The position numbers and the translations under genes were made by a program. DNA of 64,000 bases, taken from the NCBI GenBank assembly GCA_038886535.1, contig JAVZXS010000002.1, forward strand, positions 70,673 through 134,672. Reading direction: 5' to 3'. The notes under the pieces are model-generated. The model searched no databases. It worked only from the letters and a program-made list of their open reading frames with translations, and had not been told where the DNA came from. Source of the DNA: Candidatus Micrarchaeia archaeon (GTDB lineage: Archaea; Micrarchaeota; Micrarchaeia; CABMEP01). Below, piece after piece: positions 1 to 64,000 of the stretch; position 1 is the first letter of the stretch; every line of letters begins with the position of its first letter.

Positions 1-2592
1 GATGAAATCAAGATGCATTATCAGATGGAATTCCAGAAATACAATTCAACTCAATATAGATTTTACAATAATATATCTAATCTTTTGACTCTAAACTATT
101 CATTAGCTATATCTGCAAACAATAGTTTAGGAGATATACATGTATCAAATGTATCTTTTGAAGTTCCAAATTATCCATATATTGTATATTCAGCTCCAAC
201 TCCTGCTAACGGATCGATTATAAATGATTTCAATACATCTATAAATTCATCTATCTTTATTCTTAATACTTCTAAGTATCTTGATAAATTTGTATTTAAT
301 TACAATAACAAAGATTACAATGTTTTTGACAATTCACTGGTTCTTTCATTAAGCTTTAACAATAATTATGGTGTAGGAGATAATGCATTGTTAATAAGGT
401 GTAACTCAACAGAGAGCGCAAATGGTTATGTCTATGTTGATATGACTAACGTTCAAGATTATACAATTCAGGCAGGAGATATATTAGAATACGAGGTATT
501 TTGGACCTCTACGTTAGATCAGATTTCATTTGACTTTACTACATCTGATGGATTTACATTAAGAGATTCTGGTGCAAGAGATCAAAACGGTTTATATGCA
601 CACGGAGGAACTAATTTGGTAGAGTATGCTTATAATAAGTGGTATAGAAGAATAATTCCAATTCCATCTTCTTTGGTTGGCAAAACAATAACTTATTATG
701 ATGCAGTATGTGAATACGATGGTAGTGGAGTTAAGACAGGATATTTAAGGGATATAAAGATATTGAATTCCACAGGTGGAATAAGAAGAATTATATATGA
801 TGGTTCAACAGATCCAACATTTTCAATACATTATAAAGGAAATGCAGATCTACAACTATTTGGAAGAATGGTTAAAGATAGCGGATACTATAACTTTAAT
901 GGTGCTCTTAGAAACGGTCCGATTTATAGTACTTCAGGTAAATTCGGATCTGCAATCAGCTTTGATGGTGTGAATGACTATATCGATTTTGGAAATGTAG
1001 CCAATCTTTCTTCAAGCTTTACAATAAGCTTCTGGATGTATCCAACAGCATGGGCAGATGGCGCTTCTAGAGGTATAATAAGCAAGAAGAAGAATGATTC
1101 ATCAAAAGGTTATGTTATTTATAATGAAGGAACCAAACCTACAAAATTAAATATTAGATTGTTAGGTGATACTGCATTAGATTTTCCATCAGCTTCAAAT
1201 GTCTCAATAAACACCTGGCAACACTGGATATTAAGATACAATGCATCTTCAGGTAATCTAAGCTGGTATAGAGATGGTGTTTTAGATAATTCAACAATAG
1301 TATTCATTGGCGATTTAAGCTCAAATGAAAGTTTACAAATAGGAAGATCCCAAACATGGAATGGTTACTTCAAAGGATTATTAGACGAAGTCCGCATATA
1401 CACTCGTGCTTTATCAGATGAAGAAATTAAAACACAACATTTAATGGAATTCCAGAAATATAATATCTCTAATTATAAACTATCATTTAATTTCTCATTA
1501 AGAGAATTTGATAAGGGTAATTATTCCTATTATATTTATGCTGTTGATGCGTTAGGTCAGAATTCAACTTCTGAAATTAGATTTATAACATTAAATATTA
1601 CAGACATTGAACCACCTTCAATCCAATTAATCTCACCAGCAAACAATGCATACATCAATTCATCAACAGTTACATTCACATTCAATGCAACTGATGATAC
1701 AAGCAGCACATTAACATGCAGCATCTACGTTGATAATGAACTTAAACAAACAAACAACTCTATTGCAAATGGATCTATTTCACAATTCGTAATTTCTGGA
1801 TTAAATGACAACCAACACACTTGGAAGATAAACTGCAGTGACGATGCAGGAAACAGCAATGTTTCAGAAACAAGAACATTTACAATTGACACAATTCCAC
1901 CTTCATTATCATTTGTACCACCAACACCAGATAATGAAAGATCAATAACAAATGCAAATGTCTTCATTAACGTATCTGCAAATGAGAACCTAAGTTCATG
2001 CAAATTGAATTGGAATGGTTCAGAATACATAATGACTATTCAAAATGCTGATGCTTTAACATATGCATTCTATAATGTTACTGGCTTTGATTTTGGTACT
2101 TATTCATATTATGTAACATGTAATGATACATCAGGAAACTTCAATTCAACAGAAACAAGAAGTGTAAGCTACATAGAATATATTGAAGTAGTAGTATCGC
2201 CTACTTCCTTGAACTTTGGATTATTGGATCCATTAACAAATTTAACTTCAGACATTTCAATAAATGTAACTAATACAGAAAACAGTAATGTTCCAATTTA
2301 CATATCCTTCATTGGAAATGATTTCATAAGCGGAAGTAATATTCTTGGAATAGGTAACCTAACTGTAAGGGCCAATGCAACCAAGCCATCTTATGAATAC
2401 TTCACTCAGGATCATTCATTATCAACGGATGAGCTTAGCTGCACACCTGTGAAGTATTCGTTAGGTCAAGACTGTAGTAATATTTCAATAGGTCAGCAAG
2501 TGAATTTATGGTTCAATATAAGAATTCCAGGTGGACAGCCAGCAGGAGATTATGTTGCAAATATAACAATTAAGGCAAATGGAAAGAAATAA
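1..2592 (+). CDS. Large surface/adhesin-like protein with its 5' end outside the window (LamG/concanavalin-like domain, Ig-like repeats, C-terminal ~145-aa module shared with the next gene)
   Basis: The frame is open from nt 1 (D-E-I-K precede the track Met at 13). It has the LamG-type signature GLLDEVRIYTRALSDEEIK. The 17-mer atggaattccagaaata occurs at 25-41 and 1444-1460, so a previous LamG-type module ends at the window edge. There is an Ig-like unit IEPPSIQLISPANNAYINSSTVTFTFNATDD..TCSIYVDN. I counted more than 40 N-x-S/T sequons by hand. Confidence 0.75.
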   Translation, partial: DEIKMHYQMEFQKYNSTQYRFYNNISNLLTLNYSLAISANNSLGDIHVSNVSFEVPNYPYIVYSAPTPANGSIINDFNTSINSSIFILNTSKYLDKFVFNYNNKDYNVFDNSLVLSLSFNNNYGVGDNALLIRCNSTESANGYVYVDMTNVQDYTIQAGDILEYEVFWTSTLDQISFDFTTSDGFTLRDSGARDQNGLYAHGGTNLVEYAYNKWYRRIIPIPSSLVGKTITYYDAVCEYDGSGVKTGYLRDIKILNSTGGIRRIIYDGSTDPTFSIHYKGNADLQLFGRMVKDSGYYNFNGALRNGPIYSTSGKFGSAISFDGVNDYIDFGNVANLSSSFTISFWMYPTAWADGASRGIISKKKNDSSKGYVIYNEGTKPTKLNIRLLGDTALDFPSASNVSINTWQHWILRYNASSGNLSWYRDGVLDNSTIVFIGDLSSNESLQIGRSQTWNGYFKGLLDEVRIYTRALSDEEIKTQHLMEFQKYNISNYKLSFNFSLREFDKGNYSYYIYAVDALGQNSTSEIRFITLNITDIEPPSIQLISPANNAYINSSTVTFTFNATDDTSSTLTCSIYVDNELKQTNNSIANGSISQFVISGLNDNQHTWKINCSDDAGNSNVSETRTFTIDTIPPSLSFVPPTPDNERSITNANVFINVSANENLSSCKLNWNGSEYIMTIQNADALTYAFYNVTGFDFGTYSYYVTCNDTSGNFNSTETRSVSYIEYIEVVVSPTSLNFGLLDPLTNLTSDISINVTNTENSNVPIYISFIGNDFISGSNILGIGNLTVRANATKPSYEYFTQDHSLSTDELSCTPVKYSLGQDCSNISIGQQVNLWFNIRIPGGQPAGDYVANITIKANGKK

Positions 2593-2662
2593 AAACCTAA
2601 ATTAAATAAATATATCATATACAATGTTATATTAAATGTATATTAAACCTCGAGGTGAAAAT

Positions 2663-3184
2663 ATGGAGTTTAAATATGCGATACCAATGTTGGTATTGTT
2701 TTTAGGAATGGGTGTTGTTAACGCTGCAACAACCTATTCTTCAAATGTAACATTCAGCGTTTCAGTTGCAGAGTTTATTGATGTGACAATAGCTCCAGGT
2801 CAGATTGCATTTCCAACTATAAATCCAACTGAAAACGCAACAGCTACAACACCAGTAACAGTTACAACAACATCAAACAGTAACGTACCAATAAAGATAT
2901 CTATTTGGGGATCTAACTTTGTAAATGGAACCAACACAATACCAATTATAAATCTAAGAATGAGAGCAAATGATGTTCAACCAGATGCTTCAGCATTTGT
3001 TGATCCACATTATGTAGATACTACAATGCGAACCTGTAACGCAACTCTATATAGTGGCAATCAGAATTGTTATAACATAGCCCCAAATAATACAGTCAAG
3101 TTATGGTTCAACCTATTTGTCCCAGGAGGAACAACTGCAGGTTCCTACAATGCGATTTTGACAATACAAGCTGATAAACAATAA
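2663..3184 (+). CDS. Small secreted protein, paralog of the C-terminal module of the upstream adhesin
   Basis: SD gaggtga lies 4 nt before ATG 2663; the track start 2636 has no SD. It has a Sec-type signal MEFKYAIPMLVLFLGMGVVNA. About 130 aa align with aa ~725-855 of the upstream ORF (NSNVPI-x-IS, NL-x-x-RAN, two conserved Cys, LWFN, PGG-x-x-AG-x-Y, TI-x-A). Confidence 0.7.
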   Translation: MEFKYAIPMLVLFLGMGVVNAATTYSSNVTFSVSVAEFIDVTIAPGQIAFPTINPTENATATTPVTVTTTSNSNVPIKISIWGSNFVNGTNTIPIINLRMRANDVQPDASAFVDPHYVDTTMRTCNATLYSGNQNCYNIAPNNTVKLWFNLFVPGGTTAGSYNAILTIQADKQ

Positions 3185-3193
3185 GTGGTTTGA

Positions 3194-4054
3194 ATGAATA
3201 AATTTGTTTTTTCTTTTCTTTTCTTTTTATTTTCATTAAATCTAGCTAGTTTAATATTTGCACAAGAAGCACCAAGACTAGCATTTGGTTCTGTTTATTA
3301 TACAAAAGGAGCATCAGTTACTCCAGGATCTAATTTCTCTTATGATATTTATTTCTTTGTAGATTCAGAATATGGAGATAGAACTGCGCACATATCAGTT
3401 TCAGTCAATTCTCCAGAAGGCTGGAAGATATATGTACTTCCTGAACTTACTAATCGTACATTTAATATAAGTGGAACTTTAGCAACTTCTGAGGAAAATA
3501 TTTATGTGGAACCAAGACCCAAGCTTCAATCAATTCCAGATCCTAGAGAGGAAGGAATTTATTACATTGCTTCTCCAAGTGGAAGAGGATATTTGCAGGC
3601 AAAGAAGGTTACTATATATGTGAATGTGCCTGAGAATGCAGAGATAGGAAAGACATATTTAATTTCAGCAACCGCAGTTGCAAGATATTTCGGTGATTTA
3701 GGTTCATTATCATTTTCACAGGCTAGGAATTTTGATTTTAATGTATTAATAAAACCTCCAGTTTATACAGAACAAGTAGTTACGGAGACGCAACAACCAA
3801 ACCAAACCAGAAATGAATCAGAAAATACCTCTCAAAAGAGCGAAAGTAATGTTTCAAATGAAGGTTCAATTGAATTAAATAATTCGATAACTACAAACGA
3901 GGCAAAGCAGGGGAACGAGATTCTTTCCTATCTAATCGTTGCACTTGTATCTGCTGCAGTCGTTTACATATTAGTTAAGTATGGAAGCGGAAAAAAGAAG
4001 CCATATAAAAACTATAAAGTAAGATCTGATGAAGAAGGAGAAGGCAATGAATAA
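3194..4054 (+). CDS. Secreted protein with C-terminal TM anchor (CARDB/NEW3-like beta-sandwich suspected)
   Basis: SD aagtggt precedes the ATG. The N-terminal signal is FVFSFLFFLFSLNLASLIFA. The motif VTIYVNVPENAEIGKTYLISATA resembles CARDB-like surface domains. A Ser/Asn/Glu-rich linker is followed by the TM segment ILSYLIVALVSAAVVYILV and a basic tail. Confidence 0.6.
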   Translation: MNKFVFSFLFFLFSLNLASLIFAQEAPRLAFGSVYYTKGASVTPGSNFSYDIYFFVDSEYGDRTAHISVSVNSPEGWKIYVLPELTNRTFNISGTLATSEENIYVEPRPKLQSIPDPREEGIYYIASPSGRGYLQAKKVTIYVNVPENAEIGKTYLISATAVARYFGDLGSLSFSQARNFDFNVLIKPPVYTEQVVTETQQPNQTRNESENTSQKSESNVSNEGSIELNNSITTNEAKQGNEILSYLIVALVSAAVVYILVKYGSGKKKPYKNYKVRSDEEGEGNE

Positions 4055-4075
4055 TAAATTATTTAGGTGATTGGA

Positions 4076-7000
4076 GTGAAATTTGAATTTAATCATTATC
4101 ATATAATTTTATTGAGTGTATTTATTCTTATTTTTTCAATCTCATTAGATTTCGCTTCAATCTCATCAGATGTCGGGGTTAATGTAACCATAGGTCATGC
4201 TCCTGTTTTGCAGATTAATAATTTCACAGTAGTTCCGGATGACATTCCTATTGGAAATTCTGCAAACTTTACAATAGAGGTTTCTAACATCGGTAACAGT
4301 GATGGAAACGTATATTCACTGATCCAAATATATGACGGCTATAATGTAATCGATTCATTTTCATCAGATACATTTTTGATTCCATTTTCATCTACTCCCA
4401 CAAATGTCTCTGTTTTACACGATATGAATTATCCAGTTGGAAATTATATTGCATTAGGATACATTAAATATAATAACAAAACAATAGGCCCAGTTTATTA
4501 TAACTTTTCAATTAATAGAGGCCAGCCACCATTTGTTTATTTAGTTTCTCCATTAAATAATTCCATTACTATTTTAAACAATGACACTCTTGAATTTATT
4601 TTCTATGTTGATGATGTTGATTCAAGTCAATTCACCTGCAGTTTATATCTAGACAATCAAAAGGTTGGAGAAAATAATTCAGTCCAAATTCTTGTGAATA
4701 CATCACTAAAATCCAACGTTTCATTCTCTAATGGAACCCATAGCTGGTTTGTTAGATGTATCGACAATGGAGATAACTCAGCTGATTCTTCTACCTGGAA
4801 ATTACGTACTGGTTCTTTCTGTCAGACACTTGATATAAGCAATCTTTATTATGTGATAAATGAGAATATTTCTTCAAATGAGACATGCTTTACAATTACA
4901 GCTTCAAACGTGACTCTTGACTGTCAAGGTCATTCTATTTTCTTCAACTCTGGTTCTGCAATTGTAGTTCAAGGACAAAATGCTACAGTCAAGAACTGCG
5001 TGCTTCTCCAGAATAATACTCTTTCAGCATCAGCCATACATGTAGACACCACTGGAATGAATTCAAATATTATAGATAATATAATTAGCATAACAGGAAA
5101 TGGAGCAAGAGGGTTGCTGCTTTTAGCAGGAAATATAAATCTAATAAACAACGTTGTTGTTATATCTGGAGACGATTCAATCGCTCTTTACCTACATAAT
5201 AGCAGCGGAGACACAATACAGAACAATTCTCTTACGCTCACTTCAGCTAAGAGCAAATTCATATATGCAGATGTGAATAGTGTTCAGAATTCAATTTCTG
5301 AAAATATTTATGTGCCTTCATCTGAATTAGAAGGATTTTCAATTCAATTCTATGTAAATGAATCTGAACTAAATATTACAATTCCATCTGCAGGAAGAAC
5401 CCCATCATTAGGATTATACATACCTGAAAATTCAACTCAGGAATTGACAGAGGTTAACCTTACAACAATGTTTATAGATTCTTTAAAGGTTCCAATCGAT
5501 ATTGCATCAAAAGAAGGTTATCTTAAGATGCAGATAAACATCTCTGCTTCAAAATCCATTCAAGCCAATACTTCAAATCCAATCATCTTCACAATCAATA
5601 CTTCTTCAATGAACCTTACTTCTGTAGAAGAGTCAAGATTAGGACTTTATGTTTATAACGAGTCATCATCCAATTGGAGTGCACTTGCAACAGACTGCAA
5701 TTTAACATCACATATCTGTAAAGGTTATCTAACACACTTTAGTACTTATGGGTGGATTATTTACATTCCAGTTACAGTAACAGCTGAAAAAACAGAAGAA
5801 GTAAAACAAGTTTCTCTTTCAGGTATGCTTTCATGCACAAAGGAATTAGCTCAGATATCAACAGAACCAAACGCTTCTGTAGAGGTTAGATTCCTTGAGC
5901 ATCCATATGCAAATTCATTGATCAAAGCAGGAAAGGCAGATGAAAATGGAAGCTTTGTATTTATTGCAGATCTCCCTGGAAGATATCAAATATCCGCAAG
6001 AAAAACAGGATTTAAAGACAATTCATTGATATTAACTGCAGCTGATGATTGTGTTCCAAGAATAACATTTGTTAGAAAATGGTTGGAGTGTTCAACGCTA
6101 TCTTGCCTTGTGAACATTCCTGTTCTTACTACACAGATGAAAGATGTAGTAGTAGATCTTTCAGATGTTTTTTCGATAATGACAGGTTCATTCTCAATAA
6201 TAGACAAATATGGTTCATCAGTCAATTTCTATAGCTTTGTTGGAAAAGAATTGAGATTGCCTTTGATTACAGACAGCTTTACAATAAATTCACAATCCAA
6301 TGTAAATATGGAGCAGATAAACGATCTTAAAAATGGCAAGGTTACAGTTGTATTTAAAGGTTCAAATACTGCAAGAGTTTCTGGATTTGTTTTGAATCTT
6401 GGTGACTTTGGAAATAACTATATAAATAATGTAACTTATGTAGCAGATAAAGAGTATGAAATATTTAGATATACTGTTGATGGAAAAACAGTGAAAATAG
6501 ATCAGCAGCTTTATTTATATCCAAACTCTAAATTCGTGTTCAGTGTAAGTCCGGTTCCATTAAGATGTGCATACAGTTATGAATGTCCTTCTGATAGCAT
6601 ATGTCAGAATGGAACATGTGTTGTTGTTCCATGTTCCTGTGGTTATATATTAAACAGAACATGCATACCTTATGAATGTTGCAAGGATTCTGACTGCCCA
6701 TCAGGTAAATCCTGTATATCTCATTTATGTGTATACACACCACCTACAATAACTGAAGAAGAGAAAAGATATATTGCAGACAGGCTAAACGTACTAATTG
6801 TTTCCATCCAATCAGCAAGAGAACAGGGAGAGGATACTACAGCTGCCAGCCAGCTGTTAGAACAAGCAAGAACAGCATATGAAGCAGGTGATTTTGAAAA
6901 GGCAAAAGAATTATTAGCACAAGCTCAACAGATATTCACACAAACTATAGAGACGCAACCTTCAATCCCATATCTTGCAATAATGGTTGTAATAGTATTA

Positions 7001-7078
7001 TTGCTAGTGTTAGTTTTGGCCTATCTATTAATTTCTAAGCTTTCTAAGCCAAAATGGAAGCCTAAGAAAAAAGAGTAA
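4076..7078 (+). CDS. Large anchored surface protein: Ig-like domain, right-handed beta-helix (PbH1/NosD-like), CarboxypepD_reg-like domain, Cys-rich module, C-terminal TM
   Basis: SD aggtgat (4065-4071) is followed by GTG 4076; the track start 4067 is the GTG inside the SD. PbH1-type repeats: NVTLDCQGHSIFF..ATVKNCVLLQNN..NIIDNIISITGNGARGLLL..NLINNVVVISGDDSIALYL. Other elements: ADENGSFVFIADLPGRYQISARKTGF; the Cys-rich block CAYSYECPSDSICQNGTCVVVPCSCG..CCKDSDCPSGKSCISHLC; and the TM segment IPYLAIMVVIVLLLVLVLAYLLI plus a Lys-rich tail. Confidence 0.7.
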   Translation: MKFEFNHYHIILLSVFILIFSISLDFASISSDVGVNVTIGHAPVLQINNFTVVPDDIPIGNSANFTIEVSNIGNSDGNVYSLIQIYDGYNVIDSFSSDTFLIPFSSTPTNVSVLHDMNYPVGNYIALGYIKYNNKTIGPVYYNFSINRGQPPFVYLVSPLNNSITILNNDTLEFIFYVDDVDSSQFTCSLYLDNQKVGENNSVQILVNTSLKSNVSFSNGTHSWFVRCIDNGDNSADSSTWKLRTGSFCQTLDISNLYYVINENISSNETCFTITASNVTLDCQGHSIFFNSGSAIVVQGQNATVKNCVLLQNNTLSASAIHVDTTGMNSNIIDNIISITGNGARGLLLLAGNINLINNVVVISGDDSIALYLHNSSGDTIQNNSLTLTSAKSKFIYADVNSVQNSISENIYVPSSELEGFSIQFYVNESELNITIPSAGRTPSLGLYIPENSTQELTEVNLTTMFIDSLKVPIDIASKEGYLKMQINISASKSIQANTSNPIIFTINTSSMNLTSVEESRLGLYVYNESSSNWSALATDCNLTSHICKGYLTHFSTYGWIIYIPVTVTAEKTEEVKQVSLSGMLSCTKELAQISTEPNASVEVRFLEHPYANSLIKAGKADENGSFVFIADLPGRYQISARKTGFKDNSLILTAADDCVPRITFVRKWLECSTLSCLVNIPVLTTQMKDVVVDLSDVFSIMTGSFSIIDKYGSSVNFYSFVGKELRLPLITDSFTINSQSNVNMEQINDLKNGKVTVVFKGSNTARVSGFVLNLGDFGNNYINNVTYVADKEYEIFRYTVDGKTVKIDQQLYLYPNSKFVFSVSPVPLRCAYSYECPSDSICQNGTCVVVPCSCGYILNRTCIPYECCKDSDCPSGKSCISHLCVYTPPTITEEEKRYIADRLNVLIVSIQSAREQGEDTTAASQLLEQARTAYEAGDFEKAKELLAQAQQIFTQTIETQPSIPYLAIMVVIVLLLVLVLAYLLISKLSKPKWKPKKKE

Positions 7079-7149
7079 TTAAAGAAAAGAGCAATTAATA
7101 AGCACAGTACAATTTTAAAATACGAAAACTTTAATCAAAAATAAATAGT

Positions 7150-7281
7150 TTACTTCTTTTCCATATAGCCGCATTTTCCGCAGCTCCATCTGTCCTTGTG
7201 CTCAGCAAGCCTTACGCCAGCACCGCATCTCGGACAGCTTTTTCCTTTTTTGTATGGTTTTGGTTTTCCTTTGTCTGCCAT
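7150..7281 (-). CDS. rps27ae: Ribosomal protein eS31 (S27ae), zinc-ribbon form
   Basis: Not in the ORF track (43 aa). It translates to [43 protein letters not shown], with the C-x2-C...C-x2-C ribbon typical of archaeal S27ae. SD aaggtgat lies 5 nt upstream. It sits next to S24e, as in many archaea. Confidence 0.85.
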
Positions 7282-7323
7282 AAATATCACCTTAAGTCAT
7301 ACTTTCAGTTATATTATTCTAAT

Positions 7324-7602
7324 CTATTTCTTTTTCTCTTTCTTTTCCTTCTTTTTATGCATTTTATCAAGCATATCTTTTGACTCATATACAAAAACTT
7401 CAGCCTTTCCCTGCTTTGCTCCAGCTCTCACAACAAATTTGTTTATATAAACTAACTCAGGATTGGCTGTCAGTGCCTTTGCAATTGCTTGCTGGATCTC
7501 CTCTTTTTTAGGTGTTCCAGCCTCAAAATTAATTAGACACTCCGCTTCCTTTCTCTTTAGGATAGGGTTGTCTTTTTTATCTAATATTTTGACTTCAACC
7601 AT
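7324..7602 (-). CDS. rps24e: Ribosomal protein eS24 (S24e)
   Basis: MVEVKILDKKDNPILKRKEAECLINFEAGTPKKEEIQ... follows the archaeal S24e pattern. It has a Lys-rich tail. SD tggtgat lies 5 nt upstream. Confidence 0.85.
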   Translation of the reverse strand: MVEVKILDKKDNPILKRKEAECLINFEAGTPKKEEIQQAIAKALTANPELVYINKFVVRAGAKQGKAEVFVYESKDMLDKMHKKKEKKEKKK

Positions 7603-7644
7603 ATCAAATCACCATAAACTCTTTTAATTTCAAACCTTAAACAA

Positions 7645-8034
7645 TTATCTTACTCTCTGCATAATTCTTTTTCCAAGTGTTTCAAGAAGCTCAACTTCTT
7701 TTCCTGCTTCAACTTGTCCTTGTAACTCCTTTGGAATCTTCAATTCATACATCTCGTAAGTAGTAGGATCCATAACTTGGGCGATGTCTCCGCTTACAGA
7801 AACTACTTGTGCTATTTTCTTTTCAATTACAGGTATCTCTACATCTGCATCTGAAGGTTTAAGCAAGGTATGTTTGCTTTCATCGAATATGCTAATCCCA
7901 GTTATTCTCATCTTTGCTGCTCCATGCTTTCCAGGTGCAGAGGTTTGAATTTCTACAACTCTGCATGGCTCTCCATCTATCATTACATATCTTCCTATCT
8001 TAAGATCTTTTGCACTTCCAGGCATTACTGACAT
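7645..8034 (-). CDS. eif5a: Translation initiation factor 5A (aIF5A)
   Basis: It carries the hypusine-loop motif TSAPGKHGAAK, the N-terminal SH3-like KIGRYVMIDGEPCRVVEI, and a C-terminal OB domain. Confidence 0.92.
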   Translation of the reverse strand: MSVMPGSAKDLKIGRYVMIDGEPCRVVEIQTSAPGKHGAAKMRITGISIFDESKHTLLKPSDADVEIPVIEKKIAQVVSVSGDIAQVMDPTTYEMYELKIPKELQGQVEAGKEVELLETLGKRIMQRVR

Positions 8035-8136
8035 AAAAACACCTATTTATAGTTAAATCTATCCTTTTATAAGGATATAAAGAGCAATATAATATAGGCG
8101 AGAAAGGTATAAAAGTATATCTATAGCCATATATTT

Positions 8137-8916
8137 ATGGCTTCGTCTATTCAAAATGAAATAGGGAGAAGGATCAAGGTATTTGATTCACATTGCCATC
8201 TTGAACAGAGTAAAAATCCAGATGAATTACTCAATAAATGCAATGATTTAGGCATAGGTTTAATAACTTCTTCAGCAAGAATAGAGGATTTTGAAAAAAC
8301 TTTAAGTCTATCCAACAGTTATTCTATATATTATACTCTCGGTCTTCATCCATTATTCGCAGCTAAGTCAAATAAGAATGAAATAGAAGAATACATATCA
8401 AAGATAAAAGAAATTAAAAATAGTAAATTTATTGGAGTGGGAGAGGTCGGATTAGACTTTTTCCTTGTAAAGGAAGAAATGCAGGAAAGGTCAAAGCAAG
8501 TATTTCTTGAATTCATAAACCTAGCGAACGAAATCGGTAAACCTTTGATTATACACTGTAGGGATGCATATCCGCAGGTAATCGATATTCTATCTAGCGA
8601 ACTCAAGACCATAGCAATATTTCATTATTTCAATCAGCCAGATTATGCGAAAGAAATAATAGATAAAGGATGGATGCTTTCATTGCCATATGTACTCTCA
8701 AAAACAAAAATATCAAAAATATTCGAAGAAGTAGGATATGAAAAGATAGATCACTTCTTGCTTGAAACAGATTCTCCAATATCTCTGGATAAGAAGGAAA
8801 TCACGCCATTGGAAATAATAGAGCTAGTAGAAAAAATTCAAGCAGCAACAGGAATAGAGAAAGAAACAATAATGAAAAAAACAACAGAAAATGTAAAAAG
8901 AGTGTTTAAAATTTAG
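8137..8916 (+). CDS. TatD-family metal-dependent hydrolase/DNase
   Basis: VFDSHCHL at the N-terminus, GEVGLDF, LIIHCRDA and LLETDSP are the typical TatD metal-ligand blocks. Confidence 0.8.
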   Translation: MASSIQNEIGRRIKVFDSHCHLEQSKNPDELLNKCNDLGIGLITSSARIEDFEKTLSLSNSYSIYYTLGLHPLFAAKSNKNEIEEYISKIKEIKNSKFIGVGEVGLDFFLVKEEMQERSKQVFLEFINLANEIGKPLIIHCRDAYPQVIDILSSELKTIAIFHYFNQPDYAKEIIDKGWMLSLPYVLSKTKISKIFEEVGYEKIDHFLLETDSPISLDKKEITPLEIIELVEKIQAATGIEKETIMKKTTENVKRVFKI

Positions 8917-8926
8917 GTTTAAAACC

Positions 8927-9433
8927 CTATTTCATGCTATTGCAAGAGTAAACAAAGCTTTTCATTTCTTCAATGCTTGCAAACTCTCCGACATGGCTTT
9001 GTTTATTGGAAGGACATACAAATTCAGGTATGTACTTCAATTGTGCAATTCCAGCAAGGCATTCTCTTGCAAGATTTACTGCATCTTTGTTTTGAGAATC
9101 AATTCTCACAAATAGATAACCTTCATTTTCAAGTTGGGTTACCCATGGCTTCATCTTCTGACAATGTGGGCACCAATCTGCATATATGAAATATACTTTA
9201 TTGACTTCACAGTTTGTTTTATTTGTTTCTAATTCCTGAGTTGCCTTGGAATCCGAAGTTGAGTTCGCAGAATTAGAGTTTGCAGGATTATTATTTCCAT
9301 CAGAAGAATTAAGTACATACTTTCCTGGAGTTGGATTTGGTTGTGTTATTGAATTGGTTTGGATCTGATTTCCAACACATCCACTTATTATTAAAATTCC
9401 TAAAATTAGGAATACAGCGATATATTTTCTCAT
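8927..9433 (-). CDS. Exported thioredoxin-fold lipoprotein (CPHC active site)
   Basis: It has a signal plus lipobox-like LIISGC, a low-complexity Asn/Ser/Pro linker, and a Trx motif YADWCPHCQKMKPW. SD aaggtgag lies upstream. Confidence 0.65.
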   Translation of the reverse strand: MRKYIAVFLILGILIISGCVGNQIQTNSITQPNPTPGKYVLNSSDGNNNPANSNSANSTSDSKATQELETNKTNCEVNKVYFIYADWCPHCQKMKPWVTQLENEGYLFVRIDSQNKDAVNLARECLAGIAQLKYIPEFVCPSNKQSHVGEFASIEEMKSFVYSCNSMK

Positions 9434-9515
9434 ATACTCACCTTTCTATACATCATCATAAATTTTTGAGCTATTTTCATTAAAATTAATAAAAGCATAA
9501 ATTCATTTAACAAAC

Positions 9516-10724
9516 TCACTTAACAAACTTTACCAATCTTTTAACAGCTTCTACAAAAGTATTTGCTTCTTCTTTTGTATTATATAAGTATAAGGATGCC
9601 CTTGCTGAACCATCTATGTTATTTGCATTGAACCAGGAGTGAACACAATGCTGGCCGCTTCTTATCATTATATTTTCTGATTTATCTAAGAGCAATGAAA
9701 TCTGATGATAAGTCATTCCTTTTATATTGAAAGAAAATATTCCGCTTCTAAGTTTTGCTTCTTTAGGACCTAATAATTGGATATATCCGTTTTCTATCTC
9801 TTCTTCCAATCCATTAGTTATTATCTGATTGAGTTCGCTTTCATGTGCTTCTATCCTTTCTAATCCAACTGATCTTAGATATTCAGTTGCAGCTCCAAGC
9901 CCAATTATGCCAGAATAGTTTTGTAGACCTGCTTCATATTTATTTGGTACTTTTTCAAACTCAACACTTTCATAAGTAGAATTGACTACTGTTTCTCCTC
10001 CAGTCATAAACTCAGAAAGATTAGAAACTGAATTTTCAGATAGATATAAAACACCTGTTCCAGAAGGGCCAAGCATTTTATGTCCAGAGCAGGCTAGCGC
10101 ATCAGGGTTAAGTCTTTTGACATCTATCTTCTTATGTGGTGCAGATTGGGCTGCATCAACAAGTGTAAAAATTTTATTGTCGCGCGATATTTTTATCATC
10201 TTTTCTATTTGTTGTGTTGTTCCATCTATATTGGAGGTGTGAACAAAAGCTGCAAGCTTTACACTTTTATCTATTTTGTTTTGAAAATCCTCAATGTCTC
10301 CAAATCTAAAGAATTTCAATTTTATTCCTTTCTTCTTTAACATCTGCCAAGGAATTAGATTTGAATTATGTTCTTTATCTGAAATTAATACAGAATCTCC
10401 TTCCTTAAAATTGAAAGAATGAGATATCAGATTTATTCCTTCCGTTGTATTTCTTGTTATTATTATTTCATTAGGTTTAGCATTGAAGAAATTTGCAATT
10501 TTCTTCCTTGCGCTTTCAACCTCTTCTGTTGCTTTTTCTCCAAATTTATGGTTGCTTCTGCCAACACATGCGGGATACTCTTCATAATATTCATTCATCT
10601 TCCTGATTACTTGAATTGGCCTTAATGTCTGGCATGCATTATCGAAATAAATTACATTTTTTCCATTTATCTTCTTGCTTAAGATTGGAAAATCAGCTCT
10701 TATTTTTTCAATATTCAAACCCAT
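9516..10724 (-). CDS. Cysteine desulfurase, SufS/CsdA-like class II aminotransferase
   Basis: It has FDNACQT, the PLP-lysine block CSGHKMLGPSGTGVLY, and the catalytic Cys loop RSGQHCVHS. Confidence 0.85.
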   Translation of the reverse strand: MGLNIEKIRADFPILSKKINGKNVIYFDNACQTLRPIQVIRKMNEYYEEYPACVGRSNHKFGEKATEEVESARKKIANFFNAKPNEIIITRNTTEGINLISHSFNFKEGDSVLISDKEHNSNLIPWQMLKKKGIKLKFFRFGDIEDFQNKIDKSVKLAAFVHTSNIDGTTQQIEKMIKISRDNKIFTLVDAAQSAPHKKIDVKRLNPDALACSGHKMLGPSGTGVLYLSENSVSNLSEFMTGGETVVNSTYESVEFEKVPNKYEAGLQNYSGIIGLGAATEYLRSVGLERIEAHESELNQIITNGLEEEIENGYIQLLGPKEAKLRSGIFSFNIKGMTYHQISLLLDKSENIMIRSGQHCVHSWFNANNIDGSARASLYLYNTKEEANTFVEAVKRLVKFVK

Positions 10725-10890
10725 ATGGGCACCCTAAAATCAATAGTTTAAACAACTTTATCAAATATACTTATCTTATTTATTCAATAATAAATATAAA
10801 TATAATGCTAGATATGATGTTAAGACGGATACATCAAGAACCGATCTAACATTATGGATCAGTTGCAGTTTACTAATATAGAGTGATTAA

Positions 10891-11397
10891 ATGAAAATAA
10901 AAATAATTCCACTTATTGATTTTCCACTTCCCTTCAATGAAATAAAAGAACCATTTACAATAAAATTTGATTTGGAAACTGCAGATAAAGAATCCATTGA
11001 TTTTATTCAAAATGAGATTTCTAAATCATCTCTTTTTGCTAAAGATATTTTGTATTCTTTTTCAAAACATCTAGAATCGAAAGGCAAATTATCGAATGAA
11101 GTTAGGTATGTAATCATAACAGATAAAAAACTAATATATAGAAAAAAGTCAATTCTTGGCCTTAGTGAATTAGGGGGCAATTCAATAGTATCGCTTTATC
11201 TCATCCAAAAAGAGCCAGATATGGATCAGGAAGAGGAAGCTATAAAAGTTATTCTCCATGAGCTTGGCCATGGACTTGGGTTAGGACATTGTAGAGTTAA
11301 AGGTTGTATAATGTCAAAATTAGAGTCAATTGAAGATTTAAGAAATCAAAGATTTGAATTTTGTAATATATGCAAGAAAAAACTAGAAAAAAGATAA
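10891..11397 (+). CDS. amzA: Archaemetzincin-like zinc metalloprotease
   Basis: It has HELGHGLGLGHC (HExxHxxGxxH plus Cys) and a C-terminal CNICKKK zinc-ribbon remnant. SD gagtgat lies 3 nt upstream. Confidence 0.8.
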   Translation: MKIKIIPLIDFPLPFNEIKEPFTIKFDLETADKESIDFIQNEISKSSLFAKDILYSFSKHLESKGKLSNEVRYVIITDKKLIYRKKSILGLSELGGNSIVSLYLIQKEPDMDQEEEAIKVILHELGHGLGLGHCRVKGCIMSKLESIEDLRNQRFEFCNICKKKLEKR

Positions 11398-11410
11398 AAA
11401 TAGATAAAAT

Positions 11411-12109
11411 TCATCCATTTTGCAGTATAAATCTTTTCAGTTGTTCTTCGCTCATTTCTCCACAAACTGCCCTGTCTGTTTTTATGCTGTAGAATGCAGG
11501 AACGCCAAGGATTTTACAATCCCTTTCAATCGAAGCTGCATACATAAGCATTATCTCTCTATTTGTTTCATTATGCCATACTTCTAGCTTTGTGAATATC
11601 ACTCCAGTTTCATTTTCTACTTTCTCTACTATAGGTTTCATTTTCTGGCAGTGCGGACACTCAGCTCCATAGAATTCAATAAATCCTTCAAGACCACATG
11701 GTGGCTTTCCAGTTTGATTTAGAGTATAGTTCGTGGTACCATTTAAAGTTCCATTAACTAAGCTTAACGGAGCAAAAACACAATTTCCAGTTACAGGATC
11801 ACAGGTGCCGTATACTATTAAATTGTATATGCTGTATAATGAATAGCCAAAACTTGCAAAAAATATAATCGTGAAAACTAGGGATAAAGATTCAAAATGT
11901 TTAAAGACAAATTGCGCAGCTTTTTCATTCTTCATCATTAAATTTCCAATTATCATGCTCTTTACTTTTTCATCAAATCCAGTCTGACATTTTCTTAAAG
12001 TTATTTTTCTGAAACTGCAGTCGAACGCTTCAGCTGCTAAAGGCCTATATTTTGCTGAAAATATAGATAAAAACGCAAATACAAAAAGTGCTACAAAACA
12101 AAGAACCAT
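11411..12109 (-). CDS. Membrane-anchored thioredoxin-fold protein (2 TM plus external CPHC domain)
   Basis: TM1 is VLCFVALFVFAFLSIF. A basic loop carries C-x9-C (FDCSFRKITLRKC). TM2 is LSLVFTIIFFASFGYSLYSIYNLIVYG, followed by TCDPVTGNC. The Trx domain carries GAECPHCQKMKP, whose 9-aa core CPHCQKMKP is identical to that of the 8927-9433 protein. Confidence 0.6.
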   Translation of the reverse strand: MVLCFVALFVFAFLSIFSAKYRPLAAEAFDCSFRKITLRKCQTGFDEKVKSMIIGNLMMKNEKAAQFVFKHFESLSLVFTIIFFASFGYSLYSIYNLIVYGTCDPVTGNCVFAPLSLVNGTLNGTTNYTLNQTGKPPCGLEGFIEFYGAECPHCQKMKPIVEKVENETGVIFTKLEVWHNETNREIMLMYAASIERDCKILGVPAFYSIKTDRAVCGEMSEEQLKRFILQNG

Positions 12110-12207
12110 AAATTAACACCAACATAATTCAGAATTAAATAGTTTAGATTTAATTCAAAACGAATAGTATTAATCATTATATCTTAAAATATTAAAAGAT
12201 TGCGAAT

Positions 12208-13611
12208 TTATTCCTTCTTTTTATTCTTTTCGTCAAAATAGCTTTCCTTAAAGCTTTTCTTGAATCTATTGCAAGGTTTTTTCTCTGGGCATACTCCATA
12301 TAATTTACATTGTGGTCCAAGAAAAGCAAATAAGCGAGGATTTATTTTTCCTATTTCTAATGCGATTCCCTCTGCAAGTTCTCTTATCTCCCATTGTGCC
12401 TCTGTGCATGTTCTCTTTCCTATCGCGTTCAATGCATTCCATCCATTTATATGAATTAGATCATAAATTATTAATGCATGAGGAATAACTCCTATTGCAT
12501 CATTCCTTCCAATTCCATATCTTACTATATCTTTGTAAAGTGCAAACATCTGCATGGCTGCCATCTTGTATTTGTCTTTCCATTTTGAATTTTCTATAGT
12601 TTTAGGAATAACAATTTTTTCTCTTTCTACCGCATCATATATTGATTCAACGCTATGGTCCCATGTTCTTTGTCTTATGGCTTGATGGAGCGTTACAAGA
12701 GACATAGGAGCGAGGAATCCATTTATATCTGATCCATTATGGCTGTGCTTTAGGTTTGCAAGTTCCCCTTCATCTCTATCTATTATTGCTTTCATGATTT
12801 GTTCTATTTCTAGTTCTGAGTTTACGAATTTGACTTTTTCAGGTTTTTTGTTCTCTTCTATTATTCTTTGAATGGTTTTATTCTCTCCATAAATCTGCGG
12901 TGCAGGATACCATCCTAGCTTTTCATAGTTCATCTTTCGTTCCTCAAACAATTTAGGAGCAACTTTCCTTGCCTCATCTATCATTTTTTGAACTGTTTCT
13001 TTTACAACAGAAGGAACATTTTCTTCTTTTGACATTGCATGTAAGTGAGTTAGTTCTCTTGCGTCACCTAACGTTTGTATATTTGTCTTTGTATAAAGCG
13101 GAAGTATGTATCTTGCATCTTCCATAGGTATTCCATCTTTTACCATCTCTTCATAAAGCTTGAATGCCGAATCAAGAACTTGGATAGAAGTCTCTAGCAT
13201 TTTACTATTCAATATACTTTCAGGTAGTTCATATCCTCTATCAGCATTTGCTCTTCTTAACGATTGCTGGAGATGAGAAAGGTAGCTTGGAGAACATAAG
13301 AAAAGAGTAGTAGCTCTACTCACATCTGCTATTTCAAATATGAATGCATTTTGATCAGCAACCGATCCATGCCCTCTTCCAACACTCGCATTCAAAACTT
13401 TTTCAACCTTTTTATCTATTTCTTCTCTAGATTTTGTTAACCAAATATCATTACAAATTTGTGTTGGAGTCTTTTCTTCAAAACATCCTAGTGCTCCAAA
13501 TGCAGATATTTCATCTGGACCAAAATTATCGAAATCTTTTCTTAAGGTATAAGAAATAAGTTTTACTTTTGGTTTTTCAAATCTTTTAGCTTCTCTAAAG
13601 TTCGATTCCAT
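12208..13611 (-). CDS. Tandem (fused double) ThyX-like flavin-dependent thymidylate synthase homolog with divergent motifs
   Basis: Half 1 (aa ~15-225) reads GRGHGSVADQNAFIFEIADVSRA..LSHLQQSLRR..ARYILPL..GDAREL. Half 2 (aa ~258-432) reads LHQAIRQRTWDHSVES..GKRTCTEAQWEIRELA. Both resemble ThyX (GHES..EH..F.F....SRA, RHRxxSxxxxSxRY, ARxxLPL, NLRxxxxAQWEI), but the RHR motif is CSP in half 1 and RQR in half 2. Confidence 0.55.
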   Translation of the reverse strand: MESNFREAKRFEKPKVKLISYTLRKDFDNFGPDEISAFGALGCFEEKTPTQICNDIWLTKSREEIDKKVEKVLNASVGRGHGSVADQNAFIFEIADVSRATTLFLCSPSYLSHLQQSLRRANADRGYELPESILNSKMLETSIQVLDSAFKLYEEMVKDGIPMEDARYILPLYTKTNIQTLGDARELTHLHAMSKEENVPSVVKETVQKMIDEARKVAPKLFEERKMNYEKLGWYPAPQIYGENKTIQRIIEENKKPEKVKFVNSELEIEQIMKAIIDRDEGELANLKHSHNGSDINGFLAPMSLVTLHQAIRQRTWDHSVESIYDAVEREKIVIPKTIENSKWKDKYKMAAMQMFALYKDIVRYGIGRNDAIGVIPHALIIYDLIHINGWNALNAIGKRTCTEAQWEIRELAEGIALEIGKINPRLFAFLGPQCKLYGVCPEKKPCNRFKKSFKESYFDEKNKKKE

Positions 13612-13710
13612 ATTTCAACTATACAATTTCAATTTATATTTCTTTCTTTTAAAGCCTTATAGAAATATTTTTATAAATTGATTACACACTACTAAATAGA
13701 GAGTGATGAT

Positions 13711-14364
13711 ATGGCTAGTAGAAAAAAGTCAAAATCAAAATCTTTAAAATCGAAATCATTACGTTATAAGATTTCATCAAAGAAAAATAAAAAGAAACAA
13801 AAGAGAAAGAGATATATTTTGCAACAATTTGCACAAATAAATCAATATGGAGGTCCTGTTTCTAAATATGATGAAAAAACGCAACAATTCTTAAATAGGA
13901 GATTGACTGAATTAGAAAATAAAGGCTATGAGATACTTATAAGCTCCGATAGAATTACAATTATTATGCAAGAGCACCAAGCAGAATCAGAAGAATTATT
14001 CCTTAGAAAGAAAGGAGTTAATGCATCCGCTGTAGGCTCTGCTTTAGTAATAGAAGCACCTTTTCAAAAAATGCCAGAAAGCGAGGGCATAATGAAAAAG
14101 GAATCAACCAGAGAAAAAAAGAATAAGGATGTAACGTTATATATGTCACGTTCAGAATATAATACAATTAAAGATTATGTTAAGGATAATATTATGACAA
14201 AAGATATTTTTGAGCAAAATAAAGAAAAAATTTTTGGAAAAATTAATTCAGATACTTATAGAAAACTCGAAAAAGCATTTGAGAACAATGATTCTATAAT
14301 TATAAAAGCAGAAACATTTAGATTTACTGCAGAATTAAAGGAAAATAAAGAAACAAAGAATTGA
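13711..14364 (+). CDS. Hypothetical protein with Lys/Ser-rich N-terminus
   Basis: The ORF has a good SD (gagagtgat). I recognise no family. The N-terminus is SRKKSKSKSLKSKSLRYKISSKKNKKKQKRKR. Confidence 0.45.
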   Translation: MASRKKSKSKSLKSKSLRYKISSKKNKKKQKRKRYILQQFAQINQYGGPVSKYDEKTQQFLNRRLTELENKGYEILISSDRITIIMQEHQAESEELFLRKKGVNASAVGSALVIEAPFQKMPESEGIMKKESTREKKNKDVTLYMSRSEYNTIKDYVKDNIMTKDIFEQNKEKIFGKINSDTYRKLEKAFENNDSIIIKAETFRFTAELKENKETKN

Positions 14365-14373
14365 TTAAAATTT

Positions 14374-15015
14374 CTATTTATTTTCTATTTTTATTCCGTT
14401 CTTTTCAATAATTACATAGTCACCCTTTTGAATTTTGATAGTTTTCAATTCTATATCTTGTAAAAAGTGTAAAATAATAGCCTTTTCATCTGGATAATAA
14501 GTAATACTTACTGCATATGGAATTCTTTCCATTCTTTTAATCTCTTCTTTAGCCTTTTTCGGATCATCTTCATCTAACAATATACTTATATTGTGTGTCG
14601 TTCGAATTTTTCCTTCTTCTTCAAGCTTTATTAATTCTTCAATTATTTTAATTGACTCTTCCTTTATACTTTCAGACATATCTATTTTGTGAATAATCCT
14701 AAGCGCAGAATAAGCATCAATTTGCTTTGCATTCAAGATAGAAATCATTTTTCTTTCAATTTCTTTTTTTCTTGTTGTGAACTTTTCAAAATCTTCATAA
14801 AAATATCGTGGTTTTGGAATTTTATCTGTTTTTTCCATCGCTAGTTTTTGTGGCTTAATAGATTCGGTGCTCATTTTTATTTCGCTATCCTTTTGTATAT
14901 GTTGACTATTTAGAAGCGGAGGAAGCATAAATATAGATATTGCTGCAATTTTCATTTTTTTCTTTGCTTTTTCCATCATATCTTTTATTCTTTTGGTTTC
15001 CGATTTTTCACTCAT
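14374..15015 (-). CDS. Hypothetical protein
   Basis: It is a long ORF convergent with the previous gene, with one weak hydrophobic segment (IAAISIFMLPPLL). I recognise no family. Confidence 0.4.
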   Translation of the reverse strand: MSEKSETKRIKDMMEKAKKKMKIAAISIFMLPPLLNSQHIQKDSEIKMSTESIKPQKLAMEKTDKIPKPRYFYEDFEKFTTRKKEIERKMISILNAKQIDAYSALRIIHKIDMSESIKEESIKIIEELIKLEEEGKIRTTHNISILLDEDDPKKAKEEIKRMERIPYAVSITYYPDEKAIILHFLQDIELKTIKIQKGDYVIIEKNGIKIENK

Positions 15016-15100
15016 AATTAAGATAATGAAGTAGAGATATAAAAATCTATGTGTTCAAATTATATTTAGAGGTGGTTTTACGGCGAGTCAAAAACAAGAA

Positions 15101-15817
15101 TTGAACTTGACAACAGTAGCAGTTGTCGCTATCTTAGTTATAGGTTTTCTTTTTGCAATCTATTATCTATATCCAAAACAATCTTCTGATCAAACAGTTT
15201 CAGTCACAGGTAATGCACAAATGAAGGTATTGCCAGACAGAGTTGTAGTTTATGCACAAATATTGACAAAATCAAAAGATTCTGCAGAAGAGGCCAAAAA
15301 TCTTAATGCACAAATTTCCGATGCAGTTCTTACCTCTCTGATTAAGGCAGGAGTAAATAGAAGTGATATCGAAACAAGCGGCTTCAGTGTCTATCCCGAA
15401 TATGACTGGATACAGGACCAGGGTCAGGTGCTAAAAGGATATGTGGCAAGCAATTCTATGAAAATCACAATTGCTGATTTTGAAAATGCAGGAAAGATAG
15501 TAGATGCAGTTGTTAATAATGGCGGATTAATTAGCTATATTAATTATGAATTATCAGCAGAAAAAATGAATGAATATAAGGCACAACTACTCTATGAGGC
15601 TTCAAAAGACGCAAAGACAAAAGCAGAATCGATTGCTTTTGGCCTTGGAAAAAAACTGGGAGATGTTGTTTCAGTAAGCGCATCTGATTATAATTATTAT
15701 CCATATCCAATATATAGAGCAGAGGCTGGAGCAGACCTTAAGGAAATTTCAACAAATTTACCTTCTGCAAAATTAGATGTGACTGCAACAGTATCTGTAA
15801 CATATAAGATTAATTAA
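15101..15817 (+). CDS. SIMPL/DUF541-family secreted protein
   Basis: It has a signal anchor TTVAVVAILVIGFLFAIYYL, then VSVTGNAQMKVLPDRVVVYAQI...AEEAKNLNA, typical of DUF541. The track start is TTG 15101. An in-frame ACG at 15080 sits 3 nt after SD gaggtggt and may be the true start (see findings). Confidence 0.7.
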   Translation: MNLTTVAVVAILVIGFLFAIYYLYPKQSSDQTVSVTGNAQMKVLPDRVVVYAQILTKSKDSAEEAKNLNAQISDAVLTSLIKAGVNRSDIETSGFSVYPEYDWIQDQGQVLKGYVASNSMKITIADFENAGKIVDAVVNNGGLISYINYELSAEKMNEYKAQLLYEASKDAKTKAESIAFGLGKKLGDVVSVSASDYNYYPYPIYRAEAGADLKEISTNLPSAKLDVTATVSVTYKIN

Positions 15818-15875
15818 CTTTTTTTTATTTCTTTTTATTTCAAATCATTATCAGAATATTTTAATTTAGAATAAG

Positions 15876-16000
15876 CGCTGGGGGCGAGATTCGAACTCGC
15901 GCAGGCCTTTTGGGCCCAACAGCTTTCTGCATTTTTGATGAAACTCTTTCCTAAAGAGTTTATTAGCAGGCTGCCGCCATAGCCACTAGGCGACCCCAGC
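15876..16000 (-). tRNA. tRNA-Ser (anticodon GCU) with a 39-nt intron at position 37/38
   Basis: The minus-strand read is GCUGGGG-UC-GCC-UAGUGGCUAU-GGC-G-GCAGC-CUGCUA[intron]A-GCUGU-UGGGCCCAAAAGGCCUGC-GCGAG-UUCGAAU-CUCGC-CCCCAGC-G. The long class II variable arm fits Ser. CCA is not encoded. Confidence 0.9.
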
Positions 16001-16064
16001 ATTAAATATAATATGACAAGTAATGTTTTTAACTTATACCTATAATCTATATTAAGGTAGTTTT

Positions 16065-17144
16065 ATGGTTAAAGGATTTCATGATTCTGTTGAAAAAGAA
16101 CCTGGAAAATTAAAGGAGTGTTATGTATACGAAAAAAGACCAAATAATACTGTAAGATGTCATACTTGCTCAAGAAGATGTCTTATAGGGGATGGACATA
16201 CAGGTTTCTGTCTTGTAAGAAAGAATATAAATGGAAAATTATATGCGCTAAATTATTCAAAAATAGCAACAATGAATATAGATCCAATAGGAAAGAAACC
16301 ATTAGCACATTTTTATCCTAATTCGAACGTCTTATCAATTGCAACAATGGGCTGTAATTTTAGATGTCAATACTGTTGCAATTGGATGATTAGTCAACCA
16401 GAGAGAATGGAGGGAGACGATATTCCTCCAGAAAAAATAGTACAGACTGCAAAAGATGCAATGGCAGATGGGATATCGTATACTTATACAGAGCCAACGA
16501 TCTTTTTTGAGATCTGTTATGATACTGGAAAACTAGCAAAGAAAGAAGGACTATTTAATACTTGGGTTACTAATGGATATTTTACAAAAGAAACAATAGA
16601 TAAGGGAGAGAAATACATAGATGCAATGACAGTAGATTTTAAAGCTTCAGGTGATCCTGCATTCTATAAGAAATTTGTGTCTATTAATGATGTTGAGCCG
16701 ATCTATGAGAATCTTAAATATATAAAGAAAAAAGGAATATATTTTGAAATAACAGATCTAATTGTACCGCGAGTTGGAGATGATTTAGATAATGTTAAGG
16801 CACTTGCACAATGGATAAAAGAAAACTTAGGTAAGGAAACAGTTCTTCATCTTCTTAGGTTTTATCCATCATATAAGATGATGGACTATCCAGATACATC
16901 TGTAGAAACTTTAGAAAAGGCACAAAAGATTGCTAGTGATTATCTTGACTACGTCCTAATTGGCAATGTTCCAGGTCATCCCGGTGAAAATACCTATTGT
17001 CCAAACTGTAAATCCCTCGTCATAGGCAGATATGGTTTTCTTGTGATGAAATGGCTGCTTGATAAAGATAACAAATGCCTTAATTGTGGTTATAAAATTC
17101 CGATAATAGGAAAATTAAAATATCCATTGCCATCATTTGGTTAA
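16065..17144 (+). CDS. AmmeMemoRadiSam system radical SAM enzyme
   Basis: It has CNFRCQYCCNW (CxxxCxxC) and flanking Zn-ribbon-like CHTCSRRC..C and CPNCKS..CLNCGY. It is followed directly by AMMECR1 and Memo genes, the defining trio. Confidence 0.85.
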   Translation: MVKGFHDSVEKEPGKLKECYVYEKRPNNTVRCHTCSRRCLIGDGHTGFCLVRKNINGKLYALNYSKIATMNIDPIGKKPLAHFYPNSNVLSIATMGCNFRCQYCCNWMISQPERMEGDDIPPEKIVQTAKDAMADGISYTYTEPTIFFEICYDTGKLAKKEGLFNTWVTNGYFTKETIDKGEKYIDAMTVDFKASGDPAFYKKFVSINDVEPIYENLKYIKKKGIYFEITDLIVPRVGDDLDNVKALAQWIKENLGKETVLHLLRFYPSYKMMDYPDTSVETLEKAQKIASDYLDYVLIGNVPGHPGENTYCPNCKSLVIGRYGFLVMKWLLDKDNKCLNCGYKIPIIGKLKYPLPSFG

Positions 17145-17154
17145 TGTGATCGAT

Positions 17155-17772
17155 ATGCAGAAAAATGAATATTCAATTAAAGATGGAGAGTTGCTTGTAA
17201 GAATAGCACATAAAGCTATTAAGGAATACATTATCAATGGAGAAATAATAGATGTTAAAAAAGAATTTAATCCACCTGCGCATCTTTTAGAAAAAAGAGG
17301 AGTGTTTGTTACATTGACTATTGATGAAGAGCTCAGAGGATGCATAGGTCTGCCTCTCCCCATCCAACCATTAGCTGAGGCAGTGAGGGATATGGCTATA
17401 AGTGCTGCAACAGAAGACTATAGATTCATCCCTGTAAGCGAAAGTGAAGTTGATCAGATAAATATTGAAATAAGCATTCTTACAGTTCCAGAAGAATTAA
17501 AACTTGAAAGAAAAGAGGATGCACCTAAGAAAATAAAAGTAGGAAGAGACGGTTTGATCATAGAGTCTGATTGGCAGAGAGGTCTTCTTCTTCCGCAGGT
17601 TGCAATTGAAGAAAAATGGAATTCAGAAGAATTCCTTGATCATACATGTATAAAAGCAGGTTTGCATGAAGGATGCTGGAAAGAAAATGATACAAAGATT
17701 TTCACATTTCAGGCGATAATATTTAAAGAAGAGAAAAACGGAGAAATCAAGATGATTCTACCTAAATATTAA
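17155..17772 (+). CDS. AMMECR1-domain protein (AmmeMemoRadiSam system protein A)
   Basis: It has the LRGCIG signature and RDGLIIE..GLLLPQV. SD gtgatc lies 3 nt before ATG 17155; the track start TTG 17137 overlaps the upstream gene. Confidence 0.85.
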   Translation: MQKNEYSIKDGELLVRIAHKAIKEYIINGEIIDVKKEFNPPAHLLEKRGVFVTLTIDEELRGCIGLPLPIQPLAEAVRDMAISAATEDYRFIPVSESEVDQINIEISILTVPEELKLERKEDAPKKIKVGRDGLIIESDWQRGLLLPQVAIEEKWNSEEFLDHTCIKAGLHEGCWKENDTKIFTFQAIIFKEEKNGEIKMILPKY

Positions 17773-17783
17773 AGAGTGGTTAT

Positions 17784-18632
17784 ATGAATTTAAGAAAAGC
17801 AGCTGTTGCAGGTTCATTCTATCCTTCTTCTAAGAAAGAAGTAGAACACATGTTGGAAGGGTTCTTTTCTTCTCCAGAGATTTCAAGCTTAGAATCTGTG
17901 GAAGATATGGTGGGTATCGTATCTCCACATGCAGGATACGTCTATTCTGGAAAGACAGCAGCTTATGGTTATTCAAGATTAAGAGAGATAGGGCGGGATG
18001 CAACTTTTGTGATATTTGGTCCAAATCACTATGGATTAGGCGCAGAGGTTTCAATATATCCAAAGGGCGAATGGGAGACTCCGCTCGGCAAAGCAATCAT
18101 CAATGAAGAGCTTATAGATGAGATTTGCAAGGTGTGTAATGGAGATATTTTGATGGATGCTAGTGCCCATTTATATGAGCATTCAATAGAAGTACAGATT
18201 CCTTTTCTCCAATATGTATGTAAGAATAAGTTTAGATTCGTTCCCATATGTATGTTGAATCAAAGTATAAATGTTGCGAGAGAGATGGCCGAAATTCTTT
18301 ACAATGCTTATTCAAAAATGGCTAAGAAAGGTGAAAAAATATTTTTCATAGCATCCAGCGACTTTAGCCATTATGTACCTAAGAAAAAAGCAGAAGCAGA
18401 CGATTCTCTTGCAATTGAAAAGATAAGATCATTGGATGTTAAATCTTTTTATGAAACAATCGGAAAGAAACAAATTTCTATATGTGGTTATGGACCCATA
18501 GCTACTTTAATGTTTCTTTCAAATAAGATAGGTGCAAGAGAAATCAATCTTCTAAAATACTCCACAAGCGCAGACACTACCGGCGATGAAAATCACGTAG
18601 TGGGTTATGCTTCAATTGAATTTTTAAAATAA
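17784..18632 (+). CDS. Memo-like protein (AmmeMemoRadiSam system protein B)
   Basis: AVAGSFYP, VSPHAGYVYSG, FGPNHYG, EHSIEVQIPFLQ, SDFSHY and ICGYGPI are all present, so the full set of Memo metal and active-site blocks is intact. Confidence 0.85.
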   Translation: MNLRKAAVAGSFYPSSKKEVEHMLEGFFSSPEISSLESVEDMVGIVSPHAGYVYSGKTAAYGYSRLREIGRDATFVIFGPNHYGLGAEVSIYPKGEWETPLGKAIINEELIDEICKVCNGDILMDASAHLYEHSIEVQIPFLQYVCKNKFRFVPICMLNQSINVAREMAEILYNAYSKMAKKGEKIFFIASSDFSHYVPKKKAEADDSLAIEKIRSLDVKSFYETIGKKQISICGYGPIATLMFLSNKIGAREINLLKYSTSADTTGDENHVVGYASIEFLK

Positions 18633-18664
18633 GCAACTAAAACTAATTGATTTATTAATTTAAA

Positions 18665-18934
18665 GTGTGGCTGGGCTGATTTAGGTTGGTTTCCAAACCA
18701 AACAGTTTATCTATTCCTAGCCTCCACTCCGCTACCCCATAGACAAGGCGTCTTGCACTTAAGGTTGCTCCTTCCGGCCTGGCCTGGTTCATGCAAGTAA
18801 CCTTCCCATGGGACAGAGCTTCGACGGCTTCAGAATAGGACTGTTTGACATGGTGTCCGTCCTAAATCTTGAGACTCCACTATAGAGGATTTGTGGTTCA
18901 GGGGACCCCTAGCCCCCCAGTCCGCCAGCCACAT
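18665..18934 (-). ncRNA. Signal recognition particle RNA (archaeal 7S/SRP RNA)
   Basis: The minus-strand read contains the helix-8 motif CCAGGCCAGGCCGGAAGGAGCAACC and a G-rich Alu-domain start GUGGCUGGCGGACUGGGGGGCUAGGGGUCCCC. The 5' GUGGCUGG pairs with the 3' CCAGCCAC. It is ~270 nt long in a coding-free gap. The ends are approximate. Confidence 0.8.
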
Positions 18935-19018
18935 AAATATTTAATACTTAGAGTTTATAATTATTTACTCTCTTTATTTTAGAATTCATTAGATTTTTAA
19001 TATGGTTAATGTGAGATT

Positions 19019-19723
19019 ATGGAGTTAAAAGTTGTACTTGTAGAACCTGAATATGAACAAAATTTAGGTTACTGTGCTAGAATAATGAAAAATTTTGATT
19101 TCCATGAACTTTTGCTCGTAAATCCAAAGATTCAAATCGGTGAGGAGGCAAAAATGTATTCAAAACATGCTTTTGATGTTCTTTCATCTGCTAGAATAGT
19201 TTCAAGTTTAGAAGAAGCAATCAAAGACTGTCAGATTGTAATAGGAACAACTGCAATAAAAAGTGGTGGAAAGGAAGTATTAAGAGTGCCGATTTCTCCA
19301 AGAGATGCAGCTAAAAAATTTTCTAGGAAAAATTTAAAGGTTGCATTACTTATTGGAAGAGAGGGAACAGGTCTTTCAAAAGAGGAACTTGAAATTTGTG
19401 ACGTGATTGTAAGGATTCCTTCTTCTGAAAAATACGGAACCCTTAACATCTCACATGCGTTAGGCATTATTCTTTATGAATTCAGAATGGAAATGTCAGA
19501 TGAAAAGGGAAAAGAATTTATTTCTAAGAATGAAATGAAGATCATAGAAGAAACATCAAAAAGAATAGTAAAAAGTCTTAGAGGAATACGCGGAGAGAAA
19601 ACTACAATCTTATCCTTGAAAAGGATTTTTGCAAGAGGGATCAATTCTGTCACAGAGGGAAAAGCACTTATAAATTTTCTTAAAAAAATAGAGAATTCAA
19701 TTAAATCTAAAAATAATAATTAA
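19019..19723 (+). CDS. trmJ: SpoU/TrmH-family RNA 2'-O-methyltransferase (aTrmJ-like)
   Basis: It has LKVVLVEPEYEQNLGYCARIMKNFDF and LLIGREGTGLSKEEL..LNISHALGIILYE, the SPOUT motifs. Confidence 0.7.
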   Translation: MELKVVLVEPEYEQNLGYCARIMKNFDFHELLLVNPKIQIGEEAKMYSKHAFDVLSSARIVSSLEEAIKDCQIVIGTTAIKSGGKEVLRVPISPRDAAKKFSRKNLKVALLIGREGTGLSKEELEICDVIVRIPSSEKYGTLNISHALGIILYEFRMEMSDEKGKEFISKNEMKIIEETSKRIVKSLRGIRGEKTTILSLKRIFARGINSVTEGKALINFLKKIENSIKSKNNN

Positions 19724-19778
19724 AATAATATAAAAAAAGAGTTAGTAAATTATAAATTAAATAAAAAAATAAAATAAT

Positions 19779-20141
19779 TTATTTCTTTCTCTTGACGATC
19801 TTTATTCCTTCTGGAGTGAGGATTAAAGTGTCGTCTCTTATTCTTGCTACGTCACCATTGATTTTCATGACGTATCCTTTTAATTCGCTGATAATATTTC
19901 TCAATCTTGTTTGTTGTTTCGAAAGCGGCCCGAAGTTAAGAAGGATTATATTTCCTCTTGATAATTCGTGCTCTACGACACTTACGTCTGCCTCGCTTTC
20001 GAGTGCAATTGGCTTGACGAACCTGTCTGCTCCCTCGTGAAGAACATCAACGTTCTCAAGCTCTGCGGTATCTAGATATTCCTCTAGGTCCATTTCCTTA
20101 CTCAGACCCAATAAGCCTGAAAGTCTTTGGAGTATTCCCAT
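19779..20141 (-). CDS. sepF: Archaeal SepF-like cell division protein
   Basis: FVKPIALESEADVSVVEHELSRGNIILLNFGPL...INGDVARIRDDTLILTPEGIKI matches the SepF/DUF552 pattern. SD gaggtgac lies 4 nt before ATG 20141; the track start GTG 20150 lies inside the SD. Confidence 0.75.
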   Translation of the reverse strand: MGILQRLSGLLGLSKEMDLEEYLDTAELENVDVLHEGADRFVKPIALESEADVSVVEHELSRGNIILLNFGPLSKQQTRLRNIISELKGYVMKINGDVARIRDDTLILTPEGIKIVKRKK

Positions 20142-20360
20142 TAATGTCACCTCTATTTGTTATTTATATAGTGTAATATTAAAAAGGTTATCTTTTTTTC
20201 ATTTTTTTCTTATTTTTGTTATTTACGTCTTATTTTAGATATCTGTAGCAAAAAATTTATTCTTTCATTTAGATTCTGTATTTGTTATTTCATAATATTT
20301 TGGAATAGGAATTGATATCAACTATTTAAAATTTTTTCATTTCCTATCTAATTAGATTAT

Positions 20361-20897
20361 ATGGGAATTTACAAAATAAAATTTAGATTAAGTAGCAGAC
20401 TTAGAAAGGAGTTATCAAGGCCTTTAGGTAAGATTTTTTCAGAAGATGAGTTATTGCATTTTATTTCAAATAAGCTAAAGAAAAAAGATTTTAAGATAAT
20501 TGCAATCGGTGATGAAACAGGAAGATTTCTCTATGAAAATAAAATAATTCCCTCTATTTGGATATATGATGGAAAAGTTAGAAGAAAAAAGATAAAACAT
20601 CGGATTCCTTTTCCAGATTATATCGTAGAGAATCCTAGATCAGTCATAACAGAAGATTTATGTGCAGCGATTGATGATGCATTGGATAAAAAAAATCAGA
20701 AGAAAAAATTGAAGATATTTGTAAAAGGAGAGGAAGATTTAGCAGCTTTATATGTAATTTACAAAGCTAAAAATTCTTTGGTTTTATACGGTCAGCCTAA
20801 TAGAGGGATAGTCGCAATAAGCACAAACAATAGAATTAGAAAAAGAGCAAAAATGATTTTAGAGAAAATGAAAATTTCATCCTTTTCCTTTAGATAG
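20361..20897 (+). CDS. DUF359/COG1909 protein (archaeal GTP-dependent dephospho-CoA kinase family)
   Basis: RKELSRPLGKIF...IIAIGDETGRFLYENKIIPSIWIYDGKVRRKKI is the typical DUF359 core. Confidence 0.6.
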   Translation: MGIYKIKFRLSSRLRKELSRPLGKIFSEDELLHFISNKLKKKDFKIIAIGDETGRFLYENKIIPSIWIYDGKVRRKKIKHRIPFPDYIVENPRSVITEDLCAAIDDALDKKNQKKKLKIFVKGEEDLAALYVIYKAKNSLVLYGQPNRGIVAISTNNRIRKRAKMILEKMKISSFSFR

Positions 20898-21074
20898 AAT
20901 TTGTAGCATTACAAAGCAAAGTACACCAGCAACTATACCTAATAACCATGGTGTAATATTATCTTTATAGAAGTATTTATTTGCTTTTAGTGCACTTCCT
21001 ATAACTACAGCAATTATTATTGCAAGTATTGCTCTTCCAGCTGTAACAAATGCTTCGCTCCATTTTGTTGCCAT
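20877..21074 (-). CDS. Small two-TM membrane protein
   Basis: It is 65 aa with two hydrophobic helices. There is no SD. It overlaps the 3' end of the previous gene by 21 nt. Confidence 0.35.
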   Translation of the reverse strand: MATKWSEAFVTAGRAILAIIIAVVIGSALKANKYFYKDNITPWLLGIVAGVLCFVMLQILSKGKG

Positions 21075-21219
21075 ACAAATATTTATTCAAAAAGTTATAA
21101 AAACCTTGATTTTCGCTGATTGCCGTATCTGAACAGAACTCAGCTAAGATTTTTAAAACCAACCCTTAGTTAATATTAATTGTTTATTACAGCTTTGCTG
21201 TAATGAAAGGTGATAAAAA

Positions 21220-21582
21220 ATGGCAAAAGATACTATGGAATCATTAGGTGCATGGGCATTCTATCTCGGTTTGATTGTAGCCCTTGTGCTTGCAGCCATG
21301 CCAACATTATTGAGCCATGGATGGATTATTCTCATCCTTGGATTGCTCGGTATTATAGTTGGTTTGCTAAACATAGGAGACAAAGAATTGCAACTCTATA
21401 TGATAGCAAACATAGCTTTCTTGGTGGCTGCTAACGGATTTATTGGAGTCTTGGCAGCATTGCCAGTAGGAACAATGGGCGTAACTTTCTTAACAAATTT
21501 TGTCCGCAATATAATATTGTTCGTGGCTCCAGGAGTAGCAGTAGTTGCATTGAAAGCTCTTTATGAGGTTTCAAAGGACTAA
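21220..21582 (+). CDS. Small multi-TM membrane protein
   Basis: SD aaggtgat lies 5 nt upstream of the ATG. It has four predicted hydrophobic helices. Confidence 0.55.
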   Translation: MAKDTMESLGAWAFYLGLIVALVLAAMPTLLSHGWIILILGLLGIIVGLLNIGDKELQLYMIANIAFLVAANGFIGVLAALPVGTMGVTFLTNFVRNIILFVAPGVAVVALKALYEVSKD

Positions 21583-21715
21583 ATAAAATAGTCGACATTG
21601 CCGCTTTCTTTTTTCATTTTTATTTCTTTATTTTATTCAATTTCTACTTCTGTCATTACTCCATTCCTTTTTCCTATTAAACAAATGTTTATATATTGAT
21701 TTACATATCTTAATT

Positions 21716-21850
21716 ATGAAAAAAAAAACAATTTTGAAGAGAATGAAAAGAACGAAGAAACTAAAGAAAGAACGCAAAAAGAGCAGATCCTTTAGAGGAT
21801 ACATTTTATCATATAGAAAGAAAAGGACTAGTTCTAATTCTAGAAGATAG
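21716..21850 (+). CDS. 44-aa highly basic peptide (possible eL41-like ribosomal peptide; very uncertain)
   Basis: It is below the track size cut-off. It translates to MKKKTILKRMKRTKKLKKERKKSRSFRGYILSYRKKRTSSNSRR, and half the residues are Lys/Arg. The first ~26 aa resemble eL41, but the sequence is low complexity. It overlaps the receiver-domain frame. Confidence 0.2.
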   Translation: MKKKTILKRMKRTKKLKKERKKSRSFRGYILSYRKKRTSSNSRR

Positions 21851-22172
21851 TCCAGAGGTAATTAGGTTTTATACCTGTTCATTTAAAAATTATAACTATA
21901 GAATAGTTACTAGCTTAAGAAAAGTAGAGGAAGAGATAGAAAGGCTTGAAAAAGAAGGCATCGAGCCTAAAGTACTAATTGCAGACTTTAATCTTTCGGA
22001 TGGAGAAAGTACATCTTTTGTAGAAAAATTAAGAAACAGATATCCAAAACTTAAAGTAATTCTATGTTCATCAGATGACTCCGCAGTCATGCACGTTAAA
22101 CATGTTGTATCATTTGAAAAAGGTCAAATTATAAAAATTAGATCAAAGTTGGATGAATTTCTTTCACAATGA
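21813..22172 (+). CDS. Stand-alone CheY-like receiver (REC) domain protein with no canonical start codon
   Basis: The frame is open from 21765 to TGA 22170-22172. It encodes ERKGLVLILEDSPEV..KVLIADFNLSDGES..KVILCSSDD..SFEKG, i.e. the acidic pair, phospho-acceptor Asp, Ser and Lys in canonical order. It is absent from the track because no ATG/GTG/TTG precedes beta-1. The start shown here is the in-frame ATA. Confidence 0.5.
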   Translation: MERKGLVLILEDSPEVIRFYTCSFKNYNYRIVTSLRKVEEEIERLEKEGIEPKVLIADFNLSDGESTSFVEKLRNRYPKLKVILCSSDDSAVMHVKHVVSFEKGQIIKIRSKLDEFLSQ

Positions 22173-22238
22173 AACCGAAGCTTTTCTTTTTGTTAGGCAA
22201 AAAATTTTATTTCTTTAACTTCTATTCTAATAATCAAT

Positions 22239-22345
22239 GCCCCCGTAGTATAACCTGGATAGTACGCGAGCTTGCGGTAGCCATTTTGAAGATAAGTAAT
22301 GGTTGCGAAAAGCTTGTAATGCGGGTTCGAATCCCGTCGGGGGCG
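22239..22345 (+). tRNA. tRNA-Arg (anticodon GCG) with a 33-nt intron at position 37/38
   Basis: It reads GCCCCCG-UA-GUAU-AACCUGGAUA-GUAC-G-CGAGC-UUGCGG[intron]A-GCUUG-UAAU-GCGGG-UUCGAAU-CCCGU-CGGGGGC-G. Confidence 0.85.
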
Positions 22346-22456
22346 CTGCCAAGATAAAAAAGTAAATAATTTAAAAATATTAATGTCCATTATATTATAT
22401 CTGGTTTATATGCTGATTAACTTAGGTTATCAGTCTTATATCTAAATAGTGGTACT

Positions 22457-22606
22457 ATGGGTAAGTTTCCAATAGCAGATGCAAAACTTAAGAAGCAATT
22501 AGTTTGCAGAAAATGCAAGACAAAGAACAAGATAGGAGCAGAGAAATGCAGGAAGTGCAATTATAAGTTTCTTAGACCGAAGAAAACAACAGTAGTTAAG
22601 AAGTAA
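22457..22606 (+). CDS. rpl40e: Ribosomal protein eL40 (L40e)
   Basis: Not in the track (49 aa). It translates to MGKFPIADAKLKKQLVCRKCKTKNKIGAEKCRKCNYKFLRPKKTTVVKK, with the C-x2-C..C-x2-C and LRPK motifs typical of archaeal L40e. Confidence 0.85.
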   Translation: MGKFPIADAKLKKQLVCRKCKTKNKIGAEKCRKCNYKFLRPKKTTVVKK

Positions 22607-22628
22607 TCTAATTTTTAATTTTTTCACT

Positions 22629-22700
22629 GCCCTAGTAGCTCAACGGTAGAGCGACTGACTTGTAATCAGTAGGTTGGGAGTTCGAATCTCCCCTAGGGCT
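22629..22700 (+). tRNA. tRNA-Thr (anticodon UGU)
   Basis: It reads GCCCUAG-UA-GCUC-AACGGUA-GAGC-G-ACUGA-CUUGUAA-UCAGU-AGGUU-GGGAG-UUCGAAU-CUCCC-CUAGGGC-U. It is 72 nt with no intron. Confidence 0.92.
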
Positions 22701-22830
22701 TTTATTGTAACTTTCCTAATTATCAATTCTCTTTTTATAGATTACATTTTCAATATTCAGCGATAAGTATTTAAATATCAATTATGTGCTATATATTCAT
22801 AGGGTAGTTAAATTTAGAAGATGTGAGTAT

Positions 22831-24996
22831 ATGGATGAAGCGATAATTTCACTTGCAGACAGAGTTATTTCTATTTTAAAGCAGAGAAAAATCGTGGAAT
22901 TATCTGACCTTGTAAAAGAGACAGGTGAAAATGAAGAAGAAATCAAATTAATTATTAATTTATTGGAAAAAGAGGAAATGGTGGACGTTGGTTATAGTCT
23001 TACAAAAGTGCTTATATCTTGGAATGATGAGGCGGATCGAATTTTAATGAAGATGAAAAAGAACCAAAAGATAATTTCTCTTAATTCTGATGAAACATTA
23101 AAAATTGAAAGATCTAGAAATGGAAAAACCACTTCTTTAACACCTATTCCTATAAATGAAAATGAGAAGGAAATTCTTAATGATGAAGCACCTAAATTTA
23201 ATATATTTAAAGAAAAGACAAAAGAAGAAATAGAAGCAGAAATAGAGTCGATCGAAAAGAATCTAAAATCAAAGCAAATAAACAAAAATAAAGTTGAATC
23301 TAAGCATAAAGAAATAAGAAGAGAGAGTTCTTATAAAATTGGTGCAATGGCTGTAAAAGATATAGAAACAAATGATGAGGAAAATTTAGGTGAAAAAGAC
23401 AAAGAGAATTTTGAGATATTCAATTCAAAAGCAGAAAATATATTAAAGCGTAGTGAAGCGGTTGAAAAACATGCAAGTCAGAAGACAAAAATAAGAAAAC
23501 AGAATTCGGATGATAGTGATATCGATCGAGAAATAAAAGACATAGAGAGAAATATACTATTAAGAATTTCAGGCGAAACAGAGAATGGTGATTCAGCTCA
23601 TATTATTTCTTTAGAAAATACCGATATAGTAAAATCTGCAAAAACAAAATCTATTTCTAAAGATGATATTGAAAAAAGTGAATCACAAAAACAAAGGTTA
23701 TTAAATAAATATCGATCAGAGCCTAATTTTATAGATAAAACCAGTATAAAAACACAAAAGAATAAAGAAAAAGATGAATTAAAAGAATTAGAAGAAAAAC
23801 TTAATCAAATTGTAAACAAGAGGGCTGAAATTGTCGATTTAAACAAACAAAAAACGATACTGTTCGATACTACCCATCCTGAATTAAAGAGCAAGCTTTC
23901 TGCTCAGATAGAAGCAATGGAATCAATAATTAGTGAAAAGGAAGGCAGACTTAACGAATTGAAAAATAAAATACAAATTCTCCCTGAAAACATAATCGAA
24001 CTTAATAGAGCTCTACAATCATTAAGAGAAAAGCAGATGAGTATCGATTCTGTATTTAACTCTACTATGAATCAATTGAACGAAATTAAAAATAAGATAC
24101 ATGAGGTAAAAGATGACTATTTTGCTGAATTTACTTTAATAAAGAATCAAATAATTGAGCAAGAAAAAGAACTTATCAAGATAAATGATATTTATTCTTC
24201 ATTGAAGGATAAGGAAAAAAGATTGATTAATTCCATCCAATTTGTAAAGGACAATATTTTAAAATCTCAGGAAGAACTTATGAATCTTGAAGATCAACTT
24301 GAAAAGTTTAGATCTTCTTCTAAATCAATCGAATTAAAGATAGAAGAAACAAATAAAGTGTTGAGATCGCTTAATCGACAATTTGAAAATTATATAAATA
24401 AGATAAAAGAGTTAGATGATTTTGAAAATGAAATCAAGCAAATACAGAAAGAATATATGGATTCAAAGGAAAAAATAGATTCAAAAATAAATGATTATAC
24501 GAAAGAAATATTGGCAATTTCAAAATCAATAGAGTTAGAGGCTACTAGTAGGTATCTCCAAGAATTGGAAAAAATGACAGCAGAGGCTGAAGATTCTATT
24601 AATTCTCTTTTATATAGCGAAAATGAATTGAATAAAAGAATAGAGAACAAAAAGAAGGAATTAGCTCAATTGATAGAAGAAGCAAAAAGAATGCAACGAT
24701 CATTGGCTATGAAAGAGTTAAGAGAGCCAAAAGTCAAAAATTCTTACAATCTATACCTTAACCCAGAGAAAATAAATTTAATGCAATCAAATTTCCAATT
24801 CAATGAAGATTTCATAGACTCAGATAAGTATGAAATAAAAGAAATGAAAGAAACAGATAGAATGGATGTTGAAGTAAAAACATTGGATTCTAGCGCGCTT
24901 AATCAAGATAATAAGAGTAATTCAAAATTAGAAGAGATTAAAGAATCGCTTTCTAATTTTTTAGCAAAGTTCAATAGAAAATTAGGTAAGAAATGA
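22831..24996 (+). CDS. Winged-helix N-terminal domain plus very long coiled-coil protein
   Basis: ATG 22831 is preceded by tgtgag. The N-terminus ISLADRVISILKQRKIVELSDLVKETGENEEEIKLIINLLEKEEMV looks wHTH-like. About 650 aa of heptad-rich Glu/Lys/Asn sequence follow. Confidence 0.5.
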   Translation: MDEAIISLADRVISILKQRKIVELSDLVKETGENEEEIKLIINLLEKEEMVDVGYSLTKVLISWNDEADRILMKMKKNQKIISLNSDETLKIERSRNGKTTSLTPIPINENEKEILNDEAPKFNIFKEKTKEEIEAEIESIEKNLKSKQINKNKVESKHKEIRRESSYKIGAMAVKDIETNDEENLGEKDKENFEIFNSKAENILKRSEAVEKHASQKTKIRKQNSDDSDIDREIKDIERNILLRISGETENGDSAHIISLENTDIVKSAKTKSISKDDIEKSESQKQRLLNKYRSEPNFIDKTSIKTQKNKEKDELKELEEKLNQIVNKRAEIVDLNKQKTILFDTTHPELKSKLSAQIEAMESIISEKEGRLNELKNKIQILPENIIELNRALQSLREKQMSIDSVFNSTMNQLNEIKNKIHEVKDDYFAEFTLIKNQIIEQEKELIKINDIYSSLKDKEKRLINSIQFVKDNILKSQEELMNLEDQLEKFRSSSKSIELKIEETNKVLRSLNRQFENYINKIKELDDFENEIKQIQKEYMDSKEKIDSKINDYTKEILAISKSIELEATSRYLQELEKMTAEAEDSINSLLYSENELNKRIENKKKELAQLIEEAKRMQRSLAMKELREPKVKNSYNLYLNPEKINLMQSNFQFNEDFIDSDKYEIKEMKETDRMDVEVKTLDSSALNQDNKSNSKLEEIKESLSNFLAKFNRKLGKK

Positions 24997-26511
24997 TTAC
25001 TGGTTTATTATCGATTCTTTCTCTTTTTCTTCCAATTTCGTTTTTATTTTTTTAGTATCTATCGAAGCTAGAATATATACTACTACAAAAGCAATGGAGA
25101 TCGCTATTACAAATACGGGATTATAGGAAGCGACAATAGCTCTATATCCACCAACATTAACTACATCAAGATAAGCTGTAACATTAAAGATTAGATGTAA
25201 AAGTATTGCTAAGAATATACCTGGTATAAGACCGAAGTGGGAAATAGCTCTGTATTTCTCTCTTGATTTTAAATAACCTAAAATCACTCCTGCAAATGCA
25301 ACGAAACATCCATGTGCCAAAGTATTGAAAATCGATCTGTATAAGATTATAGATATCCAAACATCTATTCCTATTATTATTGGATCTACACTTGCAAGGA
25401 AATAAAACCAATTTTCATACATTGCAAATCCAATTCCAATTGCAAAACCATATAAAAGTCCATCTAATGCATCGTCAAATTCGTGGTGTCTTGAAAATAA
25501 CGCAAGTCCGAAAATTTTAAGAATTTCTTCTATTATAGGGCTTGCAATGATACTTATTATAGCGGTCGTCAAAGCGAGAGGTATAATATCTGCACTTTTG
25601 CCAATAAGATAAATAATAAGATTATTAATAAAGAATGCAACCATAGCTGCAAAAATTCCATAAACAAACATTCCTGCTACAAATCTCAATGGTTCTCTTT
25701 CATATATATCTGCGTACCAGGTAAATATCATAAGTATTAATGGAATAGCTAAAGATGCAACAAATGAAATTAATATTATCTCAATCTTAGTTAGAATATC
25801 GTAGTTCTGATATGTTGAAAAGGCTATAATACACACAAGAAGAATTGCAAAGAAAAGTATAATTGACCATATAGCTGGATTTGCAAGTGCATTTGCAATT
25901 TGTTCACTCATTGTTCTTCCATATGGAAATTCAAATAGTGTTTTATCAGTGTATTCATCATTTTTTCCGTATTTTCTCATTTCAGCATCTCTTACAACTA
26001 AAGATAAGATTAATAGAAGGATTAATGCGATTATCGGTGCAACCACATACGCTCCTATATTTATTGCTTCGTATGTTATCTTTTCATATTTCTCCCAAGA
26101 TTGAGCAATTGTGAACTCTTTTGCCAGATACGTATCAGAGATTAGGAGGTATCTTCCAACATCTGTAGTAAGACCATTATAAGTGTAGGTCATTGGAATT
26201 TCAAATTCGGCACTTTCTTGAGCTTCAAGCTTTCCAAGTTCTGCTATAAATATATAGTTTTCATTTTCCTTAAAATATAAGGCAATATTTATTGCTTCAT
26301 TGCCTTCATTAGTTATTGTAATATTGTGTTTCATTAAACAAGGAGTTTCAGTACACACAACTGCAACAGGTTGTATTGTTGCAGTTAGGCTTCCTTTAAT
26401 AATGCTTCTATTTTCATCTATTCTGAGTTGATTTGGAAATGCTAATACAAGTGAAAAGAGAAGAATAAGTATTGAAATCATGTGAAATATTTTTTTAGGT
26501 CTTTCATTCAT
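24997..26511 (-). CDS. PrsW-family intramembrane protease-like protein with N-terminal extracellular domain
   Basis: It has a signal anchor, a ~150-aa external domain, and then ~8 TM segments carrying PIIEEILKIFGL (EExxK), FNTLAHGCF and LLHLIFNVTAY (HxxxN). SD gtggtga lies upstream. Confidence 0.6.
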   Translation of the reverse strand: MNERPKKIFHMISILILLFSLVLAFPNQLRIDENRSIIKGSLTATIQPVAVVCTETPCLMKHNITITNEGNEAINIALYFKENENYIFIAELGKLEAQESAEFEIPMTYTYNGLTTDVGRYLLISDTYLAKEFTIAQSWEKYEKITYEAINIGAYVVAPIIALILLLILSLVVRDAEMRKYGKNDEYTDKTLFEFPYGRTMSEQIANALANPAIWSIILFFAILLVCIIAFSTYQNYDILTKIEIILISFVASLAIPLILMIFTWYADIYEREPLRFVAGMFVYGIFAAMVAFFINNLIIYLIGKSADIIPLALTTAIISIIASPIIEEILKIFGLALFSRHHEFDDALDGLLYGFAIGIGFAMYENWFYFLASVDPIIIGIDVWISIILYRSIFNTLAHGCFVAFAGVILGYLKSREKYRAISHFGLIPGIFLAILLHLIFNVTAYLDVVNVGGYRAIVASYNPVFVIAISIAFVVVYILASIDTKKIKTKLEEKEKESIINQ

Positions 26512-26582
26512 TGTTTTTCACCACTTCTACTTTATCTACATTAAAACAAAAAATATAAATATAATGCATTTATATTATTATT

Positions 26583-27065
26583 ATGGTTAATTTTAAAAAC
26601 CAAAGGTTAAATCGAAAAAAAGATTCTGAATTTAAATTGAATACTTCAGATCTAAAATATGCTGATGAGTTGATGGAAATATCTAAAGGAGAATCAAAAA
26701 CCGATTTTTTAGATAAAGCTAGAGATTTTGTAGATTTGATTCTAATCCATAAAGGAGATTTAAACAAGGTTGAAAAAGAATTTCCAGTAACTTCATTTGG
26801 GATTGAGTTTATTGAAAAAGCGAAAACAATATGTAGGAAGAAACAGCTTCTATTCCATGAAAAAGTTCTCAATAAAGTTAAAGAGTCGATATACGAATCT
26901 AAAAAGTTAAACTTACTGCAAACTACAGTACTAATTTTTATGCATGATCTTATGTATTTAGATGAAAGGGAGGGATTAGAAGAAGATCAATATAATGATA
27001 TACAGGAATATTTTAATGAATTAAAAGAATATCTACAAAAAGAATACGGAGATGATGAATGGTAA
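26583..27065 (+). CDS. Hypothetical acidic protein
   Basis: The ORF fills the gap. I recognise no family. Confidence 0.4.
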   Translation: MVNFKNQRLNRKKDSEFKLNTSDLKYADELMEISKGESKTDFLDKARDFVDLILIHKGDLNKVEKEFPVTSFGIEFIEKAKTICRKKQLLFHEKVLNKVKESIYESKKLNLLQTTVLIFMHDLMYLDEREGLEEDQYNDIQEYFNELKEYLQKEYGDDEW

Positions 27066-27157
27066 ATTAAGAAAGACTTTATATAATTTGTAGGTAATGT
27101 CTATTTTTGTGTTAAATTTGTTAATTTATATTTGTCTAAGTATAAAATGGTGTTTTT

Positions 27158-27760
27158 TTGGCTATATTTGTTTTGACTGGTACACCTGGAACAGGAAAAT
27201 CTTCAATAGCGAATTATTTTGCAAAAAAGAAATGGGCAATTATAGATCTAAATGATCTTGTGAATAAAAAGCATTTGTGGTATACGAAAGAAAAAGGAAG
27301 TAAAGTTGTCGATATCGCTTCTCTTAAAAGAGAGACCATTAAAGAAATATCCAGAATTAAAAATAAATATAAAATATCCAAAGAACCAAATAATGAACTT
27401 AATATTATAATAGAAGGGCATTTAGCATGTGAGATTACATTACCTGTTGATGCAGTCATCGTTCTTAGAACTAGACCAGACATATTAATTAAAAGATTGA
27501 TTAAAAGGAAATATCCAAAATATAAAATAAGTGAAAATGTCCAAGTTGAAATTATTGATTACTGTACAAAAAAAGCAGAAGAAAATTATAAATGCCCTAT
27601 TTATGAAATAGATTCTTCAGGTCCTCTTAGAATTACAACAAATAAATTAAATAAGATAGTAAAACAATTTTCAAATAAAAATAAAAAAAACATTAATAAA
27701 TCGATAAACTGGCTTAGATATGCTTTCAAGAAAGAGATTGCGAAATATCTGTTTGAATAG
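27158..27760 (+). CDS. Fap7/adenylate kinase isoenzyme-6-like P-loop NTPase
   Basis: The N-terminal P-loop is MAIFVLTGTPGTGKSSIANYF. The size (~200 aa) and IIEGHLA fit the family. The start is TTG, 5 nt after ggtg. Confidence 0.65.
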   Translation: MAIFVLTGTPGTGKSSIANYFAKKKWAIIDLNDLVNKKHLWYTKEKGSKVVDIASLKRETIKEISRIKNKYKISKEPNNELNIIIEGHLACEITLPVDAVIVLRTRPDILIKRLIKRKYPKYKISENVQVEIIDYCTKKAEENYKCPIYEIDSSGPLRITTNKLNKIVKQFSNKNKKNINKSINWLRYAFKKEIAKYLFE

Positions 27761-27811
27761 AGCAATTGGAAAGAGTTTAAAATTTCACTTCTTATTATAT
27801 TTAGTGATCAG

Positions 27812-28267
27812 ATGAAAAAGAAATATAAAGGGAAAAAAGGACAAATAGCATTTGAAACTATTCTTATTGTCGGATTTGTATTCCTTCTACTTATTCCACT
27901 TATTTTTATATTATTCAATCGTTCTGTTTCTATTCAAGATGAACTTACAACTATACAAACTTCAAGAGCACTCTTTACTCTTGTCTCCGCTGTTGATTCT
28001 GTTGGAGTACTGGGTCCAAATAACAGTATAATTGTAGAAGTAGTATTTCCTAATAATATTAAAAAGCTATCAATAGGCAGTGATAATAATAGAGAGATAT
28101 CCGCGGTTTTAGCCACTTCACTTGGAGATATACATATAGTTAAAATGTCTCAATTTAATATCTCTTCAACATACATATTTCCAGAAGGCAATATAAAATC
28201 AGGAACATATAGATTCAAAATTGTATACTCAGAAGATGAAAAAGAAGTAAAAATAAGTTTAGATTAA
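27812..28267 (+). CDS. Archaeal type IV pilin-like protein (class III signal peptide)
   Basis: MKKKYKGKKG/QIAFETILIVGFVFLLLIPLIFILF has a basic leader, Gly at -1, Gln at +1, Glu at +5 and a hydrophobic helix (DUF361/EppA-substrate-like). SD agtgatc lies upstream. Confidence 0.6.
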   Translation: MKKKYKGKKGQIAFETILIVGFVFLLLIPLIFILFNRSVSIQDELTTIQTSRALFTLVSAVDSVGVLGPNNSIIVEVVFPNNIKKLSIGSDNNREISAVLATSLGDIHIVKMSQFNISSTYIFPEGNIKSGTYRFKIVYSEDEKEVKISLD

Positions 28268-28293
28268 TTAAAATAAAAAATTTTAAAAAAGAA

Positions 28294-29436
28294 TTATTCA
28301 TTTTCTGGCTTTCCTGGATAAAGATCGCCTTCTTGTATTTGTATAGATATACTTCTAAGTTTTCCGAATCCACTTCTTTTACCTTTTAATTTATCTTTTT
28401 CTTGTTTTATCTTCTTATCAGCTTCTTTAAGTATGTCTTTAAGCACTGCAAATAACTTCCAGCCATGCGAGCTTACTTCAAATGTCTTCTTGCCAGTTAC
28501 AAGCATTTTCATTGTATATTTGTGCCTCCTTCCTTCTGGAGAATATTTCTTTATATTTAATCTTACGAATTCAATCGGCATTATTTGTTCAAATGAACTT
28601 GCAAATTCGTTTATTTCATTATATATATCTTGTTTGTATTGTTTATCCTCTTCATCAAGTCCTATTATTTCAATCACAGTTGCGTGTTTTGGTATTGCAC
28701 TCTTTATTATGTCGATTGCAGTTATTATTCCTATTTTATCATCTCCTTCGACAAGAAGAGACGATATTTGATTTTTTTTCATAATCTTTGCAGCTTCTCT
28801 TAGCGATGTAGAAGGAGAAGTTTTTATCAATTTTGGAGAAGAACCAACTACTGTTTGAAGTAAAATCGAACTCGTTTTTTCCTTTTCTCTTCCCATTGGG
28901 ACTTTGGTTTTTACTTTTTGCAGGAGTGGAAGTATATCTATACTACTTAAAATTGCAACAGGTTTTCCAGCATCGGTTATTACTAGATGGTGTTTTCCTG
29001 TTTTTCTCATCAAAGCAGCTGCTTTAGATACATTTTCTTTTATATCCATCTTTTCGATAGGCATGTTCATAACATCTTCAACTTTTAGAGGTGGAATTTT
29101 GTCTTCAGCTATCAATTCTTCTAAAATATCAGTATTTTTTACAATTCCAATTATTGAATCACCATCAACAATCGGTAGTTCTCTGTATCCATCAACGAAC
29201 ATAGAGATCTTTCTTTCTATTGAATCTCCTTCCTTCAATAGAGGAGCTTTCCATGCATGTTTTTCAACCTTTGCATCTGGAGAATATTGGATTGTTTTTA
29301 GAGTTCTATCCGATATGATTCCAATGTATTTTCCATTTTTCTGAATTATTATAGTCGTTATACCTTGCTCTATCAATTTAGCTGCCTTCGCCATTGTTTC
29401 TGTAGAATCAAGTATCGTTGCGGGTCTTATAATCAT
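28294..29436 (-). CDS. CBS-domain (two Bateman modules) protein with C-terminal HPF/RaiA-like domain
   Basis: There are four CBS motifs in aa ~1-247 (e.g. YIGIISDRTLK, IIGIVKNTDILE, PVAILSSIDILP, KIGIITAIDIIK). Aa 252-352 (nt 28381-28683) follow a beta-alpha-beta-beta-beta-alpha pattern ending in KQEKDKLKGK, like HPF. A tandem SD-like duplication (attttcacct x2 on the + strand, 29437-29458) lies just upstream. Confidence 0.6.
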   Translation of the reverse strand: MIIRPATILDSTETMAKAAKLIEQGITTIIIQKNGKYIGIISDRTLKTIQYSPDAKVEKHAWKAPLLKEGDSIERKISMFVDGYRELPIVDGDSIIGIVKNTDILEELIAEDKIPPLKVEDVMNMPIEKMDIKENVSKAAALMRKTGKHHLVITDAGKPVAILSSIDILPLLQKVKTKVPMGREKEKTSSILLQTVVGSSPKLIKTSPSTSLREAAKIMKKNQISSLLVEGDDKIGIITAIDIIKSAIPKHATVIEIIGLDEEDKQYKQDIYNEINEFASSFEQIMPIEFVRLNIKKYSPEGRRHKYTMKMLVTGKKTFEVSSHGWKLFAVLKDILKEADKKIKQEKDKLKGKRSGFGKLRSISIQIQEGDLYPGKPENE

Positions 29437-29469
29437 ATTTTCACCTCAATTTTCACCTTAATTTAAAAA

Positions 29470-29742
29470 TCATTTTCTTTTCATAAATGATTTTAATAAG
29501 AAAAAATTACTATCAGACATTATACATTCAATCTCATTTTTTATTCCGATCGTATCATATACTATAATTTTCACCTTTACTTTTCCAAGTTCCTTTCTCT
29601 CTATAATCATCAAGTCATAGAGATAACCTATAGGCACATTAAGTTTTAGATCTTTATGCCTAATATTGATATTTTCCTCATCTGCTACAATTTCTCCAGC
29701 GGGAGTTCCGAACACATCAGAAAAAATAGGTATTTTTACCAT
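29470..29742 (-). CDS. Hypothetical small protein
   Basis: It is a 90-aa ORF co-directional with the CBS gene. I recognise no family and see no SD. Confidence 0.35.
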   Translation of the reverse strand: MVKIPIFSDVFGTPAGEIVADEENINIRHKDLKLNVPIGYLYDLMIIERKELGKVKVKIIVYDTIGIKNEIECIMSDSNFFLLKSFMKRK

Positions 29743-29793
29743 ATTTCTTTTTTGTTGCGAACCATTTAAAAATTATACCCTTAACATATTTTT

Positions 29794-30303
29794 ATGGCAA
29801 AATTGAAATATTTTAAATCTTTAAAAGGTCAAGCAGCAACAGAATTTTTATTTACTTACGGTTGGGCAATACTTTTAGTGCTTGTTATAATGGCGATTCT
29901 TTATTCTTCCATATTCAAACCTGAATTCTATGTTGCAGAAAGATGTGACATTGGTCCAGGTATAGCCTGTGATATGTTTTATCTAAATAAAACTTCATCA
30001 GGTCTCAATTTTACTCTTTACGCCCATAACTCACTAGGATTCGATGTTAATATAACAAGCTTAAATTTCACATTGCATGATAGGATTAACAATCAAAAAT
30101 ATGTTAAGACAGTATATTTATCTAAAACTATAAAAGATAAAGAATCATTTAGTGCAAATGTGCTCTTCAACGTGGATAATTTAGATAGTGTAGTTCCTGG
30201 AACTCTGTATTCGATATACTTTACGATTAACTTCAAAAATAATGAAATAAGCTCTCCTCCAGAGCATGTAACAGCCGGAATAATAAACGTAAGAGTTTCC
30301 TAA
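29794..30303 (+). CDS. Archaeal type IV pilin-like protein (class III signal peptide)
   Basis: MAKLKYFKSLKG/QAATEFLFTYGWAILLVLVIMAILY has the same KG/Q-x-A-x-E processing-site pattern as the 27812 gene. Confidence 0.65.
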   Translation: MAKLKYFKSLKGQAATEFLFTYGWAILLVLVIMAILYSSIFKPEFYVAERCDIGPGIACDMFYLNKTSSGLNFTLYAHNSLGFDVNITSLNFTLHDRINNQKYVKTVYLSKTIKDKESFSANVLFNVDNLDSVVPGTLYSIYFTINFKNNEISSPPEHVTAGIINVRVS

Positions 30304-30330
30304 TATTTTAGATTAGCAATGTGATTTATA

Positions 30331-31149
30331 ATGAGAATACCGATCGCAACAGGCACATTTTATCCAAGTGACAAATCAATTTTGAAAGAAATATGTAGAA
30401 GCATGTTCAATTTCAAAGTAGAACATTTCAATTCTATTTCTGCCCTATTCGTTCCAAACGGTAGATTCGATGTTTTCAAGGATATGTACATTCAGGCATA
30501 TGCGCATCTTTTGAACATTCCTGAATCAACCAGCTTTATTTTTATTTCCGACAATAAGATGAAAAGAGGAAAACCAGTTTCCATTTCAAATGAAGATTGG
30601 TTCACTTCTTTAGGAAAGGTTACATATGATAAGGATTTAGGGGAGCAAATAAAAAAGCATTCATCATTCGCTGAATTTGACATCTCAGCGCATGCGTTTG
30701 AATACTCAATAGAGACGCAACTCCCATTTATTCAATCCATAACAAACAATCCTAAAATGGTTGCAATATCAATTTCAACATCAAATGAATCTGTTGTTAA
30801 AGATCTTGTAAACTCAATTCAAAACTCCGCTAACATCTTAAACAAAAATATAGTTCTAATTGCTACTTGTCAGATGCTTAGATGTAGATCATTACAAGAA
30901 GCAGAATTAAAAATGAGTGAGGTTATAGAAATTATAAATAATTATGACGTGTATTCAAAGAAAAATGATGATTCATTGTTCAATTATTTCCTCAATCAGG
31001 AATGTATGGTGAACCCAACCGTTTTTTTAATTCCATTAATGTATTCTATTAAAAACAATTTTAGACCAAGAATCTTATCGCAGAAAACAATCAAAACAGG
31101 AGTGAAGGAGGAAATTGAAGTATACTCATCTATCGCATATGTAAAATGA
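30331..31149 (+). CDS. Divergent Memo-like paralog lacking the metal-ligand residues
   Basis: IATGTFYPSDKSILKEI and HAFEYSIETQLPFIQ align with AVAGSFYPSSKKEVEHM and HLYEHSIEVQIPFLQ of the 17784 gene. However, SPHAGY is replaced by VPNGRF, GPNH by SDNK, and SDFSHY and CGYGP are absent. Confidence 0.55.
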   Translation: MRIPIATGTFYPSDKSILKEICRSMFNFKVEHFNSISALFVPNGRFDVFKDMYIQAYAHLLNIPESTSFIFISDNKMKRGKPVSISNEDWFTSLGKVTYDKDLGEQIKKHSSFAEFDISAHAFEYSIETQLPFIQSITNNPKMVAISISTSNESVVKDLVNSIQNSANILNKNIVLIATCQMLRCRSLQEAELKMSEVIEIINNYDVYSKKNDDSLFNYFLNQECMVNPTVFLIPLMYSIKNNFRPRILSQKTIKTGVKEEIEVYSSIAYVK

Positions 31150-31165
31150 TAGAAAAGGTGGTTTT

Positions 31166-32179
31166 ACGTCTATAGAGAAAAGAAAGTTAGACCACATATC
31201 AATTTCAATTAAACAAAATGTTTCTTATTCAACAATCTCAGCTGGTTTTGATGATGTGGTGATTCCACACGATTCTCTTCCAGAGATTAGTCTAGAACAG
31301 GTAGATTCAGGCATTCATTTCTTAAAAAAAGATATTTCAGCACCTATAATGATTGATGCAATTACAGGTGGCTTTAAGGGCGCAGAAAAAATTAACCAAT
31401 GTCTTGCAGAGGCTGCAGAAAAAGAAGGAATTATCTTTGCATTGGGATCTCAGAGAGCAATGATTGAAAATCCAGACTTGGCTTACACATACAAGGTAAG
31501 GAAAGTTGCTCCAACAATACCTATAATTGGAAACATCGGTATCGCAAACGTAAATAAACAGGTCATCAGTAGGCTTGATTCTGCATTGAAGGAAGTTGAT
31601 GCAGATGCGTTGGCAATTCATCTAAATCCACTTCAAGAAGCCATACAGAGTGATGGTGATTTAGATTTTAGAGGCAAGTTAGAGATTATAAATGAAGTTT
31701 GTGATAGTATAGATATTCCAGTTATTATTAAAGAAGTCGGACACGGGATGTCGGAAGAAACTCTTAAAAAGATAGAAAAGACAAAGGCAGAGTTCATAAA
31801 TGTGGCAGGTGCAGGTGGCACGTCCTGGACAAAAATTGAAAATTTAAGAAACCAAGAAGGCGTTAAATCTTTTAATGAAGACGGTGTTCCAACAGTAGTT
31901 TCTCTGATAAATGCAAAAAGATTGACAAAAAAGAGAATTATTGCTTCTGGAGGGATAAGAAGCGGAATAGATGTTGCTAAATCTTTGTGCCTTGGTGCAG
32001 AAGTGGGTGGTGCCGCATTGCCATTCTTAAAGGCATATAAAGAAAATAGGGTCCAATCTTTAATAAAAAGTTGGAAACATGAGCTAAAGGTATTTATGTT
32101 CACACGTGGAATATGTAGAATCAGTGATCTTAAGAAATTGAAGCCAAAGATAATAGGAAAGACAAAGGATCTTCTCTAA
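31166..32179 (+). CDS. fni: Isopentenyl-diphosphate delta-isomerase type 2 (FMN-dependent)
   Basis: It has IEKRKLDHISI.., FDDVVIPHDSLPE, APIMIDAITGG, NVAGAGGTSW and ASGGIRSG. The conserved N-terminus lies upstream of the first canonical start (GTG 31256). The start shown is the in-frame ACG, 3 nt after SD aggtggt, and is uncertain. Confidence 0.85.
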   Translation, partial: TSIEKRKLDHISISIKQNVSYSTISAGFDDVVIPHDSLPEISLEQVDSGIHFLKKDISAPIMIDAITGGFKGAEKINQCLAEAAEKEGIIFALGSQRAMIENPDLAYTYKVRKVAPTIPIIGNIGIANVNKQVISRLDSALKEVDADALAIHLNPLQEAIQSDGDLDFRGKLEIINEVCDSIDIPVIIKEVGHGMSEETLKKIEKTKAEFINVAGAGGTSWTKIENLRNQEGVKSFNEDGVPTVVSLINAKRLTKKRIIASGGIRSGIDVAKSLCLGAEVGGAALPFLKAYKENRVQSLIKSWKHELKVFMFTRGICRISDLKKLKPKIIGKTKDLL

Positions 32180-32195
32180 TTTGAGTGTTTCTATA

Positions 32196-32245
32196 CTACC
32201 TAAATCTGCTAAAAACATATTTTCTACCCTAATGTGCTAAAAACA
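32196..32245. repeat. Two 22-nt direct repeats (19/22 identical) upstream of the GluRS gene
   Basis: The copies are ctacctaaatctgctaaaaaca (32196-32217) and ctaccctaatgtgctaaaaaca (32224-32245), with a 28-nt period, 58 nt upstream of ATG 32303. Confidence 0.7.
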
Positions 32246-32302
32246 CAAAAGTTATATTTCTATACGAAGAATTAATTATATCATGTTTTTTTGAGTGATC
32301 TT

Positions 32303-34000
32303 ATGGATGTAAAAGAGATAGCAAGGAAATGGGCATTAAAGAATGCATTTGATTATGGAAAAGCAGATGTTGGTGCAGTTGTAGGGAAAGTAATTGCAGA
32401 GTATCCAGATGTAAAGAAAGATATGAAGTCAAATATGCAGATAATAAATTCTGTAGTTCAGGAAGTAAATTCAATGAATAGAGAAATGATAGAAGAGGAA
32501 GTATCAAAATTTAATTTCGGTGAAAAGAAGAAAGAAGAAAAGAAAGGAGTAAATCTACCACCACATATAGAAGGAAAGGTTGTAACGCGTTTCGCTCCTG
32601 AGCCTTCCGGTTATCTCCACATAGGCCATGCAAAGGCATGCCTTATAAGTTGGCAAGGTGCTAGGGAACAGAATGGAAAGTTCATACTTAGGATAGATGA
32701 CACCAATCCAGTACTGGCAAAGCAGGAATTTGTGGATGCATTGAAAGAGGATTTGAAATGGCTAGGTGTAGATTGGGATACAGAGTGTTTCACTTCTGAT
32801 TTTATGGAGATGTTTTACAATTATGCATTTGATCTAATAAAAATGGGTAAGGCATATGTCTGTGAATGCGATGGAGCCACTATAAAGAAAAACAGAGAGG
32901 AAAAGAGAGAGTGTCCTTGCAGGAATAAGCCTGTTATAAAGAATGTCAGAGACCTTGAGAAAATGATTGACGGGGGATTCAAGGAAGGAGAAGCAGTTCT
33001 TAGATATAAGGGAAACATGGCTGCGCTTAACACGGTGATGCGTGATCCAACTTTGATGAGAATAATAGAGGAAAGGCATTTCAGACAGGAAGACAAGTAC
33101 ATTGCATGGCCTTCTTATGACTTTGTGACACCTATTCTTGATGCAATACAAGGTGTGACTCATGCAGTTAGATCAAAGGAATATGAGCTTAGAGATGAGC
33201 TTTATTATTCATTGATAAAGGATTTTGGACTTAGACAGCCGATTATTGTTTCAATCTCACGACTTGTCATAAAGAATAACACCACTCAAAAGAGAGTTAT
33301 AAGGAAGCTTGTACAGGAAGGAGTTATAAGCGGATGGGATGATCCAAGACTTCTTACAATGAAGGCAATAAGAAGGAGAGGGATTCAGCCAGAAGCACTT
33401 AGGGAATTTGCACTTTCATTTGGAGTAAGCAAATCAGAATCAAAAGATGCCACATTAGAACAGCTGTTTCATAAGAACAAGCAGATACTTGATCCTATTT
33501 CAAAGAGGCTTCATTTTGTTAGAAATCCCGCTATAATTGTAATAGATGGATTTAGAAGCCAAGCAGTTCTTCCATTCCATCATGAAAATGATCTTGGCTC
33601 CAGAAACCTAGTTATAAATGAAAAGGTTTATGTCGAGCTTGAAGACGTCAAAATAGGTGAAGAGGTCAGGCTTAAGGATCTCTGCAATTTAAGAATAGAA
33701 TCAAAGATAAGCGATACTCCATATCCAACATTTCGCGGGGTTGAGGTGAAATCAGATTATCTCCCAGAGAAAAAGATACAATGGGTTCCAGTAGACTCTG
33801 CTGTTAAGATAAAGGTTGAGAAGCCTCTTGATCTACTAGAAGGAGACATCCCTGCAAAGAATAGCATGCAAATAGATGAAGGATTTGCTGAAGAATTCGT
33901 AAATGAGCTGAAAAAAGGAGAGATAGTGCAATTCATAAGATATGGTTATGTTATAAAAGACAGAGAGGAAGAGGTTCCTGTTTTTATATTCACATCATAA
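32303..34000 (+). CDS. gltX: Glutamyl-tRNA synthetase (archaeal type)
   Basis: It has the class I HIGH block RFAPEPSGYLHIGHAKA and LRIDDTNP, and the size is ~565 aa. SD gagtgatc lies 2 nt before ATG 32303; the track start is TTG 32291. Confidence 0.9.
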   Translation: MDVKEIARKWALKNAFDYGKADVGAVVGKVIAEYPDVKKDMKSNMQIINSVVQEVNSMNREMIEEEVSKFNFGEKKKEEKKGVNLPPHIEGKVVTRFAPEPSGYLHIGHAKACLISWQGAREQNGKFILRIDDTNPVLAKQEFVDALKEDLKWLGVDWDTECFTSDFMEMFYNYAFDLIKMGKAYVCECDGATIKKNREEKRECPCRNKPVIKNVRDLEKMIDGGFKEGEAVLRYKGNMAALNTVMRDPTLMRIIEERHFRQEDKYIAWPSYDFVTPILDAIQGVTHAVRSKEYELRDELYYSLIKDFGLRQPIIVSISRLVIKNNTTQKRVIRKLVQEGVISGWDDPRLLTMKAIRRRGIQPEALREFALSFGVSKSESKDATLEQLFHKNKQILDPISKRLHFVRNPAIIVIDGFRSQAVLPFHHENDLGSRNLVINEKVYVELEDVKIGEEVRLKDLCNLRIESKISDTPYPTFRGVEVKSDYLPEKKIQWVPVDSAVKIKVEKPLDLLEGDIPAKNSMQIDEGFAEEFVNELKKGEIVQFIRYGYVIKDREEEVPVFIFTS

Positions 34001-34025
34001 ACTCAATCCAATTTTTAGTGATCAT

Positions 34026-34916
34026 ATGATACGTATTGTTGTCTTAGGTTCTGGGGCTGCTATTCCATCTCCAGAAAGAAACCTTACCTCTATAGCACTT
34101 AAATATGAAGGTAAGGTATTCCTTTTTGATTGCGGAGAGGGAACTCAAAGACAGATGATGAAGTACAAGATCAGTTACTCAAAGGTAAAAGCAATTCTAG
34201 TCTCTCATCTTCATGGGGACCATATATTCGGAATACCTGGATTACTATACACTCTTTCAATAGATGAAACTCCAAGAACCGAGCCTTTGCTTATAATCGG
34301 GCCGAAAGGAACTGAAAAAAGAATAAGAGAGCTTGTTTCCAAGGAAATTCCATTTTTGAAAATAGAAGAAGTCGATGAAGGATGGAAGATGGATCTCGGT
34401 GATGCAGTTATTTATCCATTCAGAACTAAACATTTTGAAAATGGAATTTCTTTGGGATATGTTTTCGAGGAGAAAGAAGGATTAAAATTTGATAAGGAAA
34501 AATGTGAGAGATTAGGAATAAAGGGAAGAATGTTTAAGATTCTGGAGAATGAAAAAAGAATAACAGTGCACGGGAAAACAATTAATATAGAGGATGTTAC
34601 ACATAAGAAAAAAGGAAGAAAAATCGTTGTGTCAGGAGATACCTCCTACTGTGAGAATACAATAAAATATGCAAGAAATGCAGACATACTATTCCATGAG
34701 GCAACTTTCATGGAGGACAAAAGAGATAAGGCAGATGAGGATTATCACTCTACTGTACAGGATGCTGCAAAGGTTGCAAAAGAAGCAGAAGTCAAAAAAC
34801 TGGTTTTATACCATATTGGAAATAGATATACTGATGAGAAGGAAATAGAAAAGGAGGCAAAACAAATTTTTCAAAATACAGTAATAGCAAAAGACGGTTT
34901 AGAAATACATATTTAA
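34026..34916 (+). CDS. rnz: Ribonuclease Z (tRNA 3' endonuclease)
   Basis: It has LGSGAAIPSPERNLTSIAL, FDCGEGTQRQM and SHLHGDH, and a C-terminal HEATF..HS block. Confidence 0.9.
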   Translation: MIRIVVLGSGAAIPSPERNLTSIALKYEGKVFLFDCGEGTQRQMMKYKISYSKVKAILVSHLHGDHIFGIPGLLYTLSIDETPRTEPLLIIGPKGTEKRIRELVSKEIPFLKIEEVDEGWKMDLGDAVIYPFRTKHFENGISLGYVFEEKEGLKFDKEKCERLGIKGRMFKILENEKRITVHGKTINIEDVTHKKKGRKIVVSGDTSYCENTIKYARNADILFHEATFMEDKRDKADEDYHSTVQDAAKVAKEAEVKKLVLYHIGNRYTDEKEIEKEAKQIFQNTVIAKDGLEIHI

Positions 34917-35024
34917 TCAGAGTGACTTTTTAGTTAGAGTTACTTTTAGTAGATTGACCAAAAATAACAGATAAATAACAATGTTATAAAGAAATAAGCA
35001 AAAACAAAAAAATAAATAAAGGAA

Positions 35025-35405
35025 TTACGCCGCGGGCTCTTTCGGCTTTTCTTCTTTTACAACTTCGATTTTTGATCTAAGTGCGCGTAAAACACCAGCT
35101 GCACGAACTCTATTGAAGTTTGCGATTTCATTAAGTACATCTGCTTCAACATCCTCAGGAAGTTTCTTTTCTTTTTGCCATAATTGCTGTCCTTTTTTTG
35201 CATCGCTAGTCTCTGCAAGTATCGTGCCTTTTATTGTCATGGTGCCGGATTTTTGTTTGTATTCTATGTGGAAGGTGTATTTTATTTCAAGAATCTCTTT
35301 CTTTGCCTTTACACTATTAAGCTTGATTGTAATTTTGCCACCTTCTTCTAGCTTCTCTTTTTCCTGCTTGAATTCAAAGTAATCTATCTGGTGTTCACGT
35401 ATCAT
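35025..35405 (-). CDS. Hypothetical protein
   Basis: SD ggagtgat lies 4 nt before ATG 35405; the track start GTG 35414 is inside the SD. I recognise no family. Confidence 0.45.
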   Translation of the reverse strand: MIREHQIDYFEFKQEKEKLEEGGKITIKLNSVKAKKEILEIKYTFHIEYKQKSGTMTIKGTILAETSDAKKGQQLWQKEKKLPEDVEADVLNEIANFNRVRAAGVLRALRSKIEVVKEEKPKEPAA

Positions 35406-35438
35406 TTTTATCACTCCTATTAATTGTTGATTATTTGC

Positions 35439-35594
35439 TTATGCCTTTACAAATTTGAATACCTTGCCGTCACATTCTGGGCAGGTTCCCACAAGCTGTG
35501 CCCTCTCTCCAGTCTTTGTCTTCAATGTCTTTTTTTCAAATTTGTCTACTTGAACCTTATTTCTGCATTTCATGCAGTAAAATTCTTCTGCCAT
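35439..35594 (-). CDS. Small zinc-ribbon protein (DUF5679-like)
   Basis: It translates to MAEEFYCMKCRNKVQVDKFEKKTLKTKTGERAQLVGTCPECDGKVFKFVKA, with C-x2-C...C-x2-C. A strong SD ggagggatc lies 3 nt upstream of this internal Met. Confidence 0.55.
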   Translation of the reverse strand: MAEEFYCMKCRNKVQVDKFEKKTLKTKTGERAQLVGTCPECDGKVFKFVKA

Positions 35595-35696
35595 ATAGAT
35601 CCCTCCATCGTCTTTGCTAAAGATGAATGCATCAGACGTTAATATAACTACTGACAACTAATATCCAAAATTAAATTATTGATCATCTAGAAATAA

Positions 35697-36356
35697 TCAT
35701 ATCATTATAGAATCATCAGGTTTCATAATTATGACTTTTCCTCTTGAAACCCTTCTTGCAAAATCATTAACATCCTGAGTTATTCTTTCAAATGTATTAT
35801 AATGCATTGGAATTATGTATTTGGCTCTAAAAAGCTTTGTTGAGTTTGCAGCATCGAGTACATCCATTGTATAGCTTCCACCTATTGGAATCATAGCATA
35901 GTCAACATCTATCTGCATCATTTCATTGAATTGATAGGTGTCACCTGCATGATATATCTTTACTTTGTCATTGATTATGTATCCCACTGGATATTTTGAT
36001 TGAGGATGAGAAGCCTTGACAACAGTTATGTCTATTCCTCTGACTTGGAAGCTGTCACCAATCTCAACAGCTATCTTCTGCCTTTCGTTTATTTCTATAC
36101 AATTAATTGCTGGTTTCGGGCCTATTATGATTGCATTAGTCCTTTCTGCAAGCTCTTTTATAATTATAGGATCGCAATGATCTCTGTGCTCGTGTGTAAT
36201 TAGGATAAGATCTGCTTTTTTTATTAGATGTGGCTTAAGGACAGGTATCTTTATGTTTTCAGGTATACCGCTCCCGAAAAATGGATCAATTAATATTACA
36301 GTATCATGTAGAGACAGTTCAAAACCAGAATGTCCAAGATATCTTATATAATCCAT
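35697..36356 (-). CDS. UPF0173-family metallo-beta-lactamase-fold hydrolase
   Basis: YLGHSGFEL, ILIDPFF and LILITHEHRDHCD (HxHxDH) are present. Confidence 0.75.
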   Translation of the reverse strand: MDYIRYLGHSGFELSLHDTVILIDPFFGSGIPENIKIPVLKPHLIKKADLILITHEHRDHCDPIIIKELAERTNAIIIGPKPAINCIEINERQKIAVEIGDSFQVRGIDITVVKASHPQSKYPVGYIINDKVKIYHAGDTYQFNEMMQIDVDYAMIPIGGSYTMDVLDAANSTKLFRAKYIIPMHYNTFERITQDVNDFARRVSRGKVIIMKPDDSIMI

Positions 36357-36456
36357 CTCTATCCCCTGTTTGTTTAAATACTGACAACATTAGTGAAACT
36401 ATCTAAAATACATATATAACCTTTATATTTAAAATCCTACGTTATAATATACATTT

Positions 36457-45916: not shown

Positions 45917-47749
45917 TTATCTAGCTCCACCTCCACCACCTCCGCCGCCTCCACCAGCGCCAAATCCTCCCCGCGATGCTCCCTTTGCAAGAAGATTTAT
46001 AAAAGACGCTTTTATCAAAAGGATATTCAAAAAGAAAAGCGAAGAATTTATTAATACATACATTTCTAGTAGAGAAAGATGGTGATCAGGTTCTACAATT
46101 TTAATCGCCTTTATTACTTTTTCCTGTATTCCGAATGCAGTCGCATAGACTAGGTGCTTATCCCAAAATACAATTTCTTTTAACTCTTTTTCCCCTAATA
46201 GTGTCAGATCCTCCATGAATCTGCGATACCTTAATATCTTTTCATGCCTTATCCTTCCTTTTTTAGACCATCGTCCTAGTATCTCAGGTCTGAGTGTAAG
46301 AAAAACCATTAAAACAGCATAGAATAGCCAAGAAGCAAGTAAACAAACAAAGAAAAGAGAGTAGTTGTTCTTTAAATCAAAAATGTAAAAACTAACAAGT
46401 CCTATTATAAACCAGATAACGAATGAGATATTCATGATCTTGTTGCCTTTGAAATTCAAATATCTTTTGCTTTTTATTATTTCAAAAGATTGTTTAGATA
46501 CGTTATCTATCAAATTTAAAAGATCAAATTCGTATTCGCTTGTAAAAAAAGAAGAAAACAACCCATTCTCTTTGTGATACTTAATATCAAATGAGAATTT
46601 ACCATCCTTTAGATTTCTTTTTATAAAACTAAAGATTGTTTTTTGAACATCTGAAAGATTAGTTATGTCTTTGTCTTCAACAGGTATAAGAAATATTTTC
46701 TTTGTTTTTCCAAAAAGCGAGTTTTCTTCCTCTTCTTTCAGTTTTAAATAACCAAGTCTGATCAATTCCATTATTTCAGCTGTTATGATTCTATTTACAA
46801 GTCCAGAATCCATATCTGATGAATAGTTTGGCCTTAAAAGAAGCGCAGCTTCCGAAGGGGTTATGTCCTTTCCTATATCTGAAATATCTCTTATATATGG
46901 TGGAAGAGACTGGACTTCGGGATCTTCTCTTTCTTTTCCATAGACAAAGTATAAATAAACAAACATTAAGAAAGGAAAGAGCAGGAATAATGCTGCAATT
47001 ATCTTTAATAATTGGGTTTCATCTAACCACCTTAATATTTTGTCTTCAAATCGATTTCCGGTTAGATAGTCATTCTCTCCTTTTATAATCTGTTCTTTTG
47101 TCATAACGATAAATGGTTTACGTAATTTAGAGAACCATTCTTTTGGCATGAGTAAGTTGATCTCATAGTAGCTTTTTGATGGATAGTTGAATGCGATTAT
47201 TTCAATCTGATTCTCTTTTATATTGATCTGGCTTTCAGTGAAGTTATGGGTGTAAAAAACAGTTTCAGATACAGGACCTGGGAGAACTATTTTGATATTA
47301 AGTTTTCCTATTTCTTTAGGCCATTCATCATACCAAATCTTATAAAAAAACTGTGCTGTATCTTTCTGTTCTAATATCTCTTCAGGGAGAGTATAATCAA
47401 AAATAGCAGTGTAGGTCCCACTCCTAAATCCTTCATCTTTCCTAAGGACCATCTCATATCTTCCAATACCTAAATTTGTATAAAATCTGCAATTTGTTTC
47501 CACACATCTTCCAGATTCATTTTTAATATTCAATAATAAAGGATGCCAGGTGTATAGCTCATGATAGCAATTGTAAGGGGTGCAGTAGAGATAGAACGTG
47601 ATCTCTTCGTGTACATTAATCGTTCCATCACTGTTCAATTTATAAATAACAAATGCAGTCGGATTACTATATGTTTGTGCATAAACAATAGGCAATATTA
47701 GAAAAATTAAGAGAACAAACTCAATCTCTAATTTTTGGCGATTATCCAT
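45917..47749 (-). CDS. DUF2207-family membrane protein with poly-Gly C-terminus
   Basis: It has a signal, an external domain (KLNSDGTINVHEEITFYLY), several TM segments, and a C-terminal tail RGGFGAGGGGGGGGGGAR that is typical of this family. Confidence 0.6.
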   Translation of the reverse strand: MDNRQKLEIEFVLLIFLILPIVYAQTYSNPTAFVIYKLNSDGTINVHEEITFYLYCTPYNCYHELYTWHPLLLNIKNESGRCVETNCRFYTNLGIGRYEMVLRKDEGFRSGTYTAIFDYTLPEEILEQKDTAQFFYKIWYDEWPKEIGKLNIKIVLPGPVSETVFYTHNFTESQINIKENQIEIIAFNYPSKSYYEINLLMPKEWFSKLRKPFIVMTKEQIIKGENDYLTGNRFEDKILRWLDETQLLKIIAALFLLFPFLMFVYLYFVYGKEREDPEVQSLPPYIRDISDIGKDITPSEAALLLRPNYSSDMDSGLVNRIITAEIMELIRLGYLKLKEEEENSLFGKTKKIFLIPVEDKDITNLSDVQKTIFSFIKRNLKDGKFSFDIKYHKENGLFSSFFTSEYEFDLLNLIDNVSKQSFEIIKSKRYLNFKGNKIMNISFVIWFIIGLVSFYIFDLKNNYSLFFVCLLASWLFYAVLMVFLTLRPEILGRWSKKGRIRHEKILRYRRFMEDLTLLGEKELKEIVFWDKHLVYATAFGIQEKVIKAIKIVEPDHHLSLLEMYVLINSSLFFLNILLIKASFINLLAKGASRGGFGAGGGGGGGGGGAR

Positions 47750-47940
47750 GTGTTCACATCAAACTTCTAATGGAGCATCTTTTAGACGATTAGAGCATAG
47801 ATTTTTTTATACGATTAAATTTAAAACCATTATTATCAATTATTTTCAGGTTGCTTTGGATATGGACAGATTCAAAAATCACTGCGCTCTCTTATATTTT
47901 CCAAGGGTTTAACATATGGTTTATAAACCAGGTAATATCA

Positions 47941-48285
47941 ATTGCCCGCACTATTGGAAATATCGCTGAATCTACAAAAAGCAAACGAATAGTCAGAAAT
48001 ACAATAGATATCATTATGAAATATAAAGAAAACCAGAAACAGCAGAATTGATCGCCCTTAGTCTTAAAAGCATTTTCGAACACACAAATAGCAAAGAGGC
48101 AGACTTAAATTTAACAAAACTAATTTTGGAATCTGAAACAATAAAATCAGAAGATCCATCGCATTCGCTCTTGAAAAGATTGCATACCATACAGATAGTA
48201 AAGAAGCAGTCTTGGATGCAATAGAAGATATTAAAGATACACAACTGCAAATCGCGATTAATGATCAAATCGCGATTAATCATCT
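47941..48285. repeat. Degenerate tandem repeat (units of ~110, ~107 nt plus an 18-nt x2 tail); probably a decayed repeat-protein gene
   Basis: Units start at 47941 (attgcccgc), 48051 (atcgccctt) and 48158 (atcgcattc). Each, read in its own frame, gives IA-x-x-(I/L)-x-x-I-x-x-x-T-x-SK-x-x-x-(R/L)-(N/D)-x-x-x-x-I, but the three units sit in three different frames. The tail caaatcgcgattaat(g/c)at is repeated at 48248-48265 and 48266-48283. Confidence 0.6.
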
Positions 48286-48393
48286 TTACTTTTAGAGAGA
48301 TCAATTATCTGCTAGAATGTGATGGATTCTTACGAATATAGAAATATTTAATAAATTTAATACCCATATTCATATGCTTATTATAGTGAGCTT

Positions 48394-51300
48394 ATGGCGA
48401 CCATACATGAAATCACATTGCGCAACTTCAAGTCATTCAAGGCAGTGAAGATTCCATTGACAAAAGGTTTCAATGCAATAATAGGTCCAAATGGATCAGG
48501 AAAATGCATAGTTGGAGAATCGGAAGTTCTTCTTGCAGACGGTACAATATCTAAAATCGAAGACTTAGTGGAATCAGCCCTCCTAAAAGACTGTCAGCTC
48601 ATGAGCGACGGAATGTTTACAACCTACAATCCTTCAAATATTGAGGTATTGTCTCTCAATCCTATTACTTTAAAGGAAGAACCCAGAAGAGTGAGTGCAT
48701 TTATCAAACGCAAGTCTCCAGATAAACTTTATAAAATCAAAACAAAATTAGGAAAAGAATTAACTGCTACAGGTTATCATCCACTTTTTACAATAAAAAA
48801 TGGAATGCTGGTTTCAGTAAATGCAGATGAACTACATGTAGGCATGCCTATAGCAGTTCCTAGAAAGATTGATACTTATTGTACACATATAAGTCCCCTC
48901 TTAGAGCTTGCAAAAAAAGATTCTGATGTTTATTTCAGTGATTCAAATAAAAAATTGAGAATGAAACTTAGAATGTATAAGAGAGTAAAGAAACTGAAAT
49001 GGAAAGAAATCGCAGAATCTGCTGACATTCCTCTACAAGCATTAATTTCTTTTGTAGGTAACCAACCAATAAAACTAAAATTCGCTTATAAGCTAGCTAA
49101 AAGCATAGGATTTAGTGACGAAGATATGATTCATCTTTTTGACAAGTTAAAAGGAAGAGGCAAACTTAAATACGTAAAAATCCCCTCCGTACTTGATGAA
49201 CGTCTTGCAAGATTCTTAGGTTATGTAATATCTGAAGGAAGAGTCGTAAGTAACGAGATATTTTTCTTCAATGATTCAGATGAATTAATAAACGACTTCA
49301 AATCAATTACGAAAGAATTATTTGACTGTGAAAGTGTGGAATGTGTTTATAAAGACAGAAGATTTCTAATCCTGCCATCTTCTGTTATAGTTCAGATGCT
49401 AAAGCATGTTTTTGACGTAACTCCATTCTCTCACTCTTCAAAGAAAGAAGTTCCTAAAATCCTATTCAAGGCAGACAAGAAAGTAATATCTGCATTTATT
49501 GGAGCATTATACGATGGAGACGGCTATTTCACAGCAAAAGAAAGCAACAGGTTTAGTATAGAATACGATACTGCAAGTAAGCAGTTTGCTAAAGAGCTTA
49601 GTCTTTTACTTTTGAATTTTGGCATCATTTCAAAAATTAATTCTTCATATAAAAAAGCAACTAATTCTTCAAAAGGAATAAAGAGAATTTATTACAGAGT
49701 TTCAATCAGCGGCTTGGAGAATATTCGGAACTTTGCAAAAAACATCTTTCCAAAAATAGATTATAAATATAAAGCATTGGTTGGAATGAGGGATTCCAAC
49801 AAATCACCCGGAAACAACGTAGATCTGATCCCCAACATCAACGAAACGATAATCCATGCACTTCGCGATGCAGGATTTACAGATAGAAAATTAAAACAGA
49901 TCAAGCCGAGCAAGATACGTGCTTATTTTGAAGATAGATGCTATCCTACCAGAGATGGATTGGTACAATTAGTCAAGATTCTGCCAAATTCAAATCTTAG
50001 GAGTCAGTTATCGTTGCTTTCTGATTCAGATGTCTTTTGGGATGTAATAACCTCTATTGAAGAAGTAAAGGGAAGGGAATGGGTTTATGATCTTGCTGTA
50101 GAAGAGACGCACAACTTCATTGCAGAGGGAATATTTGTACACAATAGCAACATTTGTGATGCGATACGTTTTCTATTCGGAGAAACAAGTCTTTCAGCAT
50201 TAAGAGCAAGATCTGTAAACGATTTAATTTATGGTGGCGGAGAAAAGGCTTCAATCGCAATGAAGATTACAGATGTTAAGAATAAAGATATTCTTAAGGA
50301 TAATAATGGAAACGGGACGATAGAAATCGTAAGGAAATTAAAGAAGAATGGTGGTACTGCATACTGGTTGAATGGAAAGAAAACAACAAAGAGTGTAGTC
50401 ATGGACTTTCTTGCTTCTGAAGGTTTAGAAGTAAGTTCTCATAATGTTATTGCTCAAGGTGAAGTTGATAAGATAGTCAGGTTCACAGCAAAGCAAAGAA
50501 GAGAAGTAATAGATGAGATTGCAGGTGTTGCAGAATATGAAGAAAAGAAAAAAGAAGCAATGAGTGAACTCAGCAAAGTTGATCAAAGATTAAATGAGGC
50601 AGCAGTTGTAATGAATGAAAGGGAAGGAATACTACAAGAGCTGGAAAAAGAAAAAGACGCAGCCTTGAAATACATGGCTTTAAAAGAGGAACAAAGAAGA
50701 TTGAAAGGAACCATTATACTAAATCAGTATTTAAAACAAGAAAAGGAATTTGAAAACACAGTAAAGAAGCTTACTGAGATTGAAAAGCAATTCGCAGAAA
50801 TAGAACAACAAATGCAGGAATTCCAGAAAAAGCTCCAGATGCTCGAAGCAAATAAGGCAGATATTGCAAACAAGATTGCATCTAAAGACCAAAGAAATAT
50901 TTATGCAGAAGTAGATGAGCTTAGAAATAAGAAGATGCTTAATGAATCTCTTATCTTTGAGAAGGATGCAAACCTGCAAAGACTTGATTCAGAGATTGCA
51001 AAACTAACCCAAGAAATGATCGAGATTGAATCAAAGCTGTCTAAATTTACGGGTTCTAAGAGAGCAGCGGCAACAAGGGCAGTTGAATTAAAGAAGCTTA
51101 TCGACAGCTTGAATGAACAGAAGAAAAAAGTAGCTGCAGAATGGGAGGAAAAAAGAAAGAACTTCGGTCTTTTCGATGTTAAATTTGATGAGCTTAGAAA
51201 GAAGGAGATAAAGCTTAAGGAAGAAATTGCAAAATTAAATGCGAAACTAGATGTTTCCTCAGGCAACAAAGATGAAAAGAAGATGGTAAACGAATTGAAA

Positions 51301-53406
51301 GAAATAAAGACAGCAATAGAAAGAAATAACGCAGAGCTCGAAAGACTTTTCAAGAAAGAAAAGGAGTTGAATTCTATAATTAGGGAATTGGATTCCAAGA
51401 TCCTAGAGTTAAAGGAAGAGATTGCAGCTGCAAGAGGTTCAGGAAATGCAATCCCGCAATCCATTTCATTCATACTTAGTCTAAAAGATGAGATACCTGG
51501 AATATATGGAACAGTTGCAGAACTCTATGATGTTGATAAGAAGTTTTCAATTGCAACTGAGGCAGCAGCAGGACAAAGATTATTCCATATAGTGGTTCAG
51601 GACATGGACACAGCTACCAAGATAATCAAAAGAATGAAGCAAAGCAATGTTGGAAGGGCTACGTTCATACCTTTAGATGTTAAGACTCCTGAAAAAGGAT
51701 CAGAGGAAAAAGGAACATTAGGTTCAATAATAAACTTGATAAAATTCGACAAAAAGTTTGCCAATGTGTTTCTTTATGTTTTTGGAAACACGCACATAGT
51801 AAATTCAGTTGACGACTTCAAGTCCCATCCGGGACTTAGAATGGTAACTTTAGATGGAGACATTGCAGAAACATCGGGAGTTGTCTCTGGTGGTACCTCT
51901 ATAAAAAGATCGCTTAGAGATTCATTGAAATCTAACCAAATAGAGAAGGAATTAAACGAACTAAAAACCACGAGAGAAAGCTATATATCTCAATTGTATA
52001 ATCTTAATGAACAGATGGCAATATTAAGGAAGCAGATTGCAAAGGATGAGATAAGAAAGAAAGAGATAGAAATAGAAATGGGGGCTGTTTCTAACGAGGA
52101 TCTTTCAGAGATAAAAAGACTACTTTCAGAAAAGGAACTAGATCTGCAAGAGCTTGAAAGAGAAGTATTAAACTTAGAAGGTGAAAAGGCAAGGATAAGA
52201 ATTGCAATCGAACAGGGAGAAGGCGAAAAAGAAATATCAAGATTGGATAATGAAATAATGCAGTATTCAAATGAATTATCTGCCCTTGAAGAAAAGCTAA
52301 AAAGTCAGGATTCAATAATTCTTGAAGAAAGATTGTCTGCTGTGAAATCATCGATAGAAAAATTGACTGCAGAAAGAGAAGAAGTGAAGAAAGCGATAAA
52401 TGAACTGAATTCAAAACTAAAACAGATTACCAAGCAATTAGAAGTAAAAGAGGAGAAGATAAAAGATGCAAGCAAGGAATTAGAAAAGCTGTATGCGGAA
52501 AGTAAGGTAATTCAGGATGAAATGGATCTTATTAATCAGGAAAGAGGAAAATTGATCAGGAGACAGGAAAGGTTGAAAGAGGATAAAATAAGATTAGAGG
52601 TTTCAAAAGAAACGCTTCAAACAAGACTTGCAGATTTGAAGGTTGAAGCCGACCAATATAAAGATGTAGAGCCATTAAACATGAAGAAAGAAGAACTTGA
52701 AAAGAGATTAGGAGAAGTTGAGTTAGAACTCAACGGAATGGGTTCTGTCAATCTAAAGGCTCCAGAAACATATAAAGAAAAGTATGAAGAATTCAAGGTG
52801 ATAAAAGAAAAGGTGGAGATCTTATCAAATGAAAAGAATTCTATACTTAGTATGATAGAGGAAATAGAGAAGAGAAAGAAAGAGATATTTATGGCAACAT
52901 TTGTGGAAGTCAACAAACACTTCCAGAAAATGGCACTTTCTTTATTCGGAAACGAAGCTACGCTTGCTCTTGAAAATGAAGCAAATCCATTCGAGGGAGG
53001 TTTGCATATAATCATGAAGGTAGGAAAGAAACAACGCCATATAGAAGGAATGTCTGGAGGTGAAAAATCCCTCCTTACCATTGCATTTGTTTTTGCAATC
53101 CATATGTACAAGCCATCTAAGTTTTACATACTTGATGAAGTGGATGCTGCATTAGACAAGGAAAATAGCAAGAGATTTGCCGAGCTTGTTAAATCACTTT
53201 CAAAAGATACTCAATTCATTGTAGTTTCCCATAATGATGCAGTTATTACAAGTGCTGATACTGCACTAGGTGTAGCAAAGACCAGATTAGGTTCAAAGAT
53301 ATTGAGTATAAAGCTAGTTCCAGATTCAGGCTCAGATTCTCCAAAAATAGTTTCTGAAGAGATCTCTCCTGCTGAGGAAGAACAGGAAGATGAGGATGAT
53401 GAGTGA
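48394..53406 (+). CDS. smc: SMC chromosome segregation ATPase (intein-containing precursor)
   Basis: Walker A GPNGSGK is interrupted and resumes as SNICDAIRF. It has long coiled coils, a hinge (GIYGTVAELYDVDKKFSIATEAAAGQRL), the signature MSGGEKSL, and Walker B FYILDEVDAALD. It is 1123 aa without the insert. Confidence 0.92.
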   Translation: MATIHEITLRNFKSFKAVKIPLTKGFNAIIGPNGSGKCIVGESEVLLADGTISKIEDLVESALLKDCQLMSDGMFTTYNPSNIEVLSLNPITLKEEPRRVSAFIKRKSPDKLYKIKTKLGKELTATGYHPLFTIKNGMLVSVNADELHVGMPIAVPRKIDTYCTHISPLLELAKKDSDVYFSDSNKKLRMKLRMYKRVKKLKWKEIAESADIPLQALISFVGNQPIKLKFAYKLAKSIGFSDEDMIHLFDKLKGRGKLKYVKIPSVLDERLARFLGYVISEGRVVSNEIFFFNDSDELINDFKSITKELFDCESVECVYKDRRFLILPSSVIVQMLKHVFDVTPFSHSSKKEVPKILFKADKKVISAFIGALYDGDGYFTAKESNRFSIEYDTASKQFAKELSLLLLNFGIISKINSSYKKATNSSKGIKRIYYRVSISGLENIRNFAKNIFPKIDYKYKALVGMRDSNKSPGNNVDLIPNINETIIHALRDAGFTDRKLKQIKPSKIRAYFEDRCYPTRDGLVQLVKILPNSNLRSQLSLLSDSDVFWDVITSIEEVKGREWVYDLAVEETHNFIAEGIFVHNSNICDAIRFLFGETSLSALRARSVNDLIYGGGEKASIAMKITDVKNKDILKDNNGNGTIEIVRKLKKNGGTAYWLNGKKTTKSVVMDFLASEGLEVSSHNVIAQGEVDKIVRFTAKQRREVIDEIAGVAEYEEKKKEAMSELSKVDQRLNEAAVVMNEREGILQELEKEKDAALKYMALKEEQRRLKGTIILNQYLKQEKEFENTVKKLTEIEKQFAEIEQQMQEFQKKLQMLEANKADIANKIASKDQRNIYAEVDELRNKKMLNESLIFEKDANLQRLDSEIAKLTQEMIEIESKLSKFTGSKRAAATRAVELKKLIDSLNEQKKKVAAEWEEKRKNFGLFDVKFDELRKKEIKLKEEIAKLNAKLDVSSGNKDEKKMVNELKEIKTAIERNNAELERLFKKEKELNSIIRELDSKILELKEEIAAARGSGNAIPQSISFILSLKDEIPGIYGTVAELYDVDKKFSIATEAAAGQRLFHIVVQDMDTATKIIKRMKQSNVGRATFIPLDVKTPEKGSEEKGTLGSIINLIKFDKKFANVFLYVFGNTHIVNSVDDFKSHPGLRMVTLDGDIAETSGVVSGGTSIKRSLRDSLKSNQIEKELNELKTTRESYISQLYNLNEQMAILRKQIAKDEIRKKEIEIEMGAVSNEDLSEIKRLLSEKELDLQELEREVLNLEGEKARIRIAIEQGEGEKEISRLDNEIMQYSNELSALEEKLKSQDSIILEERLSAVKSSIEKLTAEREEVKKAINELNSKLKQITKQLEVKEEKIKDASKELEKLYAESKVIQDEMDLINQERGKLIRRQERLKEDKIRLEVSKETLQTRLADLKVEADQYKDVEPLNMKKEELEKRLGEVELELNGMGSVNLKAPETYKEKYEEFKVIKEKVEILSNEKNSILSMIEEIEKRKKEIFMATFVEVNKHFQKMALSLFGNEATLALENEANPFEGGLHIIMKVGKKQRHIEGMSGGEKSLLTIAFVFAIHMYKPSKFYILDEVDAALDKENSKRFAELVKSLSKDTQFIVVSHNDAVITSADTALGVAKTRLGSKILSIKLVPDSGSDSPKIVSEEISPAEEEQEDEDDE
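48505..50145 (+). mobile_element. Intein (547 aa) with LAGLIDADG homing-endonuclease domain, inserted in the SMC P-loop
   Basis: It starts at Cys38 (CIVGESEVLLADG, block A). Block B is LTATGYHPLF. The two LAGLIDADG motifs are LARFLGYVISEGRV and ISAFIGALYDGDGYF. It ends WVYDLAVEETHNFIAEGIFVHN, followed by the +1 Ser that completes GSGK-S. Confidence 0.88.
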
Positions 53407-53480
53407 TCATCAGAACATTTACTTCGTAATTAAGCAAAGCATAGATTAAAATTAATTTTTGTCTAATTATTTTTGATTTG

Positions 53481-54449
53481 ATGAAACCTATCATTGTGGG
53501 AGTAGATCCAGGAACGTATATAGGAATTGCAATATTTGATCTTAACGCGAATCTTATACACAGTTCAACTATAACTGATAAAGGAAAGGAAGTAGTAGTC
53601 AGTGAGATTTCAAAGTATGGCAATCCTATAGTTGTAGCTTCGGATGTAAATCCACCTCCACAATTAGTTACTCAGATTGCATCTTATTTTAATGCAAGAC
53701 TCTACTATCCAAAAGCAACAATTAGTGACATTTCTAAGACAATCGAAACAGTTAATTATAAATTTAGTTCAGTTCACGAAAGAGATGCAATCATAGCCGT
53801 TTTATCTTTTTTTAAAGAGAATGCAAACAAATTAAGGTGGATAGAACGAACTCTTAGGGATAAAGGTCTTTCAAAAATTGAAGAGGACGTTAAGCGATAT
53901 GCATTAAGCGGAATGAGAGTGTATGACGCAATAAAAGCATTAGTTCCTGTTGACGATGAATATAAAAAGATAATAGAATATGCGAAAACACTTCCAGAAG
54001 CGCCAACTGTAATAAAGACTACAGAAAGAAGAGAAAGCGATAGAGACACTATAATAGGACTGCTTGAGTCAAACATACGTCTAAAGGCAAGGCTTTCTGT
54101 TCTTGAGGAAGAGATAAAGTCTCTTAAGAAGGAAAAAAGCGAAGGTATTGATAAAACTACTAAGTCTTTGCTATTTTCAAAAGAGATGCGAATTAGGAGA
54201 TTAAAGAGAATTATAAAGATGAAAAACAACAAGATTAAACATTTATATAAGATAATCGACTCTATGAAAGGAAAAGAAGCAAAAAGCAATGAGAAAAATG
54301 ATACAGTTTTATCAAGCAATGCTCATTCCAATCAAGAATCTAAAACTAATACCGTACCCGAACAAGAGAAAGATTTAAAAAATGAAGACATAACTTTATC
54401 TATAGAAAAGATAGTCAAGGAATACAGGCAATCCAGGTTTAAGGATTAG
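53481..54449 (+). CDS. DUF460/COG2433-like RNase H-fold (RuvC/YqgF-like) protein with coiled-coil tail
   Basis: It has [45 protein letters not shown], then a Lys/Glu-rich coiled coil. Confidence 0.55.
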
Positions 54450-54489
54450 CTTCCTTGATTATTGTCTAAAAGCAACAAAGAGTGATATT

Positions 54490-54873
54490 ATGGTAGAAGA
54501 GAGAGCAAAAGAATTTGAAGAAACAGAGGAAATGACAGCTGAACAAAGAGCACCTTCAGGTCAGCCGGCGCAGCCAACAGGTAACGTAGTGTATGTAAGC
54601 AAAAAAGGAGTTATGGCTTACGTACTTGCAGTAGTTACTCAATTCAATGCAGGCGCAAAGGAAGTAACCCTGAAGGCAAGAGGAAAAGTGATCTCAAGAG
54701 CTGTAGATGCTGCAGAAATAGTAAAGAACAAATTCCTCCAGGATGTTTCAATCAAGAGCATAAGAACATCTACCGAGGATATGAAGACCGCATCTGGAGC
54801 TCCTACAAAGGTTTCTACAATAGAGATTGTTTTAGCAAGAAACCCAGGCAGCAGCGCAGAATTAAAACTCTAA
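54490..54873 (+). CDS. albA: Alba (Sac10b) DNA/RNA-binding protein with acidic N-terminal extension
   Basis: It has [52 protein letters not shown]...[13 protein letters not shown] gagtgat lies 3 nt upstream. Confidence 0.85.
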
Positions 54874-55002
54874 ATTTTCTTTTTTTTAGTTTTATGTTTT
54901 TATTTTTTGTCTTTCATAATTTTATATTTCAATAATATTTATTGTTTGTATGCAAAGTTATACTCATATAATGTAAATTCAAAAAACAAAAGAAGTGAGT
55001 TT

Positions 55003-56292
55003 ATGAGAATATATACATCACAAGTAAAACCAGAAATGAATGATTCAGAAGTTGAACTTGCAGGATGGGTTCATGAAACGAGAGACCATGGAAAAATAAG
55101 GTTTCTTATACTAAGGGACAAATCCGGTCTGATTCAGATCATCGGCAAGAAAGGAATAGTACCAGATGAAGTTTTTGATTTAATTTCTTTACCAAAAGAA
55201 ACAGTGATATCTCTCAAAGGGAAGGTCAAAGCATCCCCTCAAGCCCCGAGAGGTGTTGAAATAATCCCTTCTGAAATAAAGGTTCTAAATAGAGTTTCTA
55301 TTCAACTTCCTGTAGATCCTACTTCCCATGTAGAAGCGGATTTAGATGTAAGATTGGATAATAGACATATTGATCTTAGGACAAGAAGAGTTCATTCAAT
55401 ATTTAAGATTCAATCAACGATTTTGAGGGCATTTAGAGAGAAATTAATTTCATTAGATTTTGAAGAAATAATTCCTCCATCTTTAATTGCAGCAGCAAGC
55501 GAAGGAGGTGCAGACGTTTTTCCTGTTATATACTTCGATAAAGAAGCATTCCTTTCTCAATCTCCACAACTATATAAACAGCTTGCAGTTATAGGTGGAA
55601 TGGAAAGAGTTTTTATGACTCCACAATATTTTAGGGCTGAAAAACACAATACAACCGCCCATCTTAACGAAATTACAGGAATGGATGCTGAAATTGGATT
55701 TGCAGACCATCATCTAGCAATGAAGATACTTTCAGAAACATTCCTACACATTCTCTCGTCAGTGAAAGAAAGAAACTCTGAAGATTTGGCAGAATTAAAA
55801 GTGGACTTAAATGTTCCAAAGAAGCTGAATATCTATACATATACTGAGGCAGTTGACATGCTGAACAAGCATGGAATGAAATTCGAATGGGGAACTGATT
55901 TTGGAAGAGATGAAGAGAGAAAACTTTTTGAGATAATAGGTGAAGAAGCCTACATTATATCAGAATATCCAACTGCGGTGAGAGCGTTCTATTCGATGCC
56001 TAATGAAGAAGACCCGAAGATATCTAATTCCTATGACCTTATGTATCAAGGAGTAGAAATGGCTTCTGGAGCTCAAAGAATACATATACCAGAGCTTCTT
56101 GAGAAGCAGATAAGAGCAAAAGGAATGAATCCTGAAAACTTTAGATTCTATCTTAACGCATTTAAATCAGGTGCACCACCACATGCAGGTTTTGGAATGG
56201 GATTACAAAGAGTTACTATGGCAATAACAAGACAGAAAAATATAAGAGAATGCACACTCTTCCCAAGAGATATGCATAGACTGACACCGTGA
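55003..56292 (+). CDS. aspS: Aspartyl-tRNA synthetase (archaeal/eukaryal type; discriminating status unknown)
   Basis: It has an OB anticodon-binding N-terminus (VELAGWVHETRDHGKIRFLILRD), FLSQSPQLYKQ, FRAEKHNTTAHLNE and GAPPHAGFGMGLQR. SD agtgag lies 3 nt before ATG 55003; the track start is TTG 54907. Confidence 0.88.
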   Translation: MRIYTSQVKPEMNDSEVELAGWVHETRDHGKIRFLILRDKSGLIQIIGKKGIVPDEVFDLISLPKETVISLKGKVKASPQAPRGVEIIPSEIKVLNRVSIQLPVDPTSHVEADLDVRLDNRHIDLRTRRVHSIFKIQSTILRAFREKLISLDFEEIIPPSLIAAASEGGADVFPVIYFDKEAFLSQSPQLYKQLAVIGGMERVFMTPQYFRAEKHNTTAHLNEITGMDAEIGFADHHLAMKILSETFLHILSSVKERNSEDLAELKVDLNVPKKLNIYTYTEAVDMLNKHGMKFEWGTDFGRDEERKLFEIIGEEAYIISEYPTAVRAFYSMPNEEDPKISNSYDLMYQGVEMASGAQRIHIPELLEKQIRAKGMNPENFRFYLNAFKSGAPPHAGFGMGLQRVTMAITRQKNIRECTLFPRDMHRLTP

Positions 56293-56332
56293 GGGAAAAT
56301 CGTCCTTTTGATTTTAATTATTTGCCTATTTA

Positions 56333-56806
56333 TTATTTACCTATTTCTTTATTTTCTTCCTTTTCCTTTGTTTCGCTCTTTTGGCGTTTTCTTTCCAACT
56401 CAGAAATTAGTGTCTTTGATTTAGATGAAATTATATCGCTTATATCATCTGAAAATTTATAGAGTATGCATTTTATCTTATGATAAGTATGTTCTTCTAG
56501 ATTTTCCTGCCTAATTACACTTTCAATCAATTTCAAACCTTCTATTCTGTGCCATAGAAATCTGCATCTCTCAAGCCTTTTCCTGCCTTCTTTGATTCTA
56601 GACTCTATTTGTTTGGCATTGAGTTTTTTATCCATATTTATTAAATCGTTTTTAGGCTTTCGTATTTCTTCCTTTTTTGGATACATCTGGAGGAAATGCA
56701 TTTCTCTGTCATTCCTCTGCTTGGAATTACAATAATTCCTATGGGAAGATGAGTCGCTTTGATGGACATCATTCTGCCTATTCTCCCATTTGTTATATTT
56801 GCTCAC
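56333..56806 (-). CDS. Hypothetical basic protein
   Basis: SD tagtgat lies 4 nt before GTG 56806; the track start GTG 56815 is inside the SD. I recognise no family. Confidence 0.35.
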   Translation of the reverse strand: MSKYNKWENRQNDVHQSDSSSHRNYCNSKQRNDREMHFLQMYPKKEEIRKPKNDLINMDKKLNAKQIESRIKEGRKRLERCRFLWHRIEGLKLIESVIRQENLEEHTYHKIKCILYKFSDDISDIISSKSKTLISELERKRQKSETKEKEENKEIGK

Positions 56807-56872
56807 AAAAATCACTATATTAGTAACGCACCTAGGCTTTTTATTTTTTACTTTTTCTATTCTATCTTAATC

Positions 56873-58228
56873 TTAACTAATAGGTCTTGTTATATTTATG
56901 TCTTTAACCAATACAGATGGAGTTATGACAGAACCATGTACTTCCCATGAATGGATCTTTTCAATATTTTTACCTATCATTTCTGTTTTTTGCATTATAT
57001 CTTCAAGAGTTGAATTTATTCTTACATTTTTGATAGGGTGTTTTATCTCTCCATTTTCTATATAGAAGGTTGCATCCCTAGGTAATATTGAAAATTCGCC
57101 AGTAAAGTAATTTTGGAATCTCATATACCAAGCATTAGTTACATATATTCCTTTGTCGACACTTTCTATTAATTTTTCAATCGAGTAATTTCCTTTTTTC
57201 AATACTATATTCCAAGGATGTGGATTTATTAAACCGGCATTTCCAGTAGTTTCGGTGTTATGTCTTTTTGCTGTTGATGTATTATGAATGTATGTTTTTA
57301 ATATTCCATTTTCAATGAGTTCTTTAGTTCTAGTTGGTACACCTTCTGAATCAAAGGTTGAATATACATATGCGTCTTCATAAGTCGGATCATCAATTAA
57401 AGTGAATATTTCACTTCCAACCTTTTTTCCTAATTTATCTACTAGAAAAGAGTTTCCATTCTCAACTTCAAAGGCAGAGGTTGCATCGCCTATATGCTCA
57501 AGGATTATTGCTAAAGGAAGAGGTTCGAATAGAACATCCATCTTACCTTCGATTTCCTTTTTTTCTCCTTTTGATTGAACTGCAAATTGTGCAGCCTCTT
57601 TTGCAATTTTTGTTGGATCTAAATTTTTTGTGGTTCTTCCTGAATATACTTTATGTCCTGAAGATTCTTTATCACAAAGGGCCCTAAAAGATAGATATAC
57701 ACTACTATCCTTTCCTTCAGCCTCACACTTTCCAGAGGTAATAAGATATTCTGAGGAAAAAGTTGTTTCAAATACACCACTATTTCTTTCGGATCCATTT
57801 TCAATTGCAGAATTTATCGCACTTTCTAAAACATCAGCATGGATTTCATATGCATTCTCTATTTTCTTATCATAATCTTCTTTCTTATATCTGAATGGAC
57901 CCTGCGCTATACCTAGGAATTTCTCATTAGAAGGTATGTGTCTTATATATCTTTTTATGTTATTTAATGTGCGCTTTATTCCTTTTTCACTTGTATCTTT
58001 TATCGTCGTTTCAATTATCTTTCCTTTCCAATTACAGAACAGATACAATGATTTAGAAATAGAGGAGTCACTTTTTACTATTTTGTTGTTTACGAATTTT
58101 GTTTGCTGATAATTTCCTATTCCTGCATGGAGGACAACATCATCAGCGCCTTCTCTCTTTAATTCTTTCATTATCTTGTTTGTTTTCTCAATTAGAGACT
58201 CCATCTCTTTTTCTATTCCGTTTTCCAT
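56873..58228 (-). CDS. pmbA: PmbA/TldE-family protein (TldD partner)
   Basis: It is a TldD/PmbA-fold paralog that lacks HExxxH. It is adjacent to tldD. SD gagtgatc lies 3 nt before ATG 58228. Confidence 0.75.
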   Translation of the reverse strand: MENGIEKEMESLIEKTNKIMKELKREGADDVVLHAGIGNYQQTKFVNNKIVKSDSSISKSLYLFCNWKGKIIETTIKDTSEKGIKRTLNNIKRYIRHIPSNEKFLGIAQGPFRYKKEDYDKKIENAYEIHADVLESAINSAIENGSERNSGVFETTFSSEYLITSGKCEAEGKDSSVYLSFRALCDKESSGHKVYSGRTTKNLDPTKIAKEAAQFAVQSKGEKKEIEGKMDVLFEPLPLAIILEHIGDATSAFEVENGNSFLVDKLGKKVGSEIFTLIDDPTYEDAYVYSTFDSEGVPTRTKELIENGILKTYIHNTSTAKRHNTETTGNAGLINPHPWNIVLKKGNYSIEKLIESVDKGIYVTNAWYMRFQNYFTGEFSILPRDATFYIENGEIKHPIKNVRINSTLEDIMQKTEMIGKNIEKIHSWEVHGSVITPSVLVKDINITRPIS

Positions 58229-58296
58229 AAAGATCACTCTTGATGATTTATTTTAAATACATTAATCATTTTTCTATTCGTTTGGATAATATCAGT

Positions 58297-59748
58297 TTAT
58301 CTAATCTTTATCTTCATCCTCATTGATGCTCCACCCATGGATACAGGTATTCCTTGCATTGGTTCTCCTTTTCCACATGTTGCAGCATGTAGCTCAAAGT
58401 TGTCTGCTACTGCATTTACCGAATTCCATAGTGTTCCAGTAGTTATTTCTATTGACGGGCCTTTTACAGGTTTTGTTATTCTTCCATTTTCTATTAGGTA
58501 AGCCTCACTTCCTTTATATTTTTGGTTCCATCTTCTGTCATCTATGTTCCATTCCATAAAACTTTTCATGTATATTCCATATCTTGTTTCTCTAATCATT
58601 TCTTCTTCTTTCCAATCACCAGGAAGTACAACGGTGTTTGACATTCTTATTATTGGTTCGACAGAGTAGTTTGATGCCCTTGCAGATGCATTGCTTTTTA
58701 TTCCAAACTTGGCCGCACTTTCTCTATTCTGCAGAAATTCATTTATTATTCCATTTTTTATAAGGATTTTTCTTCTTGCTTTAACACCTTCATCATCATA
58801 AAGATAATATCCAAATGAATCTGGCAGAGTTGGATCGTCAGCTACATTCACTATCTCACTACCTATTTTCATTCCAAGCATATCCTTTGTTACAAATGAT
58901 TCTCCAGCTTGTGCACTTTCTCTTCCCAAAATTCTATCCGCTTCGTATGGATGACCTACACTCTCATGCGCCATTATCCCTGAAATCTCGGGAGATACAA
59001 TAACCTCTATTTCTCCTTTTGGAGGAGAGATTCCATTAATTAAGTTATCTTTTAATGCAATTGCTTCATTTTTTATTTTTTCATCTATTCTCATCTTTTC
59101 TATCTTTTCAAATCCTCCAGCAATTCCATACTGCCAATGCCTTTGTGCGCTCTGATTATTCTCTTTCACTGTAAAACTATAGAATAGATCTATTCTTGGA
59201 ATCTTACTTTCTATCGCATTTCCTTCCGAGTTTAAGTAGTACTTATTTGTAAGAGTATCGACATAATAAAAAGTACTAGAAAATATCTTTGCCTTTGAAT
59301 CTAAGAGCCCCCTTTCTATATCTTTAACAAATTCAATCTTTTCATCTATTCCAATTTCACTTATTCTTTTCTTTTCCTTTATCTCGTATCTCGATCTCTC
59401 AGTTTTTTCTCTTGAAAATTCAATCTTATCTCCTATCTTTGCAGAATTTTTTATTGATGTAACTGACTGCTCAATTATTCTATCTATATTCTGCTTTTCA
59501 AATGTGTTTATGCTGAAGAAACCAAGATATCCATCAAGAATATATCTAACTCCAATCCCTTCTTCGCTTCCAAAAGAAACAGCTTCAATATTTCCATTAC
59601 TCATGTATATGCTTTCCCCAGTATCCTTTTCTAGCCTTATTTCAGTATATTTTGCCCCGATTTTATTCATTTTTTCTAGTATCTGATGAGATATTGATTT
59701 TAAGTCATCCCACTTCATTTCTTTATTCTTTTTCCTTTTTACATTCAT
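58297..59748 (-). CDS. tldD: TldD-family metalloprotease
   Basis: GIMAHESVGHPYEADR contains HExxxH. The C-terminal block is GEPMQGIPVSMGGASMRM. Confidence 0.85.
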   Translation of the reverse strand: MNVKRKKNKEMKWDDLKSISHQILEKMNKIGAKYTEIRLEKDTGESIYMSNGNIEAVSFGSEEGIGVRYILDGYLGFFSINTFEKQNIDRIIEQSVTSIKNSAKIGDKIEFSREKTERSRYEIKEKKRISEIGIDEKIEFVKDIERGLLDSKAKIFSSTFYYVDTLTNKYYLNSEGNAIESKIPRIDLFYSFTVKENNQSAQRHWQYGIAGGFEKIEKMRIDEKIKNEAIALKDNLINGISPPKGEIEVIVSPEISGIMAHESVGHPYEADRILGRESAQAGESFVTKDMLGMKIGSEIVNVADDPTLPDSFGYYLYDDEGVKARRKILIKNGIINEFLQNRESAAKFGIKSNASARASNYSVEPIIRMSNTVVLPGDWKEEEMIRETRYGIYMKSFMEWNIDDRRWNQKYKGSEAYLIENGRITKPVKGPSIEITTGTLWNSVNAVADNFELHAATCGKGEPMQGIPVSMGGASMRMKIKIR

Positions 59749-59807
59749 TGTATCACTATACTAATATTTACAGGAACCAATTAAAAAGTTTACAAATAAA
59801 TTAGCTT

Positions 59808-60782
59808 ATGCATAAAATGTCAGATAACATATCATTATCTAAGAAATTGCAGGATACTGCAATAAAACTCATTAAAGAAAATGTCAGTCTAAGAAAAGGA
59901 GAAAATGTTCTTCTAATTACAGATAGGATTTCATGTCCTGTTTTTACTGCCATCTCTGCAGCAGTAGATCAAATCGGTGGAACTTCAACTCAAGCCTTCA
60001 TAAGTAAAGACAGAGAGCACAGTTCTCCAATTCCTTATCTTAGAAATGCATGCATTAATTCAGATGTAATAATAGGAGTAACAGACAAAAGCATCTCTCA
60101 TTCTCCAGAGGTTTATGAAGCAAGGAGAAATGGAACGAGAGTTGTGTCAATGCCAGGAATAACAGAAGAACTATTTATCAAAGGTTTAGAGGTTGACATA
60201 TCAGTTATTAAAAGAATAAATTCTAAGCTTGAAAAGAAGTTGGAAAACGCAAAAATAGCAAAGGTTTTTTCTCCGTCTGGAACTGTGGCTGAGATAAGAA
60301 TTTCAGATAGTAAATTCGATTTCAGCGACAATGGAGATGCATCTTATCCTGGAGCATTGATAAACATACCTTTTGGAGAGGTTTATTCATTCATATCATT
60401 TTGCAATGGAAATATCGCAATAGACAGGTGGAGAAATGAAATTCATCCCAAAGATAAAGCAATAATAAAAGTTGAGAATGGAAAGATAGTTGGATGGAAT
60501 ACAGCTGCAAGTAAGTATGTTATGAATCAATTGAATGCAGGAGAATGTGGTTTGAATATTTCAGAATTTGGCATAGGCACTAACCCTTTCATCAGAAATC
60601 CTATAGGAAACACTTTACATGATGAAAAAATTTTTGGTTCAGTGCATTTTGCATTTGGGGCAGGAAAGAACAAGTGTCCAATACACGAGGATTTCGTGGT
60701 TTTAGAACCCACTGTTATTGTGGATGGAGAGGAATTAATAAAAAGAGGAAAATTCCTCTTTAATTTGGGAATAAAACAATAG
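59808..60782 (+). CDS. M29 (aminopeptidase T/PepS)-like aminopeptidase family protein
   Basis: SEFGIGTNPFIRNPIGNTLHDEKIFGSVHFAFG resembles the M29 C-terminal metal-binding block. It is shorter (324 aa) than classical AmpT. Confidence 0.5.
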   Translation: MHKMSDNISLSKKLQDTAIKLIKENVSLRKGENVLLITDRISCPVFTAISAAVDQIGGTSTQAFISKDREHSSPIPYLRNACINSDVIIGVTDKSISHSPEVYEARRNGTRVVSMPGITEELFIKGLEVDISVIKRINSKLEKKLENAKIAKVFSPSGTVAEIRISDSKFDFSDNGDASYPGALINIPFGEVYSFISFCNGNIAIDRWRNEIHPKDKAIIKVENGKIVGWNTAASKYVMNQLNAGECGLNISEFGIGTNPFIRNPIGNTLHDEKIFGSVHFAFGAGKNKCPIHEDFVVLEPTVIVDGEELIKRGKFLFNLGIKQ

Positions 60783-60832
60783 ACTTGAAAGATCAATGTT
60801 GATTTTTTAAATTTTTATAATCAACTAGTTTT

Positions 60833-62581
60833 ATGGATTTTTCAGAATTTGCTGAAACTGCAAGCAAGCTAGAAAAAACATCAAGCAGGCTAGCAATGAT
60901 AGAAGTTCTTTCAAAGCTTTTCAAGAAGGCAGACAAAAATAATATTCAAAAACTGATATATCTTTTACAAGGGAGGGTTGCTCCACCATTTGAAGGTATA
61001 GAAGTAGGCATGGGTGAAAAATTTGTTGAAAAAGCAATTTCTAATTCTACAGGTTATACAATATCACAGGTCGAAGCTACATTTAGGAAGACTGGGGACC
61101 TTGGTATTGCAGCTGAAAAATTAGTTGAAAAAAAGAAACAGACAGCTCTTTCTACAGAACCATTGACTGTAGAGAGAGTTTTTGATTCTTTGTTAAAGAT
61201 AGCAAAGACAACAGGTGAAGGAAGCCAAGACAAGAAAATAAAGCTTCTTTCCGATCTTCTTAATAGGGCAAGTCCACTTGAAGCTAGGTATTTGGTTAGA
61301 ATTCCTCTTGCAAATCTTCAATTGGGCGTTGGAGATCCAACAATTATGGATGCGTTGTCTGTAGCTGTTAAAGGAGATGACAGTCTTAGAGAGGAAATAG
61401 AGCGTGCATATAATCTGTCATCTGATCTTGGTACTGTGGCAAAGAATCTTTATGAAGGAAAGAAGAAACTATCTGAGATAAAACTTTTCAATCCAATAAG
61501 ACCTGCACTAGCTGAAAGAGAAAATGATCCAGCCGCAATTTTAGAAAGACATAAAACCACAATTGCAGATTTAAAGTTAGACGGTTTCAGATTACAGATT
61601 CACAAGAAAGGAGACAAGGTAATGCTTTTTTCAAGAAGATTGGAGAATATGACGCACTCTTTTCCAGACGTTATTGAAACTGTAAAAAACAATGTTAAGG
61701 CAGATGAGGCAATAATAGACAGTGAAGCATTGGCATACAACGAAGCAACAGGTGAAATCTATCCATTCCAATATACAATCCAGAGAAAAAGAAAGCATGG
61801 AGTGGCTGAAAAGGCTGAGGAACTTCCATTGCATGTGTTTGCTTTTGATTTAATATATGTAGATGGAAAGAATTTGATTGATGTACCATATAAACAAAGA
61901 AGAGAAATGCTTGAAAAGATAATAAAGAAAGATGGGATATCAGTTATGGAATCTATAACTACATCAGATGTAAAAGAGCTAGAAAAATTCTTCAAAAAGT
62001 CAATTGAAATAGGAGCTGAAGGAATTGTATGTAAAGATCCAGAATCTCCATATAAGGCAGGAATGAGAGGATTTAATTGGATAAAGCTTAAGCGTTCATA
62101 TAAGGGGGAGCTTGCAGATACAATTGATGTAGTTATAGTAGGCTATTTCTATGGTAAGGGTGCGAGAGCAGAATTCAAATTTGGTGGTTTGCTCGGAGCA
62201 GTTTATGATGAAGATGAAGACACATTCAAGACCATAGCAAGAATAGGGAGTGGATTTAGTGAGGAAATGATGGTAAAGCTTAGGAATTTGCTTGAAAAGA
62301 TAAAGACAAAGGAAAGGCCTGCAAGGGTGGTTTCTTTAATTGAACCTGATGTATGGGTGAAACCATTGTATGTTGTAACAGTAAAGGCAGATGAAATAAC
62401 AGAGTCTCCAATGCACACAGCTGGACGAAAAGGAGAGACAGGTTATGCATTACGTTTTCCAAGAATGATTGGAGATATCAGAGAGGATAAAAAGCCAGAA
62501 GACGCAACAAGCGTTGCAGAGATAATAAGGATGTTTAAGCTTCAAAAGCATATTGCAGTGCAATCAAGCACTGAGGCATGA
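60833..62581 (+). CDS. lig: ATP-dependent DNA ligase
   Basis: It has the adenylation motif I ADLKLDGFRLQIH, then FSRRLEN, EGIVCK, WIKLK, and a C-terminal OB domain ending RFPRMIGDIREDK. Confidence 0.92.
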   Translation: MDFSEFAETASKLEKTSSRLAMIEVLSKLFKKADKNNIQKLIYLLQGRVAPPFEGIEVGMGEKFVEKAISNSTGYTISQVEATFRKTGDLGIAAEKLVEKKKQTALSTEPLTVERVFDSLLKIAKTTGEGSQDKKIKLLSDLLNRASPLEARYLVRIPLANLQLGVGDPTIMDALSVAVKGDDSLREEIERAYNLSSDLGTVAKNLYEGKKKLSEIKLFNPIRPALAERENDPAAILERHKTTIADLKLDGFRLQIHKKGDKVMLFSRRLENMTHSFPDVIETVKNNVKADEAIIDSEALAYNEATGEIYPFQYTIQRKRKHGVAEKAEELPLHVFAFDLIYVDGKNLIDVPYKQRREMLEKIIKKDGISVMESITTSDVKELEKFFKKSIEIGAEGIVCKDPESPYKAGMRGFNWIKLKRSYKGELADTIDVVIVGYFYGKGARAEFKFGGLLGAVYDEDEDTFKTIARIGSGFSEEMMVKLRNLLEKIKTKERPARVVSLIEPDVWVKPLYVVTVKADEITESPMHTAGRKGETGYALRFPRMIGDIREDKKPEDATSVAEIIRMFKLQKHIAVQSSTEA

Positions 62582-62606
62582 TGCAGAAAATGTAGGAAGG
62601 GATTCA

Positions 62607-63254
62607 ATGGTTGGGAAAAAAGGTAAATTCATAGTACTAGAAGGAATAGATGGGTGCGGAAAGTCTACACAAATCGAAAATATTGCAAATTATTTGTTTT
62701 CTAAAGATAAGTCAAATCATATTTTAATTACTAGAGAGCCTACAATGATTTCAAGTTATGGTAAAAAAGTAAGAGATTTGTTGAAAAAGCAAAAGAATAT
62801 AGAAAAAAATGCTGCACTTTTTACCAGATTATATGTTAATGATAGGAAATTCCATATTAAGAAAATGATTATACCTGCAATGAAGCAAGGATGTATTGTA
62901 ATAAGTGATCGATATAAGTATTCAACATTTGCATATCAACTTTCGCAGGGAGATAAGCTAGAGAATCTTATTAAGCTTCATAAAGGATTGTTGGTTCCAG
63001 ATTTAGTTCTGATATTAGACATAAGTGAAGAAGAATCAATTAAAAGAACCAGCGATCAGAAAGAAAAAGAACTATTTGAAAAGAAAGAGTTCCTTAGAAA
63101 AGTAAAAGCAAACTACTTAAAGATGAAGGAACTATTCCCACATGAAAATATAGTCATAATCGATGGAGAAAGAAGTAAGGAGGAAGTATTCGATAGTATT
63201 AAGAAAGAGATAGATAGGTTATTTGAGCAAGTAAGAAGTAAAAGTAAGAAGTAA
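62607..63254 (+). CDS. tmk: Thymidylate kinase
   Basis: It has KGKFIVLEGIDGCGKSTQ and the DRY-type block ISDRYKYS. ATG 62607 avoids a 29-nt overlap with lig; the track start is 62553. Confidence 0.85.
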   Translation: MVGKKGKFIVLEGIDGCGKSTQIENIANYLFSKDKSNHILITREPTMISSYGKKVRDLLKKQKNIEKNAALFTRLYVNDRKFHIKKMIIPAMKQGCIVISDRYKYSTFAYQLSQGDKLENLIKLHKGLLVPDLVLILDISEEESIKRTSDQKEKELFEKKEFLRKVKANYLKMKELFPHENIVIIDGERSKEEVFDSIKKEIDRLFEQVRSKSKK

Positions 63255-63308
63255 ACTAAGAAGTAAAAGCAAAAAAGTAAAAATTATTTAAATTAATTTT
63301 TCTTTTCT

Positions 63309-63761
63309 TTATTCTTTCCAAATCTCTTCTTCCTTGAACCACAACGCAACTTCCTTTTCCCCTTCTTCTGGTGTTCCTGACGCGTGAACCACATTTTCTA
63401 TTTCACCGTCAGTAGTTCTTCTTCCGTACTTTCCTCTTATTGTCCAAGGTTCGGCCTTTTCAGGATCGGTTGCACCCACTATCTCTCTTGCTCTTTTTAC
63501 AGCGTTTTCTCCCTCATAAACAAGCGCAAGAATTCTGTTTTCACCGTGCTTCTTTCCTTGAATGAAATCAATAAGTCCATTGTAGAATGGTTTTCCTTTG
63601 TGCATTGCATAATGCGTTTCTGCAAGTTCTTTACTTACCTTTACCACTTTGGCAGCTACTAGTTTTAATTTTGCATTTTCAAACATAATCATTACTTCTC
63701 CCATCAAACCTCTTCTCATTCCATCTGGCTTTATTAGGATGAGTGTTCGTTCTTTTTTCAT
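63309..63761 (-). CDS. ndk: Nucleoside diphosphate kinase
   Basis: It has ERTLILIKPDG, YAMHKGKPFY, TIRGKYG and NVVHASG (catalytic His). SD aaggtgat lies 3 nt upstream. Confidence 0.9.
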   Translation of the reverse strand: MKKERTLILIKPDGMRRGLMGEVMIMFENAKLKLVAAKVVKVSKELAETHYAMHKGKPFYNGLIDFIQGKKHGENRILALVYEGENAVKRAREIVGATDPEKAEPWTIRGKYGRRTTDGEIENVVHASGTPEEGEKEVALWFKEEEIWKE

Positions 63762-63902
63762 TCTATCACCTTAAAATAATTAGTTGTTGTATAATTCTCA
63801 CAAAATCTTTTTAAATCCATATTGATAATTATATCTGCACACAAATATTTGTGCATCTACGAAACAATTTTTGTGTTCACTTTAATTGTGGGAGGAATTT
63901 AA

Positions 63903-64000
63903 ATGGACAGAATAGCAGATTTAAGACCGGGAATGAACGCTTCGATAGAAGGAGAAGTTGTATCTATAGAACCTTCAAGAGAGGTTAGAACAAAGTTTGG
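63903..64000 (+). CDS. OB-fold ssDNA-binding protein (RPA/SSB-like), 3' end outside window
   Basis: MDRIADLRPGMNASIEGEVVSIEPSREVRTKF matches the usual start of archaeal short RPA/SSB OB folds. SD gggagga lies upstream. Only 32 codons are visible. Confidence 0.5.
   Translation, partial: MDRIADLRPGMNASIEGEVVSIEPSREVRTKF

Follow-up and report, generated by a model that had tools for sequence, protein, structure and literature searches.

A putative HibA/AHA-family ribosome hibernation factor encoded by an uncultivated Micrarchaeon

HibA and AHA are archaeal ribosome hibernation factors of one family. HibA was described as PAB0961 of P. abyssi and in Thermococcus (Madru et al., Nat Commun Apr 2026, bioRxiv Oct 2025; PDB 9SR9-9SRF, 9T7H; PMC13324472), and AHA is HVO_2384 of Haloferax volcanii (Souza et al., bioRxiv Feb 2026; PMC12934967). 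According to the published survey, about 47% of archaeal genomes have HibA, with 3,160 homologs in 17 phyla, and the genomes listed in the survey include Micrarchaeota (PMC13324472). It has been observed by cryo-EM on 70S ribosomes and inhibits translation in vitro, and deletion of hibA in T. barophilus delays recovery and is accompanied by loss of 70S ribosomes (PMC13324472). Deletion of the AHA gene in H. volcanii results in a stationary-phase loss of viability and of ribosomal proteins (PMC12934967). On the 70S ribosome, the binding sites of the family are the decoding centre and the peptidyl-transferase centre (PTC), uL5 or L1 stalk. AHA binds AMP at CBS3/CBS4, in sites that correspond to the regulatory sites of AMPK-gamma (PMC12934967). 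The affinity of P. abyssi HibA decreases from AMP through ADP to ATP, and neither AMP nor ATP clearly altered its ribosome binding (PMC13324472).

A preliminary description of the DNA studied here reached, from the sequence alone, what cryo-EM established in 2025-2026: in archaea, a bacterial-type HPF/RaiA domain joined to an AMPK-gamma-like CBS tetrad silences and stores ribosomes. Its statements that HPF is absent from archaea (PMC13324472) and that the domain combination was not described (PMC13324472, PMC12934967) are out of date. The energy-charge gating that it proposed is not established, even for P. abyssi HibA, whose ribosome binding showed no clear response to AMP or ATP (PMC13324472).

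Other ribosome-bound archaeal CBS proteins are the stand-alone CBS-tetrad hibernation factors SriA-D of M. acetivorans (PDB 9ZNF/9ZNG/9ZNI), ARC-P and ARC-A of Methanolobus, and Dri of Pyrobaculum (9E6Q/9E7F). Unlike the Micrarchaeal protein, these have no HPF/RaiA domain. Dri has a pair of CBS tetrads. The ARC and Sri factors act as separate proteins with other occlusion elements. The bacterial and plastid proteins HPF and RaiA (YfiA, pY) and the N-terminal domain of long HPF (PF02482, Ribosomal_S30AE) have the fold and the order of secondary structure elements of the Micrarchaeal C-terminal domain. The bacterial proteins stand alone or carry the long-HPF dimerisation domain, whereas the Micrarchaeal domain lies behind a CBS tetrad and is followed by only a 28-aa disordered tail.

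Domain organization of the 380-aa protein

The window (the whole stretch of 64,000 nucleotides that was analysed) contains a minus-strand gene for a 380-aa protein, with its stop codon at 28294-28296 (Table 1). No further CBS or HPF gene was found in the window by six-frame hmmsearch. In a single-sequence search of the PDB, P. abyssi HibA ranks first (9sr9_H, E=5.2e-17), and the match forms one stretch over both domains (aa 11-348 against 19-373). With the clade profile the E value is 6.7e-33 and with a 61-member family profile it is 6.3e-74. Seven more HibA ribosome entries in the PDB were matched, and the family profile also matches 9l96_a, a second solved full-length homolog (E=3.2e-63). 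The CBS tetrad, the PTC loop and the HPF-type domain are shared with HibA and AHA, with homology across nearly the whole length. Identity with P. abyssi HibA is low, 24% overall and 20.8% in the HPF domain, which would count against orthology. The sequence comparisons and models suggest, with a probability of about 85%, that the product is the Micrarchaeota (DPANN) ortholog of HibA, alias AHA. This reading rests on the homology of the two domains and their folds, the recurrence of the fusion and purifying selection. The fusion of CBS and HPF/RaiA domains was already published in 2025-2026 as HibA/AHA, and the Micrarchaeal protein is an ordinary member.

Table 1. Features of the hibA locus, in window coordinates.
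Feature	Position	Strand	Remarks
hibA/AHA-family gene	28294..29436	(-)	380-aa CBS-tetrad + HPF/RaiA-like ORF, ATG start
N-terminal CBS tetrad, aa 1-247	28696..29436	(-)	Pfam CBS, AF2, Foldseek
CBS motifs (approximate aa)			CBS1 3-48, CBS2 58-110, CBS3 118-176, CBS4 193-247
CBS3-CBS4 extended loop, aa 173-192 (QKVKTKVPMGREKEKTSSIL)	28861..28920	(-)	putative counterpart of HibA 'PTC loop' / AHA 'loop 3'
HPF/RaiA-like domain, aa 252-352	28381..28683	(-)	AF2 topology, Foldseek, clade profile
Clade-specific 28-aa C-terminal tail (KRSGFGKLRSISIQIQEGDLYPGKPENE)	28297..28380	(-)	predicted disordered
Proximal Shine-Dalgarno-like GAGGTGA	29441..29447	(-)	4 nt before ATG
Distal SD-like copy AAGGTGA	29453..29459	(-)	part of exact 10-nt repeat, 12-nt period
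Conserved 90-aa orphan gene	29470..29742	(-)	directly upstream, 33-nt gap to hibA

The four CBS motifs noted in the preliminary description are borne out by both searches and models. Pfam CBS (PF00571) matches the protein with E=1.5e-27 in four stretches, three of which pass E<=0.01, and the AlphaFold (AF2) model has four beta-alpha-beta-beta-alpha units over aa 7-246, mostly with pLDDT values of 80-94. Across the clade, the Asp that opens the last helix of each motif (D43, D103, D167, D242) does not vary, and neither do the h-h-S/T-x-x-D motifs of CBS3 (S164, D167) and CBS4 (G236, D242). At the level of sequence, the latter hint at adenine-nucleotide binding in the CBS3/CBS4 cleft. Foldseek with the full-length model matched SriA, MJ1225, AMPK-gamma and Dri over 260-290 columns. 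The tetrad is structurally closest to Sri and Dri: the top match is 9znf_4 (70S with SriA and SriB, E 4e-16), and 9e6q_3 (Dri) is matched with E 1e-12. Profile searches of PDB sequences also match Sri and Dri chains, over the CBS region only. AMPK gamma and MJ1225 form a four-CBS disc like that of the Micrarchaeal module (Foldseek TM on target 0.58-0.66, identity 11-22%); in contrast to them, the Micrarchaeal protein has no kinase partners and has a predicted ribosome-binding C-terminal domain. Only CBS-tetrad proteins were retrieved with the full-length model because the CBS module dominates it and because the PDB copy used by Foldseek, which ends on 8 April 2026, apparently predates the release of the HibA entries.

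The extended loop between CBS3 and CBS4 aligns with residues 187-206 of P. abyssi HibA, in the loop that in HibA and AHA inserts into the PTC. In the AF2 model aa 177-188 have pLDDT values below 50, and K176, K178, P180, M181, G182, E184 and K185 are invariant or nearly so in the clade. Residues R190, K192, E201 and K202 of P. abyssi HibA touch the PTC (PMC13324472), and a K/R-x-K/R ... E-K signature is common to 61 diverse family members. Compared with P. abyssi HibA, the Micrarchaeal loop is about three to four residues shorter, a short type that is common among the nearest relatives, and the aromatic Y195, which stacks on A2834, is replaced by Met.

The C-terminal domain has the boundaries given in the preliminary description, which are correct (Table 1), and its HPF/RaiA-like nature is upheld by profile and fold comparison. 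A clade profile of the domain searched against the PDB has HPF/RaiA proteins as its four best matches (8rd8_D, E=0.0016; 4v8h_AX, 0.0055; 2rql, 0.015; 6h4n, 0.044). Foldseek with a separate AlphaFold model of the domain returned HPF, RaiA, pY and YfiA entries for all of the top 24 matches, the best being 6h4n_x (E 3.5e-5, TM 0.75 on target). These sequence and model comparisons indicate that the resemblance to HPF exceeds chance. Searches with single sequences are less revealing. The match to Pfam PF02482 that the preliminary description had envisaged is absent from the window protein even at E<=10, Pfam and NCBIfam searches with the isolated domain found nothing, and a single-sequence PDB search places RaiA first at a non-significant E=0.38. 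The absent PF02482 match and the non-significant RaiA match would count against the HibA-ortholog reading. Among relatives, PF02482 matches 11 of the 18 clade members at E<=1 (best 6.8e-5) and, at E<=0.01, 33 of the 61 family representatives (best 5.1e-7). With no such match for the window protein itself, the link to HPF requires profile or fold comparison. Likewise, a word-indexed homolog search retrieved nothing when the query was limited to the C-terminal domain, whereas a full-length query and an index-free profile search succeeded.

Three of the four points at which the preliminary description had matched the domain to E. coli HPF recur in HMMER alignments of the clade profile with 4v8h_AX and 2rql_A, namely V-x-G before strand 4, LFAVL opposite MYAAI, and KDKLK, which E. 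coli HPF and the Micrarchaeal domain have in common at the end of alpha2. The I-x-G start does not, the alignment beginning too late. The beta2-beta3 loop is about five residues longer than in bacterial HPF, and in the HMMER alignment E. coli HPF has a gap of five residues opposite SPEGRRHK. The beta1-alpha1 loop of the AF2 model is not obviously longer than that of E. coli HPF. Archaea-specific insertions are present at beta13-alpha11 and beta14-beta15 in the HPF domain of P. abyssi HibA (PMC13324472).

Helix alpha1 of the Micrarchaeal domain is acidic compared with that of P. abyssi HibA. The net charge is -7 in the beta1-alpha1 segment, +7 in the beta-sheet and +3 in alpha2. In a pairwise alignment, three residues of the P. 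abyssi protein that contact 16S rRNA are altered (R292 to D270, R299 to E277 and Y317 to N294), and residues corresponding to P. abyssi contacts are retained at P65, R144, K176, K178, E/K 184-187, Y267 and K268. The lost contact residues and the acidic segment would also weigh against the HibA-ortholog reading.

Recurrence, selection and the C-terminal tail

The fusion is present in 17 full-length Micrarchaeal protein clusters with 46-94% identity. Fifteen of these are 379-381 aa long, and the other two are 389 and 373 aa. It is also present in at least 60 representatives that are more distant than the Micrarchaeal clusters, so that the architecture is not a misassembly. The C-terminal profile matches 516 representatives at E<=1e-3; among the best 149 of these, 75 are 331-430 aa long with the domain at the C-terminus. 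CBS domains are present in all 61 family representatives scanned. The top entry of the representative search, P0020 (4,561 aa, 78 stretches), was discarded as a low-complexity artefact because its lysine-rich repeat matches only the last helix and the tail (profile positions 77-118). Relative to a 94%-identical homolog, hibA has a dN/dS of 0.085, and purifying selection is strong on all three regions of the protein. A full two-domain factor is thus kept under strong selection in a genome-reduced DPANN lineage.

The tail is 28 aa long compared with a family median of 7 aa, and has a pLDDT below 50 in the AF2 models. The clade shows almost no variation at I367, G370, L372, Y373, P374 and G375, and the conserved GDLYPGKP motif distinguishes the tail from P. 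abyssi HibA. Its dN is 0 and its dS 0.28 relative to the 94% relative, and its pN of 0.03-0.045 relative to 79-81% relatives is the lowest among the three protein regions. Looser versions of the tail are found in P0021-P0023, P0025, P0028 and P0042.

Upstream elements and the 90-aa neighbour

A G/A-G-G-G-T-G sequence is present at the place of the proximal SD in six related loci (L002, L003, L004, L006, L007 and L008), and such an SD core precedes only 9 of the 56 long ORFs of the window. The duplicated SD of the preliminary description exists as an exact repeat, AGGTGAAAAT-TG-AGGTGAAAAT, at 29437-29458 on the minus strand. The window has a single occurrence of it, where shuffles give an expectation of 0. 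The special translational control that was read into it has no support, since the distal copy is not conserved. In the 94% relatives L006 and L007 its site reads AAAGTTAAAAT, and among the relatives whose upstream regions were compared it is absent from L002, L003, L004 and L008. The duplicated SD was therefore ruled out as a regulatory element, and the distal copy is probably strain-specific and without function.

The 90-aa gene keeps its position and strand in L001-L004 and L006-L008, and is probably co-transcribed with hibA. Its products form a Micrarchaeal family of 24 clusters, all 89-90 aa long and 43-100% identical, with no credible match in Pfam, NCBIfam or PDB profile searches. For ten of the clusters, the contig has the same length as that of a HibA homolog. 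The gene is absent upstream of HibA relatives with 37% and 28% identity, and as a companion gene it is a Micrarchaeal feature that distinguishes the locus from that of P. abyssi HibA. One tentative, rather doubtful proposal is that the two genes form a clade-specific module, in which the 90-aa protein would be a partner of HibA, such as a factor for sequestration or release, or another piece bound to the ribosome, and the tail (…IQIQEGDLYPGKPENE) would either dock the partner or form a new plug at the mRNA exit and the anti-SD region. If true, a genome-reduced symbiont would be using a regulated form of HibA hibernation. The ARC dual-factor system was rejected as a model for the partner because ARC-P and ARC-A are both four-CBS proteins and not small. 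The tail and the companion gene are small leads on the regulation of HibA.

Proposed mechanism and alternative readings

The structures solved by cryo-EM for HibA of P. abyssi and AHA of Hfx. volcanii suggest, by homology, how the Micrarchaeal protein would act. The HPF/RaiA-like domain would occupy the 30S decoding centre of vacant 70S ribosomes, overlapping the mRNA path and the anticodon positions of the A- and P-site tRNAs. The basic conserved tail would follow the mRNA channel in the direction of the mRNA exit and the anti-SD region. The N-terminal CBS tetrad would dock on the 50S subunit, with the CBS3-CBS4 loop able to enter the peptidyl-transferase centre. Because both domains would dock in this way, a single polypeptide would clamp the two subunits and block translation, and the functional sites of the clamped ribosomes would be protected from degradation in starvation or stationary phase. 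AMP and other adenine nucleotides are probable ligands of the CBS3/CBS4 cleft. HibA would be translated from a strong SD, probably as the second product of a two-gene transcript after the clade-specific 90-aa gene.

The same fold and ribosome site could serve a different role, that of a constitutive translation brake or a means of ribosome storage in a slow-growing episymbiotic DPANN cell, which would be modified by the tail and the 90-aa partner and not be induced by stress. The clade-specific tail, which is the most conserved part of the protein, the 90-aa gene that immediately precedes hibA throughout this clade and in no other, and an SD that is among the few strong ones in the window are consistent with such a role. 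They fit ordinary HibA function equally well, however, and basic tails of varied length are present in other family members; a constitutive brake is considered unlikely. A further departure from HibA would be a regulator with a CBS tetrad in which the HPF-like domain, repurposed, binds a different RNA or protein under the control of AMP/ATP and does not act on the ribosome. CBS tetrads do have many roles, as in the HhpR transcription factor and AMPK-gamma, P. abyssi HibA was reportedly also pulled down together with DNA replication and recombination proteins (PMC13324472), and several of its basic rRNA-contact residues are acidic in the Micrarchaeal protein. Yet the beta-sheet and alpha2 of the HPF domain are still basic, the PTC loop is conserved along with the two domains in a protein that is homologous to ribosome-bound HibA nearly end to end, and all three regions are under strong purifying selection, which makes a repurposed domain very unlikely.

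The lack of any significant match in Pfam or the PDB for the isolated C-terminal domain might point instead to a chance resemblance, a misassembled CBS/HPF chimera or a decaying pseudogene. An artefact of this kind is refuted by the recurrence of the fusion and by selection: assemblies from NCBI, JGI, ENA and Logan have the identical architecture on contigs that are independent of one another, the length is constant in 15 of the 17 clusters and dN/dS is low. Profile and fold searches, moreover, converge on HPF/RaiA and HibA. Orthology with HibA/AHA is the preferred reading, and the 380-aa protein and its Micrarchaeal relatives could be re-annotated in this sense.

At NCBI these proteins are labelled only 'CBS domain-containing protein', and the JGI name of one relative (P0018) is 'CBS domain-containing protein/ribosome-associated translation inhibitor RaiA'.

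Family membership and recurrence

The ORF named in the preliminary description is real, and its product (here the window protein, encoded by hibA) belongs to the HibA/AHA family of hibernation factors, of which it is a previously unstudied Micrarchaeal member. It shows four defining features of HibA/AHA that can be tested in silico: a four-CBS module, an extended loop after CBS3, an HPF/RaiA-like domain and sequence homology to a characterised member across both domains. Cryo-EM located HibA on the 70S ribosomes of Pyrococcus abyssi (Madru et al., bioRxiv Oct 2025; Nat Commun Apr 2026, PMC13324472), and its family occurs in 47% of archaeal genomes (PMC13324472). AHA of Haloferax volcanii belongs to the same family, with 3,160 homologs across 17 phyla (Souza et al., PMC12934967). 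Deletion of hibA in T. barophilus results in late recovery from stationary phase and loss of 70S ribosomes (PMC13324472).

In the PDB, the sequence closest to the window protein is that of P. abyssi HibA (9sr9_H, E=5.2e-17, 24% identity), matched in one stretch that pairs aa 11-348 with HibA 19-373. This chain was deposited as 'Dehydrogenase' and is also present in 9SRA-9SRF and 9T7H. A profile of the clade of Micrarchaeal relatives matches it at E 6.7e-33, and a 61-member family profile, seeded with the C-terminal domain of the window protein, matches it end to end (E 6.3e-74). The family profile also identifies a second solved full-length homolog, 9l96_a (E 3.2e-63; also 9l98, 9l9c, 9l9v), a 406-aa 'CBS domain-containing protein' chain matched end to end, including the HPF-like domain. 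The one-stretch homology to HibA bears out the core of the earlier interpretation, a hibernation factor that joins CBS and HPF/RaiA domains; the accompanying claim of a novel architecture is out of date, as HibA and AHA are already described.

Seventeen full-length relatives share 46-94% identity with the window protein; most are 379-381 aa long, and they are labelled Candidatus Micrarchaeia or Micrarchaeota wherever the source gives a name. The gene and its conserved neighbourhood recur on independent contigs from NCBI, JGI, ENA and Logan, and dN/dS is 0.085 against the 94%-identical ortholog; this recurrence and constraint exclude misassembly, chance and a pseudogene. In the same comparison constraint extends to all three protein regions; at dS=0.28, the tail shows zero amino-acid changes. 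An index-free search with the C-terminal profile found 516 representatives at E≤1e-3. Within the top 149 of these, 75 are 331-430 aa long with the HPF-like domain C-terminal and 46 are stand-alone proteins of ≤140 aa; CBS was present in all 61 long representatives scanned. A 28%-identity relative (P0018) already bears the JGI name 'CBS domain-containing protein/ribosome-associated translation inhibitor RaiA'. The 4,561-aa P0020, in which 78 stretches match profile positions 77-118 (last helix and basic tail), was rejected as a homolog; it is a lysine/arginine-rich repeat protein and a low-complexity artefact.

Domain structure and the HPF-like domain

Pfam detects CBS (PF00571, E=1.5e-27) in four stretches. 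The full-length AlphaFold2 model (18 homologs as input, mean pLDDT 78.7) places four beta-alpha-beta-beta-alpha CBS units inside aa 7-246 and predicts disorder at aa 177-188 and aa 352-380.

Taken alone, the C-terminal 133 aa find no match in Pfam or NCBIfam, and the first PDB match of this single sequence, RaiA chain 8rd8_D, is not significant (E=0.38). A 13-sequence clade profile of the domain has only HPF/RaiA proteins as its four best PDB matches: 8rd8_D (E 0.0016), 4v8h_AX (E 0.0055), 2rql_A (E 0.015) and 6h4n_x (E 0.044). Of 18 clade members, 11 match PF02482 (Ribosomal_S30AE) at E≤1 (best 6.8e-5); in the more distant part of the family, 33 of 61 representatives do so at E≤0.01 (best 5.1e-7). 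Modelled on its own with AF2 (pLDDT 71; 76-85 across most of the core), the domain gave 24 top Foldseek matches in the PDB, all of them HPF, RaiA/YfiA, plastid pY, long-HPF N-domains or mycobacterial RafH/MPY. The best is 6h4n_x (E 3.5e-5, TM 0.75 on target), and the matches that come next have E above 0.04. The HPF/RaiA likeness of the domain therefore stands on the clade profile, the PF02482 matches of relatives and the Foldseek results. Three of the four anchor points originally proposed from E. coli HPF (V-x-G, LFAVL/MYAAI and KDKLK) are reproduced in the profile alignments, the fourth, the I-x-G start, lying ahead of the aligned stretch; relative to E. coli HPF, these alignments also reveal five extra residues between strands 2 and 3.

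Ribosome contacts of HibA, predicted mechanism and probable adenylate binding

In P. abyssi HibA, the 'PTC loop' (190-207) of the third CBS domain enters the peptidyl-transferase centre, three 50S positions are open to the CBS module (PTC, uL5, L1 stalk), and the C-terminal end lies close to an SD:anti-SD duplex (PMC13324472). The CBS3-CBS4 loop of the window protein (aa 173-192) aligns with the PTC loop and bears the family-wide basic...E-K signature, whose P. abyssi counterparts R190, K192, E201 and K202 contact PTC nucleotides. The PTC loop of 9l96_a is much longer. Several P. abyssi h44/h31 contact residues are not kept in the pairwise alignment (D270, E277 and N294 in the window protein), and the beta1-alpha1 segment is acidic (net charge -7); the sheet and last helix of the HPF-like domain are still basic.

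By homology, the HPF-like domain would plug the decoding centre of vacant 70S ribosomes, with the tail running along the mRNA path in the direction of the exit. On the 50S subunit, the tRNA space at A/P (or P/E, or E) would be covered by the CBS disc, and the CBS3-CBS4 loop would reach into the PTC. A single polypeptide would thus hold both subunits together and shield their functional sites.

AHA carries two AMP molecules at CBS3/CBS4 (PMC12934967). HibA binds AMP with a Kd of 12 uM, tighter than ADP or ATP, and neither AMP nor ATP clearly influences its ribosome binding (PMC13324472). The window protein likely binds adenylates at CBS3/CBS4, because the Asp of each CBS motif (D43, D103, D167, D242) is invariant in the clade. 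That it is 'energy-charge-gated' is a hypothesis, as is any regulatory meaning of adenylate binding in the model proteins themselves.

The tail, the upstream gene and the surroundings

The C-terminal tail, KRSGFGKLRSISIQIQEGDLYPGKPENE, comprises 28 aa versus a family median of 7 aa. Although predicted to be disordered, it is more conserved than any other part of the window protein; looser versions occur in a few neighbouring representatives. In every locus read of the clade with at least 48% identity, a gene for a 90-aa protein lies 24-51 nt upstream of hibA on the same strand. The protein forms 24 clusters, all Micrarchaeal and of constant length (89-90 aa), and in 10 of these the contigs equal in size those of HibA homologs. 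It has no credible match in Pfam, NCBIfam or PDB, and the gene is absent upstream of hibA in the 37%- and 28%-identity relatives. The 90-aa protein may be a HibA partner or may simply be syntenic; a clade-specific two-gene module of HibA, tail and 90-aa protein seems improbable. At the P0018 locus, a 138-aa gene (5068-5484, +) without a Pfam match overlaps the hibA stop codon by 4 nt; this may be another clade's own, different small partner gene.

Selected features of the window
Feature	Position	Strand	Remarks
tRNA	15876-16000	-	125 nt; Rfam call, not in ARAGORN
Archaeal SRP RNA	18667-18932	-	
tRNA	22239-22345	+	107 nt; Rfam call, not in ARAGORN
AAA_18/PRK03839 'putative kinase'	27158-27760	+	88 bits, under NCBIfam cutoff 152
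Small flanking ORF	27812-28267	+	N-terminus K-G-Q-(I/A)-A-(F/T)-E, then hydrophobic helix
T6, T6, T4 runs	28270-28293	-	TAATTCTTTTTTAAAATTTTTTATTTT; right after hibA stop
hibA	28294-29436	-	380 aa, ATG start
SD-like repeat	29437-29458	-	AGGTGAAAAT-TG-AGGTGAAAAT
90-aa orphan gene	29470-29742	-	MVKIPIFSDVFGTPAGEI...; directly upstream of hibA
Small flanking ORF	29794-30303	+	N-terminus K-G-Q-(I/A)-A-(F/T)-E, then hydrophobic helix

The duplicated SD-like repeat is exact and occurs nowhere else in the window. Its proximal copy, GAGGTGA, is conserved in relatives; in place of the distal copy the 94% relative has AAAGTT, and other relatives lack that copy. The special translational control once suggested by the repeat finds no support, the distal copy being a strain-level duplication lost in the 94% relative. 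Strong SD cores precede only 9 of 56 long ORFs in the window, hibA among them, and the strong proximal SD fits hibA as an internal gene of a short operon. Because the 90-aa gene has a T5 run after its stop codon, its co-transcription with hibA is not certain. Oligo-T runs, also present after hibA, are typical archaeal termination signals.

No second CBS or HPF-like ORF is found within the window. The neighbours of hibA encode a PrsW-family protease, the AAA_18/PRK03839 putative kinase, a MEMO1/AmmeMemoRadiSam-B protein, a type 2 IPP isomerase and a Glu/Gln-tRNA synthetase. The downstream block (a 148-151-aa ORF, the kinase and PrsW) is syntenic as far as the 37%-identity relative, where the kinase still adjoins hibA on the opposite strand. 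We take this kinase to belong to the Fap7/AK6-like adenylate-kinase family, tied to small-subunit maturation. Both small ORFs that flank hibA are syntenic in relatives and have no credible Pfam or NCBIfam match, one having a sub-threshold FNIP match only. Their N-termini (KGQIAFE... and KGQAATEFL...) make them candidates for archaeal signal peptides of class III (type IV pilin-like). The two Rfam-only tRNAs are probably intron-containing archaeal tRNAs.
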